From Candidatus Aerophobus profundus SCGC AAA252-L23 (GTDB taxonomy: Bacteria; Aerophobota; Aerophobia; Aerophobales; Aerophobaceae): a stretch of 55,455 nt of DNA. The position numbers and the translations under genes are program-made. The stretch's first letter is position 1. Every line of letters starts with the position of its first letter. The stretch lies in contig AQRW01000190.1 of assembly GCA_000402295.1 (NCBI GenBank), positions 1-55,455 on the forward strand, written 5' to 3'. Of the stretch, positions 1 through 55,455 are shown piece by piece. Below the pieces are notes generated by a model that saw only the letters and a program-made list of their open reading frames with translations, had not been told where the DNA came from and made no database searches.

Positions 1-1140
1 GGTATTGTAGGAGAAGGAGAGGTTGCTATCGTGCAAATAGTGCGCGGTAAGCCCCCATCGATGGTTAAGGGAGCGCTATATCGTGAGCGAGAAAGAGTGA
101 GGTTTTCTGGAGAAAGAGAATTTATTAGCAATTTGGATGAGATTCCATTCCCGACATACGGAGGATTCAAACTGCAACAATACGGTCAAATCATGCAGTT
201 AGCTTCGTCCCGGGGCTGCCCTTACAAATGCATTTTTTGTGGAGTCCCCAGAATTCTGGGTAAGAGATGGCGTAAGAGGAGTGTGCGGGGCATGATGGAC
301 GAGCTTCAATATTGGTAAGGGAGGGGATACCGCAATTTCTATTTCAATGATAGTAATTTCGCTATCAACAAGACGAGGGTGCGCGATTTCTGTCAACAAA
401 TTACCGCACACAATCTAGATGCTTGCTTCACGGCTGATGGGTTGCGAGCTGATCATGTGGACCGCAAGCTTCTAGAGCAGATGCGACAGGCAGGATTTAC
501 CGCGCTTACCTTTGGTGTGGAGAGTGGCAGTAACAAAGTCCTACAGAACCTCAAGAAGGGGGAGACGTGTGAACAAATTGAGTCAGCCATAGCGGCCGCA
601 ACAGATTTGGGGTTTTATGTGACTCTTTTCTTCTTGATTGGTTCACCAGGGGAGGATGAACAGGATATCAGACAATCCTTCCGACTTGCTCGGAAATATG
701 AGGTAGAGAGGGTCTATTTCTTCAACCTGATGCCACTTCCTGGGACGGAGTTTTACCATTGGGCGGTCCAGCGAGGCTACTACATTGACGAAGCTGGAGG
801 AAGGTATTCGGAGAGTAATTTTGGTTTCTCAAATAAGGCGTTTCTAAGAACAGATGTGATGACAATAGACCAGCTGACCTGGTGGATAAAGCAGGCACGA
901 CGTGTCGAACGGCAAATACAATGGCGACACGACCTCCGACGAGATGTGCAAAGAGTCATGGGGAGAAAAATTCGCACCAACAACTTTTTTCTCAATGCTC
1001 TATCCTGGTATATAGTTTCCTCTCCTGGGTTTGCCGCTGTGCTTAGGTTGTTGGGACGCATCATCAATTTCGTTGCTTATACAGCCAGATCTTTTTGTAA
1101 TCTGGAACATTTGCCAGCGGGGGTGCAAGATGACCCCTGA
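1..1140 (+). pseudogene. B12-binding-domain radical SAM enzyme; 5' end lies off-window; interrupted by an in-frame TAA at 316-318
   Basis: Frame 1 is open from nt 1 (GIVGEGEVAIV...). The CxxxCxxC cluster motif SRGCPYKCIFC is present. After the TAA the same frame continues GRGYRNFYFNDSNF and GVESGSNKVL, which is radical SAM core. ORFs 31..318 and 379..1140 are in the same frame. Confidence 0.7.
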
Positions 1141-1867
1141 GATACTACGTGGTTGGGAGTATGCCCGTGCAGGTGACTACCACCGCAACTTGGATCCGAA
1201 TTGGTCCTATACTCCGACCTATTTGCGCAAAATGGCTTTTGTGCGGGAGTTTGTTGGATCACTATCAGATGATGTAAAGATTCTGGACGTTGGCTGTGGC
1301 GAAGGAGTTTTGGTTGAAGAGTTTCGCCGGAAAGGTAGGGAAATTGAGGGAATTGACCTGAACTACGAAAGCAAATTGGTGCAGCGTGGCGATGCCCGTC
1401 AGTTACCTTATCCTGACAGCTCTTTCAATGTGGTTCTGTTTCTGGATACGTTGGAGCACTTATCCTTTGAAGACCAGCCCAAGGCCCTTTCGGAAATATA
1501 CCGAGTTCTCAATCCGGGCAGCGATCTTCTCATGTCAGTTCCCAATCTCGCCCACTTAAATTCTCGTGTTCGTTTCCTCCTAAGAGGGTGTTTAGATCGA
1601 ACCGACATAGAAACAAACCATATAGGTGAGCGACCAATTCATGAATATGAGCGGCTACTGGAGCAACAAGGCTTTGTCATTATTGACGAGGTAGGTATAA
1701 CCTTAACGCTTTCCTTTGTCTACCGCCGAATAATTTGCCGGTCTCCTGCAAGATTCCGATGGCTACATGATGCTCTGGAACCCTTGGCAAGACTATTTCC
1801 AACGGTAGCAATGTTAACAATTTTTTCTTGCAAGAAGGGGAAGAAACCCTCTGTTCATGGGAAATGA
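1130..1867 (+). CDS. class I SAM-dependent methyltransferase
   Basis: Motif I is ILDVGCGEGVL, followed by LPYPDSSFNVVLFLDTLEHL and RVLNPGSDLLMSVP. The ATG at 1130 (MTPEILRG) overlaps the upstream gene end, so the ORF-track start at 1031 is probably too early. Confidence 0.8.
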   Translation: MTPEILRGWEYARAGDYHRNLDPNWSYTPTYLRKMAFVREFVGSLSDDVKILDVGCGEGVLVEEFRRKGREIEGIDLNYESKLVQRGDARQLPYPDSSFNVVLFLDTLEHLSFEDQPKALSEIYRVLNPGSDLLMSVPNLAHLNSRVRFLLRGCLDRTDIETNHIGERPIHEYERLLEQQGFVIIDEVGITLTLSFVYRRIICRSPARFRWLHDALEPLARLFPTVAMLTIFSCKKGKKPSVHGK

Positions 1868-3423
1868 ATACTCCAAGGAGGAAGCAGGTTATTAAACTTA
1901 GCAGGCATGCTGGAATATTTCAGATCTATACGCATCTTACAGAGCGTGAAAGGTTACTCCTGTTTGATCTAAGCCGGGGTTTAGATCAAAACCCAGTCGT
2001 CGTAGAGATTGGGAGTTATCTTGGTTCCAGTACCTGTTTCCTGGCAACTGGTGCCCGCTCAAATAATGGGAAGGTTTACGCTGTGGACACATGGACTAAC
2101 CTCGGTATGAGTGAGGGATCAAGAGATACTTGGGAGGAGTTTCTCTGTAACATCACACATCTTAAGAAGTGGATCGTTCCTTTGCGAGGATTGTCGGTGG
2201 AAGTAGCCCGACAATTCCGTGGCCAAATAAGTCTACTATTTGTAGATGGAGATCACTCTTATGAAGCAGTTCAAGCGGATTTGCAGACCTGGCTACCAAA
2301 GGTCAAAGATCACGGCCTTGTGGTTTTTCACGATTACAATTGGGCGGAAGGGGTACGCCAAGCGGTCAGGGAATGTGTTGTTCCTCTGCAAGTTGAGGGG
2401 GGGCATAGGCTAGACAGTATTTACTGGACACGGATTAGTCGCGACAGGAACGGGGTTGGTCGATCTGTCGTTCTCGCTTCGGTGATTGTACCTACCTATC
2501 GGCGTCCAGCGTATTTGAGGGATGTCTTAGTCTCGCTACTTAGGCAAGACTTTCCGCCCGAGCAATATGAAATTATCGTGGTAGATAATAAGCCCACCGG
2601 GGAAATTCGCGAGATTATTGAAGGACTTAAGCAAGAATGGGACCGACATGTAGGTTACGTAGAGGAGTCCAAGGTTGGTTTACACAACGCCCGTCACGCT
2701 GGAGCAAGGGCGGCACGAGGTGAGATCTTGGTCTACGTGGATGATGATGTCATCGTTCACCCGGATTGGCTTAGAGCGATATTGGAGCCCTTCCAGGAGC
2801 GGCTCGTGGCCGTAGTTGGCGGAGCAGTTTTGCCTAAGTGGGAAGCTGAACCCCCCGACTGGTTATCCCAGTCTATGCAAGGTTATTTAAGCCTACTCGA
2901 CCTGGGGAGGAACCGGCAAGAGCTAAAATACCCGGGGGGCGTTTATGGTTGCAACATGGCGATTAGGCGATCGGTGCTCTATGAAGTTGCCGGATTTAAC
3001 CCCGACGCAATGGGTGATCAGCGTTTGATTTGGTTCCGAGGGGATGGAGAAAGCGGGTTACACAAAAAGGTTTATGATGCTGGCTACAAAGTGGTTTACG
3101 AACCCCGTGCTTGGGTACACCATCGAATTCCTCCATCGCGGCTGAGGCCCGACTACTTCTGTTGGCGTGCTTATATCCAGGGGATTAGTGATTCCTACAC
3201 GTACCTGCGCGCAAATCGCTTATCCGGGGCCCAACTGCTACGACATGCTGGGCAATGCATGTTTGGGGGCGGCCGGGCCTATGCTCGTTTCATATGTGGT
3301 CCTGATTGGTCCATTCGATCGAGGATTAGAGTCTCTTATTGGTATGGACGAGCACAACATCAGCTACATGCCGTCTTAAGTCCTACGCTGCGATTCCACA
3401 TTTTGCAGGATAGCTATTTGTAA
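1864..3423 (+). CDS. fusion protein: N-terminal class I methyltransferase (Methyltransf_24-like) plus C-terminal GT2 glycosyltransferase
   Basis: N-terminal half: VVEIGSYLGSSTCFLA and LLFVDGDHSYEAVQADL...VVFHDY. C-terminal half: ASVIVPTYRRPAYL, YEIIVVDN, VYVDDDVIV (GT2 DxD region). The ATG at 1864 forms an ATGA overlap with the upstream stop. Confidence 0.75.
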   Translation: MNTPRRKQVIKLSRHAGIFQIYTHLTERERLLLFDLSRGLDQNPVVVEIGSYLGSSTCFLATGARSNNGKVYAVDTWTNLGMSEGSRDTWEEFLCNITHLKKWIVPLRGLSVEVARQFRGQISLLFVDGDHSYEAVQADLQTWLPKVKDHGLVVFHDYNWAEGVRQAVRECVVPLQVEGGHRLDSIYWTRISRDRNGVGRSVVLASVIVPTYRRPAYLRDVLVSLLRQDFPPEQYEIIVVDNKPTGEIREIIEGLKQEWDRHVGYVEESKVGLHNARHAGARAARGEILVYVDDDVIVHPDWLRAILEPFQERLVAVVGGAVLPKWEAEPPDWLSQSMQGYLSLLDLGRNRQELKYPGGVYGCNMAIRRSVLYEVAGFNPDAMGDQRLIWFRGDGESGLHKKVYDAGYKVVYEPRAWVHHRIPPSRLRPDYFCWRAYIQGISDSYTYLRANRLSGAQLLRHAGQCMFGGGRAYARFICGPDWSIRSRIRVSYWYGRAQHQLHAVLSPTLRFHILQDSYL

Positions 3424-3793
3424 TGAAAATTGTGGCTGTCTACGTTATTTTCCTTCTCTTAGGAACTGAGTTTCTATGTTGGATAGAGCCGCCGTAATAG
3501 GCTCTGGCATACAAATCAGACTGTGAAGATGAGAGGAGCAGTGAATTAGGCGAAGATTCCGTGAGTTATTTGAAACTTATGGCTAAGTGGTTACGAAGGT
3601 GTGTTGTCCCCGAGAATTGCACAAGATATTTGAACCAGACTTATGAAGATCCTAAATAAATCTGGCTTCGTTTTAGGAGGCGCTTGTTGGTAGATATTGG
3701 CTACGAGAGGACACTAGCCTGGGGCGACCAGCCTCTTGACGACGATCCTGTTAGGCTAAGGCGAGTGGGCCAATAGACCAGTGCCCGCCGAAA

Positions 3794-5001
3794 GTGGCCA
3801 TTTTGTATGCGGAACTCCGTAAGTTATTTGATCATCGGCGCATAGCTATATTTGAGCCGCACCCTGACTTAGTGAGCAATGGAACGCTAGCTTGCTTACT
3901 AGAGGCTCTACTCTGCATTGATGCTCGCGCGGATGTACCTATGCCTGACAGCGGGAACTTTCCACCAATAGATGGTATGGTGACAAGGTATCCGTTTCCC
4001 CGAGCATTCTCGATCTGGTCTGGTGGGATTCGCAGTACTTTGGGTGGCTGGCGGGACTACGCGCAGCGTGTACGGATCGACCGGATGTTCGCGGCGGGAG
4101 CCTACGACTTGATTATTGGTGTAGATAGCAAGGGTATTATTGTAGGTTATCAATATGGCCACCGCTACAAAGTGTCGTTGGTGTATCTATGTTTCGAGAT
4201 TTTCTTTGGTGATGAATTGTCGGTGAGGGCTGAAATCGAGCAAAAAGAACACGACCGTACGGCTAGTCAGGCCGGAGATCTGATAATTGTTTCAGACCGT
4301 TGGTGTGCGAGTTGTTAGCCAATGAAAATGGTCTTTGGCCGGAGAAGTTCGAATATTTGCCAGTTGCTCCTGGAGGTTCTCGTAGAATTGCAAGATCTGG
4401 TTATCTGCGCAGCAAGTTTGATCTCTCCGAGGAACAGGTTATTGTCCTGCACTCGGGAAGTTTTGGCAAATGCACGTATGTAGAGGAGCTTCTGGAGAGT
4501 GTTACCTCTTGGCCAAAGAACTTTGTTCTGGTGGTTCATACTCGGTACCGTCCCAGTGCGAATAACGAGTATATTAAAGCAGTTCGGAGACTGAACTCAC
4601 CTAATGTTTTTCTGTCAACTACACCGTTATCTGCGGCTCAATATGAGCAACTGGTGGCTTCGGCGGACATTGGTCTTGTACTCTACAAGTCGATGCTATC
4701 ATCACCCTACACACAGAAGAATATCCAAGCTATCGGTTTGTCTTCGGGAAAATTCTCTTTTTACATGGAATACGGTCTACCAACTATTTCAATCGGTCAG
4801 GAAAGTTATGCGAGGTTACTCATGAATTATGACTTTGGTGAAAACTTGAATGAGTTTGCTGAGATGCCAGTAGCCCTAAATCGTCTACGGGTGAACTTGA
4901 ATCACCACCGGGTGGAAGCACAACGGCTATTCGCTGAAAAACTTGATTTTGACCAGCATCGGCTCAGAGTCTCAGCTCGCCTATCGGAACTTCTGAAATG
5001 A
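3794..5001 (+). pseudogene. GT-B fold glycosyltransferase split into two overlapping ORFs (3794..4318 and 4300..5001) by a 1-nt frame change
   Basis: The N-terminal ORF (RIAIFEPHP..., DLIIGVDSKG, AGDLIIVSDRW) and the C-terminal ORF (VCELLANENG..., VIVLHSGSFG, SSGKFSFYMEYGLPTIS) together mirror the intact paralog at 7329..8453. Both frames are open only across 4267-4318. Confidence 0.55.
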
Positions 5002-5441
5002 CCGTAAGTGATAATCCGCAGATCAGTAAACAACTTGGTAACAAGGCAGTTGAATACATCTGCTCGGGTGAGACTTGTTTGGCCTACGTTATCCGGGCGA
5101 GTTTTCTCCCAGAGAAGACTACCTTTTTGACCCCACCTGAGTACAAGCAACAGGTTGGCTACGTTGTTTATCCAGCAGGTGGTCAAATCCCACGTCATCT
5201 GCATCGTCCGCTAGAGCGTCGCCTCGTGGGGACTTCGGAAGTAATCACTGTCCGTCGTGGACGCTGCGAGATTGATATTTACAACAACTGTCGAGAATTG
5301 ATTGCTACCCGCGAGCTTGAGATAGGTGATGTGGTACTCATAGTGGACGGTGGGCATGGACTGAGGATGATAGAAGATACCGTGCTTCTGGAGGTTAAGC
5401 AAGGTCCTTACACTGGTTTGGACGAGAAGGAGCGTTTCTGA
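4998..5441 (+). CDS. cupin-fold protein (WbuC-like, glycan-cluster associated)
   Basis: 147 aa with a beta-barrel-like pattern: GYVVYPAGGQIPRHLHRP...VRRGRCEIDIY...GDVVLIVDGGHGLRMIEDT. ATGA overlap with the upstream gene. It sits directly before the DegT aminotransferase. Confidence 0.5.
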   Translation: MTVSDNPQISKQLGNKAVEYICSGETCLAYVIRASFLPEKTTFLTPPEYKQQVGYVVYPAGGQIPRHLHRPLERRLVGTSEVITVRRGRCEIDIYNNCRELIATRELEIGDVVLIVDGGHGLRMIEDTVLLEVKQGPYTGLDEKERF

Positions 5442-5443
5442 AT

Positions 5444-6565
5444 ATGATACCGGTCAACCAGCCGCTGCTCACTGGTAACGAGAAAAAGTACCTGAGGCAA
5501 TGTGTTGAGACCGGCTGGGTTTCCTCTGAAGGACCGTTTGTTAAGCGACTAGAGGAGCAATTTGCCAGGCGGGTGGGTCGTAGGCACGGTATTGCTGTCA
5601 ATAGTGGGTCTGCCGCTCTGGATGCCGCCGCCGCCGCGTTGAGTATCGGACCCGGCGACGAAGTGATCCTGCCGACTTTCACCATCATTTCGTGTGCGGC
5701 GGCTGTCATACGGGCTCGGGCGACACCAGTCCTGGTCGACTGCGATCCACAAACATGGAATATGGATGTGGGTCTAATTCAGGATAGGATTACCTCCAGA
5801 ACCAAAGCGATCATGGTGGTCCATATTTATGGTTTACCTGTGGACATATATCCAGCGTTGGTGTTGGCTGAAAAGCACGGGCTGCACGTAATTGAAGATG
5901 CCGCCGAGATGCATGGGCAGACATACAAGGGGCGTCCTTGCGGTAGTTTCGGTGACATAAGTACGTTCAGTTTTTATCCCAACAAACTGATGACCACGGG
6001 CGAGGGGGGCATGATCGTCACTGACGATGATGGTCTGGCTGACCGCTGTCGTTCTCTACGTAATTTATGTTTCCAACCGCACAAACGTTTCGTGCATGAG
6101 GAACTAGGCTGGAATCTCCGGATGAGTAACCTCCAGGCCGCTGTGGGTGTGGCGCAGTTGGAACAACTGGACCAGTCCGTCGTTCGGAAGCGGCGTATGG
6201 GACATCGCTACACCGAGCTGTTGACGGACGTACCTGGCCTGCAACTTCCGTTGTCACGCACCGACTATGCTGAGAACATCTATTGGGTGTACGGCCTGGT
6301 ATTGAGAGACGAGGTGCCTGTTGAGGCTGGAGCGGTGATGCGGTGTTTGGGTGAACGTGAGGTCGGCAGTCGCCCGTTTTTCTGGCCTATGCACGAACAA
6401 CCTGTCTTCCGGAGAATGGGGTTGTTTGGCGGGGAGTCCTACCCGGTTTCGGAACGCCTCGCTCGGCGCGGGTTCTATATTCCGAGCGGTCTTGCCCTGA
6501 CAGATAGTCAGATGGACCGAGTAGTGGAGACTATCGAAAACGTGATGAGGGAGATCATGCATTGA
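5444..6565 (+). CDS. DegT/DnrJ/EryC1/StrS-family PLP-dependent sugar aminotransferase
   Basis: Family hallmarks: PLLTGNEKKYL, AVNSGSAALDAA, VIEDAAEMHG, and the PLP-lysine context SFYPNKLMTTGEGGMIVT. Confidence 0.9.
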   Translation: MIPVNQPLLTGNEKKYLRQCVETGWVSSEGPFVKRLEEQFARRVGRRHGIAVNSGSAALDAAAAALSIGPGDEVILPTFTIISCAAAVIRARATPVLVDCDPQTWNMDVGLIQDRITSRTKAIMVVHIYGLPVDIYPALVLAEKHGLHVIEDAAEMHGQTYKGRPCGSFGDISTFSFYPNKLMTTGEGGMIVTDDDGLADRCRSLRNLCFQPHKRFVHEELGWNLRMSNLQAAVGVAQLEQLDQSVVRKRRMGHRYTELLTDVPGLQLPLSRTDYAENIYWVYGLVLRDEVPVEAGAVMRCLGEREVGSRPFFWPMHEQPVFRRMGLFGGESYPVSERLARRGFYIPSGLALTDSQMDRVVETIENVMREIMH

Positions 6566-7332
6566 CAGTTTTTAGCAATTATGCGCAATATTACGATTTG
6601 CTTTACAAAGACAAGGATTACCTTAGTGAAACGCGATATCTCCATCAGTTGGTTCAGAGCTGTCTGCCAGGGGCAGATTCCATTCTCGAGTTAGGCTGTG
6701 GAACCGGTGCTTACACGGTTATGTTGGCAGAAATGGGGTATGCAGTCCATGGAGTGGATTTGAGCTCTGAGATGCTTGTGCACGCAGAAAATCGAATGGG
6801 TGCAGTGAGACCTGAGTTAGCCTCAAGGCTACAATTCTCACGAGGAGATATCCGTAAGATCAGGATTGAGAAGACTTTTGATGCGGTGATCTCGACCTTT
6901 CACGTGATGAGTTACCTGACTGCGAATGAGGATCTGCGGGCGGTGTTCGTCACCGCCAAAGCCCATTTGAAACCGGGGGGCATATTCGTTTTCGATTGTT
7001 GGTACGGGCCAGCAGTGCTGAGCACCGGCCCGGCAGTGCGAGTCAAGCGTATGGAGAACGAAGAAATACGGGTGACACGCATAGCCGATCCTGTAGTCCA
7101 CCCTAATGAAAATTATGTAGACGTAAAATACGAGCTATTTATCAAACACAAGGACAACAGCACAATTGAGGAAGTTCGTGAGCACCATCGTATGCGTTAC
7201 TTCTTTGTACCCGAGATTAGAGAGTTATTTGCTGGCGCAGAACTGGAAATGATCGCCGCGTACGGATGGATGACTCATCAGGAGCCCGGGCTTGACACCT
7301 GGAGCGTTTGTTTTCTGGGAAAGCGGTTATGA
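6562..7332 (+). CDS. class I SAM methyltransferase with TylM1/DesVI-like architecture (candidate amino-sugar N-methyltransferase)
   Basis: YYDLLYKDKDYLSETRYL, ILELGCGTGAYT, VHGVDLSSEML, FDAVISTFHVMSYL and KPGGIFVFDCWYGP are collinear with my recollection of the TylM1/DesVI layout. TTG start overlaps the DegT stop (TTGA). Confidence 0.6.
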   Translation: MTVFSNYAQYYDLLYKDKDYLSETRYLHQLVQSCLPGADSILELGCGTGAYTVMLAEMGYAVHGVDLSSEMLVHAENRMGAVRPELASRLQFSRGDIRKIRIEKTFDAVISTFHVMSYLTANEDLRAVFVTAKAHLKPGGIFVFDCWYGPAVLSTGPAVRVKRMENEEIRVTRIADPVVHPNENYVDVKYELFIKHKDNSTIEEVREHHRMRYFFVPEIRELFAGAELEMIAAYGWMTHQEPGLDTWSVCFLGKRL

Positions 7333-8453
7333 CAAAGGTTCTAGTAGTTGGTTTCGAGCCATACGATGAAAGGATGTACCCACACACGTACGATGTCCTG
7401 AGGGTAATTGAGAACCATTGTGAGTTGGTCTATTTTGGCGGCGATGATCGCGGCAGCATAGGACATGTTCTCGGCCTTATGATGCCTAGGTCTCTTCATC
7501 CGCGCGTCTGGGCGCGGTTCCTTAAACATTACCTGCTCAGCAGTTACAAAATCCATAGAATACAGAGAAACATCCAAAGACTACTGAATAGTGACATAGA
7601 TACTGTGATTGCCATAGATCATTCCGCTTTACACTACGTCTGCAAATTTCTGGGCGAAGATACACGCCTTGTTTTTTGGTCTCAGGATCTATTCTCAAAA
7701 GACCATCTTTGGTTGGATTCATTTTGGGTTCGAAGGCTAGTCAAGGAAAATCAAAAGGACATAAGCAAATGTGACTCAATAATTGTGCAGGATGGAAATC
7801 GGGCTGCAGTGCTTGATTCCATCTTGAGAAGTCATGATATTCCCAAGTTTTATCTCCCTGTCTCGGTACGAGCGGACGCGTTTTCGGAAAATCAAGCTAA
7901 AAGGAGGCAGTCGCGGACATTTCAGGGGCGTGTTACGGTGATGCAGCTGGGGACTATTCATCGACAGAGGTCTAGTGATGTAATATTGGAAGCCTATCAG
8001 AAAATGCCAGACGACGTCCTACTGATCTTCAAAGGGTCCATCTCTGCTGATATGTATCCGCTGATTGACAAAGCGGCAAAGAAACCCCGCGTGTACCCCA
8101 AGAAAACCACACTGAAACCAATGCGTGAGACTATTAGTAAAGCAGATATTGGCATCATAGCATGCCGGTTGAAGAACCTCAACAATTACTTCTTCTCGAG
8201 GGCATCAGGTCAATTGATCGAATATCTCAGACTAGGAATTCCGGTCATAGTACTGGATATAGAGGAACTCGGTGAATTTGTGCAACGGAACAAATGCGGA
8301 TTGTCTTTGCCAGCTGTCAGTCAATTACAGCAGGCGATCTCAAAGATCGTCGGAGATTATGGTGACTATTCAAGATGCTCGTACGGCACTTTTCGCAGAT
8401 ACTTTGATATGGATCTATACAGAGAGAGACTACTCAACGAGATATTGTCATGA
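7329..8453 (+). CDS. GT-B fold glycosyltransferase (paralog of the split gene at 3794..5001)
   Basis: KVLVVGFEP N-terminal strand. The C-terminal half SRASGQLIEYLRLGIPVIVLDIEELGEFV parallels SSGKFSFYMEYGLPTISIGQESYARLL in the split gene. ATG at 7329 overlaps the upstream TGA. Confidence 0.65.
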   Translation: MTKVLVVGFEPYDERMYPHTYDVLRVIENHCELVYFGGDDRGSIGHVLGLMMPRSLHPRVWARFLKHYLLSSYKIHRIQRNIQRLLNSDIDTVIAIDHSALHYVCKFLGEDTRLVFWSQDLFSKDHLWLDSFWVRRLVKENQKDISKCDSIIVQDGNRAAVLDSILRSHDIPKFYLPVSVRADAFSENQAKRRQSRTFQGRVTVMQLGTIHRQRSSDVILEAYQKMPDDVLLIFKGSISADMYPLIDKAAKKPRVYPKKTTLKPMRETISKADIGIIACRLKNLNNYFFSRASGQLIEYLRLGIPVIVLDIEELGEFVQRNKCGLSLPAVSQLQQAISKIVGDYGDYSRCSYGTFRRYFDMDLYRERLLNEILS

Positions 8454-8517
8454 AGATCGGATTGACAATGACTTACTCGCTACCTAACTCGGATACCAAG
8501 ATCTGAGATTCAATACT

Positions 8518-9311
8518 ATGCGGTATAATCATATCCATGGTCTTACGAAGCTTGTCAGGCGTGTCAAAAGAAGAACTGCTCGCTACCCTTTGCTACAATA
8601 TCTTGTCAACCAGAGATCCCGGCGCGAAGTACTAAAGTTCTACGGTCAGTTCATTAATCAAGGGGATTTGTGTTTCGATGTGGGGCAAATGTTGGAAATC
8701 GGACGGACGTGTTCCTTGCATTGGGTGCGCGGGTCGTTTGTGTTGAGCCTCAACCTAAGTGTTTAGCTATGCTGACCGAAAAATATCATAGGAATTCCCA
8801 AGTTATTGTGGTTCCAAAAGCAGTGGCGGCACAACCGGGCATCATGCCCCTTTATCTTTGTGAATCTGCAAGTACAATTGCTACTTTCTCTGAAAAGTGG
8901 AAGACTGGTAGATTTCGCGATTACAGCTGGGAGTCCATAGTGGATGTATCCGTGACAACCCTGGATATTCTGATGCAAAAGTTTGGAGTGCCCACATTTT
9001 GTAAGATAGATGTGGAAGGATTTGAATATCAGGCATTACAAGGTCTTTCTTCTTCAATTCCAATCCTCTCTTTTGAGTTCACAAAAGAGTTTATTAGTGA
9101 TGCTGAGCTCTGTATGGATTACCTGTCATCGTTGGGAGATGTTGAATTCAACTATGCATTAGGGGAGGCCCCGGTATTAGTCTTGTCTTGCTGGATTAAT
9201 GCAGATAAGTTGCTGAGTGGCTTGGGGCATATTGCAGACAACTTGTTATGGGGTGACGTATACGCGAGGTTTCATCCCTTACCAAGTGGGGCAAATGAAT
9301 CAACATGTTGA
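8518..9311 (+). pseudogene. FkbM-family methyltransferase, frameshifted at a GGGG run (8682-8685)
   Basis: ORF 8518.. ends its conserved part with FINQGDLCFDVG. ORF 8670.. continues in the next frame with GANVGNRTDVFLALGARVVCVEP. The canonical FkbM motif DVGANxG is restored only if one extra G is inserted. Confidence 0.75.
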
Positions 9312-10048
9312 TGGAAAAGTTGTTGTTCCCAATCCTCGACCTAGGAAAAACAATGTCAGGCCTAAAGAGCTATGTGCAATTCTGGCGTGATTGGCGTGTT
9401 TACTCAAATAAGACAAATAGTGAGCCACTGTTGATGGGGAATGCGTATCCTTGCCTGTACGATCGCACTGCCACCACTGCTTTCGATACCCATTATTTCT
9501 ATCAGGATATTTGGGCATTCAAAGCGATCAAAGCCTCTAATACACCAAATCATGTAGACGTGGGGTCCCGGGCTATTTTTGTTGGTATGCTGACCGCAAT
9601 TACCAGAGTGAGTTTTGTTGATATTCGTCCCCTAATTGTCAACTTAGAGAACCTCAATTCGATACCAGGCAATATCCTTGCCCTACCTTTCGGGGACAAC
9701 TCAATTGGTTCACTTTCTTGCTTGCATGTGGCTGAACACATAGGATTGGGCCGTTACGGTGATTCCCTGGATCCCCAGGGTACACAGAAGGGCACGCGGG
9801 AGCTGGCGCGTGCCCTTGCGCCGCAGGGCAATCTGTATTTCGCTGTTCCAGTTGGAAAACCGCGTGTCTGTTTTAATGCCCATCGTATTCATTCACCACA
9901 GCAAATCTTGGATTACTTCTACGACTTGAAACTCATTCATTTCTCGGGCATCGACGATGACGGTACATTTAGACAAGATATAGAGCCCAGTGATCTCGCC
10001 GGTGCCTCCTATGGCTGTGGCCTATTTCACTTCAAGAAGAAGCCATGA
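9305..10048 (+). CDS. SAM-dependent methyltransferase-fold protein (DUF268-like)
   Basis: HVDVGSRAIFVGML, LPFGDNSIGSLSCLHVAEHIGLGRYGD and GNLYFAVPVG resemble the DUF268-type methyltransferase fold. Translationally coupled with both neighbours. Confidence 0.5.
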   Translation: MLMEKLLFPILDLGKTMSGLKSYVQFWRDWRVYSNKTNSEPLLMGNAYPCLYDRTATTAFDTHYFYQDIWAFKAIKASNTPNHVDVGSRAIFVGMLTAITRVSFVDIRPLIVNLENLNSIPGNILALPFGDNSIGSLSCLHVAEHIGLGRYGDSLDPQGTQKGTRELARALAPQGNLYFAVPVGKPRVCFNAHRIHSPQQILDYFYDLKLIHFSGIDDDGTFRQDIEPSDLAGASYGCGLFHFKKKP

Positions 10049-10824
10049 GTGTTGACGTGTTCAATCTTCTGAGTTACCTAAAAAGTAAGGTAGTACCCCA
10101 GCTCCTTGAGCTTACGTTAGGTAAGGCAAACCAGTGTGGTCTGCAAAACAAGGCGAACCGCCATGCATGGTTAAAGAATACATTGGCGGGCATCCCCCCC
10201 GGACAGCGCATTCTGGATGCCGGTGCGGGCGAACAACAGTACAAGCGGTTTTGTGCCCACCTTGATTATGTGAGTCAGGATTTTGCCAGGTACGATGGAC
10301 GGGGCGATGGTGCTGGCTTACAAAAGGGAATTTGGGATCAGTCCCACCTGGATATTGTATGCGACATTACGAGTATTCCCGAACCCGATGGTTCGTTTGA
10401 TGTCACAATGTGTATTGAGGTGTTAGAGCACCTTCCCGATCCTATTCGTGCTCTGGGTGAACTGGCTCGTCTTCTTAAACGTGGTGGTATGCTGATTGTA
10501 ACTGCCCCCTTTTGTTCATTAACCCATTTTTCACCGTATTTCTACTACACTGGCTACAGCCGATATTTCTACGAATACTGGCTTAGCGAGTTGGGATTTC
10601 ACATTGAGGACATGCAGTGGAATGGTAACTATTTTGAGTACTTGGCCCAAGAGTTGAGACGTTTGCCTTCGAGTGGTAAGAAGTACAGCAGGATAAGCCC
10701 AAGTTGGTTTGAGCGAGGTGCGATGCACATCATACTGAGATTGCTGAGGCGACTATCTCGGCATGACCAAGGCTCTCAAAAACTGTTAGCGTACGGTTTG
10801 CACATTCGCGCCCGCAAAAAATGA
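10045..10824 (+). CDS. class I SAM-dependent methyltransferase
   Basis: ILDAGAGEQQY, DGSFDVTMCIEVLEHLPDP, LLKRGGMLIVTAPF. ATGA overlap with the upstream gene. Confidence 0.8.
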   Translation: MSVDVFNLLSYLKSKVVPQLLELTLGKANQCGLQNKANRHAWLKNTLAGIPPGQRILDAGAGEQQYKRFCAHLDYVSQDFARYDGRGDGAGLQKGIWDQSHLDIVCDITSIPEPDGSFDVTMCIEVLEHLPDPIRALGELARLLKRGGMLIVTAPFCSLTHFSPYFYYTGYSRYFYEYWLSELGFHIEDMQWNGNYFEYLAQELRRLPSSGKKYSRISPSWFERGAMHIILRLLRRLSRHDQGSQKLLAYGLHIRARKK

Positions 10825-10954
10825 AGTTGTTACGAGTTCTCTACTCCTGGAGCGGGGATATCTTGGATAAAGAGAGCGCAATCCGTACCCCGGCACCACA
10901 TTCCGGGTGCTCTTCTAAAGAAGCTATGCAGCCTTATGCGGAGGCGATACTTCG

Positions 10955-11977
10955 ATGAAAGTTCTTTATTGTGCACTTTGTTACGATTACGGATGTATAG
11001 ATCGAGGTCCAAGCTTTGAGGAAGTGAACCTGGGGGATACTCTACGGCATATGAAGGAGCTGGAAGTAATTGACTTTCACTTTGATATCATTGAACATCA
11101 AGGACGGGATGTCAACGCTGAGTTCATTTCCGTACTTGAAAAAGAGCGTCCAGAAATCACCTTTGTTGTCCTGCACAAAGATGAAATCAATCCTGAGGCG
11201 TTGGACAACGTTAGAGAACTCACGACGCTGGTCTCTTGGGGTTGCGATGATCACTGGAGATTCCGAACCGGATACATGCAGCGCTATGCGCCGCATTTTG
11301 ATTACTGCATCACCACCTGCAAGGACGCGATTCCGGATTACCGGGCGGCAGGACAGCCAAACGTAATCGTGAGTCAGTGGGGATGCAACCCACAGATTTA
11401 TCACCCCAGCCCTGAAGGGTATCTGTATGATCTATCCTTTGTTGGCCAGAATTACGGGCCACGGCAGGAGGTCATCAATTATCTATGGAAGCGAGGCTTA
11501 AACGTCGTGGTCTTTGGAAGGGGGTGGCCTCATCGGCGGCGATGGCTTTGGAAACGAGGCCTCTGGTTTACTCTATTTGGTTCGTCACCGGCTGGGGGGT
11601 ACGTTCCGTACCAGAAGGTTGTGGAGATCTACGGGCGTAGCAAGATCAACTTGTGCCTGAATAATAATGTGACAGGGATAGATAACATCAAGGGGAGAAA
11701 CTTCGAGGTGCCGGCTTGCCGTGGCTTCTTAATCACCGGTCCAGCACAGGGTTTAGGAGAGTACTTCGAGATTGGCAAAGAGATCGTTGTCTACCATAAT
11801 CCAGATGATCTGGCAGACAAAATTGTCTACTATCTCGAGCACAGTGAGGACCGTGAAACCATAGCTGAAGCCGGTTACAAACGAGTTATTCGAGATCACA
11901 CCTATGGGGGGCGTTTCCGTGAGATTTTCTCCAATATCAATCTGGAAGTCAAGGGGGCGGCGGTGTGGCGAGGGTAA
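10955..11977 (+). CDS. CgeB-like glycosyltransferase (Glyco_trans_1_2-type C-terminal domain)
   Basis: KINLCLNN...IKGRNFEVPACRGFLITG...EYFEIGKEIVVYHNPDDLADKIVYYLEHSEDRETIAEAGYKRV matches the CgeB-family pattern. Confidence 0.7.
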   Translation: MKVLYCALCYDYGCIDRGPSFEEVNLGDTLRHMKELEVIDFHFDIIEHQGRDVNAEFISVLEKERPEITFVVLHKDEINPEALDNVRELTTLVSWGCDDHWRFRTGYMQRYAPHFDYCITTCKDAIPDYRAAGQPNVIVSQWGCNPQIYHPSPEGYLYDLSFVGQNYGPRQEVINYLWKRGLNVVVFGRGWPHRRRWLWKRGLWFTLFGSSPAGGYVPYQKVVEIYGRSKINLCLNNNVTGIDNIKGRNFEVPACRGFLITGPAQGLGEYFEIGKEIVVYHNPDDLADKIVYYLEHSEDRETIAEAGYKRVIRDHTYGGRFREIFSNINLEVKGAAVWRG

Positions 11978-12963
11978 GTGTCCTCATGTCCGTGTACAAC
12001 GGTGAAACCTACCTGCAAGAAGCAATCAATTCCATCTTGCACCAACAGTTCACTGACTTCGAGTTTATTATCATCAATGATGGTTCTACGGATCGCAGTG
12101 CCGGCATAATACAATCGTATCATGATGCTCGAATTCGTTATTTTGAAAACGGTCAAAACATTGGCTTGATTGATTCGCTTAACCATGGACTGTCACTTGC
12201 CCGTAGCCCATATATTGCGCGCATGGATGCCGATGACGTCAGTCTGCCGGAACGCCTAGCTCGGCAGGTGGATTTCCTAAATGTGCATCCCGAAATTGGT
12301 GTCGTGGGCTCTGCGGTGCAGGTGATTGATGGCGCTGGAAACCCGTCCCATGTATGGCGATTCCCCACCGAACACGGGGTTATTGCATGGCGTCTGTTCT
12401 TCGCCGACCCTATTGCGCATCCAACGGTGATGATAAGGCGAGAAGTAGTGAGTCAGGTCGGCGGGTACAGTGCTGATATGGTACACGCGGAAGATTACGA
12501 TCTCTGGCGGCGCCTGAGCCACACGACATGTTTGTCTAATCTACCAGACGTGTTGTTGCGTCTTAGAAGGCACGAATCCTGTGTCACACGAGCGCACCAT
12601 ACCCAGCAGTGGAACAATAGTATCAGAATAAGCCACCTCATGATATCTGAAGTTTTGGGTGAGGATGTCCCGATGCGGCTGGTTCAACATCTGTGGGGCG
12701 AGCAATTCCAGAGTCTCAACGACGTGCGTCAGGTTGCGAACCTGATCTATAGACTGTATCAAGCCAGTGTTATTGACAATGCACTGTCAGCGGCTGAGAA
12801 ACGAGTAATCCGCAGGGACGCATGCAGGCGCTTGTTCGATCTGGGGCGTCAGCGAACAGGTGATGGGTACGCGTGGGAACTAATTGGCTTAGTTCCTCGG
12901 ATCGACCCTTTGGTTATCGGCAGAGTAGCAGCAGGTAGACTTCGCCGCATAGTCCGCGGGTAG
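11965..12963 (+). CDS. GT2 family glycosyltransferase
   Basis: VSVLMSVYNGETYLQEAINSIL, FEFIIINDGSTD, ARMDADDVSLPERL. Confidence 0.85.
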   Translation: MARVSVLMSVYNGETYLQEAINSILHQQFTDFEFIIINDGSTDRSAGIIQSYHDARIRYFENGQNIGLIDSLNHGLSLARSPYIARMDADDVSLPERLARQVDFLNVHPEIGVVGSAVQVIDGAGNPSHVWRFPTEHGVIAWRLFFADPIAHPTVMIRREVVSQVGGYSADMVHAEDYDLWRRLSHTTCLSNLPDVLLRLRRHESCVTRAHHTQQWNNSIRISHLMISEVLGEDVPMRLVQHLWGEQFQSLNDVRQVANLIYRLYQASVIDNALSAAEKRVIRRDACRRLFDLGRQRTGDGYAWELIGLVPRIDPLVIGRVAAGRLRRIVRG

Positions 12964-13160
12964 CTTTTTGCGAGGCGTACGAGGGACTTGCTACGGGTCT
13001 TCCTTGTTGGCGCGGTTGAACCCTCTGGGGGGGATTGAAAGTATCGCCGTCAGGTACTCTGGAGACAGCCTGACCGCTACCTGGTTATCACCGCGTCAGC
13101 CTATTAACATTGGCCGAGAACAGGAGATACAGCTTTGTTGGAAAGTGGGGATACCCAGTG

Positions 13161-14330
13161 ATGAGAAGAGTGCTTGTCCTATCCGGATACTTTCCTGACA
13201 CCACACGCCCCAGCCGAGGAATCTTCGTATTAGAGCAAGCGGAAAAACTGGCGAAGATTGCACATGTCACAGTCATTTCGCCGGTTGCTGTTCCGTTGCC
13301 CAGGAAGAAGTTCAGGCGCATTCGAGAAACCATTTCCCGTATTCCACACCATAGTAGTCTGAACGGGGTGAATTGCTTTAGACCTCGTTACTTTGACTTT
13401 CCCAGGTTGGGGAACTACCTGAATGCTTATGCGATATTCCTATCTGTGTGGCGGTGTATTTCCAGGAACAACATAGAAATAGACCTGATCCACGCTCATT
13501 TCGCACACGAAATGGGATATGTAGGGGTTCTGTTATCAAAGTGGCTGAGCAAACCGTTTATATTGACCGTGCATGGGTCCGATATCAACATTCGACCACA
13601 GTTTGTTCCAGATAGGAAGAGAATATCTGTTGCCCTAAGGAACTCAAATCGTGTGATCGCCGTCAGCAACGATTTGAAGGCAAAAGTCTTGACCATGGGG
13701 GTCCAGCCGGATAAGGTGGTGGTGATTGGTAATGGAGTGGATACCATGCAATTTAAGCCAATGGATAAATTTATGGCCAGAAGTCGCTTGGGATTTCCAG
13801 CAAGGGAGCCAGTTGTTCTTTCTGTGGCGAATCTAAATGAAGTGAAAGGAATTCATTACCTGATCAAAGCCTTCTCGCAATTGTGTGGTAGAAAGCAATG
13901 GTTACTTCTTGCGATTGTGGGAGCTGGCTCCATGAGACCCGAGCTTGAGGCGGAAGTCAAAAGTTTGGGGTTAGCTAATAGTACCTGTTTTGTTGGGGAG
14001 AGACCACATGACGAGATTCCGCTGTGGATGAATGCGTGTGACGTGTTTGTTCTCCCCAGTCTGAATGAGGGATTCGGCATTGTTTTGCTGGAGGCGTTGG
14101 CCTGTGGCAGACCAGTAGTTGCTACTAGAGTTGGGGGAATCCCAGAGCTCATCAAAGATGGTTCTGTGGGACTACTAGTGGAACCAGCAAATTCGAGGGC
14201 TTTAGCAGAAGCAATGCGCAACGCGATTACAATGAAATGGGATACAGAAAAGATGATTCGGTATGCTACAGATTACTCCTGGAGCAAAGCCGCCCAAAAG
14301 ATTTATGAGGAATATGAAAGCGTACTTTGA
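13161..14330 (+). CDS. GT4 family glycosyltransferase
   Basis: MRRVLVLSGYFP start at 13161. HAHFAHEMGY, and the C-terminal EX7E region PSLNEGFGIVLLEALACGRPVVATRVGGIPELI. Confidence 0.85.
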   Translation: MRRVLVLSGYFPDTTRPSRGIFVLEQAEKLAKIAHVTVISPVAVPLPRKKFRRIRETISRIPHHSSLNGVNCFRPRYFDFPRLGNYLNAYAIFLSVWRCISRNNIEIDLIHAHFAHEMGYVGVLLSKWLSKPFILTVHGSDINIRPQFVPDRKRISVALRNSNRVIAVSNDLKAKVLTMGVQPDKVVVIGNGVDTMQFKPMDKFMARSRLGFPAREPVVLSVANLNEVKGIHYLIKAFSQLCGRKQWLLLAIVGAGSMRPELEAEVKSLGLANSTCFVGERPHDEIPLWMNACDVFVLPSLNEGFGIVLLEALACGRPVVATRVGGIPELIKDGSVGLLVEPANSRALAEAMRNAITMKWDTEKMIRYATDYSWSKAAQKIYEEYESVL

Positions 14331-14596
14331 AAGACTCAGGAACGATAACCGGTTAATTGGTGTAGCCTGGGTGTTATTGGCTGTTTTCTTGTCCTTGTTG
14401 TCCATCTACGCTGTGGTGGACAATAAGCTACTTTTGGCCATGGTATTTGCAGTCCCCATTTCTCTCATTTTCTTTCTTCGCCCTCTGTGGGGATTGTACA
14501 TACTTGTTGCTTTGATTCCCTTTCAGCTTTTCCCGATGGCTTTCTTTGGTAGCTCGTACACCTTTTCGGTGTGTCAGGTGCTGGTTAAGCTTCTAT
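14175..14596. repeat. left copy of a 422-bp direct repeat (GT4 3' end plus wzy-like 5' end)
   Basis: Aligns without gaps to 15781..16202, offset exactly 1606 bp. About 28 mismatches by hand count, roughly 93 percent identity. Confidence 0.9.
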
Positions 14597-14703
14597 CACA
14601 AAATACGCTGAGGACCACGGGCGTAAAGCCTGTGGGTATCTACAGTTACGGGCAAATTGCATGCCGCGTGATGTATTTTTGGGTGCGATGGATCAATAAA
14701 TGA
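14314..14703 (+). pseudogene. truncated 5' copy of the Wzy/O-antigen-ligase-family gene
   Basis: MKAYFERLRNDNRLIG...VCQVLVKLL matches the first 94 codons of 15920..17578. It then diverges into unrelated sequence and stops at 14703. Confidence 0.8.
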
Positions 14704-14793
14704 CGCCGGCCTGTTGGGGGGCGGCGAAATAGTGTGCGACTAATTAGGGTTTACGTCACATAAGTAGAGGGAAACAAGGAAGGAGGTTGGTCT

Positions 14794-15690
14794 ATGAGCG
14801 CACTAAGCTATCCGAAATATGATGCAGCGAGCTCCAGTTGGGGTACCTCGACCCATGAATCGATGGGGACAGGCATGCATCGGCTTTTAGGCAGCGCGCT
14901 TCACGTTAGGCCCGTGGGAAGCTGGGTGCGTACCAGGGTCAAGGAGCTCCGCGCCTACCAAGCACTGCTAAGTTCACGGGAAATCCGAGATCAGACAAAG
15001 TTTGTCATATTTGCTCAGGGTAGGACTGGAAGTGACTTACTGCGTAGTCTAATTCAGTGCCATCCATCCATTTGTTGCGAGGAAGAAATCTTGGCCCGGG
15101 AGATTCTCTTACCAGCATCCTTTGTGCTTGGACGGGCTAAGCTATGCAGGAAGAGTGTTTACGGTTTTAAACTGAAGATCTATCAACTTACGAGAGGGCA
15201 GAAGTTGCACTACCCAGGCAGGTTCGTGAGCAATTTGGTGGGTGAGGGTTGGCGAATCGTGTACTTGAGTCGGTGGAATATGCTGCGGCAGGTGCTTTCG
15301 GGTATTGTTGCGGAGCACAGGAATGCTTATCAGTACCGATTGGCAGATGGTCCGCTCGTACTTGAACCCATCCGCGTGAACTGCGCTGGCGTAATTGCGA
15401 AGATGAGGGAACGAAAAAGCTATCTTAGGCTTGAGAGGAGAATACTGAAGGATATACCTTATTTCCCAATCGTGTATGAAAATGATCTCCTAAGGCCAGA
15501 GTGTCAGCAGAATACTCTGAACAAGCTGTTCGGCTATCTGGGAGTGCGGCCGGTGCCTGTGCACTCAGATTTGCTCAAGATCACACCTATGAGACTATCG
15601 GATTTCGTTGATAACTGGCGAGAGCTTGTACGGACTGTTAGGGGCACCGAGTTCGAAGAGTTTGTGAAGGGTGTGCTAGCAAAACGCTGA
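14794..15690 (+). CDS. sulfotransferase-like protein (Stf0-like P-loop pattern)
   Basis: A 5'-PSB-like motif FAQGRTGSDLL and a 3'-PB-like motif YLSRWNMLRQVLSGIVA. It is the only gene in the 1184-bp unique segment between the 422-bp repeats. Confidence 0.55.
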   Translation: MSALSYPKYDAASSSWGTSTHESMGTGMHRLLGSALHVRPVGSWVRTRVKELRAYQALLSSREIRDQTKFVIFAQGRTGSDLLRSLIQCHPSICCEEEILAREILLPASFVLGRAKLCRKSVYGFKLKIYQLTRGQKLHYPGRFVSNLVGEGWRIVYLSRWNMLRQVLSGIVAEHRNAYQYRLADGPLVLEPIRVNCAGVIAKMRERKSYLRLERRILKDIPYFPIVYENDLLRPECQQNTLNKLFGYLGVRPVPVHSDLLKITPMRLSDFVDNWRELVRTVRGTEFEEFVKGVLAKR

Positions 15691-15780
15691 AATTATGAGT
15701 CAAGTCTACCACTTTCGCTGGAAAAATTAAGCGTTGGTCTTGACATCAGTCATATTTCAAAGTGGTTTCTCAGCAGCCTC

Positions 15781-15936
15781 CTAGTGGAACCAGCAAATTC
15801 GAGGGCTTTAGCAGAAGCAATCCGCAAGGCAATTACAATGAAATGGGATACAGAAAAGATGATTCGATATGCTACAGATTACTCCTGGGGGAAAGCCGCC
15901 CAAAAGATTTATGAGGAATATGAAAGCTTACTTTGA
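15781..15936 (+). pseudogene. orphan 3' fragment of the GT4 gene
   Basis: Encodes LVEPANSRALAEAIRKAITMKWDTEKMIRYATDYSWGKAAQKIYEEYESLL*, equal to the last 51 codons of 13161..14330. No upstream coding continuation. Confidence 0.85.
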
Positions 15937-16202
15937 AGGACTCAGGAACGACAACCGGTTAATTGGTCTGGCCTGGGTGTCATTGGCTGTTTTCTTGTCC
16001 TTGCTGTCCATCTACGCTGTGGTGGACAATAAGCTACTTTTGGTCATGGTATTTGGAGTCCCCATTTCTCTCATCTTCTTTTTTCGCCCTCTATGGGGAT
16101 TGTACATACTCGTTGCTCTGATTCCCTTTCAACTTTTCCCAATGGCCTTCTTCGGTAGCCCATACACTTTCTCGGTGTGTCAGGTGCTGGTTAAGCTTCT
16201 AT
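15781..16202. repeat. right copy of the 422-bp direct repeat
   Basis: See 14175..14596. Confidence 0.9.
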
Positions 16203-17578
16203 TTGCAATTACCGTTTTGAGAGTGGTTGGGTCGCGCCGATTCTCTTTTGCTTCTTCCCCTCTCAATTTGTGGATTGTCCTTTTTATACTGGTAGCTTTC
16301 CTTTCGACATTGTACACGTCTGATATGAGAGAGCACCTGAAAGGAACTATTCCAAATGTGGTTGATTTGTTCTTACTGTATTTTGTGGTTACCAACAATA
16401 TCAGAACTAGAGACCAACTGCGGAAGTTGGTCAACATACTTGTCGGGGTCTCTGCCATTGTCGCTGCAATAGGCACATTACAGTATTTAGGGGGGTTGGG
16501 AGTGATCGAAAGGTATTTGCGATCAGATTTCGTTTCTCTTTTTGCTGGTCCCGGATATGCCCAATTGAGGGTTGGAGGCATGTTGAGACGGATTCGGTTA
16601 GGAGGATTTGACATCGTAACTTCAATTTTTGTTAATAGTTCTGACTATGGTGGTTTCTTGCTATATTTGTTTCCTGTTTGCTGTGCCTTGTCTTTAGCAG
16701 AAAAAACACCAAGGATGAAAGTTCTCTACGGTGTTGTCACTCTACTTTTTGCTTTTAACCTTATTGTTTGCCTTTCCCGAAGTGCTTGGCTGGGGCTGGC
16801 AGCGGCAGTTATTTTCCTTGGCTTCGTGAGCCTACGACGTAACAATAGATTAGCCGCGGCGGTCGTAGCCATTGTTCTACTCTCAGTGGTCATCGGAGGC
16901 ATCGTCGGATATTCTTCTTACATGGAGTTGTTGCCTTCTACCGTTCAAAGTCATGTTCTTGAGACAATCAGGGAAGGCACTGCAGCACGTTCTTACCAGG
17001 TGAGGGTTGGGTGGTGGCATGAATCACTCTTCAAAGTCTCCAAGATGCCCCTGTTGGGGACCACAACCCTGTTCAAAACTCACAACTTGTACATTGAAAT
17101 CTTGTTGTTGTTTGGCCTGGTGGGACTCTTGTTTTATCTGGTGATCATGGGGGTTACCCTTCATCAACTATTCCGTACTTTTACGTATAGTGATAACAAT
17201 TACTTGAAAGGGATTTCTATCGGTGTTTGTGCCAGCCTGATTGGTCTCTTGTTTCACTCACTTTTCTGGAACGATCTTTTTTTTGTTCCGCAGAATGATA
17301 TGCTATTTGCGCTTTTTTTGGGGTTGGCGGTGGTTACTGCTATGATAGGTGGAGGGAAAGAAAGTGAAAATGAGTTCACAACACCCAGATTTACCTTGGC
17401 CAGATTTAGGGTCGTTCGGGTTATTTTTGGTATTTCTCTCTTTGCCAGCCTGTTAATTGCGATCCTTAATTTTTCCGCCTTTGATATTTTTTCCTATGGA
17501 GCTTTCGCAGCGGTGATACTGCTTACTCCATTGGCGATTAGAAAAGTTAAATGCAAGTTGCAAGTGGAGCCCGAATGA
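15920..17578 (+). CDS. O-antigen polymerase/ligase family (Wzy_C-like) polytopic membrane protein
   Basis: More than 10 hydrophobic segments. Central LSRSAWLGLAAAVIFLGF region typical of the Wzy_C/O-antigen ligase family. Start MKAYFEG overlaps the GT4-fragment stop. Confidence 0.75.
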   Translation: MKAYFEGLRNDNRLIGLAWVSLAVFLSLLSIYAVVDNKLLLVMVFGVPISLIFFFRPLWGLYILVALIPFQLFPMAFFGSPYTFSVCQVLVKLLFAITVLRVVGSRRFSFASSPLNLWIVLFILVAFLSTLYTSDMREHLKGTIPNVVDLFLLYFVVTNNIRTRDQLRKLVNILVGVSAIVAAIGTLQYLGGLGVIERYLRSDFVSLFAGPGYAQLRVGGMLRRIRLGGFDIVTSIFVNSSDYGGFLLYLFPVCCALSLAEKTPRMKVLYGVVTLLFAFNLIVCLSRSAWLGLAAAVIFLGFVSLRRNNRLAAAVVAIVLLSVVIGGIVGYSSYMELLPSTVQSHVLETIREGTAARSYQVRVGWWHESLFKVSKMPLLGTTTLFKTHNLYIEILLLFGLVGLLFYLVIMGVTLHQLFRTFTYSDNNYLKGISIGVCASLIGLLFHSLFWNDLFFVPQNDMLFALFLGLAVVTAMIGGGKESENEFTTPRFTLARFRVVRVIFGISLFASLLIAILNFSAFDIFSYGAFAAVILLTPLAIRKVKCKLQVEPE

Positions 17579-17784
17579 GTAGCGAAAAAGCTGCTCAGGG
17601 AACTATGTTTGTCGGCGTGAAGGATGCGTGGGACGTAATGGTCGGGCCTGGAAAGTAGGCAATGATAGACTTTACTGCCTACACTATGAGTAATCATCGG
17701 TGTCGGGGAAATGGTGGATCGGGGAGCGATAGAGACAGTTGGAAACGGTGCGTTGTCTGTTGTGACTAGAATCAGGAATTAGAG

Positions 17785-19002
17785 ATGCTGGAGGGTGAGA
17801 CTATTCTGTGTTTATCTCCGAGTTCCTGGTTTTCACTGTGGCGCAACCGCCAACAAATCATGTCAAGATTAGCGAGACGGAATGTGGTTTTATTTGTTGA
17901 ACCACAACGTAATCCGCAGTATAGTTTTCTTGTTAACCTCAAGTGCAAGGCCTGCAATTTCCGCCGTGTTCATGTGAAACAGGTGGATCGGCGGCTCTAT
18001 GTGGTCGATGTTCCTCCTGCGCTGCCTTTCAGCGCAACGTTATCGGGGTGGATCGGTCCGTGGTTGCCTAAGCAGGTCAGTCGAGTGAATAATGCCGTAT
18101 TGTTGAGGTCAGTATCCCAGGCCATCAGGTATGTCGGTTGCGATAAGCCTATTCTTTGGCTTTATCTACCTTATCACGGTAGACTAGTCGGACATTTTGG
18201 TGAGAAGCTCGTGTGTTACCATATTTATGATGAACTTGCGGATTATCCTTCTAATAGAATTATCAAAACCTTCTTTGAGCATTGTGACCGAGAGCTTTGC
18301 AAAAAGGTCGATGTGATCTTTGCATCGTCGCTGGCTCAGACCTTGCGGCGCAGACTATTCAATCCACATACCTATTTTGTACCGAACGCTGCTGATTTCA
18401 CTCACTTTCAAAAAGCGCTCGATCCAAACTTGGAATTGCCCCTCAATGTCCGCGACATCCCGCAGCCCAGGATTGTCTACTGTGGATTTCTGGGTTTTCA
18501 AATAGATGTCGGCTTGCTTCTGAAAATCGCAACTGCCCAACGTGACTGGAGACTACTTCTCGTCGGCCCGGATCGACTAAAACACGACAAGGTCTACCAG
18601 ACATTGAGGCAATGCAAGAATGTGTATTTCTTAGGGGAGAAACCATTGCAAGAACTACCGGCTTATCTCAGGGCGTGCGATGTGGCGATTATGCCGTACG
18701 ACCTGAGTACACATGTGCTAACAAGTTATCCACTGAAGCTCCATGAGTACCTTGCAGCTGGCAAGCCTATTGTTTCGGTAAATATGCCGGAACTAGAGGC
18801 ATTTAAAGACGTGATCTACATCTCAAAAAGTGGGGGAGATTTCCTATCCAATATTGAATTGGCTTTAGAGGAGGACACACCCGAAAAAGTCCAAAAACGG
18901 GTTGAGGTGGCTCGAAGAAATACTTGGGATGACAGAGTGGAAGAAATGTCAAGGTTCATTATAAAAAGGCTTTCAGAAAAATCCTGTGGAATAGCTATCT
19001 GA
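17785..19002 (+). CDS. GT-B glycosyltransferase (GT1/GT4-like, TuaH-like)
   Basis: C-terminal YLRACDVAIMPYDLSTHVLTSYPLKLHEYLAAGKPIVS. 405 aa, a tandem paralog of the next gene. Confidence 0.7.
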   Translation: MLEGETILCLSPSSWFSLWRNRQQIMSRLARRNVVLFVEPQRNPQYSFLVNLKCKACNFRRVHVKQVDRRLYVVDVPPALPFSATLSGWIGPWLPKQVSRVNNAVLLRSVSQAIRYVGCDKPILWLYLPYHGRLVGHFGEKLVCYHIYDELADYPSNRIIKTFFEHCDRELCKKVDVIFASSLAQTLRRRLFNPHTYFVPNAADFTHFQKALDPNLELPLNVRDIPQPRIVYCGFLGFQIDVGLLLKIATAQRDWRLLLVGPDRLKHDKVYQTLRQCKNVYFLGEKPLQELPAYLRACDVAIMPYDLSTHVLTSYPLKLHEYLAAGKPIVSVNMPELEAFKDVIYISKSGGDFLSNIELALEEDTPEKVQKRVEVARRNTWDDRVEEMSRFIIKRLSEKSCGIAI

Positions 19003-19007
19003 AATCT

Positions 19008-20225
19008 ATGGGTGGAGAAACTTTTGATCTTATTGTCTACTTGGATGCTGACTGGGATACGCACGGGTCTCGTAATCGTCAGCATTTTCTGATTCGGGAA
19101 ATAGCTCATCAGGTTGAAGGTAAGGCAAAAGTCCTGGCTTTAGAAAGACCGATCTGTCCCATAACCGGTCCTTTCTTGCACCGCAGAAAATTCTTGAGTT
19201 GGGTGCCTTACCAAAGTGGGCTACGACAAGAAGGTACCGACTTATTTATCTATACGCCTTTCGTTCTATTGCATAATGTGCTGGCCAGCTTCGTTCCTGG
19301 ACTGACTGGCATAAACCGGAAACTTCTCAAATGGCAGATCGATTCCTTATTGCGGCGATTGGAATTCAAGCGAGATAATCTGATTGCCTGGATACACCAC
19401 CCCTACCAGTTGGAGGACGTCGGGTTGGTAAGAGAAAAGTTCTTGGTTTACGATTGCTACGATGATTACTTTAGTAATGTGGCTGGTCGACGGCTCATGG
19501 ACATGCGGAGGCGAGAAAAAGCCATCCTTGAATGTGCTAATATGGTGTTCGTGGCCTCACAAGAACTCCTCAAGAGGATGAGTGCCATGACAAAACAGAT
19601 ATTCTTATTGCCCAACGGAGCAGACGCCCGACTTTTTCATGAAGGTACGGACCCGGAAATCGCAGCTCCGGGTGAGATAGCCTCGTTGCCCCATCCAATC
19701 ATTGGTTTTGTAGGAAGAATAGCTCCGTGGCTAGATTTCAAGCTTCTTGCTGGGCTGGTAAAGCTTCATTCTGAATGGAGCTTCGTTTTCATAGGGAAAT
19801 GTGATACCGATAGAAAACTATCTAAGTGTCCTGAATACCAATTTTTGAAGAAGACGACTAATGTATATTTCTTGGGACCAAAACCACATAGGGAACTACG
19901 GGCCTATTTAAAGAAATTTGATGTGGGCATTATTCCATACCTTTTAGATGGTCAGGTTCCCTCCTCCTCGCCGCTCAAGTTATATGAGTACATGGCTGCA
20001 GGAAAACCTGTCGTGTCGGTAGATATACCTCATGTTTCCCGCTTCCAACCTCTTGTTCGTATTGCGAGTGGTGTTAGTGAGTGGGAGAAAGCCATACAGG
20101 ATGCCTTGTCTGATAACGATAATCTTGCTGAACAAAGACTCCAGGTAGCACGTGAAAATTCCTGGTCTGTTCGGGCCAAAGATGTGTTATGCATTCTTAA
20201 AGGTTTTTTGGGCGGTAACCCTTAA
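19008..20225 (+). CDS. GT-B glycosyltransferase (tandem paralog of 17785..19002)
   Basis: YLKKFDVGIIPYLLDGQVPSSSPLKLYEYMAAGKPVVS. Same length (405 aa) and collinear motifs. Confidence 0.7.
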   Translation: MGGETFDLIVYLDADWDTHGSRNRQHFLIREIAHQVEGKAKVLALERPICPITGPFLHRRKFLSWVPYQSGLRQEGTDLFIYTPFVLLHNVLASFVPGLTGINRKLLKWQIDSLLRRLEFKRDNLIAWIHHPYQLEDVGLVREKFLVYDCYDDYFSNVAGRRLMDMRRREKAILECANMVFVASQELLKRMSAMTKQIFLLPNGADARLFHEGTDPEIAAPGEIASLPHPIIGFVGRIAPWLDFKLLAGLVKLHSEWSFVFIGKCDTDRKLSKCPEYQFLKKTTNVYFLGPKPHRELRAYLKKFDVGIIPYLLDGQVPSSSPLKLYEYMAAGKPVVSVDIPHVSRFQPLVRIASGVSEWEKAIQDALSDNDNLAEQRLQVARENSWSVRAKDVLCILKGFLGGNP

Positions 20226-20230
20226 GATCT

Positions 20231-21217
20231 ATGAAGATTCTTTTTGTTCACCAGGGATTAATTTCATTTATTGCGAAAGACCTTGGGACACTACGCTTAA
20301 AACATGACGTAAAAGAGATTTGTTTTAGAGGCATTAAGGATATTCCTGCTGTCTGGGAAGGCACCGCTTGGTGCGATGTCACGTTTTCGTGGTTTGGTAA
20401 GTTGCATGCTTTCTTTACTGTCCTTTTCTCGAAGTTGCTGAGTAAAAAAACTATTGTCGTGGCTGGTGGTGATGACGTGGCTTACGATCCGGAAATAAAC
20501 TATGGTCTGTACTGCTCATGGTGGAAGAAGTGGTGTTCTTTATTCGTTTTTCGGTATGCTGATCTTATCCTGAATGTTTCGGAATTCAATCGAGGGGAAA
20601 CAATTAGGAATGCAGGGGTTGATTCGAATAAGGTGAAATTGCTCTATCACGGGTTTGATGATCAAAAGTGGCGAAAGATGGATGGGATATCGAAAGAATG
20701 CCTGGTTCTCACGGTAGGAAGGGTTACGGACGAGACCTTTCGTAAGAAAGGTCTCGAATTGTTCGTCCGCAGCGCGGCGTACTTGCCAGATGTACCATAT
20801 ATCTTAGTTGGCCCCTGGGAAGATAGGGCAATTGATAGACTGAAAGTCATTACTCCGTCCAATGTCGTCTTCGCCGGGGGTAGGTATGGTGAAAACTTGG
20901 TACAGATGTACAGCCGAGCGAAGGTGTATGTGCAGGTGTCGCGTCACGAAAGTTTCGGCTGTTCTCTGGCTGAAGCCATGCTTTGTGAGTGCATTCCGGT
21001 GGTATCCAGCCGAGCAGCAATTCCAGAAGTAGTAGGAGATTGTGGGTTTTATGTCGATACGTTGGAACCAGAGGCGATAAGTCAAAAAATCAAGGAGGCT
21101 CTGGATGCGCCAATTGAACTGGGCAAGAAGGCTCGGGAGAGAATCATCACTCATTTTCCCTTGGAGAGACGGAGAAAGGCGTTACTCGAGTTACTAGGCC
21201 TGATCGCGAAATCATGA
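20231..21217 (+). CDS. GT4 family glycosyltransferase
   Basis: VSRHESFGCSLAEAMLCECIPVVSSRAAIPEVVGDCGFYV (EX7E region). Confidence 0.8.
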   Translation: MKILFVHQGLISFIAKDLGTLRLKHDVKEICFRGIKDIPAVWEGTAWCDVTFSWFGKLHAFFTVLFSKLLSKKTIVVAGGDDVAYDPEINYGLYCSWWKKWCSLFVFRYADLILNVSEFNRGETIRNAGVDSNKVKLLYHGFDDQKWRKMDGISKECLVLTVGRVTDETFRKKGLELFVRSAAYLPDVPYILVGPWEDRAIDRLKVITPSNVVFAGGRYGENLVQMYSRAKVYVQVSRHESFGCSLAEAMLCECIPVVSSRAAIPEVVGDCGFYVDTLEPEAISQKIKEALDAPIELGKKARERIITHFPLERRRKALLELLGLIAKS

Positions 21218-22101
21218 TACCGAAAGCAACAAGAACCATGAGCAAGCATAGGTGTAGCCTTTGTGGCAGGCCAACGACTCGGTTGGGTACAAGTTCCTTT
21301 TATACTGCTAAAGGAGTCATAGAAACCGAAGTTTATCATTGTTGGCGATGTAACCTAGCTTTCAGAAACTTAAACTACGGCAACAAACAGGTGCAAAGCC
21401 ATTTTTACGTGGCCTCCTACGCTAACATAGACGGAGAGAGGAAATGGCTTGACCAACGAGGGGCATTCTATTCCTCTTGCCAAGAACTCCTTAGTAAATA
21501 CTTGGATGACCCTATGGTCAAACTTTTGGATGTGGGTTGTGGTTTGGGGCATTTCCTGGACGTATGCTGGGCGAAAGGTTGGCAGGTGAAAAGGATCGAG
21601 CTAAATGAGGAGCTTGTAGAATGGCATCGGAAAACCAAGCCATATCCTGTTGAGAGTGTAGATATCCTATATCTCGCTGAGGAAGAAGCGTATGATACGG
21701 TAACATTCATTGATAGTTTATACTATTGCGAAGATGTTTTCTCGGCACTTTGCAAGGCCAGGGGTTTACTCCGGCGCGGCGGTATTTTGTTCCTAAGGGT
21801 TGGCAACGGGAATATTTGGCGTGTGCTCTATTGGCTATCGCAGAGGATTCTTGGGAGAAACTCCAAGATTCCCTATATTATTGACGGAGATGCGAAGTGG
21901 GGTTTTTCAAAGAGAAGCATAAAAAAGTTACTCGCAAGATGTAGTTTTAAAATCATTTACCTTGGGGGAATGGAGAAAAGTAAGATCACAGGACAACTAG
22001 ATAAATACCTGTTTTATAAGATTACTCAAATCATAGAGAAGATGAGCTTTGGCCTGATTTCTCTTACCCCAGGATTAATTATAATAGCAAAAAAACAATG
22101 A
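21214..22101 (+). CDS. class I SAM methyltransferase with N-terminal Cys4 zinc ribbon
   Basis: CSLCGRPT...CWRCNLAF followed by LLDVGCGLGHFLD and GGILFLRVGNG. Same layout as 25567..26481. Confidence 0.75.
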   Translation: MIPKATRTMSKHRCSLCGRPTTRLGTSSFYTAKGVIETEVYHCWRCNLAFRNLNYGNKQVQSHFYVASYANIDGERKWLDQRGAFYSSCQELLSKYLDDPMVKLLDVGCGLGHFLDVCWAKGWQVKRIELNEELVEWHRKTKPYPVESVDILYLAEEEAYDTVTFIDSLYYCEDVFSALCKARGLLRRGGILFLRVGNGNIWRVLYWLSQRILGRNSKIPYIIDGDAKWGFSKRSIKKLLARCSFKIIYLGGMEKSKITGQLDKYLFYKITQIIEKMSFGLISLTPGLIIIAKKQ

Positions 22102-23249
22102 TGGAATTACTTTTCTGGCTATTTGTAGGAATTACTATTTACGTCTATTTTGGTTATCCGTTACTGTTAATCATAGTGGCTAAGATCAGTAACCAATCAG
22201 TAAGAAGAGCTAACATTACTCCGTCCGTGACTATGATTATTGCTGCTCATAACGAGGAAAAGTCAATTCATCGTAAGCTTCAAAATTCCCTAAATCTCGA
22301 TTATCCTAAGGATAAATTAGAAATCATAGTTGCCTCGGATGGCTCCACGGATAAGACAAACGTAATTGTTGGAAAGTTCAAAGACCAGAGAATTAGATTG
22401 GTCTATGACCCTATACAGAAAGGGAAATCCTCAATTCAAAAGAAAGCTGTGGAAAATGCTAATGGAGATGTTATAGTATTCACAGATGCACCTACGTTGC
22501 TGGATAGCAATGCTTTGTCAAAAATCGTTAGGCCCTTCTATGATAAAACGGTGGGATGCATCATGGGAAAAGCAAAGAATATAGATATATCTGAAACCTC
22601 TGTGTCCGAGGCTAATAATTTATATAATCTCTATGAGGAATTCCTCCAGAAGAAAGAGAGCCAAATTGGATCACTTGCAATGGGATCTGGCTGGCTGTTT
22701 GCTACCAGAAAAAACTTAATTGAGCCCTTAGACATCAATGTTGGAGATGATTTTGTTATTCCGTTGGGAGTTGTAGAAAAAGGATTCAAGGTTATTTATG
22801 AACGCAAGGCTATTTCATACGATAGGGGACACATTGAAACGAAAGCTATGTTTAGGGCAAAATACAGGGTTGTTACTAAAGACCTTAGAGGATTGTTTTC
22901 AAAAAAAGTGCTACTGAATCCAATACGGTTTCCTTTAGTTTCCTGGAGTCTAATCTCCCATAAGCTATTAAGGTGGCTCATTCCTTATTTTTTGATAGTA
23001 GTGCTCATTTCGAATTGTTTTCTGTTAAACATCATTTTTTACCAAATAACCTTTGCTCTTGAAGTCACTTTTTTGTTGTTATCCCTTGTCGGATGGATAT
23101 TACAAAATAAAGGAATAAAGGTTAAAGTCTTCTATATTCCTTTTTACTACTGCCTTGTCAATCTGGCGGCGCTAATTGGGGTAGCTGCTTCCTTTTTGGG
23201 CAAAAAAATGGGGCATTGGACACCCGACAGGTACACCTATTATGGGTAA
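22098..23249 (+). CDS. membrane-anchored GT2 glycosyltransferase (synthase-like topology)
   Basis: N-terminal TM helix, VTMIIAAHNEEKSI, EIIVASDGSTDKTN, VFTDAPT, and a C-terminal cluster of TM helices. Confidence 0.8.
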   Translation: MMELLFWLFVGITIYVYFGYPLLLIIVAKISNQSVRRANITPSVTMIIAAHNEEKSIHRKLQNSLNLDYPKDKLEIIVASDGSTDKTNVIVGKFKDQRIRLVYDPIQKGKSSIQKKAVENANGDVIVFTDAPTLLDSNALSKIVRPFYDKTVGCIMGKAKNIDISETSVSEANNLYNLYEEFLQKKESQIGSLAMGSGWLFATRKNLIEPLDINVGDDFVIPLGVVEKGFKVIYERKAISYDRGHIETKAMFRAKYRVVTKDLRGLFSKKVLLNPIRFPLVSWSLISHKLLRWLIPYFLIVVLISNCFLLNIIFYQITFALEVTFLLLSLVGWILQNKGIKVKVFYIPFYYCLVNLAALIGVAASFLGKKMGHWTPDRYTYYG

Positions 23250-24414
23250 GGTATTTGTGACAGACGCCGCAGATAGGATTTCCCTTGCGATAACCAGATC
23301 CTTGGGACGAAAGGGGATCGAAGTGACTGTGGGGGACAGCAGGAGGGTTTGCCTTTCTCGTTTCTCAAAATACTGCAAGGGATCTGTTCTCTATCCCTCT
23401 CCTAAGAGATATCCCCGAGAATTCCTCGGTTGGTTGAGAAATCACTTGAGAGATAATAAATATAATGTCCTTATCCCGGTAGATGATATACCCCTATTGA
23501 TTATTTCTAAAAACAAAGAGGAGCTTTCTCAATTTTGCAAGATTCCGGTAGCTGATTTTGAAACTATAATGAAAGCACGCAACAAGAAAAGGACTATCGA
23601 AATTGCTATGAAACACAATATTCCTTGTCCTAAAACATATTTTGTTGAACACCTTCATGAACTGAGACAACTCTCGAAAAATATTGATTTTCCTGTTGTG
23701 ATAAAGCCGCAAGAAAGTTCAGGGGCAAGGGGGTTGACTTACGTCAGAAATAGCGAGGAATTGCTTCCGAAGTATCTTGCGATTCACAAGCACTATGAGT
23801 TACCCTTGATACAAGAGCTTATTCCACCTGGTGCTCCGAAATACTGCTTTTCAACCGTATTTGATGGAAAATCTGAGGCAACGGCTGTGTTTACACAGGT
23901 TGCCTTTAGATGGTTTGGTGGGGCAACTACATTCTCGCTAGGAGTTGAGAGCGGCTTTGCTTCGATCATTGAGAGGTTGAGTGTCAAATTGTTAAAGGTA
24001 ATTGAGTGGCGGGGCGTAGCAGAGGTAGAATTTCTGATTGACCCCCGTGATAATACACCGAAACTCTTGGAAGTGAACCCCCGTTTTTGGTCCTGGGTTC
24101 AACTTGCAGTATCCTCAGGTGTGGATTTCCCATATCTATTGTATAGAATGACCATGGAGGAAGAAGTAATGCCTATAACCCAATGTCAAACTGGGGTCAA
24201 ATTCAAGTGGCTACTTCCTGGCGACATATTGGTTTTATTGGGTCTTGGGAATAGATTTAGGGCTAATTTGGCGAATACTCATTGCAAGAAAACTGTTTAT
24301 GCTATACTTTCCAAGGATGATCCAAAACCAGCCTCTGTTTTTATAATAAGCATGATAACATCTCTCCTACAGAGGAAAATCACCTGTGGACAAGGTCAAA
24401 GAATATTGGGGTAA
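23242..24414 (+). CDS. ATP-grasp domain enzyme (carboxylate-amine ligase-like)
   Basis: FPVVIKPQESSGARGL, WRGVAEVEFLIDPRDNTPKLLEVNPRFW. Confidence 0.8.
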   Translation: MGKVFVTDAADRISLAITRSLGRKGIEVTVGDSRRVCLSRFSKYCKGSVLYPSPKRYPREFLGWLRNHLRDNKYNVLIPVDDIPLLIISKNKEELSQFCKIPVADFETIMKARNKKRTIEIAMKHNIPCPKTYFVEHLHELRQLSKNIDFPVVIKPQESSGARGLTYVRNSEELLPKYLAIHKHYELPLIQELIPPGAPKYCFSTVFDGKSEATAVFTQVAFRWFGGATTFSLGVESGFASIIERLSVKLLKVIEWRGVAEVEFLIDPRDNTPKLLEVNPRFWSWVQLAVSSGVDFPYLLYRMTMEEEVMPITQCQTGVKFKWLLPGDILVLLGLGNRFRANLANTHCKKTVYAILSKDDPKPASVFIISMITSLLQRKITCGQGQRILG

Positions 24415-24468
24415 TAAAGGCCTTGTTGGGGGTGGACCCCGCAGGATTTTTGGCTAGAAAGGTTAGAG

Positions 24469-25344
24469 ATACTCAAAATTAAGCTGAAAACCTCACTTAT
24501 CAATATCCTCACCATTGATGTCGAGGATTGGTATGCGTCCAGTTTAGCTCTTCTTAACGGGCCAAACTCGGTATACGGGCAGCGGCCTGCTGGGAGTGTT
24601 GTAGGAAACGCGAGAAGAGTCCTCAAAATTCTGCAAGAATATAGTTGTGAGGCAACTTTTTTTGTGCTGGCGACGGTAGCAGAGCACTATCCGGACTTGG
24701 TTAGAGAAATTCATGATGCCGGTCACGAGATTGCTACCCACGGCTACGCTCATCGGCTGGTCTACCGAATGAGACCAGAAGAATTTGAGGAAGATCTGGT
24801 TAAGTCCCTGAAATTGATTGAGAATGTTATTGGGGAAAAGGTAGTTGGGCATCGGGCCGGATACTTCTCGATCACGAAACAGTCACTCTGGGCCCTGGAT
24901 ATTCTGGCCAAGCATGGCATCAAGTACGACTCGAGTATTTTTCCCATTCGCCGGAGACTTTATGGGATTCCTGACTTTCCCCGCTTTGTCTCTCAAGTAA
25001 GAAGTAAAGGGAGATACGGACTTCGGGAGGTTCCGCCCTCCACGGTTCGGATATGGGGTCAGAATGTTCCTATCGCCGGTGGCGGCTATCTTCGCGTTCT
25101 TCCGTATTGGGTAATCAAACAGGGAATCAGGAGGGTTAATGCCCAGGGACACCCCGCGGTGATCTACCTGCACCCTTATGAGCTTGATCCCCAGGATATT
25201 AAAGTGCCAGGCGTTTCGCTCGGGTGGGGAACACGGTTTACCCAGCTCAGTCAACGATTCAATCGCTCGACGTTTGAAGGGAAACTAAGAAAGCTTCTCC
25301 GGGACTTTAAATTTGGCTCGGTACGAGAGGTGCTGGATTTGTAG
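24469..25344 (+). CDS. polysaccharide deacetylase (DUF3473 / XrtA-associated type); start codon uncertain
   Basis: The conserved N-terminus NILTIDVEDWY (from 24505), ATFFVLATVAEHYP and GHEIATHGYAH lies upstream of the first canonical start (GTG 24664). The frame is open from 24418 with only ATA 24469, ATT 24478 and CTG 24484 as possible starts. Confidence 0.7.
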   Translation: MLKIKLKTSLINILTIDVEDWYASSLALLNGPNSVYGQRPAGSVVGNARRVLKILQEYSCEATFFVLATVAEHYPDLVREIHDAGHEIATHGYAHRLVYRMRPEEFEEDLVKSLKLIENVIGEKVVGHRAGYFSITKQSLWALDILAKHGIKYDSSIFPIRRRLYGIPDFPRFVSQVRSKGRYGLREVPPSTVRIWGQNVPIAGGGYLRVLPYWVIKQGIRRVNAQGHPAVIYLHPYELDPQDIKVPGVSLGWGTRFTQLSQRFNRSTFEGKLRKLLRDFKFGSVREVLDL

Positions 25345-25451
25345 TTAGTGAGTCATAAGGAAGAAAGGATATTTGAAGCACTAATATGTAAGCGACCGCC
25401 GTCGGAGAGTTTTGAGGTCCTTGCGTCATTGAGTCAAAAGCAATAAAAACC

Positions 25452-25486
25452 GAGATTGCCACGTCGCTTACGTTCCTCGCAATGAC
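25452..25486. repeat. REP-like element, family 1 (GAGATTGCCACGTCGC...CCTCGCAATGAC)
   Basis: Related copies at 29604..29632, 45819..45853 and 47008..47042, plus an inverted pair at 52073..52107 and 52131..52158. Confidence 0.8.
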
Positions 25487-25566
25487 ATCGGGCATGTCTA
25501 TCTCTCTCTGGATGACAGTGAGGGCGGAGTGGGAATGCCGAGGAGACAAGATTTTGAAAATGAGGA

Positions 25567-26481
25567 ATGAAGCTTAGACAAATAACATGTGACATCTGTG
25601 GAAGTGGTAATGTGGAGGTTGTGGGTAAACCGCCAGTCGAAGAAAGACTCAGAACGAGATTTCCCCAATTGAGTGAAACCTCGGTGGTCCGGTGTACCAA
25701 CTGTTGCTTCTACTTTGTCAGCCCAACGCCTTTCTTTAGCAAAAGCGAATTAAAGTTCATTTACGACCAGACCTATTTCAAAGCATCGGTCATGACTGAC
25801 TGGTGGAGAAAAAGGAGAGTCAGGGACAGAATTTGTCGGTTAGACGCTATCGAGCAAATGAGCTCACCGCAAGTGAGAAAGCTTTTGGATGTTGGTTGTG
25901 GGGAGGGCTGGGTTTTGTGGGAAGGCCAGAGGCGAGGATGGGAGGTGTGGGGTGTAGATGTATCAAATAATCTGGCGGATCCTCTAAAAAGTAAGTTTGG
26001 TGAAAGACTGGTCATTGGAAGGCTGCCAGAAGTGGGGTTTGCATCTGAATCCTTCGACGCGATCTATATGGATTCAGTTTTGGAACATGTTCCGTCCCCT
26101 ACCTCCATGATGAGGGAGTGTTACCGGATACTCCGTAGGGGGGGGTGCCTCTATGTTGGAGTTCCTAACGAAGACAGCCTGATGAACGAGGTGAAAAGGT
26201 TACTTTGCAGTGCAAAAGGATATGGGGCGTCGTCACGGTTGAATCCATTCAGGAACCCTTACCACATTGCTGGATTCAATAGAGGTTGCTTTACGAAAAT
26301 GGCTGAAAAACTGGGCTTCCGGGTTGAGAAAATTAGAATTTTCGGCGGACATTATGAGTTTTTGAAGTATAGGTCAGGTTGGACAGTTTTTGGCAAGTTG
26401 TTGTTTCATTCTACCGTACACGCGGTGGGCCTGTTGTTTGGGAAAGGGTTTTACATTCAGGCCTGGCTGATAAAGGAATGA
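25567..26481 (+). CDS. class I SAM methyltransferase with N-terminal zinc ribbon
   Basis: CDICGSG...CTNCCFYF, LLDVGCGEGWVLW, FDAIYMDSVLEHVPSP, GGCLYVGVPNE. Confidence 0.8.
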   Translation: MKLRQITCDICGSGNVEVVGKPPVEERLRTRFPQLSETSVVRCTNCCFYFVSPTPFFSKSELKFIYDQTYFKASVMTDWWRKRRVRDRICRLDAIEQMSSPQVRKLLDVGCGEGWVLWEGQRRGWEVWGVDVSNNLADPLKSKFGERLVIGRLPEVGFASESFDAIYMDSVLEHVPSPTSMMRECYRILRRGGCLYVGVPNEDSLMNEVKRLLCSAKGYGASSRLNPFRNPYHIAGFNRGCFTKMAEKLGFRVEKIRIFGGHYEFLKYRSGWTVFGKLLFHSTVHAVGLLFGKGFYIQAWLIKE

Positions 26482-26667
26482 TCTAACGTTAACAAATATG
26501 GTTGTGAGACCTACTCTCACAGTCTCTCTCCGCGATGGTTCCGATAAGAATTCTTATGTTAACCAAGCATACCTCTAATCCGCTCCAGATAAGACTTTCA
26601 TTTTGACTGTTTTTGTACATCTACAAATCCACATGGGAAGAAGTTTTATGATATGTCTGAAAAAGCG

Positions 26668-26793
26668 ATGAGTAGGCTATACAAGAATCCCCCGTTAATA
26701 GAGGCTGTATTCGAAATACGGTTTCCTGCTGAGTTGTTCATTGAGTGCCAAATAGATAGGTTCTACAAAAGAATTAGAAACGACTATCCTTAG
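26668..26793 (+). pseudogene. TIGR04255-family N-terminal fragment with a premature TAG
   Basis: MSRLYKNPPLIEAVFEIRFPAELFIECQIDRFYKRIRNDYP*. The paralogous copy at 29939.. has CAG where this copy has TAG (26791-26793). Confidence 0.65.
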
Positions 26794-26822
26794 ATATTTG
26801 TCCCCATAATTGTCGGGAAACC

Positions 26823-27047
26823 TCACAGTTCCTGCCATTTTTCCCGTGAGATGCCTATTTCCTTGATGATCTGTCGGACGAGACCTATGCTTATGTCTTT
26901 GCCTTTGTGGATGGGAAAAGGGATGATTCTTTTTTCCTCGAGATGAACCATTCTCACATGTTTTCCACCCGGTATGGGACCGACAAACCCAAGTTTTCTC
27001 AGCTTTCGGATTACCTCCGCGGGTTTAAGGGGTCGAAGTGGAGACAT
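26823..27047 (-). CDS. hicA: HicA-family toxin
   Basis: LKPAEVIRKLRKLGFVGPIPGGKHVRM...IPFPIHKGKDISIGLVRQIIKEIGISREKW. The ATG at 27047 is preceded by GAGGAAAG. Overlaps the hicB end. Confidence 0.75.
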   Translation of the reverse strand: MSPLRPLKPAEVIRKLRKLGFVGPIPGGKHVRMVHLEEKRIIPFPIHKGKDISIGLVRQIIKEIGISREKWQEL

Positions 27048-27294
27048 CTCTTTCCTCAATCTCTATTCCCGGGAGATGAGGTATCTCGAATCCCAATTGC
27101 AAAGCTAAGGTGACGTTACCTTCTATGGCATCCCTCAAATTCTCTCTTGCCTCTTCAAAGCAGTCGCCTTGGGCAAAGAATCCTGATGCCTCCGGTACTC
27201 TGGCAATCACTATTCCGTTTTCGTCTCGAAAATACTCAGCTTTTCTGAGGCATTCGTCAAGATAACGGGAGAGTGAGAAGATTCTTGCTTTCAT
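27025..27294 (-). CDS. hicB: HicB-like antitoxin
   Basis: MKARIFSL...VARVPEASGFFAQGDCFEEARENLRDAIEG pattern. Located directly upstream of hicA. Confidence 0.6.
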   Translation of the reverse strand: MKARIFSLSRYLDECLRKAEYFRDENGIVIARVPEASGFFAQGDCFEEARENLRDAIEGNVTLALQLGFEIPHLPGIEIEERDVSTSTP

Positions 27295-27330
27295 GATTTC
27301 ACCTGTGAGTCCTATCTTCACCCATAAGGA

Positions 27331-27358
27331 AGTATAATAACCGGTGCGGAGATGTCAA
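27331..27358 (-). promoter_or_regulatory. sigma70-like promoter TTGACA-16-TATACT for the hicBA operon
   Basis: Minus strand: TTGACA (27358-27353), a 16-nt spacer, TATACT (27336-27331), about 37 nt upstream of the ATG at 27294. Confidence 0.55.
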
Positions 27359-27370
27359 GAATTTAACATG

Positions 27371-27437
27371 TGTCAAGGGACACCATCTCTTACGAGGTTA
27401 GGGGACACCAACCTTTACGAATTATTATTCAAAAGAA
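27371..27437. repeat. dispersed about 67-bp repeat (TGTCAAGNGACACCATCTCTTACGAGGTT..GGACACCAAC.TTTACGAATTATTA.TCAAAAGAA)
   Basis: Other copies at 40302..40368 (near-identical), 43122..43213 (expanded, three sub-repeats) and 31088..31124 (partial). It contains two 17-nt direct sub-repeats: GACACCATCTCTTACGA and GACACCAACCTTTACGA. Confidence 0.8.
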
Positions 27438-27467
27438 GATCTTTGCTGTGGGATTTTATGGGGCTTT

Positions 27468-27498
27468 CTCCGATAAATCGGACCACTACAATATGGGG
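27468..27498. repeat. REP-like hairpin, family 3 (TCCGATAAATCGGACCNCTACAATATGGGG)
   Basis: Copies at 43292..43320 and 52510..52540. The stem is TCCGAT/ATCGGA. Confidence 0.75.
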
Positions 27499-27536
27499 GT
27501 TTTTCGCCAGCGTTCTATCTTGGTCCGTTAAGAGTG

Positions 27537-27872
27537 TTAAAGAAATTCGATGTGATTTTCCATTTCTTGCTGACTAAGAAGCTGGGCAACGAGTTCAATC
27601 ATACGAATACACTGTCCTACAGACAAACGCAAGGGATGAGCGTATAAGATCCCTCTATGTTTCCTTCCCTCTTGATTCCAGCGATGAGCTATTTTGAGCA
27701 AATCTGTATCATGAGTAACAATTACTGCTCCCAATCTGGAAGCACGCTGTAGATGATATTCATCGCTTTTCCCTAAATCTTCCCTATCTCGTGCTGATAC
27801 AACCTGCAGATTCCTTCTTCTAAGACCCTCCACAATGCCCGCCTCAATATTTTCATCGCAATAGATTTTCAT
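27537..27872 (-). CDS. DUF5615-family PIN-like (Mut7-C-like) putative toxin
   Basis: MKIYCDENIEAGIVEGLRRRNLQVVSA...VIVTHDTDLL. Overlaps the stop of the upstream DUF433 gene. Confidence 0.65.
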   Translation of the reverse strand: MKIYCDENIEAGIVEGLRRRNLQVVSARDREDLGKSDEYHLQRASRLGAVIVTHDTDLLKIAHRWNQEGRKHRGILYAHPLRLSVGQCIRMIELVAQLLSQQEMENHIEFL

Positions 27873-28189
27873 TCCTCAGACTTGGTCTTTAATTTAGATG
27901 GGTAAAGATTTCTCAGTTCTTTCAGGAAGATCTCCTCTTTTTTGTATGCGTTATCCAGCTCCAATTTGTTTTCATAGTAGTAGGAAAGAGCATCATGAAT
28001 TTGAGCCAGAGTTAAGTGAGGGAACTGTTGTATCATCTCATCCGGTGTCATCCCCCCGAATTCGTATCGAATAGCAATATCCATAACCTTGGTGCGTGTT
28101 CCCGCAATTACGGGAGTTTCCTTCCTAATTCCGGGATCAACGGTCACATAGGGATGTTTCAATTCACTTGGCCTGACATTGGTAGACAT
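27869..28189 (-). CDS. DUF433 domain protein (putative antitoxin partner)
   Basis: HPYVTVDPGIRKETPVIAGTRTKVMDIAIRYEFGGMTPDEMIQQFPHLTLAQIHDALSYYYEN is the classic DUF433 pattern. Confidence 0.75.
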   Translation of the reverse strand: MSTNVRPSELKHPYVTVDPGIRKETPVIAGTRTKVMDIAIRYEFGGMTPDEMIQQFPHLTLAQIHDALSYYYENKLELDNAYKKEEIFLKELRNLYPSKLKTKSEE

Positions 28190-28224
28190 CTCTGCCTCCT
28201 TACTCTTTATTGACAGTGTTCAGA

Positions 28225-28414
28225 CATTGTAATAATCGAAGATTTCAAGACCTTGTGTAGTGAGTTTGATAACTCTATTTGCCTTATCTTAACTTTCTTT
28301 GATGAAGGGTAGATGTTTCTCTTTCGTTGTCTCAACTATCGTTCTGGGTTTTTGCGTTGCTTGGTATTGTATACTTTCTTTGCCAGATGTCCAATCTTGC
28401 CAAAAAGGGACGGT
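28225..28414. repeat. 190-bp cassette shared with 40901..41090; carries a minus-strand TTGGAC-17-TACAAT promoter
   Basis: Gap-free alignment by eye to 40901..41090. The -35 is at 28394-28389 and the -10 at 28371-28366 (minus strand). In the second copy they are at 41070-41065 and 41047-41042. Confidence 0.8.
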
Positions 28415-28536
28415 GGAAATGGTAAACTGAATTCCTGGTACTATGGTAAACAGAAATCCTATATGGATGGTAAACAGAAATCCCATTTCGGAAGAGCTCC
28501 TGTATAGTTTTAGAAAACTCTACAGGAGAGGAAATG
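28414..28536 (+). mobile_element. solo left end of the IS21-family element (no transposase)
   Basis: Matches 35638..35808 from the terminal TGGAAATGGTAAACTG through the istA ATG, but with 3 rather than 5 of the 24-bp phased GGTAAACAGAAATCC repeats (at 28421, 28445, 28469). Similarity ends right after the ATG. Confidence 0.8.
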
Positions 28537-28552
28537 GACAAGGAGGAGTGAA

Positions 28553-28765
28553 ATGAAATATAGAGTAGTCATTGAACAAGACGAAGACGGTGTATTTGTT
28601 GCTGAGGTTCCATCTTTGCCTGGGTGCATCTCACAAGGGACTACGAGAGCGGAGGCACTCAAGAATATTCAAGAAGCAATAGAAGCGTATGTGGAAAGCT
28701 TGAAAGCACACGATGAGCCTGTTCCTCCATCAATAAGCGAGGAAGTAGTCGAGGTGGCGGGGTGA
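28553..28765 (+). CDS. hicB: HicB-family antitoxin (UPF0150-type)
   Basis: MKYRVVIEQDEDGVFVAEVPSLPGCISQGTTRAEALKNIQEAIEAYVESL. Strong SD (AAGGAGGAG). Confidence 0.8.
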   Translation: MKYRVVIEQDEDGVFVAEVPSLPGCISQGTTRAEALKNIQEAIEAYVESLKAHDEPVPPSISEEVVEVAG

Positions 28766-28935
28766 GTGTTCTTCCTCGTGTCTCAGGCCGAGAAGTTGTT
28801 GCGGCTTTGGATAGACGTGGCTATGAAAAAGTTATACCTCCCACCCCTACAGGGATTGTGTCCCACTTCGGGGTCACCTCGCCCTGTTATTACTCCTTCT
28901 CAGAAATGTTATTCCCAAAACGCACCCTTTTGTGA
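28762..28935 (+). pseudogene. hicA remnant (only the first 22 or so codons are HicA-like)
   Basis: A GTGA overlap with the hicB stop. VSVLPRVSGREVVAALDRRGYEKV matches a HicA N-terminus, then the sequence becomes unrelated. Confidence 0.55.
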
Positions 28936-29087
28936 TAATTCTCTTCACCAATGAACTGGCCAAGAGGCTTTTCACCATCGTTGTAGCGCGGCGCCGAAGA
29001 ATTTGCGATTTTGCAGAGGTGGGAGAGGTTGTCGGAGACTTCCTCCGACCAGTTCTCAAGGCTGTGTCTTCGGGTATGTTGACCAAC

Positions 29088-29487
29088 CTCTCAAGTGAGA
29101 GGTAAGGGGAGACACGGACTCTGGGAGGTCTCTCCCTCCATGCTTCGGATATGGGGCCAGAATGTTCCTATCGCCGGGGGCGGTTATCTCCGGATCCTTC
29201 CCTATTGGGTAATCAAACGGGGAATCAGGAAGGCTAATACCGAGGGGCACCCGGCGGTGATCTACCTGCATCCTTATGAGCTTGATCCCCAGGATATTGA
29301 AGTTCCCGGTGTCTCGCCCGAGTGGGGGACACGGTTTACTCAGTTCAGTCAGCGATTCAATTGCTCAACGTTTGAGGGCAAGCTGCGAAGGCTTCACGGG
29401 GACTTTGAATTTGGCTTGGTCCGAGAGATACTGAATTTGTAGTTGGCCAGTTATGAAGAACATGAGGATATTCGAAGCACTAATATC
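29088..29487. repeat. second copy of the deacetylase 3' block (partner 24989..25387)
   Basis: Contains ORF 29095..29442, whose product aligns with the last 115 aa of the deacetylase at 24469..25344 (IWGQNVPIAGGGYLR, HPAVIYLHPYELDPQDI). The downstream GAAGCACTAATAT motif is also shared. Confidence 0.85.
29095..29442 (+). pseudogene. C-terminal fragment of a DUF3473 polysaccharide deacetylase
   Basis: See the repeat at 29088..29487. There is no N-terminal catalytic region upstream. Confidence 0.85.
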
Positions 29488-29673
29488 GAAATAATGGGTG
29501 TGGTCGAGTCTTTGAGTTTATCACGTCTATTCCGTCTGTTCAGTCGTTCGGTCGAAGACCGAGACAACCAATGACCAGTAACTAATCACCAGTGACAGAA
29601 ACCGAGATTGCCAGGTCGTTTGCACGTTCTTGGGAGGCTAAAGCCTCCCCTACACGGGGTATACGGACTTGGT

Positions 29674-30088
29674 GGTTTCGATAAGAATTCTGTGTTAACC
29701 AAGCATATCTCTAATCCGCTCCAGGTATGGCTTTCATTCCGGCTGTTTTTGTACACCTACAAATCCACGTGGGAAGAAGTTTATGGTGCACCCCAATATT
29801 GATCACAGTATTGTTTCTTACTGAGATGCGGAGGAGGAATAATCCCCACCTCTTACTTGCTGAAAAGCAAAAATGCATACTTCAACCTGGTAATCTTGAT
29901 TCCAAAAACATATCAATTATGATATGCCTGAAAAAGCGATGAGTAAACTATACAAGAATCCCCCGTTAATAGATGCTGTATTCGAAATACGGTTTCCTGC
30001 TGAGTTGTCCATTGAGTGCCAAAGAGACAGATTCTACGAAAGAATTAGAAACGACTATCCTCAGATATTTGTCCCCATAGTTGTCGGA
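29674..30088. repeat. second copy of the TIGR04255-5' block (partner 26537..26817), with an extra segment of about 135 bp
   Basis: Shared: GATAAGAATTC..GTTAACCAAGCATA.CTCTAATCCGCTCCAG... through ...TTGTCGG. 29772..29905 has no counterpart in copy 1. Confidence 0.8.
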
Positions 30089-30106
30089 GAATCTCTTTCT
30101 TTATAA
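29939..30106 (+). pseudogene. TIGR04255-family N-terminal fragment (55 aa)
   Basis: MSKLYKNPPLIDAVFEIRFPAELSIECQRDRFYERIRNDYPQIFVPIVVGE. My recollection is that full-length family members are several-fold longer. Confidence 0.6.
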
Positions 30107-30173
30107 AGCTATGACTAGCATTCTACCGCGAAGTACTGTGTAGAAATATTCAAATAAGGCCAACGTCGAACAC

Positions 30174-30587
30174 ATGGTCGAAGTATTGGACGACTTGAGA
30201 GGAAAACAGAAGCTGGCGGATAGAGGTATGAAGTTTCTCAAAGAAGGAATAGAGTTTCTCGAACTCGTAAAAAGAGGAAAGCATTATACCAAGACCCTCC
30301 AACTAGACGAGCGTGCTATGGAATCCTGTTCAGCATTTGGAATGGCTCTTAGAGCACTTAATCATCTGTATAGCGTAAATGAGACCGTGGAACAGGTGGC
30401 ACATCCAAATATTGATGATTTCTTCGATGATATCAATGGGATGTTAATTAAAATTACAAAGGACGGTAGCGTGTCTCCAGAGAGACTGGATTTTCTCCGA
30501 GCATTCTTTGGAGCTATTCGGGACATTATAATACAGGAGAATTTGCGGCCGCCCGAAAGTGTGTTAATTAAGCAAGGGCTGGTTTAG
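30174..30587 (+). CDS. hypothetical protein (probably all-helical), first gene of an orphan three-ORF cassette
   Basis: 137-aa ORF with no recognisable motif. Tightly packed with the next ORF (2-nt gap). Confidence 0.4.
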   Translation: MVEVLDDLRGKQKLADRGMKFLKEGIEFLELVKRGKHYTKTLQLDERAMESCSAFGMALRALNHLYSVNETVEQVAHPNIDDFFDDINGMLIKITKDGSVSPERLDFLRAFFGAIRDIIIQENLRPPESVLIKQGLV

Positions 30588-30589
30588 GT

Positions 30590-30832
30590 ATGGAAGAGAT
30601 CGTAGGTGCACGAATTCAAGACGTTGTCAGGGACAAATTGTTTGGACTTGAAAGGTTACTCAAGGAATGTGAACCGGAGATGTCACTGCAAGGAGCCTTG
30701 GCCTTCTTGGATGCAACGAAAATGATTCTGAAGATTACGGAGGTTTACTACGAAGAGAGAGTTAAGAAAATAATGCAGATTAGAGATCAAAGCATTTGCG
30801 CAAAAAGACGACTTGCCGAAATCATTCGTTGA
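30590..30832 (+). CDS. hypothetical protein; possibly the N-terminal part of a frameshifted gene continuing in 30813..31166
   Basis: 80-aa ORF. The overlap with the next ORF lies at an A5 run (GCAAAAAGACG). Confidence 0.35.
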   Translation: MEEIVGARIQDVVRDKLFGLERLLKECEPEMSLQGALAFLDATKMILKITEVYYEERVKKIMQIRDQSICAKRRLAEIIR

Positions 30833-31166
30833 GAACGTACTCAAAGATATTAGGCAAAGCAAGCGACCTGATTCTTTTGTTTTCGTCTTATATCCCTGGA
30901 CGGAATTTCAGTCTCTTTTGTTGCCATCCTTAGTAGGACACGAAATTGGACATTTGAAAGAATCCAAAGAAAATCTGTGTGAGCTCTTCTTGCCAGAAAC
31001 CTTACATAAACCGAGCGTAGAAGCGCTGGTGCGGCGTCTGGCCCAAGAACCTCTGTATTCCAGTCAATCAACCACCCAATCACATACCTCAAGGGACACC
31101 ATCTCTTGCGAAGTTAGTGGACACTTCATCACCAAAACCTTGCTTTGTACCTTATCTTTGCTATAA
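30813..31166 (+). CDS. hypothetical protein with an HExxH motif (VGHEIGH), C-terminally replaced by repeat sequence
   Basis: Has a zinc-metallopeptidase-like HEIGH. From about 31088 the ORF runs into the dispersed TGTCAAG-type repeat, so the C-terminus is probably not native. Confidence 0.35.
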   Translation: MPKSFVENVLKDIRQSKRPDSFVFVLYPWTEFQSLLLPSLVGHEIGHLKESKENLCELFLPETLHKPSVEALVRRLAQEPLYSSQSTTQSHTSRDTISCEVSGHFITKTLLCTLSLL

Positions 31167-31321
31167 TCAAGAGACTCTTGACCAAGAAATCAGGTCAACA
31201 AAATAGAGACCAAATAAACTAAGCTAATTAAGGAGATAAGAAGCTACCATCTCCCGCCATGAGCTGTTGAAGAAGCAGAAATCGGTATAACATAAGAGAT
31301 GGTCTATACCAGGAGGCAAAG

Positions 31322-31585
31322 ATGATACAAATTGAGTTTGATATGATTGCCTTTAAGGAAGGGGCGAGTTACGTTGCTTATTGTCCTGAACTTGATATTT
31401 CAAGTTGTGGAAACACTGTGGAGCAGGCCAAGGAAATGCTCAAGAGCGCTATAAGGCTATTTCTCGAAGAAGCAGAGAAGATAGGTACCCTTAAAGACAT
31501 ACTTGAGGAAGCTAACTACAAGAAAGACACAAGCGGTAAATGGCTACCACCAAGACTTGTAGCAACAGAGCTGATAAGTCTGTGA
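31322..31585 (+). CDS. hicB: HicB-like antitoxin
   Basis: FKEGASYVAYCPELDISSCGNTVEQAKEMLKSAIRLFLEEAEKIG. Confidence 0.6.
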   Translation: MIQIEFDMIAFKEGASYVAYCPELDISSCGNTVEQAKEMLKSAIRLFLEEAEKIGTLKDILEEANYKKDTSGKWLPPRLVATELISL

Positions 31586-31588
31586 TAA

Positions 31589-31822
31589 ATGCCTAAGATA
31601 TTTCCAATTCCAGCAATTAGACTAAGAAAGATATTTGAAGAGGCTGGATTTAATTGTGTTAGAATTGAAGGTGACCATTATGTTTATACGAAAAAAGGAC
31701 TTATCAGACCTATTGTTATACCTAATTGGCCAGAGGTACCGGTATTCATAATCAGAAATAATATAAGAACCGCAGGAATTAGCAGGGAACATTATTTCCA
31801 ACTCCTAAAAAGGGTAAAATGA
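31589..31822 (+). CDS. hicA: HicA-like toxin
   Basis: IRLRKIFEEAGFNCVRIEGDHYVYTK...IVIPNW. Located 3 nt downstream of hicB. Confidence 0.6.
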   Translation: MPKIFPIPAIRLRKIFEEAGFNCVRIEGDHYVYTKKGLIRPIVIPNWPEVPVFIIRNNIRTAGISREHYFQLLKRVK

Positions 31823-31890
31823 AAAAACATTGGTAGAAGTGGAGCGACAAAGCAATTCTTCTGTCACTGCAAACAGACCAACACTTCTCT

Positions 31891-31943
31891 AGCCGCAACC
31901 TAAAGGTTGCGCTTGTTCTTCGCAGGCTAAAGCCTGCGGCTAC
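31891..31943. repeat. REP-like hairpins, family 2 (GC-stem with a CTAAAG/TTTTAA loop)
   Basis: GCCGCAACCTAAAGGTTGCGC and CGCAGGCTAAAGCCTGCGG. Related hairpins at 29632..29650, 45778..45799, 47428..47484 and 55256..55348. Confidence 0.75.
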
Positions 31944-32079
31944 CGCTCCCTAACCCTTGCTTTTTAATAAAGCTCACCGGTTACTTTGCGATGAAGTAAA
32001 GATCTACTCACCAACCAAAATCGTCAATTAATGTTCAGCTCCACATTACTATTCTATAGTTTAGTTAATACTCTGTACT

Positions 32080-32526
32080 TTGTACAGAATTTGCCTTGGC
32101 TACCAGATTCACAAGAAAATCCAGGTTGCTTCAGTTGGCAGACGCCCAGTTTATCGCAAATCAAAGTACAAGTTCCAGGCTGTATTAGTGAGGATTGAGC
32201 AGGAGAAAATAGCCATTAGAAAAAAGCGCAAGCACACTCGTTACGTAATTATCCATAATGTCTTAGGCCTTAGTGGGGCTAGAAGTGCCTTTGAGTTTTA
32301 CCACCAAAGACAAACAATAGAGAATTTCTTCAAAGAATCAAAGAACCCCTTTCATGCCGGGAAGATGCCTTCTCAGAGGTTTCGGGCTAATGAGGCTTAT
32401 CTTTGCTTTGTCTCTATCGCCTATAACATCTTTTCCATTTTTAAAAAAACTATCTGCCAAAGATATGACCAGGATGCTCTCTGGAAACTTTTAGCCATAG
32501 AACCATCTCTCAGGCAATCCGAATAG
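32080..32526 (+). pseudogene. C-terminal fragment of a DDE transposase (IS4/IS1380-like)
   Basis: YHQRQTIENFFKESK...FRANEAYLCFVSIAYNIFSIFK resembles the E-containing C-terminal DDE block. No N-terminal D-D region is present. Confidence 0.5.
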
Positions 32527-32698
32527 AAGAAAAAGAGGAAAGAGTTTTCCCTTTGCATATGAGTCAGGAATATAGATACAAAGCCGAACTAAATCTGATA
32601 CTTAGAAATCTAAGATACGCAATCATTTTAGGTAGAATACTGAAGAATAGCGGAATTACCTGATATACAAATAAAGTGCAATATTTTCGTGATTTCCG

Positions 32699-32917
32699 TT
32701 AAACTGCTACTTTGACTTTCCCAATCATGAGGTTTTCTTCCTGAGGAATTTCTTGGCTATCTTCCTTTAAGGCTACAAGGTGAGTCTCAATAGCTTCTCT
32801 AACACTCACCAGGGCTTGCTCGACGGTATCTCCTTGAGAGTAGCATCCAGGAAGAGAGGGCACTTCCACCCAATAACCACCCTCTCCGGCGGAATGTAAA
32901 ATCACGGTATACTCCAT
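32699..32917 (-). CDS. hicB: HicB-family antitoxin (UPF0150-type)
   Basis: MEYTVILHSAGEGGYWVEVPSLPGCYSQGDTVEQALVSVREAIETHL. Confidence 0.8.
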   Translation of the reverse strand: MEYTVILHSAGEGGYWVEVPSLPGCYSQGDTVEQALVSVREAIETHLVALKEDSQEIPQEENLMIGKVKVAV

Positions 32918-32928
32918 TTTTTATCCTC

Positions 32929-33153
32929 CTATAATAATCCGATGAATTCTCTCTCTGTTAAACCAGTTTTTCCGATGGCATTTTTAAGAAGACCTATTTT
33001 GATTTCACCTTTGGCAGGAATAGTGATTATTAATCCATTTGGCATTTTGATATTGACATGGTCACCCTTACCGCCTCTTTGAACACCCCCAGCTCTTACA
33101 AAGACCCTGATGGCTTCTTTTCCTTTAATACCTCTTAGTCTTTGTGCACTCAA
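32929..33153 (-). CDS. hicA: HicA-family toxin
   Basis: GKEAIRVFVRAGGVQRGGKGDHVNIKMPNGLIITIP...IGLLKNAIGKTGLTEREF. Confidence 0.7.
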   Translation of the reverse strand: MSAQRLRGIKGKEAIRVFVRAGGVQRGGKGDHVNIKMPNGLIITIPAKGEIKIGLLKNAIGKTGLTEREFIGLL

Positions 33154-33442
33154 TTTTCTTGATTACCTCTTTCTTACTTAGTGATATTGGCAATATCTTT
33201 TTACTCCTCCTCGGGGTTCAACTTTTGGCTCAGAAAAGAGTTTAACAACAGGGCTGGGAATGTCAAGGAAGGTGTGGTGGTCAGGGGCTTATCGTGGCTG
33301 GTTTCTGGTGGAGCGAGCGAAGGCTGGATGATTTTGTCTATTGTTACTTAATGCATTATCTCTCACCTTCTTTCTCTGGCTTGCTGCCGGCTGGTTATCA
33401 TCGGAATCTACTTTCAATTTCTCAGTGTCATACTTGGGGTCA

Positions 33443-33470
33443 TTGACAATACGCAATATTTTACTATGAT
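33443..33470 (+). promoter_or_regulatory. sigma70-like promoter TTGACA-16-TATGAT upstream of abiEi
   Basis: TTGACA at 33443-33448 and TATGAT at 33465-33470, about 70 nt before the ATG at 33542. Confidence 0.55.
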
Positions 33471-33541
33471 GTTGCCAAATAACATAAAAAGGTGAATAAC
33501 CGAAAGGTTTAAATATTGCCAGTTATAGATGAAAGGTAAAA

Positions 33542-34240
33542 ATGAAATACTTGGAGGATTTTTACAGAAAATTGGGGAAATGGAAAGGTAGCTTAGTGAA
33601 AACCGAGATGTTGAAAGAACAGAATGCAAAGGAATACTTGAACAGGTTAGCAAGAACTGACTTAGTTGAGAGAATAAGCTGGGGATGGTACTGGATTTCT
33701 GTAGAAATAAAAGATGAATTGGATTTCCTGGCTAAAGACAAAAACCTTAAGGTGATAGCCGCCCAAACAGCAGCATCTTTTTGGAATGCTGATTTTGTCC
33801 ACAGGGATATTTACGTTGTAAAGGTGATTGACAGATCTTTTGCCAAGGCATTGCAGCAATTCAGTAAGAAGAAGAATCTGAAGATCAAAGTAGAATATGT
33901 CAAAGGTAAAATAAAATATGTGAAAATGGGAAGATTAAATGTTGAAAGAATGGAAGACAGCATTATAGATTGCTTACAAAACTGGGCTTTTATCGATGCC
34001 TTTGCTACTTTGTATGCTAACAGGGAAAAGATTGATTTTGAGAGTTTAGCCAGGGAAAATTATTGGAAAAGGATCCCGAAAACTTCTGTCAGGATTGGGC
34101 AGGTTTTAGGTTACGGCTGTTGCCAATTGGATAAGGTAGCTCGAAAAACAGTGTTTTCTGTCAGAAAAGCCGGCCTAAAAGATGGATTCATAAGAGAAGA
34201 GGTGGATGAGGCAATCGAAAAGGTAGTTGAATATAGCTAA
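33542..34240 (+). CDS. AbiEi-like antitoxin/transcriptional regulator (type IV TA)
   Basis: An N-terminal wHTH-like region (EYLNRLARTDLVERISWGWYWI). Overlaps and precedes an AbiEii-type nucleotidyltransferase. Confidence 0.5.
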   Translation: MKYLEDFYRKLGKWKGSLVKTEMLKEQNAKEYLNRLARTDLVERISWGWYWISVEIKDELDFLAKDKNLKVIAAQTAASFWNADFVHRDIYVVKVIDRSFAKALQQFSKKKNLKIKVEYVKGKIKYVKMGRLNVERMEDSIIDCLQNWAFIDAFATLYANREKIDFESLARENYWKRIPKTSVRIGQVLGYGCCQLDKVARKTVFSVRKAGLKDGFIREEVDEAIEKVVEYS

Positions 34241-34994
34241 GCACATCAGGATAATGCAGGAAAGAGAAAGAGAGATAGCGGAGCCGATAGAGTTCCTTTC
34301 AGACAAATCTCAAAACTTTGAGAATCCAAAACTTGTTACGATAGGCGGTTATGCACTACGAGCCTTTACTCCTTTGGCACGATATACCAGAGATTGTGAT
34401 TTTGTTTTAAGAAAAGAGAATGAATGGAAACTGGACAGAATAAAAAAGTTGATGTCAAAACACATGAGCATAGTCAGCCTGGAAAAACACAAGGATTACG
34501 GATTTATGAGATGCGTCAAGCCAGTAAGGGTAGGTGGCAGGCTTGTTAAAGTTTCTCTTGATTTTATGGAAGGAAAAGTTGTGGGTAGAAGTGAAAAAGA
34601 GCAAGTGGTAATTGATGAAGGTTTTACAAATGACAGCAAGAAGCAAAAGATTGAAATAGCGGGAACAAAGTTTGAGATTTACATTCCCAGTTACAGGGAC
34701 TATTTCATTTTGAAGATTGTGAGTGGGAGAGCGAGCGATACAAGAGATATAGCCACATTGGTCTGGCAAAAAGGGATTCCGGATCAAATAAGGAATAGGG
34801 CAAAACAGATAGTACCTTTTCCCGAGATATTTGATGAGAATCTGAGGAAAGCAATAGCAGATATTTCTGACAGAAGGTTTGTTGATTCGTGGCGTGGGAC
34901 TTTTATTAGCAAAGATTTTAGTGAAGATGACAAAGAAAAGGTGTTACAGAAGCTTGGGGAATTACTGCGGGAGTTTATGAACCTGCAAACTTAG
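34227..34994 (+). CDS. AbiEii/AbiGii-family nucleotidyltransferase toxin
   Basis: TIGGYALRAFTPLARYTRDCDFVL matches the GGxAL...R.T.D.DF nucleotidyltransferase signature of the family. Confidence 0.6.
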   Translation: MNIAKHIRIMQEREREIAEPIEFLSDKSQNFENPKLVTIGGYALRAFTPLARYTRDCDFVLRKENEWKLDRIKKLMSKHMSIVSLEKHKDYGFMRCVKPVRVGGRLVKVSLDFMEGKVVGRSEKEQVVIDEGFTNDSKKQKIEIAGTKFEIYIPSYRDYFILKIVSGRASDTRDIATLVWQKGIPDQIRNRAKQIVPFPEIFDENLRKAIADISDRRFVDSWRGTFISKDFSEDDKEKVLQKLGELLREFMNLQT

Positions 34995-35510
34995 CCCTGT
35001 CCTGTCGCAAGCTGAGGAGTTAATATGGCAAACCCATGTATAAATGCAGGAAATCAAGTCCTATTGAGTACAAAATAAAGGCCCATACTTATAAGAGAAT
35101 CCAGTTTTGGAAGAATCTAGTAGTTAGTTTCCAAAATAACCTGATATTTCTCCAAATACATATTCCGGTGAAACTTACCACCTGTTCCGGTTTAAATTTA
35201 CCACTGATTCACCTTTCACATTCCCCTCTGGTTATCTTAGCAAAAGTGGTAACTTTGGGTCAGATTATAGTGAAACCAAACTTAGCGGGAGAGATGCTAT
35301 GGCGAAGAGGTAAGGGGGTATTCAGTGGAATAAAAAGATGACTTAAACTGTCACTTTGACTTTCCCAATCATAAGGTTTTCCCCCTCAAATTTCTTCCCT
35401 ATCGATTACCAAAATTACCAGAAAATCCCACCTCTTTGGAATGAAGATGATGTTACCAGAACTCACTAGTTATCTTTAGACATGGTTTCATCTTGGATTG
35501 CCCTCTTTGG

Positions 35511-35637
35511 TTACAAAAACTCAATTGTATTGGTCATGTCCTTTTGCGATCGAGCTTCAACCAACGACTTAATCCTTCGGATACATTCGCCAGTGGATAA
35601 TCTTTGTTGATGTACATAGATTATGCCGTAGTGCTTT
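35511..35637 (-). pseudogene. 3' part of a DUF5615 PIN-like toxin gene severed by the IS21 insertion
   Basis: Encodes HYGIIYVHQQRLSTGECIRRIKSLVEARSQKDMTNTIEFL*, collinear with HRGILYAHPLRLSVGQCIRMIELVAQLLSQQEMENHIEFL* of the intact paralog at 27537..27872. Confidence 0.85.
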
Positions 35638-35805
35638 TGGAAATGGTAAACTGAATTACTGGTACTATGGTAAACAGAAATCCCATGGTAGTGGTAAATA
35701 GAATTCCCATGGTAATGGTAAGCAGAAATCCTATATGGATGGTAAACAGAATTCCCATCTCGGAAGAACTCCTGTATAGTTTTAGAAAACTTTACAGGAG
35801 AGGAA

Positions 35806-37365
35806 ATGATAAGAGAAAAAATGTACGAAAAAGTTCAACTTTTGAAAAGACTGGGATATCCCAGATCAAAGATAAGCTCTGATCTGGAAATAGACCCCAG
35901 GACCGCGGCCAAGTATTACGTTATGGATGAAAGGCAGTTCAAGACTTACCGCAGAGAGCACATGTTTCGGGATAAGGTGCTGGAAGAATATAAGGAAGAT
36001 ATCCTCAAAGTGTACAAGGTAAATGAATTTCACAGGCTTAATATGAGTGCCGTATATGATTATCTGGAAGAGAAATATGGCCCTCTTGCGGCCAATGAAC
36101 AAACCTTGCGCAACTACATAGATTATCTTATTAAGACAGACAAGTTAAGGTTGAATGAGAAGATAAGACTCTATTGCGAAGTTCCGGAACTTCCCTTTGG
36201 AAAACAGATGCAGCTTGATTTTGGCCAGTACCGGTGCAAAAGTGGACTTAAGCTCTATATATTTGCCTCTTTGCTTTCGGCAAGTCGCTATAAGTACGTC
36301 AATTTTCAGGACCATCCCTTCAGGACAAAGGAGGTTATTGGTCATCTGCTTAATTGTTTTGATTATTTCAGAGGAGTACCTGAGGAGATGGTTATTGATC
36401 AGGATAACTTAATGGTAGTGAGCGAGAATGCCGGGGACATAATCTACACCGATGATTTTAAGTATTTTATCGAGGAGCAAAAGATAAGAATGTATGTGTG
36501 CCGGGCAGCAGATCCTGAAACAAAAGGAAAAATTGAGAACCTCATTAAATTTGTAAAAAGCAATTTGCTCTCGATAAGGGATTTTAAGAGTGCAGATGAG
36601 GCAAATGAAAGTGGGTTTAAATGGCTCAAAAGAAGGGCAAACGGGAAGATATCCCAGGCTACCAAGCAGATACCGGCACTTCTGATTGATGAGGAAAGAG
36701 AACACCTTAGATCTGTAGGGAACTCCCTATTCAGGAAAGGCTCCCTTATAGGCAGAGAAAAGAGGAATGCAAACGAGAAAGCTTGTATATCAGTAGAAGC
36801 CTCGAGCTATCAGCTGCCTTTAAAATATCAGAACAAAACCGTTGAGATCTACCTCACCAAACACAAGCTTTTCGTCTTTGATCTCTACACAGCAAAGGAG
36901 ATTATTGAGTATGAGCTTTCTCCTATTCCCGGAAGAATATTCTCTAAGAGAGAACACCGAAGGGAGAGGGAGAAAACAGCCCAGGAGCTGAAAACGCTTG
37001 TTTCTGAGATGTTTGAATCAAAGAGCTGGAAGAGCTTTACCATGAGGAATTTTAAAGCCTTTTCCCGGTATGTCAGAGACCAATGTCTGGAGGCGAAAAG
37101 ATACTTTCTGGTCAAGGATATTGACCTTGATATTCTGGAGCAAGCTCTCAAATATTGCCTCAAGAATGATACGCTAAGTTTTTCCCACTTGAATGATACC
37201 TATGCCTATTTTAAGCATGAGTCTGAGGGACCCAATGATATCCTCAAGGAAATACAAACACTGGACCGCAAGTACCAAGGTGCGCATGAACCTTTAGAGG
37301 TCAATGAGAGAAGTTTATCTGTGTATAAAGAGCTCATCGGGATAAGCAAAGGAGCAGTTACATGA
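35806..37365 (+). CDS. istA: IS21-family transposase IstA
   Basis: 519 aa. N-terminal HTH, DDE-region pattern (QMQLDFGQY..., VIDQDNLMV, PETKGKIENLIKFVK). Overlaps istB by ATGA. Confidence 0.85.
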   Translation: MIREKMYEKVQLLKRLGYPRSKISSDLEIDPRTAAKYYVMDERQFKTYRREHMFRDKVLEEYKEDILKVYKVNEFHRLNMSAVYDYLEEKYGPLAANEQTLRNYIDYLIKTDKLRLNEKIRLYCEVPELPFGKQMQLDFGQYRCKSGLKLYIFASLLSASRYKYVNFQDHPFRTKEVIGHLLNCFDYFRGVPEEMVIDQDNLMVVSENAGDIIYTDDFKYFIEEQKIRMYVCRAADPETKGKIENLIKFVKSNLLSIRDFKSADEANESGFKWLKRRANGKISQATKQIPALLIDEEREHLRSVGNSLFRKGSLIGREKRNANEKACISVEASSYQLPLKYQNKTVEIYLTKHKLFVFDLYTAKEIIEYELSPIPGRIFSKREHRREREKTAQELKTLVSEMFESKSWKSFTMRNFKAFSRYVRDQCLEAKRYFLVKDIDLDILEQALKYCLKNDTLSFSHLNDTYAYFKHESEGPNDILKEIQTLDRKYQGAHEPLEVNERSLSVYKELIGISKGAVT

Positions 37366-38105
37366 AAGCCTATGAAGAGACTCTGAGCTTTTTAAGCACC
37401 CTGAATCTGAAAGGAATAGCCAATAATCTTGATGAAATGATACATGATGCAGAGATAAGCAAAACCTCCTATATTACCTTTCTCAACACCCTATTTACCA
37501 CTGAGATATCTTATAGAGTTAAACGCCGTGTGCAGAGAAACATGGTGGCAGCTCATTTTCCCGTGATAAAGAGAATTTCGGATTTTGAGTTTGGCCGGGT
37601 CAAGGGAATAGGAAAATCAGAAGCGGTAAATCTTCTTGACTGTGCTTGGATAGATAACAAAGAGAATCTCTTATTCTTTGGTCCCCCTGGTGTAGGGAAA
37701 ACGCACTTAGCCATATCCTTTGCGGTGGCTGCTGTAGAAAAAGGATATAGTGTTTGTTTTGAGAAAATTGCCAACCTCATCAAGCTTTTGAGAACGGCAG
37801 AGATCCAGAAAAAATCTGAATACCGGATCAGAAGAATAATGAAGTCAAGCCTAGCCGTAATTGACGAGATCGGATACACTTCGATTGAGAGACGAGAGGC
37901 CAATTTGTTTTTCAACCTGATTAGTGAAATGTATGAAAAATTATCCATTATCATTACTTCCAATAAAAGTTTTGAGAACTGGGCTGAGATGATGGGTGAC
38001 AGTGTCATGACCACAGCGTTGCTGGACAGACTATTGCATCACGCTAGGATTTTCAATATAGATGGAGAATCCTACAGAATAAAAAATCAGAAAAAGGAGG
38101 TGTGA
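37362..38105 (+). CDS. istB: IS21-family helper ATPase IstB
   Basis: Walker A FFGPPGVGKTHLA, Walker B LAVIDEIGY, ALLDRLLHH. Confidence 0.9.
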   Translation: MKAYEETLSFLSTLNLKGIANNLDEMIHDAEISKTSYITFLNTLFTTEISYRVKRRVQRNMVAAHFPVIKRISDFEFGRVKGIGKSEAVNLLDCAWIDNKENLLFFGPPGVGKTHLAISFAVAAVEKGYSVCFEKIANLIKLLRTAEIQKKSEYRIRRIMKSSLAVIDEIGYTSIERREANLFFNLISEMYEKLSIIITSNKSFENWAEMMGDSVMTTALLDRLLHHARIFNIDGESYRIKNQKKEV

Positions 38106-38194
38106 TCATTTCTAACTTCTTGAGAAATGGGAAATCTGTTTACCGGAACACTGGGAAATGTACTTACCGAAGGGGTGGGAAAAGTACTTGACAT

Positions 38195-38422
38195 TTACAG
38201 CTTTAGCTCATGTTCTTTTGCCAGAGCAAGAAAGTCATCGTCGTGCGTAAATATGGTCAACTTCTTTTCTGAGGCAAACTTCAATTGAGCTTTGTCAGTA
38301 AGTCCTAGGTTTCCGACATCTTTGGCCGAGATAGCCTTCACACCCCGACGCCTTAAACCCTGGGCAATTGCCACATTTGCACTTTCATTGGTGTAGATGC
38401 AGATTGTTTCCTGCTTACTCAT
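38195..38422 (-). pseudogene. 5' part of the IS21-disrupted DUF5615 PIN-like toxin gene
   Basis: MSKQETICIYTNESANVAIAQGLRRRGVKAISA...IFTHDDDFL. The last codons and the stop (CTG TAA) are supplied by the IS end. Confidence 0.85.
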
Positions 38423-38712
38423 TTATCTTTAAGTTGATACTGTTTCCTTAGTTTCTCCACTTGGGCTTTCCGTTGTCTAATTTCTCGGTCCAACTCTTCT
38501 CTATGTTCATAGTAATAGGATAGAACATCGTGTACCTGGGACAAATCCAGATATGGATGAGCATCAATAATCTCATCGGGCGTATAACCTAAGTACTCGT
38601 ACTCAATAACTAGGTCGATCACCCTTGTTCTGGTTCCGGAGATAACGGGGCTTCCTCCACATATGCTCTTATCCCGGATAATATAGGGATGTGTAGTCAC
38701 TGTTTTGCTCAT
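38419..38712 (-). CDS. DUF433 domain protein (partner of the disrupted DUF5615 gene)
   Basis: HPYIIRDKSICGGSPVISGTRTRVIDLVIEYEYLGYTPDEIIDAHPYLDLSQVHDVLSYYYEH. Confidence 0.75.
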   Translation of the reverse strand: MSKTVTTHPYIIRDKSICGGSPVISGTRTRVIDLVIEYEYLGYTPDEIIDAHPYLDLSQVHDVLSYYYEHREELDREIRQRKAQVEKLRKQYQLKDK

Positions 38713-39042
38713 TTTATGACCTCTCCAGGATTGTATTAGCAAATTCCAAGCACAAAACTCGAAACTATTCTATACTTACCTTGCTGTCCCTAAGTTTTTG
38801 CAAAAGCTTTCTTATGCTCCTTCTTACTTGTTCCCACGCCTTCTGCTCATCAAGAAACTTCTTGGCCGGTTTGGAATATTCTACTTTCCACTTCTCACCT
38901 CTATTTCTTATCCACCAAAGACTGTAGTGACCAGCAGGGAGATGTCAAGGGGAAGGAAAGGAGGAATAGTGACCACGGTGGCGTGTTTGAGGCAGTTGTG
39001 GAAAATAGATGAGATATGTATGCGCGGTAGGCCCGTAGAGCA

Positions 39043-39210
39043 TTAGTATATCTCATTGTGACTGCCCATATCTATCAGGAGTACTTCCTTGTGGCCCTTC
39101 GCGAATTTGAAGACAACCCGGGTCCAGAATTTCTTCCTTAGCCTACGATTATTCTTGATATTCCTTCGGTAACTTCTTTTGAACCCCTCGTCCCAAACGA
39201 GTTTAACCAC
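39043..39210 (-). pseudogene. RelE/YafQ-like toxin remnant with an apparent internal deletion (55 aa)
   Basis: VVKLVWDEGFKRSYRRNIKNNRRLRKKFWTRV fused to VFKFAKGHKEVLLIDMGSHNEIY*. The central region of the fold is missing. The upstream antitoxin-like frame (...ARRAKQAMADYRRGNVERGSVKELHQDLESG*) contains stops. Confidence 0.45.
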
Positions 39211-39602
39211 TTTCTAAGTCCTGGTGTAATTCCTTTACGCTTCCCCTTTCTACGTTCCCCCTGCGGTAGTCAGCCATTGCTTGCTTGGCTCGGCGGGCAA
39301 TCTGCTTTCTTCTTGCCTCAACCAATTGTTTCTCAATAATCTTGAGCTACATATTCTTTATCTGTTGCCGGAAGCTTACCTTATTTGGTTTCTCGCAATA
39401 CCTTTGGCTGAATAATACTCTGTGCTCCGCCCGAGTCAATTGTCAGTTTGTTCCTCAAAGCACCCTTGCATAGTCTTTGAAATATCTTCTTGCGCCAACA
39501 GCCTCACCTACCAAGGTAGCGATGTTAAGTTTTCGTTGCGTCGGAGTGTGTTTACCTTTTTGGTAGTTACATGATAATCGGATAGCCATAGTCTTCGCCA
39601 GT

Positions 39603-39872
39603 TTATCTTATGAGTTTTCTCAAAGTCTGATAAAAACCTTCCCTGGAATTTACCAGAACAATCTCAATTTGGTTCTTATTTTCGCGAACCCGATAAGCAA
39701 TCCGATACGCCGCTCTTTTGTGTGCAAAATGGTAAGATCTGATTCCTCGTAACGGACCTCTTAGTTCCTCATAGTGATGTGGATCTTCGGCTAACTTTAA
39801 AGCTTCCTATTTAATCTTCTGTTGCAAAGGTGGACTAAACTTCCTGTATCGTCTGTGAGCGGAGGGAGTCAT
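39603..39872 (-). pseudogene. RelE/ParE-family toxin with an in-frame TAG (39807-39809)
   Basis: MTPSAHRRYRKFSPPLQQKIK*EALKLAEDPHHYEELRGPLRGIRSYHFAHKRAAYRIAYRVRENKNQIEIVLVNSREGFY. Confidence 0.7.
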
Positions 39873-39888
39873 CAATACCTGATACCGT

Positions 39889-40083
39889 TTACCACTTTTC
39901 AATTGGTATTCCTTTGCCTTGATCTAACTCTTCAAGGGATTTGCCAATAGTTGCATAAGCCTTCTTGTTTAGAATAATCTCCAGGGTTTCAATCTCAGCG
40001 GAACTAAGTCCTTTTAGCAAATAGGATAGCCGTTCTAAATTGACTAGGTCATATTTGTTCATTTGCTTTAAGGCTTCAGACAT
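39889..40083 (-). CDS. putative antitoxin of the relE-like pseudogene
   Basis: An intact 64-aa ORF ending 17 nt upstream of the relE-like start. There is no strong family motif, so the call rests on position. Confidence 0.4.
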   Translation of the reverse strand: MSEALKQMNKYDLVNLERLSYLLKGLSSAEIETLEIILNKKAYATIGKSLEELDQGKGIPIEKW

Positions 40084-40249
40084 CTTTTCTACCTCCTCAT
40101 AATTTGCTGGTCTCGTGGATGTCGTGTGTCTGGCGTGAGGTCAAAATCGGTTGAGTCGACTGGGCGGTTGAGGCCAGACGTTCAGCCCATACCTCTTATT
40201 CCCTTTACCAGAGCCATTATGACAAAAATAAGGAAAAAGGTCAAGGGCT

Positions 40250-40299
40250 TATCTCGTGCTGATACAACCTGCAGATTCCTTCTTCTAAGACCCTCCACA
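40250..40299. repeat. 50-bp exact fragment of the DUF5615 gene (identical to 27785..27834)
   Basis: TATCTCGTGCTGATACAACCTGCAGATTCCTTCTTCTAAGACCCTCCACA occurs at both places. Here it is fused directly to the TGTCAAG-type repeat. Confidence 0.85.
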
Positions 40300-40402
40300 G
40301 ATGTCAAGTGACACCATCTCTTGCGAGGTTGGTGGACACCAACTTTTACGAATTATTACTCAAAAGAAAATCTTTACTGTAGGGTTTTTGGGTCCCCGAT
40401 GA

Positions 40403-40612
40403 TCAGGCATAAATAAGTCTTCCCTTAGGGGTGGGGATTTCTCTGCCCAGACTTCTTGCTGTCTCTATCCACTGGGCAATTACTATTTGGGCATTACCAA
40501 TAGCCGCCTGGTAGGTAGGTCCATCTGCCATGCAGCCCGGTAGTTCGGGAACCTCGGCTACAAATGCTCCATCTTCTTCACTCCAATAGATTATTACCTC
40601 ATATTTATACAT
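40403..40612 (-). CDS. hicB: HicB-family antitoxin (UPF0150-type)
   Basis: MYKYEVIIYWSEEDGAFVAEVPELPGCMADGPTYQAAIGNAQIVIAQWIE. Confidence 0.8.
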   Translation of the reverse strand: MYKYEVIIYWSEEDGAFVAEVPELPGCMADGPTYQAAIGNAQIVIAQWIETARSLGREIPTPKGRLIYA

Positions 40613-40865
40613 CCTTAGCCCCCTCGCAAAGTCTATATTTCACTATTATGCTTCTTATTTGTTTTACCTGGTAGGTCTTTGCTTTCCCATTGCTCAACGG
40701 TTGAATATTTATGATTTCCGGGATTCCTTCCCGAGTGAGTATATAATGATCTCCCTTGATCCGCTCAACAAAGCCCAAATTTAGAAGGGTTTTCCTCAGT
40801 CCACTGAAATCAATATTCTTGTCCGAGAGACCCGTTAATATCTTTTCTAAGGTTTTTCCCCTCAA
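40605..40865 (-). CDS. hicA: HicA-like toxin
   Basis: LRKTLLNLGFVERIKGDHYILTREG. Overlaps the downstream hicB. Confidence 0.55.
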   Translation of the reverse strand: MRGKTLEKILTGLSDKNIDFSGLRKTLLNLGFVERIKGDHYILTREGIPEIINIQPLSNGKAKTYQVKQIRSIIVKYRLCEGAKDV

Positions 40866-40900
40866 ATTTCCTCCACGGCTGCTTGTCTTTTGGTCTATAA

Positions 40901-41090
40901 CATTGTGACAATTGAAGATTCCCAGATCTTGTGTAGTGAGTTTGACAACTCTATTTGCCTTAGGTTAACTTTCTCTGATGAGGGGTAGATGTTTCTCTTT
41001 CGTTGTCTCAACTATCGTTCTGGGTTTTTGCTTTGCTTGGTATTGTATACTTTCTTTGCCAGATGTCCAATCTTGCCAAAAAGGGACGGT
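40901..41090. repeat. second copy of the 190-bp promoter/leader cassette
   Basis: See 28225..28414. Confidence 0.8.
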
Positions 41091-41233
41091 TTTATTCTTC
41101 CGCCACTCCTGATGTGGGTCTTCGTCATTCGAGTGACTTATTTTAGGGAGGGTAAGGCCTCTTTACGCTTACGAGCGGAGCAGTCAACTGCGAGATGTCT
41201 TCTTGTTCCTTTGTCACGAGAACTCAATCGCAT

Positions 41234-41457
41234 TTATGATTCTCCCAACCATTGTTCTTTTCTGATATTCGCCTGTCTCAGGACTCTAATCAATAGATCC
41301 ACACTGATTTCTTTTCTGTGCGGATTTGTGGAACGGTAAGCCTCAGATCTTCTTTTACCATATACAGGTGTTTGCCACCCGCATAGGGCCCTTCAAATCC
41401 AAATTTCCTAAGCTTATTTATCAGTTCATTGTAAGATAAAGGGCTTAGTTTGGGCAT
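41234..41457 (-). pseudogene. hicA toxin gene with a 1-nt frameshift (length 224 nt)
   Basis: MPKLSPLSYNELINKLRKFGFEGPYAGGKHLYMVKEDLRLTVP, then the frame shifts to TNPHRKEISVDLLIRVLRQANIRKEQWLGES*. The junction is near plus-strand GG 41330-41331. Confidence 0.7.
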
Positions 41458-41706
41458 TTACAGGGCCTCGACCTTGACATCCTCTACGGCTAAATGTCCC
41501 AACTGGGGAATAGAAAGCTCCTTTTTTATGCTTACTACCAACCAGCCTTCTATTATTTCCTTCAGATTGTCTCGACACTGCTCAAGAGTTTTTCCGGTGG
41601 CCCACACGCCTTTCAATTCACGGACTTCCCCGTAGTAAGGCTCCTGATCATCTATTACTTCATATTTTGCCCTTCTTAATGCCTGCTCGATATATTCAGT
41701 CAGCAT
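41458..41706 (-). CDS. hicB: HicB-like antitoxin
   Basis: YYGEVRELKGVWATGKTLEQCRDNLKEIIEGWL. Directly upstream of the frameshifted hicA. Confidence 0.6.
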   Translation of the reverse strand: MLTEYIEQALRRAKYEVIDDQEPYYGEVRELKGVWATGKTLEQCRDNLKEIIEGWLVVSIKKELSIPQLGHLAVEDVKVEAL

Positions 41707-42410
41707 AAACGGTACCTCCTGTTTTCCTTTGTGCGAGCTTATTTAGTATATTTCATGGTCAACGGGGTTTTGCTCTTATCGGGGTTCTTACGCACCGTGG
41801 AGACTTGCTCTTTCACCTTTCAGTTCTATCTTCATCCATCAAGAACTACAACGACCGGGGCGGGAGATGTCAAGAACTGGTGACAGAGGTTACCGGCCAC
41901 CAGCTCAAGGCACCCTTTCATACCAGGAAGGAAAGACTAAGCTTCTGTTTAAGTACAGCTAATTAGTGTCCGATCCATGGGGTTACATCTCCACCTTCCC
42001 AGTTTTCCTCTTTACTGTGGCATTTCTTGGTCCATTATGATCGGGTATAAATGAGTCTTCGTGTCCTGGTAGGCCGGCTTAGTGCATTGTGTGAATCTGC
42101 CTTGAAAAAGCCAGGAAGATTAAGTAGAAGATATTGTTGATGCCCACAGGTGTAAAGGTTAAAGCATCTTCCTCCACCGATAGTGTCCCCACCAAATTTT
42201 CCATCTGCCCAATTGGTATGGTTCTGATTCTTTGTTTCCTTTTGGTTTCCTGCCGGCTGGTTATCAGTTGTTCCAGGGAAAATATAGCCGGAGGAGAGAC
42301 ACTGTCAAGGAGAAAGGGATGCGAGCTGAGCAAGGTGGCTGTCGGAACAGTAAGAGGAGTGCAGAAAGTATGACATAATTACTTTGCATTGACATGATTT
42401 GATGCGTACC

Positions 42411-42439
42411 TTGACAATGTAGTCACAATGTGGTAACAT
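42411..42439 (+). promoter_or_regulatory. sigma70-like promoter TTGACA-17-TAACAT with an ACAATGT/ACATTGT operator-like repeat, upstream of brnTA
   Basis: TTGACA at 42411-42416 and TAACAT at 42434-42439. ACAATGT occurs twice directly and once inverted (ACAATGTggtaACATTGT) across the spacer and -10 region. Confidence 0.5.
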
Positions 42440-42460
42440 TGTAGTGGTGGAGGAAAGGAA

Positions 42461-42745
42461 ATTTTAGCGCATATTCATGCCTTTGATTGGGATGAAAAGA
42501 ACGAAAGCCATATAGTCAGACATGGAGTTGCTCTTCTTGAAGTTGAAGAGGCCATTTTGTTTGATAAGCCATTCTACCAAAGGAGTAGAGAGGATAAATA
42601 TGTGGCTTATGCTGTTACAGAAGAAGGCAGATTCTTGTTTATAGTCTTTGCCATTAAAGGCCCTGACCGGATAAGAATTATCACTGCAAGAGATATGGCT
42701 GACAAGGAAAAGCGTTATTATAGAAAGCGAAGAGGAGCGAGATAA
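42461..42745 (+). CDS. brnT: BrnT-family (DUF497) toxin; apparently no canonical start, candidate ATT start
   Basis: The conserved N-terminus HAFDWDEKNESHIVRHGVALLEVEEAILFD lies upstream of the first ATG/GTG/TTG (42557). The frame opens at 42437. ATT at 42461 sits 7 nt after GGAGG. The C-terminus has RIRIITARDMADKEKRYY. Confidence 0.6.
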   Translation: MLAHIHAFDWDEKNESHIVRHGVALLEVEEAILFDKPFYQRSREDKYVAYAVTEEGRFLFIVFAIKGPDRIRIITARDMADKEKRYYRKRRGAR

Positions 42746-42746
42746 G

Positions 42747-43082
42747 ATGAAAAACAAGATGCCTAAGTTTAAATCCGAAGAAGAAGAGAGACGTTTTTGG
42801 CAAACTCACAGCTCACTCGATTACCCAGAAGAGTTTACTGATGTGAAAGAGCTGCTAGAGTTCGATCCTGTCCTCTTAAAGAAAGCTGCTAAGAGGAGAG
42901 CACAGAGAAAACGTCACCTTACTTTGAGGATGGACCAACAGCAAATTGATTTAGCTAAAGTTATTGCTGAATACAGAGGACTTGGATATCAGACCTTGAT
43001 GAGAATGTGGGTCATTGAAGGCATCCACAAAGAGATTGAGGAACACCCGGCTCTAAAGAAACGACTTGCCTCACAAAAGTAA
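42747..43082 (+). CDS. brnA: BrnA-family antitoxin
   Basis: FKSEEEERRFWQTHSSLDY at the N-terminus and a RHH-like C-terminus (LTLRMDQQQIDLAKVIAEYRGLGYQTLMRMW). Confidence 0.7.
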   Translation: MKNKMPKFKSEEEERRFWQTHSSLDYPEEFTDVKELLEFDPVLLKKAAKRRAQRKRHLTLRMDQQQIDLAKVIAEYRGLGYQTLMRMWVIEGIHKEIEEHPALKKRLASQK

Positions 43083-43552
43083 GCCCAGAACATTCCCCAG
43101 CTACCGTAGAAAAGAGACAGGTGTCAAGTGACACGTATCCTTACAAATGTCAAATGACAGCATCTCTTACGAGGTTGGGAACACCAACTCTTACGAATTA
43201 TTGCTCAAAGGAAAATTTCGGTATTCTTATGCTTCCTGGTATGACAAGACAGCCAGAGAGAGGTATACTATAGTTCGGTTACATTTAAGGGTCCGATAAA
43301 TCGAACCGCTACAATATGGGGCTTTCTCAGCGGTACGCTAGAGAAGGGGAGTTTAAAAGCTCCCCTTCCTGTTTAGGGCTACCAATCAAGGCCAGAACCT
43401 CGCAATGACAAAAAAGGAAACGTTATGATGAGCTGGTGGAATCAAAAAGTAGACAAGAAAGGCAGAAAGCATATAATACTACAAGTCACTAGCCAAGTGT
43501 GATTAGCCAGGAAAGAAATGAAAAAGGGGATTAAGGAAAGAATAAGATTCTT

Positions 43553-43700
43553 TGGGTCCCTGGTGATCAGGCATAAATAAGTCTTCCCTCAGGGGTGGGG
43601 ATTTCTCTGTCCAAACTTCTTGCTGTCTCTATCCACTGAAATCAATATTTTTGTCCGAGAGACCTGTTAATATCTTTATCTAAGGGTTTTTCTACCTTAC
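43553..43700. other. hicAB deletion scar (hicB 3' end fused to hicA 5' end)
   Basis: 43553-43640 matches 40385-40475 (hicB 3' end and flank). 43638-43700 matches 40795-40860 (hicA 5' region). The roughly 320 bp between them is missing. Confidence 0.75.
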
Positions 43701-43798
43701 TTAAACAAAGGGAAAGGGAAAAAGAAGGGCTAAGAATAACCATCCGTTGCCAGAGGTGGAGACATGATAGAGAAGCAAGAATCAAATGAGAAGCGATC

Positions 43799-45700
43799 AT
43801 GAAGAGATGGGTGATGAACCTTTTAGGGGCAGTCCTAAAGAGGACCAATAGGAAGAGGGTCGTCTTCTTCCTGCTCGTTGATGGGGCACTCTTAGGTTTC
43901 TCTCTTTACCTTTCCTTCTGGCTGAGGTTCGCGGGAAGAATTCCTCAGGGCTACTTCAGTGAGTTCTGCACTTATGTTCCTTTATTTGTGGCGGTGAGCA
44001 TATTCTTCCTTTACCGGGAAGGGCTCTACCGGGCCAGTTGGTCCTACATCAGATTAGGGGAAATGGTTAAGCTTGGCCGAGCCTTAACCTACAGCTTCCT
44101 GACCCTGGGGGCCTTTATTCTCTTAATGAGGCACATTCCTCTCTTTTCCGGGTTCCCCCGTTCCGTTTTGCTGATCAACTTGTCGGTGAGCATTCTTCTG
44201 GTAGGAGTTTTTCGTCTCAGCAAGAGAATATACTTTGAGATTCTGCGGAAAAAGCTACCCCGGGAGCCAGCCAAGCAAGAAAGGGCTTTGGTGGTGGGGG
44301 CGGGAGATGCCGGTGAGCAAATCGTTCGACACCTGCTCAACAGGAGTTCTCAGTATCTGCCGGTAGGTCTGGTGGATGATGATTTAGCTCTCCAAGGTAC
44401 CTGCATTCACGGAGTAAAGGTGCTGGGGAAACGAGAGGATATTCCCGAACTGGTCAGGGAATACCAGGTTGATAATCTGCTCATTGCCCTGCCCTCAGCC
44501 GCTTCCAGGAGTATTCGAGAAATTGTCGGGGTGGCAAGGAAAGCGGGAATATCCCAGATCCGAATTCTTCCCAGCTTGAGCGAACTCATCTCTGGTAAGG
44601 TAACTCTTGCTCAGTTGAGAGAAGTGCAACTAAAAGACCTCTTGGCCCGAGAGCCGGTAGAGATTAACATTGAGAGAATATCCAGTTATCTCAAGGATAC
44701 GGTAGTGATGGTAACGGGAGCAGCGGGCTCCGTTGGTTCAGAATTATGCCGACAAATTCTGCGCTTTTCTCCCCGGAGACTGATTTTAGTGGATCAGGAT
44801 GAAACAGCTCTTTTCCATATTCAGCGCCATCTCAAAGAGGTAGCTCAGGGTGAATTGATTACCCGAATAGCTGATGTGAGGTGTCCAGAGAAGATAGAGC
44901 GGATTATTGCTCAATCGAAGACCGAGATTATCTTCCATGCGGCCGCTTACAAGCATGTACCGATGATGGAGGATGCCCCCGATGAGGCGGTTAAAAACAA
45001 TATCATGGGAGTGCTGTCTACCGGAAAAGCAGCTATAAGCCAGGGAGTGGAGAAGTTTGTTTTCATCTCTACGGACAAGGCGGTTAATCCCGTTTCGGTG
45101 ATGGGGATGAGTAAACGACTGGGGGAGCTGGTAGCTACCCTGCTTAACCAGGAGGGAAAGACCTGCTTTTGTGCGGTGAGATTTGGCAACGTACTGGGTA
45201 GTAGGGGCAGTGTAGTACCTCTCTTTGAAGAGCAGATAAGGAAAGGTGGTCCAGTGACGGTGACTAATCTCAAGGCCGAAAGATACTTTATGATTACTTC
45301 TGAGGCGGCCCTGCTGGTTTTGGATGCCGGAGCTCTGGGTAAGGGAGGAGAGATATTTGCTCTGGATATGGGCAAACCAGTGAAGATTATTGATTTAGCC
45401 AGGGAGATGATTAAGCTGTCCGGCCTTAAGCCCGATGTAGACATTCCGATTACTTTTAGTGGTCTTCGTCCGGGAGAAAAGCTCTCGGAGATGGTGTTTA
45501 CTCCGGAAGAGAAGGCCGTATTGACCGAGCATCCCAAGATTCTTAAGATTGAGATGGACAGTCTCTGGCCGGATGATCACTTCCAGAAGCAGTTGGTGAG
45601 GCTAAAGGACCTGGCCGAGCAAGGGGCCGATGGAGAGATTGTCGAGCTGATGCGGAAACTCTGTGAGGAAAGCTTTAAGAGGATAAATCCGAAGCACTAA
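43799..45700 (+). CDS. membrane-anchored polysaccharide biosynthesis protein CapD/WbpM/PglF family (NDP-sugar 4,6-dehydratase/epimerase)
   Basis: Four N-terminal TM segments, two Rossmann motifs (VVGAGDAGEQI, VMVTGAAGSVGSEL), FHAAAYKHVPMME, STDKAVNP. Confidence 0.9.
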   Translation: MKRWVMNLLGAVLKRTNRKRVVFFLLVDGALLGFSLYLSFWLRFAGRIPQGYFSEFCTYVPLFVAVSIFFLYREGLYRASWSYIRLGEMVKLGRALTYSFLTLGAFILLMRHIPLFSGFPRSVLLINLSVSILLVGVFRLSKRIYFEILRKKLPREPAKQERALVVGAGDAGEQIVRHLLNRSSQYLPVGLVDDDLALQGTCIHGVKVLGKREDIPELVREYQVDNLLIALPSAASRSIREIVGVARKAGISQIRILPSLSELISGKVTLAQLREVQLKDLLAREPVEINIERISSYLKDTVVMVTGAAGSVGSELCRQILRFSPRRLILVDQDETALFHIQRHLKEVAQGELITRIADVRCPEKIERIIAQSKTEIIFHAAAYKHVPMMEDAPDEAVKNNIMGVLSTGKAAISQGVEKFVFISTDKAVNPVSVMGMSKRLGELVATLLNQEGKTCFCAVRFGNVLGSRGSVVPLFEEQIRKGGPVTVTNLKAERYFMITSEAALLVLDAGALGKGGEIFALDMGKPVKIIDLAREMIKLSGLKPDVDIPITFSGLRPGEKLSEMVFTPEEKAVLTEHPKILKIEMDSLWPDDHFQKQLVRLKDLAEQGADGEIVELMRKLCEESFKRINPKH

Positions 45701-45874
45701 TATCTAAATTTGAAACGATGACTGTCAAGAAGTCCGTTTAGTCTTTGGGTCCTTGAGTTATCGAGTTAAAAGCAATGGGGAGGCTAAAGCGTCTCCTACT
45801 CAAGGAGGAGTGTTGTTGCGAGATTGCCACGTCGCTGCGCTCCTCGCAATAAGCCTGCAAAAAAAGAGTTATCA

Positions 45875-46282
45875 ATGTTGCTAAGAATAGCACACTTATG
45901 GAATTGGTGGGGAACGGGGGGATGGTTGGGTTTTATTTTTGTTATTTCGTCCCTACCGGTCTCTTCTTTTACCCAGATAAAGGAGAAGTACAGTAATTCC
46001 TTAATTACCCTTATATTCTCTGATCCGGTAGGGCACAGTGGGATGTTTGCTATCCTGGGATTTCTACTCGGCTATAGCCTGGGCAGAACCTTTGCTGAGT
46101 GGGGAATTGTGAAAGTTATTCTCGGAATCTTCTCCTTGGGGTTGGTGCTCGGTTTGGCGACGGAGCTGTATCAAATGCTGCTTATTTCCGGACGTAGCTT
46201 TGAATGGGCGGATTTAGGATGGGATGCTGTGGGTCTGGCGGTGGCTTGCGGAATTTTCGTAGTGGTCAAAAGATACGCTTGA
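45875..46282 (+). CDS. VanZ-family membrane protein
   Basis: DPVGHSGMFAILGF, ATELYQMLLISGRSFEWADLGWDAVG. The longer ORF-track start (45824) reads through a REP element. Confidence 0.7.
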   Translation: MLLRIAHLWNWWGTGGWLGFIFVISSLPVSSFTQIKEKYSNSLITLIFSDPVGHSGMFAILGFLLGYSLGRTFAEWGIVKVILGIFSLGLVLGLATELYQMLLISGRSFEWADLGWDAVGLAVACGIFVVVKRYA

Positions 46283-46372
46283 TCGCTGATGAATCGTGCA
46301 TGGTGGGGTAGGACGGTGAGGACCGAGAAAAGTTAACTGACAGATGCAAAAGTTGCTTGCCAAGAGAGGGAA

Positions 46373-47008
46373 ATGAAGGCTGAGGAAGGGGTTAGAGAGC
46401 CGTGGCTGAAGAGACCTTTTGATTTTGTCGTCTCTACCCTGGGATTGTTGTTTTTTTTGCCGGTCTGGACCCTTATTTCCCTGGCAATTTGGGTTGATGA
46501 TGGTCGGCCTCTTTTTTTTAGTCAGGAACGGGCTGGGAAAGGGAGGAGAACCTTTCAAGTGTTAAAGTTTCGTACCATGAAATATCAGGATGGATTAGGT
46601 TATGTCGATGTGGACCTGGAAGAGGATCCCCGGGTTACCAGGGTAGGGAAGGTACTCCGGGGTACGGCAATGGATGAACTTCCCGAGCTGATCAATATTC
46701 TCAAAGGAGAGATGAGCTTTGTGGGACCCCGGGCTCTGCCGTTTGTCATTGAAGATGAGGAACAATGGCGCTATAAGACTTTGGCCGAGGTACCCGGCTA
46801 TGAGTTGCGCAGTCGGGTTCGTCCCGGGCTGACCGGACTGGCCCAGATTTATGCGCCCAAGGATGCCTCCCGGCGTTGGAAGTTTCGTTACGACAATCTT
46901 TATGTTAGGAATATGAGTTTTTTCTTTGATCTGAAGTTGATGTTTATTTCTTTATGGACCACGCTGAAAGGGAAGTGGGAGTATCGGGGGAAGAAGACGC
47001 AAAGGTAG
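46373..47008 (+). CDS. initiating sugar phosphotransferase (small bacterial sugar transferase, PglC/WbaP C-terminal type)
   Basis: KRPFDFVVSTLGLLFFLPVW, GRPLFFSQERAGKGRRTFQVLKFRTM, DELPELINILKGEMSFVGPRA. Confidence 0.9.
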   Translation: MKAEEGVREPWLKRPFDFVVSTLGLLFFLPVWTLISLAIWVDDGRPLFFSQERAGKGRRTFQVLKFRTMKYQDGLGYVDVDLEEDPRVTRVGKVLRGTAMDELPELINILKGEMSFVGPRALPFVIEDEEQWRYKTLAEVPGYELRSRVRPGLTGLAQIYAPKDASRRWKFRYDNLYVRNMSFFFDLKLMFISLWTTLKGKWEYRGKKTQR

Positions 47009-47088
47009 AGATGGCCACGTCACTGTGTTCCTCGCAATGACAACGGTGCTTCTGGCAACGATATGACGGAGTCAGCGGAACGTAAGCT

Positions 47089-47328
47089 GGGGTTTGCGGA
47101 TGTCTTGCCGGGATCTTAAAACCCATCTCTCCTCATGTCCTACGCCACACCTTCTCAGTCAACTGCATCAAGAAAGGAATCTCCACCAGAGCTCTGAAAA
47201 GCCTGTTGGGCCACGACAGGTTGACAACTACGGAAATTTACCGTAAGTTATTATCAGAGGACGTGAGGAGGGAATTCTCTAACAGGCCATACATTGAACT
47301 TAAGTATCATGGTAAATCTCAAAAATAG
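47089..47328 (+). pseudogene. C-terminal fragment of a tyrosine recombinase/integrase
   Basis: ISPHVLRHTFSVNCIKKGISTRALKSLLGHDRLTTTEIYRKL carries the HxLRH, LGH and catalytic-Y region. There is no start codon or N-terminal domain. The stop is at 47326-47328. Confidence 0.75.
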
Positions 47329-47518
47329 GGTAGTGTCAAACGTTTTATGAAAGAATTCCGGGAGAACATTATAGATAAAGAAAAAAAGGGATCATGTAGG
47401 GGGAGGAAATTATCCTGAATGAAAAGTGGTAGCCGCAGCTTTTAAGCTGCGCAAATAAACGCAGGCTAAAGCCTGCGCCTACCAATTACCAAAAGAATAG
47501 ATTATGTTTGACACTACT
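47329..47518. mobile_element. MITE-like non-coding element, copy 1 (about 190 bp) with terminal inverted repeats GTAGTGTCAAAC
   Basis: Left end GGTAGTGTCAAAC, right end GTTTGACACTACT. The interior is shared with 55157..55382 and includes family-2 REP hairpins. Confidence 0.65.
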
Positions 47519-47542
47519 TTTCCAGAAAGAAAGAGAACAAAA

Positions 47543-48520
47543 ATGGGGAAAACAAAAACACTAAAACATTATCTCAAGCTAAGTGAATTCAAATTACAGT
47601 GGAGTATGTTTGCAGTTCTTGCCATAATACTTATAGTATTTATAATTGGGAATCCCAGAGTTTTTCTTGGTTCTAATATTTACTATTCCTTTATGTCCAC
47701 CATTCCCTTTATGGCTATCCTGGCTTTAGCTTTAACACCCGTAGTTATTTGTAAAGAAATGGATCTTTCCTTTCCTTCAATAATGGGATTTTCTGCCTGG
47801 GTATTCGTAAGTTTATGTGCCTCAACCGGAAATCCCACTCTGGCTCTGGTGATTTCTTTGATTACAGGTTTACTGGCCGGACTTTTAAATGGTATATTAG
47901 TGGTGAAAGTTGGTATTCCTTCATTGATAGCAACTATAGGAACAATGTTTTTCTGGAGAGGATTGATTATGGTCTGCAGTGGAGGGATAGGAAAAACGCT
48001 GGTACCTATCAAGGATACAATCCTATTAAAGAGTTTAGTGGGTAGAATAGGAGGTGTTGTTCCAGCTCAGGCTTTATGGACTGTTGGAATAGCCTTTCTT
48101 TTCTGGTTAGTTTTGAATCGACATAAATTTGGTGCTCATATATTTTTTACCGGAGATAATCTAGAAAGTGCCAGAATGATGGGTATACCCGTAAATAAGG
48201 TGAAAATGCTCGTCTTTGCCCAATTAGGATTTTTTTCTGCTTTTGCTGGAATACTGATTAGTCTAGAAGTGTTATATTTTTGGCCCACCACGGGAGCAGG
48301 ATACCTTCTTAGAACAATGGCTTCGGTTTTTCTAGGAGGAACTTCAGTTTTTGGAGGGATGGGGACTATCTTTGGAACCTTCGTTGGATGCATTATCATA
48401 GGATCTTTAGAGGCGGGAATTATTTCTCTAGGACTTATGGGATTTTGGACCCAGCTAGTTTATGGTTTGGTCATAGTTGTTTCTGTTGCAATTCATTCGA
48501 TTTTGAGAAGAAAAACCTGA
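47543..48520 (+). CDS. sugar ABC transporter permease (BPD_transp_2 / RbsC-FrcC type), tandem paralog 1
   Basis: Polytopic. GIPSLIATIGTMFFWRG, GDNLESARMMGIPVNKVK, FLGGTSVFGGMGTIFGT. The start is moved to MGKTKTL because the ORF-track ATG (47504) lies inside the MITE inverted repeat. Confidence 0.8.
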   Translation: MGKTKTLKHYLKLSEFKLQWSMFAVLAIILIVFIIGNPRVFLGSNIYYSFMSTIPFMAILALALTPVVICKEMDLSFPSIMGFSAWVFVSLCASTGNPTLALVISLITGLLAGLLNGILVVKVGIPSLIATIGTMFFWRGLIMVCSGGIGKTLVPIKDTILLKSLVGRIGGVVPAQALWTVGIAFLFWLVLNRHKFGAHIFFTGDNLESARMMGIPVNKVKMLVFAQLGFFSAFAGILISLEVLYFWPTTGAGYLLRTMASVFLGGTSVFGGMGTIFGTFVGCIIIGSLEAGIISLGLMGFWTQLVYGLVIVVSVAIHSILRRKT

Positions 48521-48640
48521 ATAAGTTCATGGTTCGTTGACCAGAAGACGGGTAGCGAATAGAGAATAGGAAAACTGTCGTGGCCGGTCTGCTGTGGGCA
48601 GGAGTCTAACCACAAAAAAGCTAAAAGAGAAAAAATAAAA

Positions 48641-49603
48641 ATGCTAAAACGTTATCTCAAGCTAAGTGAATTCAAATTACAGTGGAGTATGTTTGCAGTT
48701 CTGGTAGCACTCTTTATGTTGTTTATTATTGGAGATCCCAGAACTTTTCTCGCTCCCGACATTTACTATTCTTTTATGTCCACCATTCCCTTTATGGCTA
48801 TCCTGGCTTTAGCTTTAACACCTGTAGTTATTTGTAAAGAAATAGATCTTTCCTTTCCTTCAATAATGGGATTTTCTGGATGGATATGTCTGGTTGTATT
48901 TACCTCAACCGGAAATATTACCTTGGCTGTAGTAAGCTCTTTGATTACAGGTTTACTGGCCGGACTTTTGAATGGTATATTAGTGGTGAAAGTTGGTATT
49001 CCTTCATTAATAGTAACTATAGGAACAATGTTTTTCTGGAGAGGATTGGTTATGGTTCTGAGCAAAGCAAAGGGAGGATCGCTAGTAGCTGCCAAAGAAA
49101 CAATTTTATTTCAGAGTTTAGTGGGTAGAATAGGAGGTGTTGTTCCAGCTCAGGCTTTATGGACTGTTGGACTAGCCTTTCTTTTCTGGTTAGTTTTGAA
49201 TCGTCATAAATTTGGTGCTCATATATTTTTTACCGGAGATAATCTAGAAAGTGCCAGAATGATGGGTATACCCGTAAATAAGGTGAAAATGCTCGTCTTT
49301 GCCCAATTAGGATTCTTTTCTGCTTTTGCTGGAATAGTAGCTAGTTTCGAAATGTTATATTATTGGTCCACGCTGGGAGAAGTGTATCTTCTCAAAACAA
49401 TGGCCTCAGTTTTTCTAGGAGGGACCTCAGTTTTTGGAGGGATGGGGACTATCTTTGGAACCTTTATTGGATGTATTATCATAGGATCTTTGGAGACTGG
49501 AATTATTTCTATAGGACTTACAGGATTTTGGACCCAGTTAGTTTATGGTTTGGTCATAGTTATTTCTGTGGGAATTCATTCCGTTTTGAGAAGAAAAACC
49601 TGA
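48641..49603 (+). CDS. sugar ABC transporter permease, tandem paralog 2
   Basis: Same motifs as paralog 1. Long nucleotide stretches are identical, interspersed with diverged patches. Confidence 0.85.
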   Translation: MLKRYLKLSEFKLQWSMFAVLVALFMLFIIGDPRTFLAPDIYYSFMSTIPFMAILALALTPVVICKEIDLSFPSIMGFSGWICLVVFTSTGNITLAVVSSLITGLLAGLLNGILVVKVGIPSLIVTIGTMFFWRGLVMVLSKAKGGSLVAAKETILFQSLVGRIGGVVPAQALWTVGLAFLFWLVLNRHKFGAHIFFTGDNLESARMMGIPVNKVKMLVFAQLGFFSAFAGIVASFEMLYYWSTLGEVYLLKTMASVFLGGTSVFGGMGTIFGTFIGCIIIGSLETGIISIGLTGFWTQLVYGLVIVISVGIHSVLRRKT

Positions 49604-49657
49604 CTAATAAATAGCGTATAGCTTTTAATCTATCCGCTGATAATGAGGAGGAATTTA

Positions 49658-50425
49658 ATGGAGGTAAAGAATGAGAAATTAGTACGGATGGTAAATATCT
49701 CTAAATATTTCGGAGAAGTTGCTGCCTTAAAAGAAGAAAATTTTGAGGTGGGATATAATGAAGTTGTTGGCTTAATAGGTGATAATGGTGCCGGTAAATC
49801 AACATTGATAAAAATCCTCACCGGAGTTCACCCGCCAGGTAAAGGAAAAATATATTTTCAAGGAGAGGAAATAACATACCATTCCGTGGAAAGAGCTCGT
49901 GAATTGGGTATTGAAACTGTTTACCAGGAAAGAGCATTAGGAGAGCAGCAAACATTATGGAGAAATATTTTTATGGGTAGAGAAATAACAACTCGTTTAG
50001 GTTTCCTCCAAGTAAAAAAGGCAAAAAAAGAAACTGAGAAGATATTAAAAGAAGTAATAGGATTTACAGCCGTAGGACTTACACCTGATTCAATTGTTGG
50101 AAGATTATCCGGGGGAGAAAAGCAAGGCGTGGCAATAGCCAGAGCTTTGCATTTCCAGGCGAAGTTGATTATTTTGGACGAACCTACTATGGGTTTGTCA
50201 CTTTCAGAGACAAAAAAAGTACTGAATTTTGTAAAAGAGATAAAAGAGCAGGGAAAATCTTGTATTTTTATAACGCATAATATATATCACGTATATCCGG
50301 TTGCAGATAGATTTGTTGTTTTAGATAGAGGAAGGACGGTAGGAGAATTTATAAAGAAAGATATATCCCTGGAAAAACTTGTTAATAAATTATACCTCGT
50401 AGCGAGAACAGGAGAAATAAGTTAA
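49658..50425 (+). CDS. ABC transporter ATP-binding protein (single NBD, FrcA-like size)
   Basis: Walker A GDNGAGKST, signature LSGGEKQ, Walker B LIILDEPT. The ATG at 49658 is preceded by AGGAGG. Confidence 0.9.
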   Translation: MEVKNEKLVRMVNISKYFGEVAALKEENFEVGYNEVVGLIGDNGAGKSTLIKILTGVHPPGKGKIYFQGEEITYHSVERARELGIETVYQERALGEQQTLWRNIFMGREITTRLGFLQVKKAKKETEKILKEVIGFTAVGLTPDSIVGRLSGGEKQGVAIARALHFQAKLIILDEPTMGLSLSETKKVLNFVKEIKEQGKSCIFITHNIYHVYPVADRFVVLDRGRTVGEFIKKDISLEKLVNKLYLVARTGEIS

Positions 50426-50501
50426 AAGGAAGTAAGCTGACCTCAATAAGGATGTTGTCAGCTATTGGTTTGACCAAGAGAAAAATGAGGACTTGACTTC
50501 A

Positions 50502-51521
50502 ATGTTTAAGAAAATTTTCGTAATGGGCGCAGGTATGTTTGGCTTTGTTCTGGCGCGGTATTTAGCCCAAAAATACCGCGAGAATAAAATTATGCTGTAT
50601 GATTGCAAGCAATCTTTATTGGAGTATTTGAGAGAAAAGAGGAGCCATCCCCTTCATTTTCCGGAATTTCCTCTTCCTTCTAACGTATGCCCCAGTAAAG
50701 ATTTGCGGCAAATTTTAGCTATGTCAGAAATTATCCTCCTGGCAGTGCCCACCCAGGCCGTGAGGCAAGCAGCTAAAAAGATAAATTCTTATCTCACTCA
50801 TCCCCTGGTTATAGTAAACGTGGCTAAGGGATTAGAGATGAACTCGGGAAAAAGAATCTCCGAGATTATCCAGGAAGAAATCAACGGAGAATATGTTTAC
50901 GCCGTTCTTTCCGGAGGTACCATAGCGGGAGAAATGATCAAGGGTAGTCCGGTAGCCATGGAGGTTGCCTGCCAAAATGAAGAAATTTCCCGGGAGCTTC
51001 AAGTAATTTTCTCCAGTAATAAACTGAGAGTTTACCGCAACGAGGATATCATCGGCGTAGAATTGGCCGGAGCCTTGAAGAATCCTCTATCTATCGCTTC
51101 TGGTATAGCTCAGGGACTGGGTTTTGGATTTAGTACTACCAGTGCCCTGGTATCCAGAGGAAGTCTAGAAATTAAAAGAATGGCTTTGAGTCTCGGTGCT
51201 CAAGAAAAAACCTATTCTCTGGGCGGCCAGGCGGCCATGGGAGATATAATGACCAGTTGTTTCGGCCCTACGCGAAACCGACAATTTGGAGAGTTAATCG
51301 CCAAGGAAAACTCGGTGACCAAGGCCCTGGAAGTTATGAAAAGAGAGGGAAAATTAGTGGAGGGTTATTTCACCAGTAAAGCAGTCAATCACTTGGCTTT
51401 AAAGGCAGGTATTGAAATGCCTGTTCAGCAGCAAGTTTTTCAGATTCTCTATCAAAGACGAAAGCCCCGGGAAGCCCTGGAAAACCTTATGTTAAGAAAA
51501 CTCAAACCCATATCTAAGTAA
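50502..51521 (+). CDS. gpsA: NAD(P)H-dependent glycerol-3-phosphate dehydrogenase
   Basis: KIFVMGAGMFGFVLA, NVAKGLE, GVELAGALKNPLSIASGIAQGLGFG, MGDIMTSCFGPTRNRQFGE. Confidence 0.8.
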   Translation: MFKKIFVMGAGMFGFVLARYLAQKYRENKIMLYDCKQSLLEYLREKRSHPLHFPEFPLPSNVCPSKDLRQILAMSEIILLAVPTQAVRQAAKKINSYLTHPLVIVNVAKGLEMNSGKRISEIIQEEINGEYVYAVLSGGTIAGEMIKGSPVAMEVACQNEEISRELQVIFSSNKLRVYRNEDIIGVELAGALKNPLSIASGIAQGLGFGFSTTSALVSRGSLEIKRMALSLGAQEKTYSLGGQAAMGDIMTSCFGPTRNRQFGELIAKENSVTKALEVMKREGKLVEGYFTSKAVNHLALKAGIEMPVQQQVFQILYQRRKPREALENLMLRKLKPISK

Positions 51522-51601
51522 TAATTCTTGTTTTCGGTTGAACTTGTTCCAAAATACGGCGGGATCCTACAGTGGCCGGACTATAATGGTGAGACTTAAC
51601 C

Positions 51602-52006
51602 TTGAAGATAGTGATTGATACGGGTATTTTGGTGGCCAGTCTCTGGGAAGGAAAGTCGCGAGTGGTGATGGATCTCTGGGAAAAAGGAGAGCTGACCCTC
51701 TGTGTCTCCAGGGCTATTCTGAAAGAATATCTATATATATTGCCTCGGTTTAGTCTTTTCCGGAGAGAAACAGAAGAACTGCTAAGATTGTTGGAAGCAA
51801 AAAAGAATATAGAGATGGTCAGCCCTTCCCAGAGAATAAAGGTTATCAAGGATGACCCGGCGGACGATAAGTTTTTGGAGTGCGCTCTAGAAGGCGGGGC
51901 GGAATATATTATCTCTGCCGACAAACACCTGGCTAACTTGAGAGAGTACCAGGGAGTAAAAATAGTCCCTTCCGGGCGCTTCTTAAGAGAAATAGGCCAT
52001 AAATAA
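51602..52006 (+). CDS. PIN-domain protein (TIGR00305-like putative toxin), no obvious antitoxin
   Basis: VIDTGILVASL, DDPADDKFLECALEGGAEYIISADKHL. TTG or GTG start. The larger antisense ORF 51514..52014 is judged a shadow. Confidence 0.7.
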   Translation: MKIVIDTGILVASLWEGKSRVVMDLWEKGELTLCVSRAILKEYLYILPRFSLFRRETEELLRLLEAKKNIEMVSPSQRIKVIKDDPADDKFLECALEGGAEYIISADKHLANLREYQGVKIVPSGRFLREIGHK

Positions 52007-52752
52007 GACCGCATACCTTTTGGGTTAAGATACTAGTAGTTAGTTTCCAAAATAACCTGATATTTCTCCACTGTCATTGCGAGCCTGCCGAAAGCAGGCG
52101 TGGCAATCCCCAAGAGAACAGGTTTTCCATGAGATTGCTTCACTTTTCTCGCAATGACAAATCGTTGTAAGGTTGTTTAGGAAACGTACTACTAGAAGGG
52201 TGGGCAACAGGGTTGGTTAAAGAAAGTAGCCGCCGGATAGTGAGGATAAAACCCTTTTAGTTTGTAGGCAGCTCTTCCCATCAAAAATAATTCTACTTGC
52301 TTAGTCAAATCCTCTTTTTTAGTCAACCTGAGATAATCTTCCAGTGATATTCTCTCTTTGATTCCCAATTGCTTGAATCGATGAAAATAGACCATCTGGT
52401 AAACCATTACCTTCTCGCCAAATATTTCCTGGCTGATTCATCCAAGGAGACTGCTGATAAAGTGGTTTTTTGTAGAGGTTTCATTTATGAAACTTGCTTT
52501 AATAAAGAGTCCGATAAATCGGACCGCTACAATATTGGGGTTTCTCAGCAGTCTCCAAGACATTGGTTATAAATTACGAGACTTCCGGAGAAAAATCAAG
52601 GGACGTACTGTTGACAAAATACTACTCATTAATACATTAATAGTTTAATATAGTGATTTCTTCTCCCAAGGGAGAAAAAAGGCTTGGGAAAAGACAGACC
52701 AGATAGGGGGAAGAAAATCCATATATCTGAGGAAAAGGGGATAACACAAAAA

Positions 52753-55116
52753 ATGGTGAAGAATGAGCGTACTCAACGATTAAAGGGACGGCTATTACAT
52801 ACCCGTCCCGAGGTTGAGAGCGAAAGAGCCCGGCTGCTTACCCAAAGTTACCGAGAAACTGAGGGACAACCAACGGTGTTCCGGAGAGCCTTAGCTCTCC
52901 GGAAGATATTGGGGGAAATGTCTATATCTATTAGAGAAGATGAGCTCATTGTGGGTCATCGATCTAACAAACCTCGCAGTGGTCCTCAGTTTCCGGAAAT
53001 GTCCATTGAGTGGATAATTAAGGAACTGGATCGGTTCGAGGCCCGACCAGTTGATAGATTCCTTACCTCCGATGAAGTAAAAAAAGAACTACGGGAAATT
53101 CTGCCCTGGTGGAAAGGAAAAACCGTATGTGATTATGCCTGGCACAATATTCCGGAAGATACTAAGCGTCTAATTGGCAGCCATATCTTTGCAATCGACA
53201 ATAATCTGCTCAATGGGCTGGGACACATTTTGCCCAATTATCAAAAGGCCATTAGTCTGGGTTTCCGTGCTCTAAAAGAACAGGCCCTCTCTCATCTTAA
53301 ACGCCTGGAGTATTTATCAGGGGATGATTTTGAGAAGAGGCATTTTTGGAAGGCGGTGATTATTGTTCTGGAGGCGGCCATTACTTTTGCCCACCGTTAC
53401 GCTGACTTAGCCCGAGAGCTGGCTGACCGCGAAGAGGAGCCCTTACGAAAAAAGGAACTTCTGGAGATATCCCGAATCTGCCGGCGCGTTCCCGCTCATC
53501 CGCCCAGTAGCTTTCGGGAGGCAGTACAAATTTTTTGGTTCCTGCAGTGTATTTGTTTTATTGAATCAGACGGAATGTCCATATCTCCGGGGAGATTCGA
53601 TCAATATATGTATCCCTATTACCAAAAAGATCTCAAAAGAGGTATTCTCACCCGGGGAGAAGCCCGGGAAATACTGGAGTGTCTCTGGATCAAATTCAGC
53701 GAATTAGTAGAGCTGTTCCCGGAAGACTGGGCCTATACGGCCAGTGGCTTTCCTATGGGTCAGAACTTAATTGTAGGAGGACAAACACCCGATGGCCGGG
53801 ATGCTACTAATGAACTTTCCTATCTTTGCCTGGAAGCCGGGGCCAGGATGCAGTTGCCTCAGCCAAACCTATCGGTAAGATTCCATCAGAACTCACCGCT
53901 AAAGTTTCGCCGAAAGGCTGCCGAAGTAATTCGATTGGGCTACGGGCAACCGGCCTGCTTTAACGATGAGATTATCATTCCCGCTCTACTTCGAAGGGGC
54001 ATTCCTTTAAAGGATGCTCGGGATTACGCCGTGGTGGGTTGTGTGGAAATTGCTGTTTCCGGAAAGACAGAAGCCTACTCCAACCCGGCCAACTTAAATC
54101 TTCCCAGAGTGCTGGAAATAACCCTGAACAATGGTCAAGATGTATTTTCTCAGGAAAAAATTGGCCTATCCACCGGTGATCCTCGAGAATTTAGAACTTT
54201 TGAGCAACTATGGGATGCTTTCCGAAAGCAAATGGAGTTATTCGTTTATCATATGGTGGTAGCCAGCAATGCCATTGAGAAAGCCCACGCTGAGCTTGTA
54301 CCCACCCCATTCCTGTCGGTCCTGATCTCAGATTGCCTGGAGAAAGGAAAAGACGTGATTGACGGAGGAGCAATTTACAATTTTTCCAGTCCGCAAGGGA
54401 TAGGTATTGCTAATGTGGCTGATTCTCTGGCGGTAATCAAGAAACTTGTTTTCGAAGAAAAGAAAATTACTATGGTTGAATTGCTGCAAGTCCTCAAAGT
54501 CAATTTTCAGGATCAGGAAAAGCTGAGGCAGATCTTGATAAATAAAGTGCCTAAATACGGCAATGACGATGATTATGTGGATTCGTTAGCTCGAAGGGTC
54601 AGTATACTCTACGGAAAAGAAGTAGAGAAGTACCATAATCCTCGCGGAGGGCAGTTTCAGCCCGGACTTTACTCGGTCTCCATTAATGTACCCATGGGGA
54701 AGCACGTGGGGGCCACCCCTGATGGTCGGAAGGCTCATACCCCCATATCAGATGGAGTCTCGCCGGTACATGGTCTGGATGTCAACGGACCTACGGCAAC
54801 CTGCAAATCGGTCTCTAAGTTAGAGCACATATTGTTTTCCAATGGTACTTTACTTAATCTGAAGTTTCACCCGGAGAACCTGGGGAGTTCTGAAGGAGTG
54901 ATAAAGTTGGTCTTTCTTATGGAGTCGTTTTTTAATCTGGGGGGAATGCATATACAGTTCAACGTGGTCTCGGCCGATACTCTGAGGAAAGCCCAAAAAT
55001 ATCCGGAGAAATACCGAAGTTTGGTAGTTCGAGTTGCTGGTTACAGTGCATATTTCACTGAACTTTATCAGGATCTGCAGGACGACATCATTGCTCGAAC
55101 AGAACATAGATTATAG
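52753..55116 (+). CDS. glycyl radical enzyme, PFL2 family (pyruvate formate-lyase-like/dehydratase-lyase type); substrate not determinable
   Basis: N-terminal ERTQRLK...ERARLLTQSY, catalytic Cys context VVGCVEIA, C-terminal glycyl radical motif VVRVAGYSAYF. Confidence 0.9.
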   Translation: MVKNERTQRLKGRLLHTRPEVESERARLLTQSYRETEGQPTVFRRALALRKILGEMSISIREDELIVGHRSNKPRSGPQFPEMSIEWIIKELDRFEARPVDRFLTSDEVKKELREILPWWKGKTVCDYAWHNIPEDTKRLIGSHIFAIDNNLLNGLGHILPNYQKAISLGFRALKEQALSHLKRLEYLSGDDFEKRHFWKAVIIVLEAAITFAHRYADLARELADREEEPLRKKELLEISRICRRVPAHPPSSFREAVQIFWFLQCICFIESDGMSISPGRFDQYMYPYYQKDLKRGILTRGEAREILECLWIKFSELVELFPEDWAYTASGFPMGQNLIVGGQTPDGRDATNELSYLCLEAGARMQLPQPNLSVRFHQNSPLKFRRKAAEVIRLGYGQPACFNDEIIIPALLRRGIPLKDARDYAVVGCVEIAVSGKTEAYSNPANLNLPRVLEITLNNGQDVFSQEKIGLSTGDPREFRTFEQLWDAFRKQMELFVYHMVVASNAIEKAHAELVPTPFLSVLISDCLEKGKDVIDGGAIYNFSSPQGIGIANVADSLAVIKKLVFEEKKITMVELLQVLKVNFQDQEKLRQILINKVPKYGNDDDYVDSLARRVSILYGKEVEKYHNPRGGQFQPGLYSVSINVPMGKHVGATPDGRKAHTPISDGVSPVHGLDVNGPTATCKSVSKLEHILFSNGTLLNLKFHPENLGSSEGVIKLVFLMESFFNLGGMHIQFNVVSADTLRKAQKYPEKYRSLVVRVAGYSAYFTELYQDLQDDIIARTEHRL

Positions 55117-55156
55117 GCGACTATTCAGCTTGTCCCCATTTTCCATTAAAAATAAT

Positions 55157-55382
55157 GGTAGTGTCAAAAATCTTATAAAAGAATTCCGGGAGAACATTAT
55201 AGATAAAGAAAAAAAGGGATCATGTAGGGGGAGGAAATTATCCTGAATGAAAAGTGGTAGCCGCAAGTTTTAACTTGCGCAAAGAGGTTACGGTAGCCGC
55301 AAGTTTTAAGCTGCGCAAATAAACGCAGGCTAAAGCCTGCGCCTACCAATTACCAAAAGAATAGATTATGTTTGACACTACT
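55157..55382. mobile_element. MITE-like element, copy 2 (about 226 bp, one extra hairpin unit)
   Basis: GGTAGTGTCAAAA...ATGTTTGACACTACT. The interior is nearly identical to copy 1, with a duplicated GGTAGCCGCAAGTTTTAACTTGCGC hairpin. Confidence 0.65.
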
Positions 55383-55455
55383 AACGTGCTTATAAAGGAA
55401 AAGGTTATGCTTCGCTTTTAGTGGATGAGTGCTTAAAAGATGCTAAAAAGGAAAA

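What the first reader, a model, noticed from the sequence alone, without database searches (positions are those of the whole stretch)
35511..38422. Exactly reconstructable IS21 insertion into the PIN-like toxin of a DUF433/DUF5615 pair
IS boundaries are 35638 and 38199, flanked by GCTTT on both sides.

Removing the IS and one GCTTT copy joins 38205..38422 to 35511..35637 on the minus strand. The result is a 345-nt in-frame ORF of 114 aa. Its junction sequence ...KEHELKHYGIIYVHQQRLS... is collinear with ...NQEGRKHRGILYAHPLRLS... of the intact paralog at 27537..27872.

The DUF433 partner upstream (38419..38712) is intact. The IS end itself supplies the stop codon of the truncated toxin.
Basis: seen in the sequence. 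Interest (0 to 1): 0.6.

Follow-up and report, generated by a model that had tools for sequence, protein, structure and literature searches.

The report
Jumping gene splits a toxin gene
A 2.6-kb insertion sequence of the IS21 family has landed inside the toxin gene of a small toxin-antitoxin pair in an uncultured Aerophobetes bacterium, and unbroken copies of the same gene in other public datasets show exactly where; this is a clean but ordinary event.

Summary
A 2562-bp element (35638..38199; TG...CA ends, istA + istB) is flanked by GCTTT on both sides. Removing it and one GCTTT gives a 345-nt, 114-aa DUF5615 ORF.

The reconstruction is now backed by real DNA. Four public contigs (L005, L020, L021, L022; about 97% nt identity) carry the uninterrupted DUF433/DUF5615 pair. 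In L005 the two window flanks overlap by exactly one GCTTT. An independent Logan contig (L028, seen in 4 samples) crosses the toxin/IS junction at 100% identity, so the insertion is not a misassembly.

The element meets the IS21 criteria: a DDE IstA, an IstB ATPase above the NCBIfam cut-off, 24-bp phased terminal repeats and a 5-bp duplication. Its IstA is only about 30-33% identical to plasmid-borne IS21 transposases, so it is an unnamed member.

The truncated product (74 native residues + Leu) loses two of five strands and the long C-terminal helix, and is probably dead. The DUF433 antitoxin is intact.

The same toxin is broken in three other ways in near-identical contigs: a frameshift and two rearrangements. 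This is an ordinary event in a decaying TA island, so interest is low.

The parts
35638..38199 (+). Complete IS21-family insertion sequence, 2562 bp, ends 5'-TG...CA-3'
   Evidence: Boundaries come from the empty-site contig L005. It is the only full copy in the 2.3-Mb assembly.
35633..35637 (.). Left copy of the 5-bp target-site duplication GCTTT
   Evidence: It is present once in L005.
38200..38204 (.). Right copy of the 5-bp target-site duplication GCTTT
35638..35757 (+). Left terminal region: five phased 24-bp repeats (core GGTAAACAGAAWTCCCA), presumed IstA binding sites
   Evidence: IS21 TIRs are built of direct repeats separated by 23 bp (PMC10122671).
35806..37365 (+). istA, 519-aa DDE transposase (D138, D198, E244)
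   Evidence: NF033546 E 1.9e-42. PDB IS5376 IstA E 1e-12.
37362..38105 (+). istB, 247-aa AAA+ helper ATPase (Walker A GPPGVGKT, Walker B VIDE); its start overlaps the istA stop (ATGA)
   Evidence: PF01695 E 5.5e-77. NF038214 scores 261 bits against a cut-off of 200.
38128..38199 (+). Right terminal region: three phased 24-bp repeats ending ...TTTACA
38195..38422 (-). Truncated toxin ORF: 74 native DUF5615 residues + Leu, with the TAA stop inside the IS end
   Evidence: P0043. The junction was assembled independently in Logan contig L028.
35511..35637 (-). Detached 3' part of the toxin gene (2nd base of codon 75 through codon 114 plus stop), without a start codon
38419..38712 (-). Intact DUF433 (COG2442) antitoxin gene, 97 aa
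   Evidence: PF04255 E 3.9e-15. It is 48% identical to the paralog. Public homologs of >=90% identity are mostly 97 aa.
27537..28189 (-). Intact paralogous DUF433 (27869..28189) / DUF5615 (27537..27872) pair used as the yardstick
28414..28536 (+). Solo left end of the same IS (three 24-bp repeats, up to the istA ATG), a remnant of an earlier copy

Best explanation
An IS21-family insertion sequence transposed into the DUF5615 (Mut7-C/COG4634-type, PIN-like) toxin gene of a DUF433/DUF5615 type II toxin-antitoxin operon in a Candidatus Aerophobetes genome.

Shown: the element carries intact istA (DDE transposase) and istB (AAA+ helper) genes. It has TG...CA ends with 24-bp phased repeats. It sits after the first base of codon 75, flanked by a 5-bp duplication (GCTTT). 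The pre-insertion allele exists in nature with a single GCTTT.

Inferred from IS21 biochemistry (PMC10122671; PMC11208146 abstract): an IstA tetramer synapsed the two repeat-bearing ends, IstB presented the target, and strand transfer across a 5-bp stagger followed by repair made the duplication.

Consequence, shown: the toxin ORF now ends after 74 native residues plus Leu at a TAA inside the IS. Inferred: the product lacks beta4, alpha4, alpha5 and beta5 of the predicted five-stranded alpha/beta fold. It also lacks the invariant residues G77, Y80, G89 and L114. It is therefore very probably non-toxic, which leaves an orphan DUF433 antitoxin.

The event looks recent. The duplication is perfect, both IS genes are open, and the two toxin fragments carry no further stops or frameshifts.

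It is one of several independent ways in which this toxin has been lost in related populations. That fits relaxed selection on the toxin, or selection against it, in a recombining TA island.
For:: boundaries, 5-bp duplication and the empty site in L005; three more uninterrupted alleles (L020, L021, L022).

Logan contig L028 (4 samples) is 100% identical across the toxin/IS-right-end junction.

IstA and IstB family assignment, DDE and Walker motifs, and full-length 30-33% matches to annotated IS21 transposases.

IS5376 makes 5-bp direct repeats, and its TIRs are built of direct repeats separated by 23 bp.

the relative in L010 (Ca. Aminicenans) is flanked by the 5-bp CACGC; both ends of a second copy in this genome are flanked by ACATT.

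invariant residues and secondary structure lost by the truncation.

independent lesions of the same toxin in other contigs.
Against: No expression or toxicity data exist, so 'toxin inactive' is inferred.

All four invariant acidic residues (E13, D43, D61, D63) lie in the retained 74 residues. A residual function of the fragment, such as antitoxin binding, cannot be excluded.

IstA scores below NCBIfam's curated cut-off (145.8 vs 160 bits).

Two relatives (L008, L009) show no duplication.

The frequency of the insertion within the source population is therefore unknown.
Confidence: 0.95

Rival explanations
1. The IS was placed inside the toxin gene by metagenome misassembly, for example a repeat-induced chimera; the real genome has an intact toxin.
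For: The genome is a 190-contig MAG at about 70% completeness. Other IS copies break contigs (C168 and C120 end inside the IS).
Against: The IS lies in the middle of a 55-kb contig and has a perfect 5-bp duplication. An independent Logan assembly contig present in 4 samples is 100% identical over 2120 bp and runs 40 nt into the IS right end. The exact 75-aa product, which needs the IS end for its last codon and stop, is on record from both NCBI and Logan.
Confidence: 0.02
2. The insertion is not neutral decay. It is a selected knock-out of a costly toxin, leaving the DUF433 protein as an anti-addiction or regulatory factor that can neutralise the paralogous toxin at 27537..27872 or incoming copies.
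For: The same toxin is independently broken by a frameshift (L017, L018), by two different rearrangements (L016, L019) and by the IS. The antitoxin is intact wherever it is visible. Cross-talk among COG2442-PIN pairs was raised as a possibility in PMC3834315.
Against: Four contigs keep the toxin intact. Toxin loss is also what neutral decay predicts, because loss of the antitoxin first would be lethal. The two antitoxins are only 48% identical. No functional data exist.
Confidence: 0.2
3. The two ORF pieces are unrelated fragments that happen to join in frame; no single gene ever existed here.
For: None beyond the prior chance of an in-frame join (1 in 3).
Against: The Pfam match runs continuously across the junction. 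There is 43% identity to the paralog across the junction. Natural 114-aa alleles of 97% identity exist.
Confidence: 0.005

Closest known systems
IS5376 / IS21 (IS21 family insertion sequences)
   Same: The gene order is istA (DDE) then istB (AAA+ helper), with overlapping stop and start. The ends are TG...CA. The terminal regions are made of phased direct repeats about 23-24 bp apart. The target duplication is 5 bp, as for IS5376 (PMC10122671). The size is about 2.5 kb.
   Different: IstA is only about 30-33% identical to IS21 transposases on plasmids of cultured bacteria and falls just under the NCBIfam cut-off. There are five repeats at the left end and three at the right, against the two per end described for prototypical members. 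Close relatives (70-84% IstA identity) were found only in MAGs of uncultured lineages. ISfinder could not be consulted, so no name can be given.
VapBC10 (ssr2962/slr1767) of Synechocystis PCC 6803 and other COG2442(DUF433)-PIN pairs
   Same: A small DUF433 gene lies upstream of, and is translationally coupled to, a small PIN-like gene. The pair type is predicted as a type II TA system (PMC2701414) and was shown to be one for vapBC10 (PMC3834315).
   Different: Whether VapC10 belongs to DUF5615 specifically was not tested here. The window's toxin belongs to the Mut7-C/COG4634 group, which has no solved structure (PMC5499597). Its model finds no significant PDB neighbour. This copy is interrupted.
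IS-mediated inactivation of toxin genes leaving orphan antitoxins in chromosomal TA islands
   Same: The toxin is disrupted and the antitoxin spared. The locus sits in an island dense in TA cassettes, IS remnants and repeats.
   Different: Nothing essential differs. The added value here is the natural empty-site allele and three further independent lesions of the same gene in public data.

Membership tests
IS21 family insertion sequence | istA encoding a DDE transposase of the IS21 type | tested here: met
   NF033546 E 1.9e-42, though 145.8 bits is below the curated 160. It aligns to the IS5376 IstA structures 8b4h/8q4d at E 1e-12, with D138, D198 and E244 in the QLD / VID / KGKIE motifs. There are full-length tblastn matches to genes annotated as IS21 family transposase.
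IS21 family insertion sequence | istB encoding the AAA+ helper ATPase immediately downstream | tested here: met
   NF038214 scores 261 bits against a cut-off of 200. PF01695 E 5.5e-77. Walker A and B motifs are present. ATGA overlap with istA.
IS21 family insertion sequence | Terminal inverted repeats ending 5'-TG...CA-3' and composed of multiple direct repeats | tested here: met
   The left end is TGGAAATGG... with five 24-bp units. The right end is ...GACATTTACA with three units. This compares with the L1/L2 and R1/R2 repeats separated by 23 bp in PMC10122671.
IS21 family insertion sequence | Short target-site duplication (5 bp for IS5376) | tested here: met
   GCTTT x2 here, and a single copy in the empty site L005. 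CACGC x2 in relative L010. ACATT at both ends of the copy split over C168 and C120. L008 and L009 show none.
IS21 family insertion sequence | Transposition activity | not testable with these tools
   Only indirect evidence: intact genes, a perfect duplication, and several copies or remnants in the genome.
DUF433(COG2442)/PIN-like type II toxin-antitoxin pair | Two small adjacent co-oriented genes, antitoxin first, translationally coupled | tested here: met
   DUF433 at 38419..38712 and toxin start at 38422, with a 4-nt ATGA overlap. The same layout is seen in the paralog and in L005 and L020-L022.
DUF433(COG2442)/PIN-like type II toxin-antitoxin pair | Family membership of both proteins | tested here: met
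   PF04255 E 3.9e-15. PF18480 E 3e-14 for the restored ORF. The paralog also hits PF18478 PIN_10 at E 1.3e-8.
DUF433(COG2442)/PIN-like type II toxin-antitoxin pair | PIN-like fold with conserved acidic active-site residues | tested here: inconclusive
   E13, D43, D61 and D63 are invariant in 37 homologs. The model (pLDDT 90.6) is a five-stranded alpha/beta fold. However, Foldseek against the PDB gives no match at E <= 0.001 and no PIN domain among the 50 matches shown. This is consistent with the Mut7-C group having no solved structure (PMC5499597).
DUF433(COG2442)/PIN-like type II toxin-antitoxin pair | Toxin arrests growth and the antitoxin neutralises it | not testable with these tools
   Shown only for the Synechocystis COG2442-PIN pair vapBC10 (PMC3834315).

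The most novel reading that the evidence does not exclude
The DUF5615 toxin of this pair is under recurrent, possibly selected, inactivation in Aerophobetes populations, while its DUF433 partner is always kept. The lesions are an IS insertion, a +1 frameshift, a microhomology-mediated 8-11-kb deletion and a cassette rearrangement. On this reading the orphan antitoxin has a function of its own, either anti-addiction against paralogous or incoming toxins or transcriptional control. The IS belongs to an undescribed IS21 lineage with expanded arrays of 3-5 terminal repeats that moves between candidate phyla.
Probability: 0.2. Interest if true: 0.35.

Novelty: new member of a known kind. Interest (0 to 1): 0.18.

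Why it matters
It matters little beyond good annotation. The 75-aa ORF and the 3' fragment should be annotated as one IS-disrupted pseudogene, and the IS as a new IS21-family element. The locus is a tidy, fully documented example of how chromosomal TA modules decay from the toxin side, with an occupied site, an empty site, and three other independent lesions of the same gene. It also provides intact ends, duplication length and protein sequences for an IS21 lineage known only from uncultured bacteria.

Tried and rejected
No read-level test of the occupied against the empty allele was possible, so public contigs were used instead.

Searching 40 relatives for the empty site of the second IS copy (C168/C120 flanks joined) found no contiguous match. 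No convincing ORF spans that join. The assignment of the two contig ends to one copy therefore rests only on the shared ACATT.

Fold search of the toxin model against the PDB gave only weak generic Rossmann-like, TIR and receiver matches. A profile search of the PDB gave nothing. No structural confirmation of 'PIN' was obtained.

The promoter/terminator scan of 35300..39000 was at chance level and is not used.

NCBIfam has no model for either TA protein.

Misassembly was considered and rejected.

Full report
**Observation**

- GCTTT occurs at 35633-35637 and at 38200-38204, and the repeat cannot be extended to 6 nt.
- Between the two copies lies a 2562-bp element (35638..38199) that starts TGGAAATGG and ends GACATTTACA.
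- Joining 38205..38422 to 35511..35637 on the minus strand gives a 345-nt ORF of 114 aa, with the junction ...KEHELKHYGIIYVHQQRLS...
- The joined protein matches Pfam DUF5615 (PF18480) in one stretch over model positions 3-104 of 110 (E 3e-14).
- It is 43% identical over 109 residues to the intact paralog at 27537..27872.
- The upstream DUF433 gene (38419..38712, 97 aa) matches the whole PF04255 model. It is 48% identical to the paralog's partner and overlaps the toxin start by ATGA.
- The interrupted ORF (38195..38422, 75 aa) ends ...HELKL*. The insertion lies after the first base of codon 75, the Leu codon CTG spans the boundary, and the TAA stop lies inside the IS end.

**A natural empty site**

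A search with the joined protein found a 114-aa protein of 97% identity (P0001). Its contig L005 (ENA ERZ23498719) carries DUF433 and DUF5615 uninterrupted.
- At the DNA level L005 aligns to window 38909..38200 (98.5%) and to 35637..35368 (93.4%).
- The two alignments overlap by exactly five bases, a single GCTTT. This fixes the IS boundaries and the 5-bp duplication from real DNA rather than from reconstruction.
- Three more contigs (L020, L021, L022; two Logan runs and a second ENA sample) cross the site in the same way at about 97% identity.
- The restored window allele differs from L005 at four positions in 345 nt and has no stop or frameshift.

**Not a misassembly**

The exact 75-aa product is on record from NCBI and from Logan. 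Logan contig L028 (SRR3952012; the contig is seen in 4 samples) is 100% identical to window 40279..38160. It therefore runs 40 nt into the IS right end.

**The element**

- istA (35806..37365, 519 aa) hits NF033546 'IS21 family transposase' at E 1.9e-42. Its 145.8 bits are just under the curated 160.
- istA also aligns to the solved IS5376 IstA (8b4h, 8q4d; E 1e-12) through the motifs QMQLD, VID and KGKIE. This places the DDE triad at D138, D198 and E244.
- istB (37362..38105, 247 aa) passes NF038214 (261 vs 200 bits) and PF01695 (5.5e-77). It has Walker A and B motifs, and its ATG overlaps the istA stop.
- The left end carries five phased 24-bp repeats and the right end three. IS21 TIRs are built of direct repeats separated by 23 bp, and IS5376 makes 5-bp direct repeats (PMC10122671).
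- The best matches on plasmids of cultured bacteria are full-length but only 30-33% identical, and all are annotated as IS21 family transposase.
- Relatives of 70-84% IstA identity occur in MAGs labelled Aerophobetes, Aminicenantes, Psychracetigena, Clostridia and one Aenigmatarchaeota bin.
- Of the relatives with both ends, L010 has a 5-bp duplication (CACGC). L008 and L009 have none.

**Other copies in this genome**

- There is one full copy, the one in the window.
- A solo left end with three repeats lies at 28414..28536 and stops at the istA ATG.
- A second, diverged copy has its left end at the end of contig C168 (87% identity) and its right end at the end of C120.
- Both of those ends abut ACATT, consistent with another 5-bp duplication. 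No relative genome has the empty site to prove that the two ends belong together.

**Host**

RpoC on contig C93 is 72-78% identical to several proteins named Candidatus Aerophobetes. The next group (Bacillota) is at 53%. This assumes that binning put C93 and the window contig together correctly.

**What the truncation removes**

- In an alignment of 37 homologs the invariant residues are E13, R26, G40, D43, A50, T59, D61, D63, L65, G77, Y80, G89 and L114.
- An AlphaFold model of the intact allele (pLDDT 90.6, pTM 0.84) has the order b1-a1-b2-a2-b3-a3-b4-a4-a5-b5.
- Truncation after residue 74 removes b4, a4, a5 and b5, along with four invariant residues.
- The acidic residues are retained, but the fold can hardly form, so I infer a null allele.
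- The 'PIN-like' label rests on profiles: the Pfam clan, and the paralog's hit to PIN_10 at 1.3e-8.
- Foldseek against the PDB gave no match at E <= 0.001, and a profile search of PDB sequences gave nothing. This fits the statement in PMC5499597 that the Mut7-C/COG4634 group lacks a solved structure.
- DUF433(COG2442)-PIN pairs were predicted as TA systems in PMC2701414. One, vapBC10 of Synechocystis, was validated in E. coli (PMC3834315). I did not test whether VapC10 is a DUF5615 protein.

**Context: the same toxin is broken in other ways elsewhere**

Among contigs 96-99.6% identical to this locus:
- L017 and L018 carry a +1 T frameshift near codon 38.
- L019 fuses codon 53 to the middle of hicB (window 27248..27060) through a shared 13-nt TGCCTCAGAAAAG. 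This implies an island deletion of about 8.5 kb, or 11 kb counted on the IS-bearing window.
- L016 (GCA_030612065.1, 99.6% identical) breaks after codon about 50 and continues into a convergent DUF433 fragment.
- The DUF433 gene is intact wherever it is visible.

Together with the IS remnant and the many repeats in 26.5-43.8 kb, this shows a TA island in flux in which toxins are lost first. That pattern is expected, because losing the antitoxin first would be lethal. Whether the losses are selected cannot be decided here.

**Verdict**

Both the observation and the interpretation are confirmed. The mechanism is ordinary IS21-type transposition into a toxin gene. The only new items are an unnamed, divergent IS21-family element and a well-documented set of independent toxin lesions. 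Interest is low.

Noticed in passing
L016 1638-2004; L017; L018 393-735; L019 266-1225: The same toxin gene is broken in three other ways in contigs 96-99.6% identical to this locus. There is a +1 T frameshift near codon 38 (L017, L018). There is a break after codon ~50 joined to a convergent DUF433 fragment (L016, GCA_030612065.1). There is a fusion after codon 53 to hicB (L019). The DUF433 antitoxin is intact wherever it is visible.
   Followed up: yes
L019 ~410-430 versus window 38270 and 27250: The L019 junction lies in a 13-nt sequence (TGCCTCAGAAAAG) shared by the toxin gene and the hicB gene at 27025..27321. This indicates a microhomology-mediated deletion of about 8.5 kb of the island (11 kb on the IS-bearing window).
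   Followed up: partly
window 28414-28536: A solo left end of the same IS has three instead of five 24-bp repeats and ends at the istA ATG, directly in front of a hicB-like gene. The sequence left of it (28224-28414) recurs at 40900-41090 without the IS end.
   Followed up: partly
G000 C168:8872-9143 and C120:14288-14384 (L002, L004): A second, diverged copy of the IS is split over two contig ends, and both flanks begin or end with ACATT. In C168 the 6 nt before ACATT (TTTACA) also equal the IS right terminus. This is unexplained and may be chance. The C120 right end has one more 24-bp repeat than the window copy.
   Followed up: partly
window 40250-40299: Fifty nucleotides are 100% identical to codons of the paralogous DUF5615 gene (27785-27834). 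They are followed by the repeat found downstream of that gene (27366-27457 ~ 40297-40388). This looks like a third, internally deleted toxin remnant.
   Followed up: no
L006-L015: Relatives of this IS (IstA 70-84% identical) occur in MAGs assigned to several candidate phyla and in one contig binned as an Aenigmatarchaeota archaeon (L015, 81%). This reflects either horizontal spread or binning error. L008 and L009 have complete ends but no target duplication.
   Followed up: partly
window 38387-38389 (toxin residue 12) and alignment A1: The clade containing this toxin has N-E-S (YTNES) where the paralog and many homologs have D-E-N after strand 1. E13 is invariant, while position 12 alternates between D and N, so the first acidic residue of a canonical PIN site is not conserved here.
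   Followed up: no
window 35633-35368 versus L005 765-1036: DNA downstream of the toxin gene is clearly more diverged from the empty-site contig (93.4%) than the antitoxin side (98.5%). The window allele also has two private substitutions (K70E, I108T) relative to all intact alleles.
   Followed up: no
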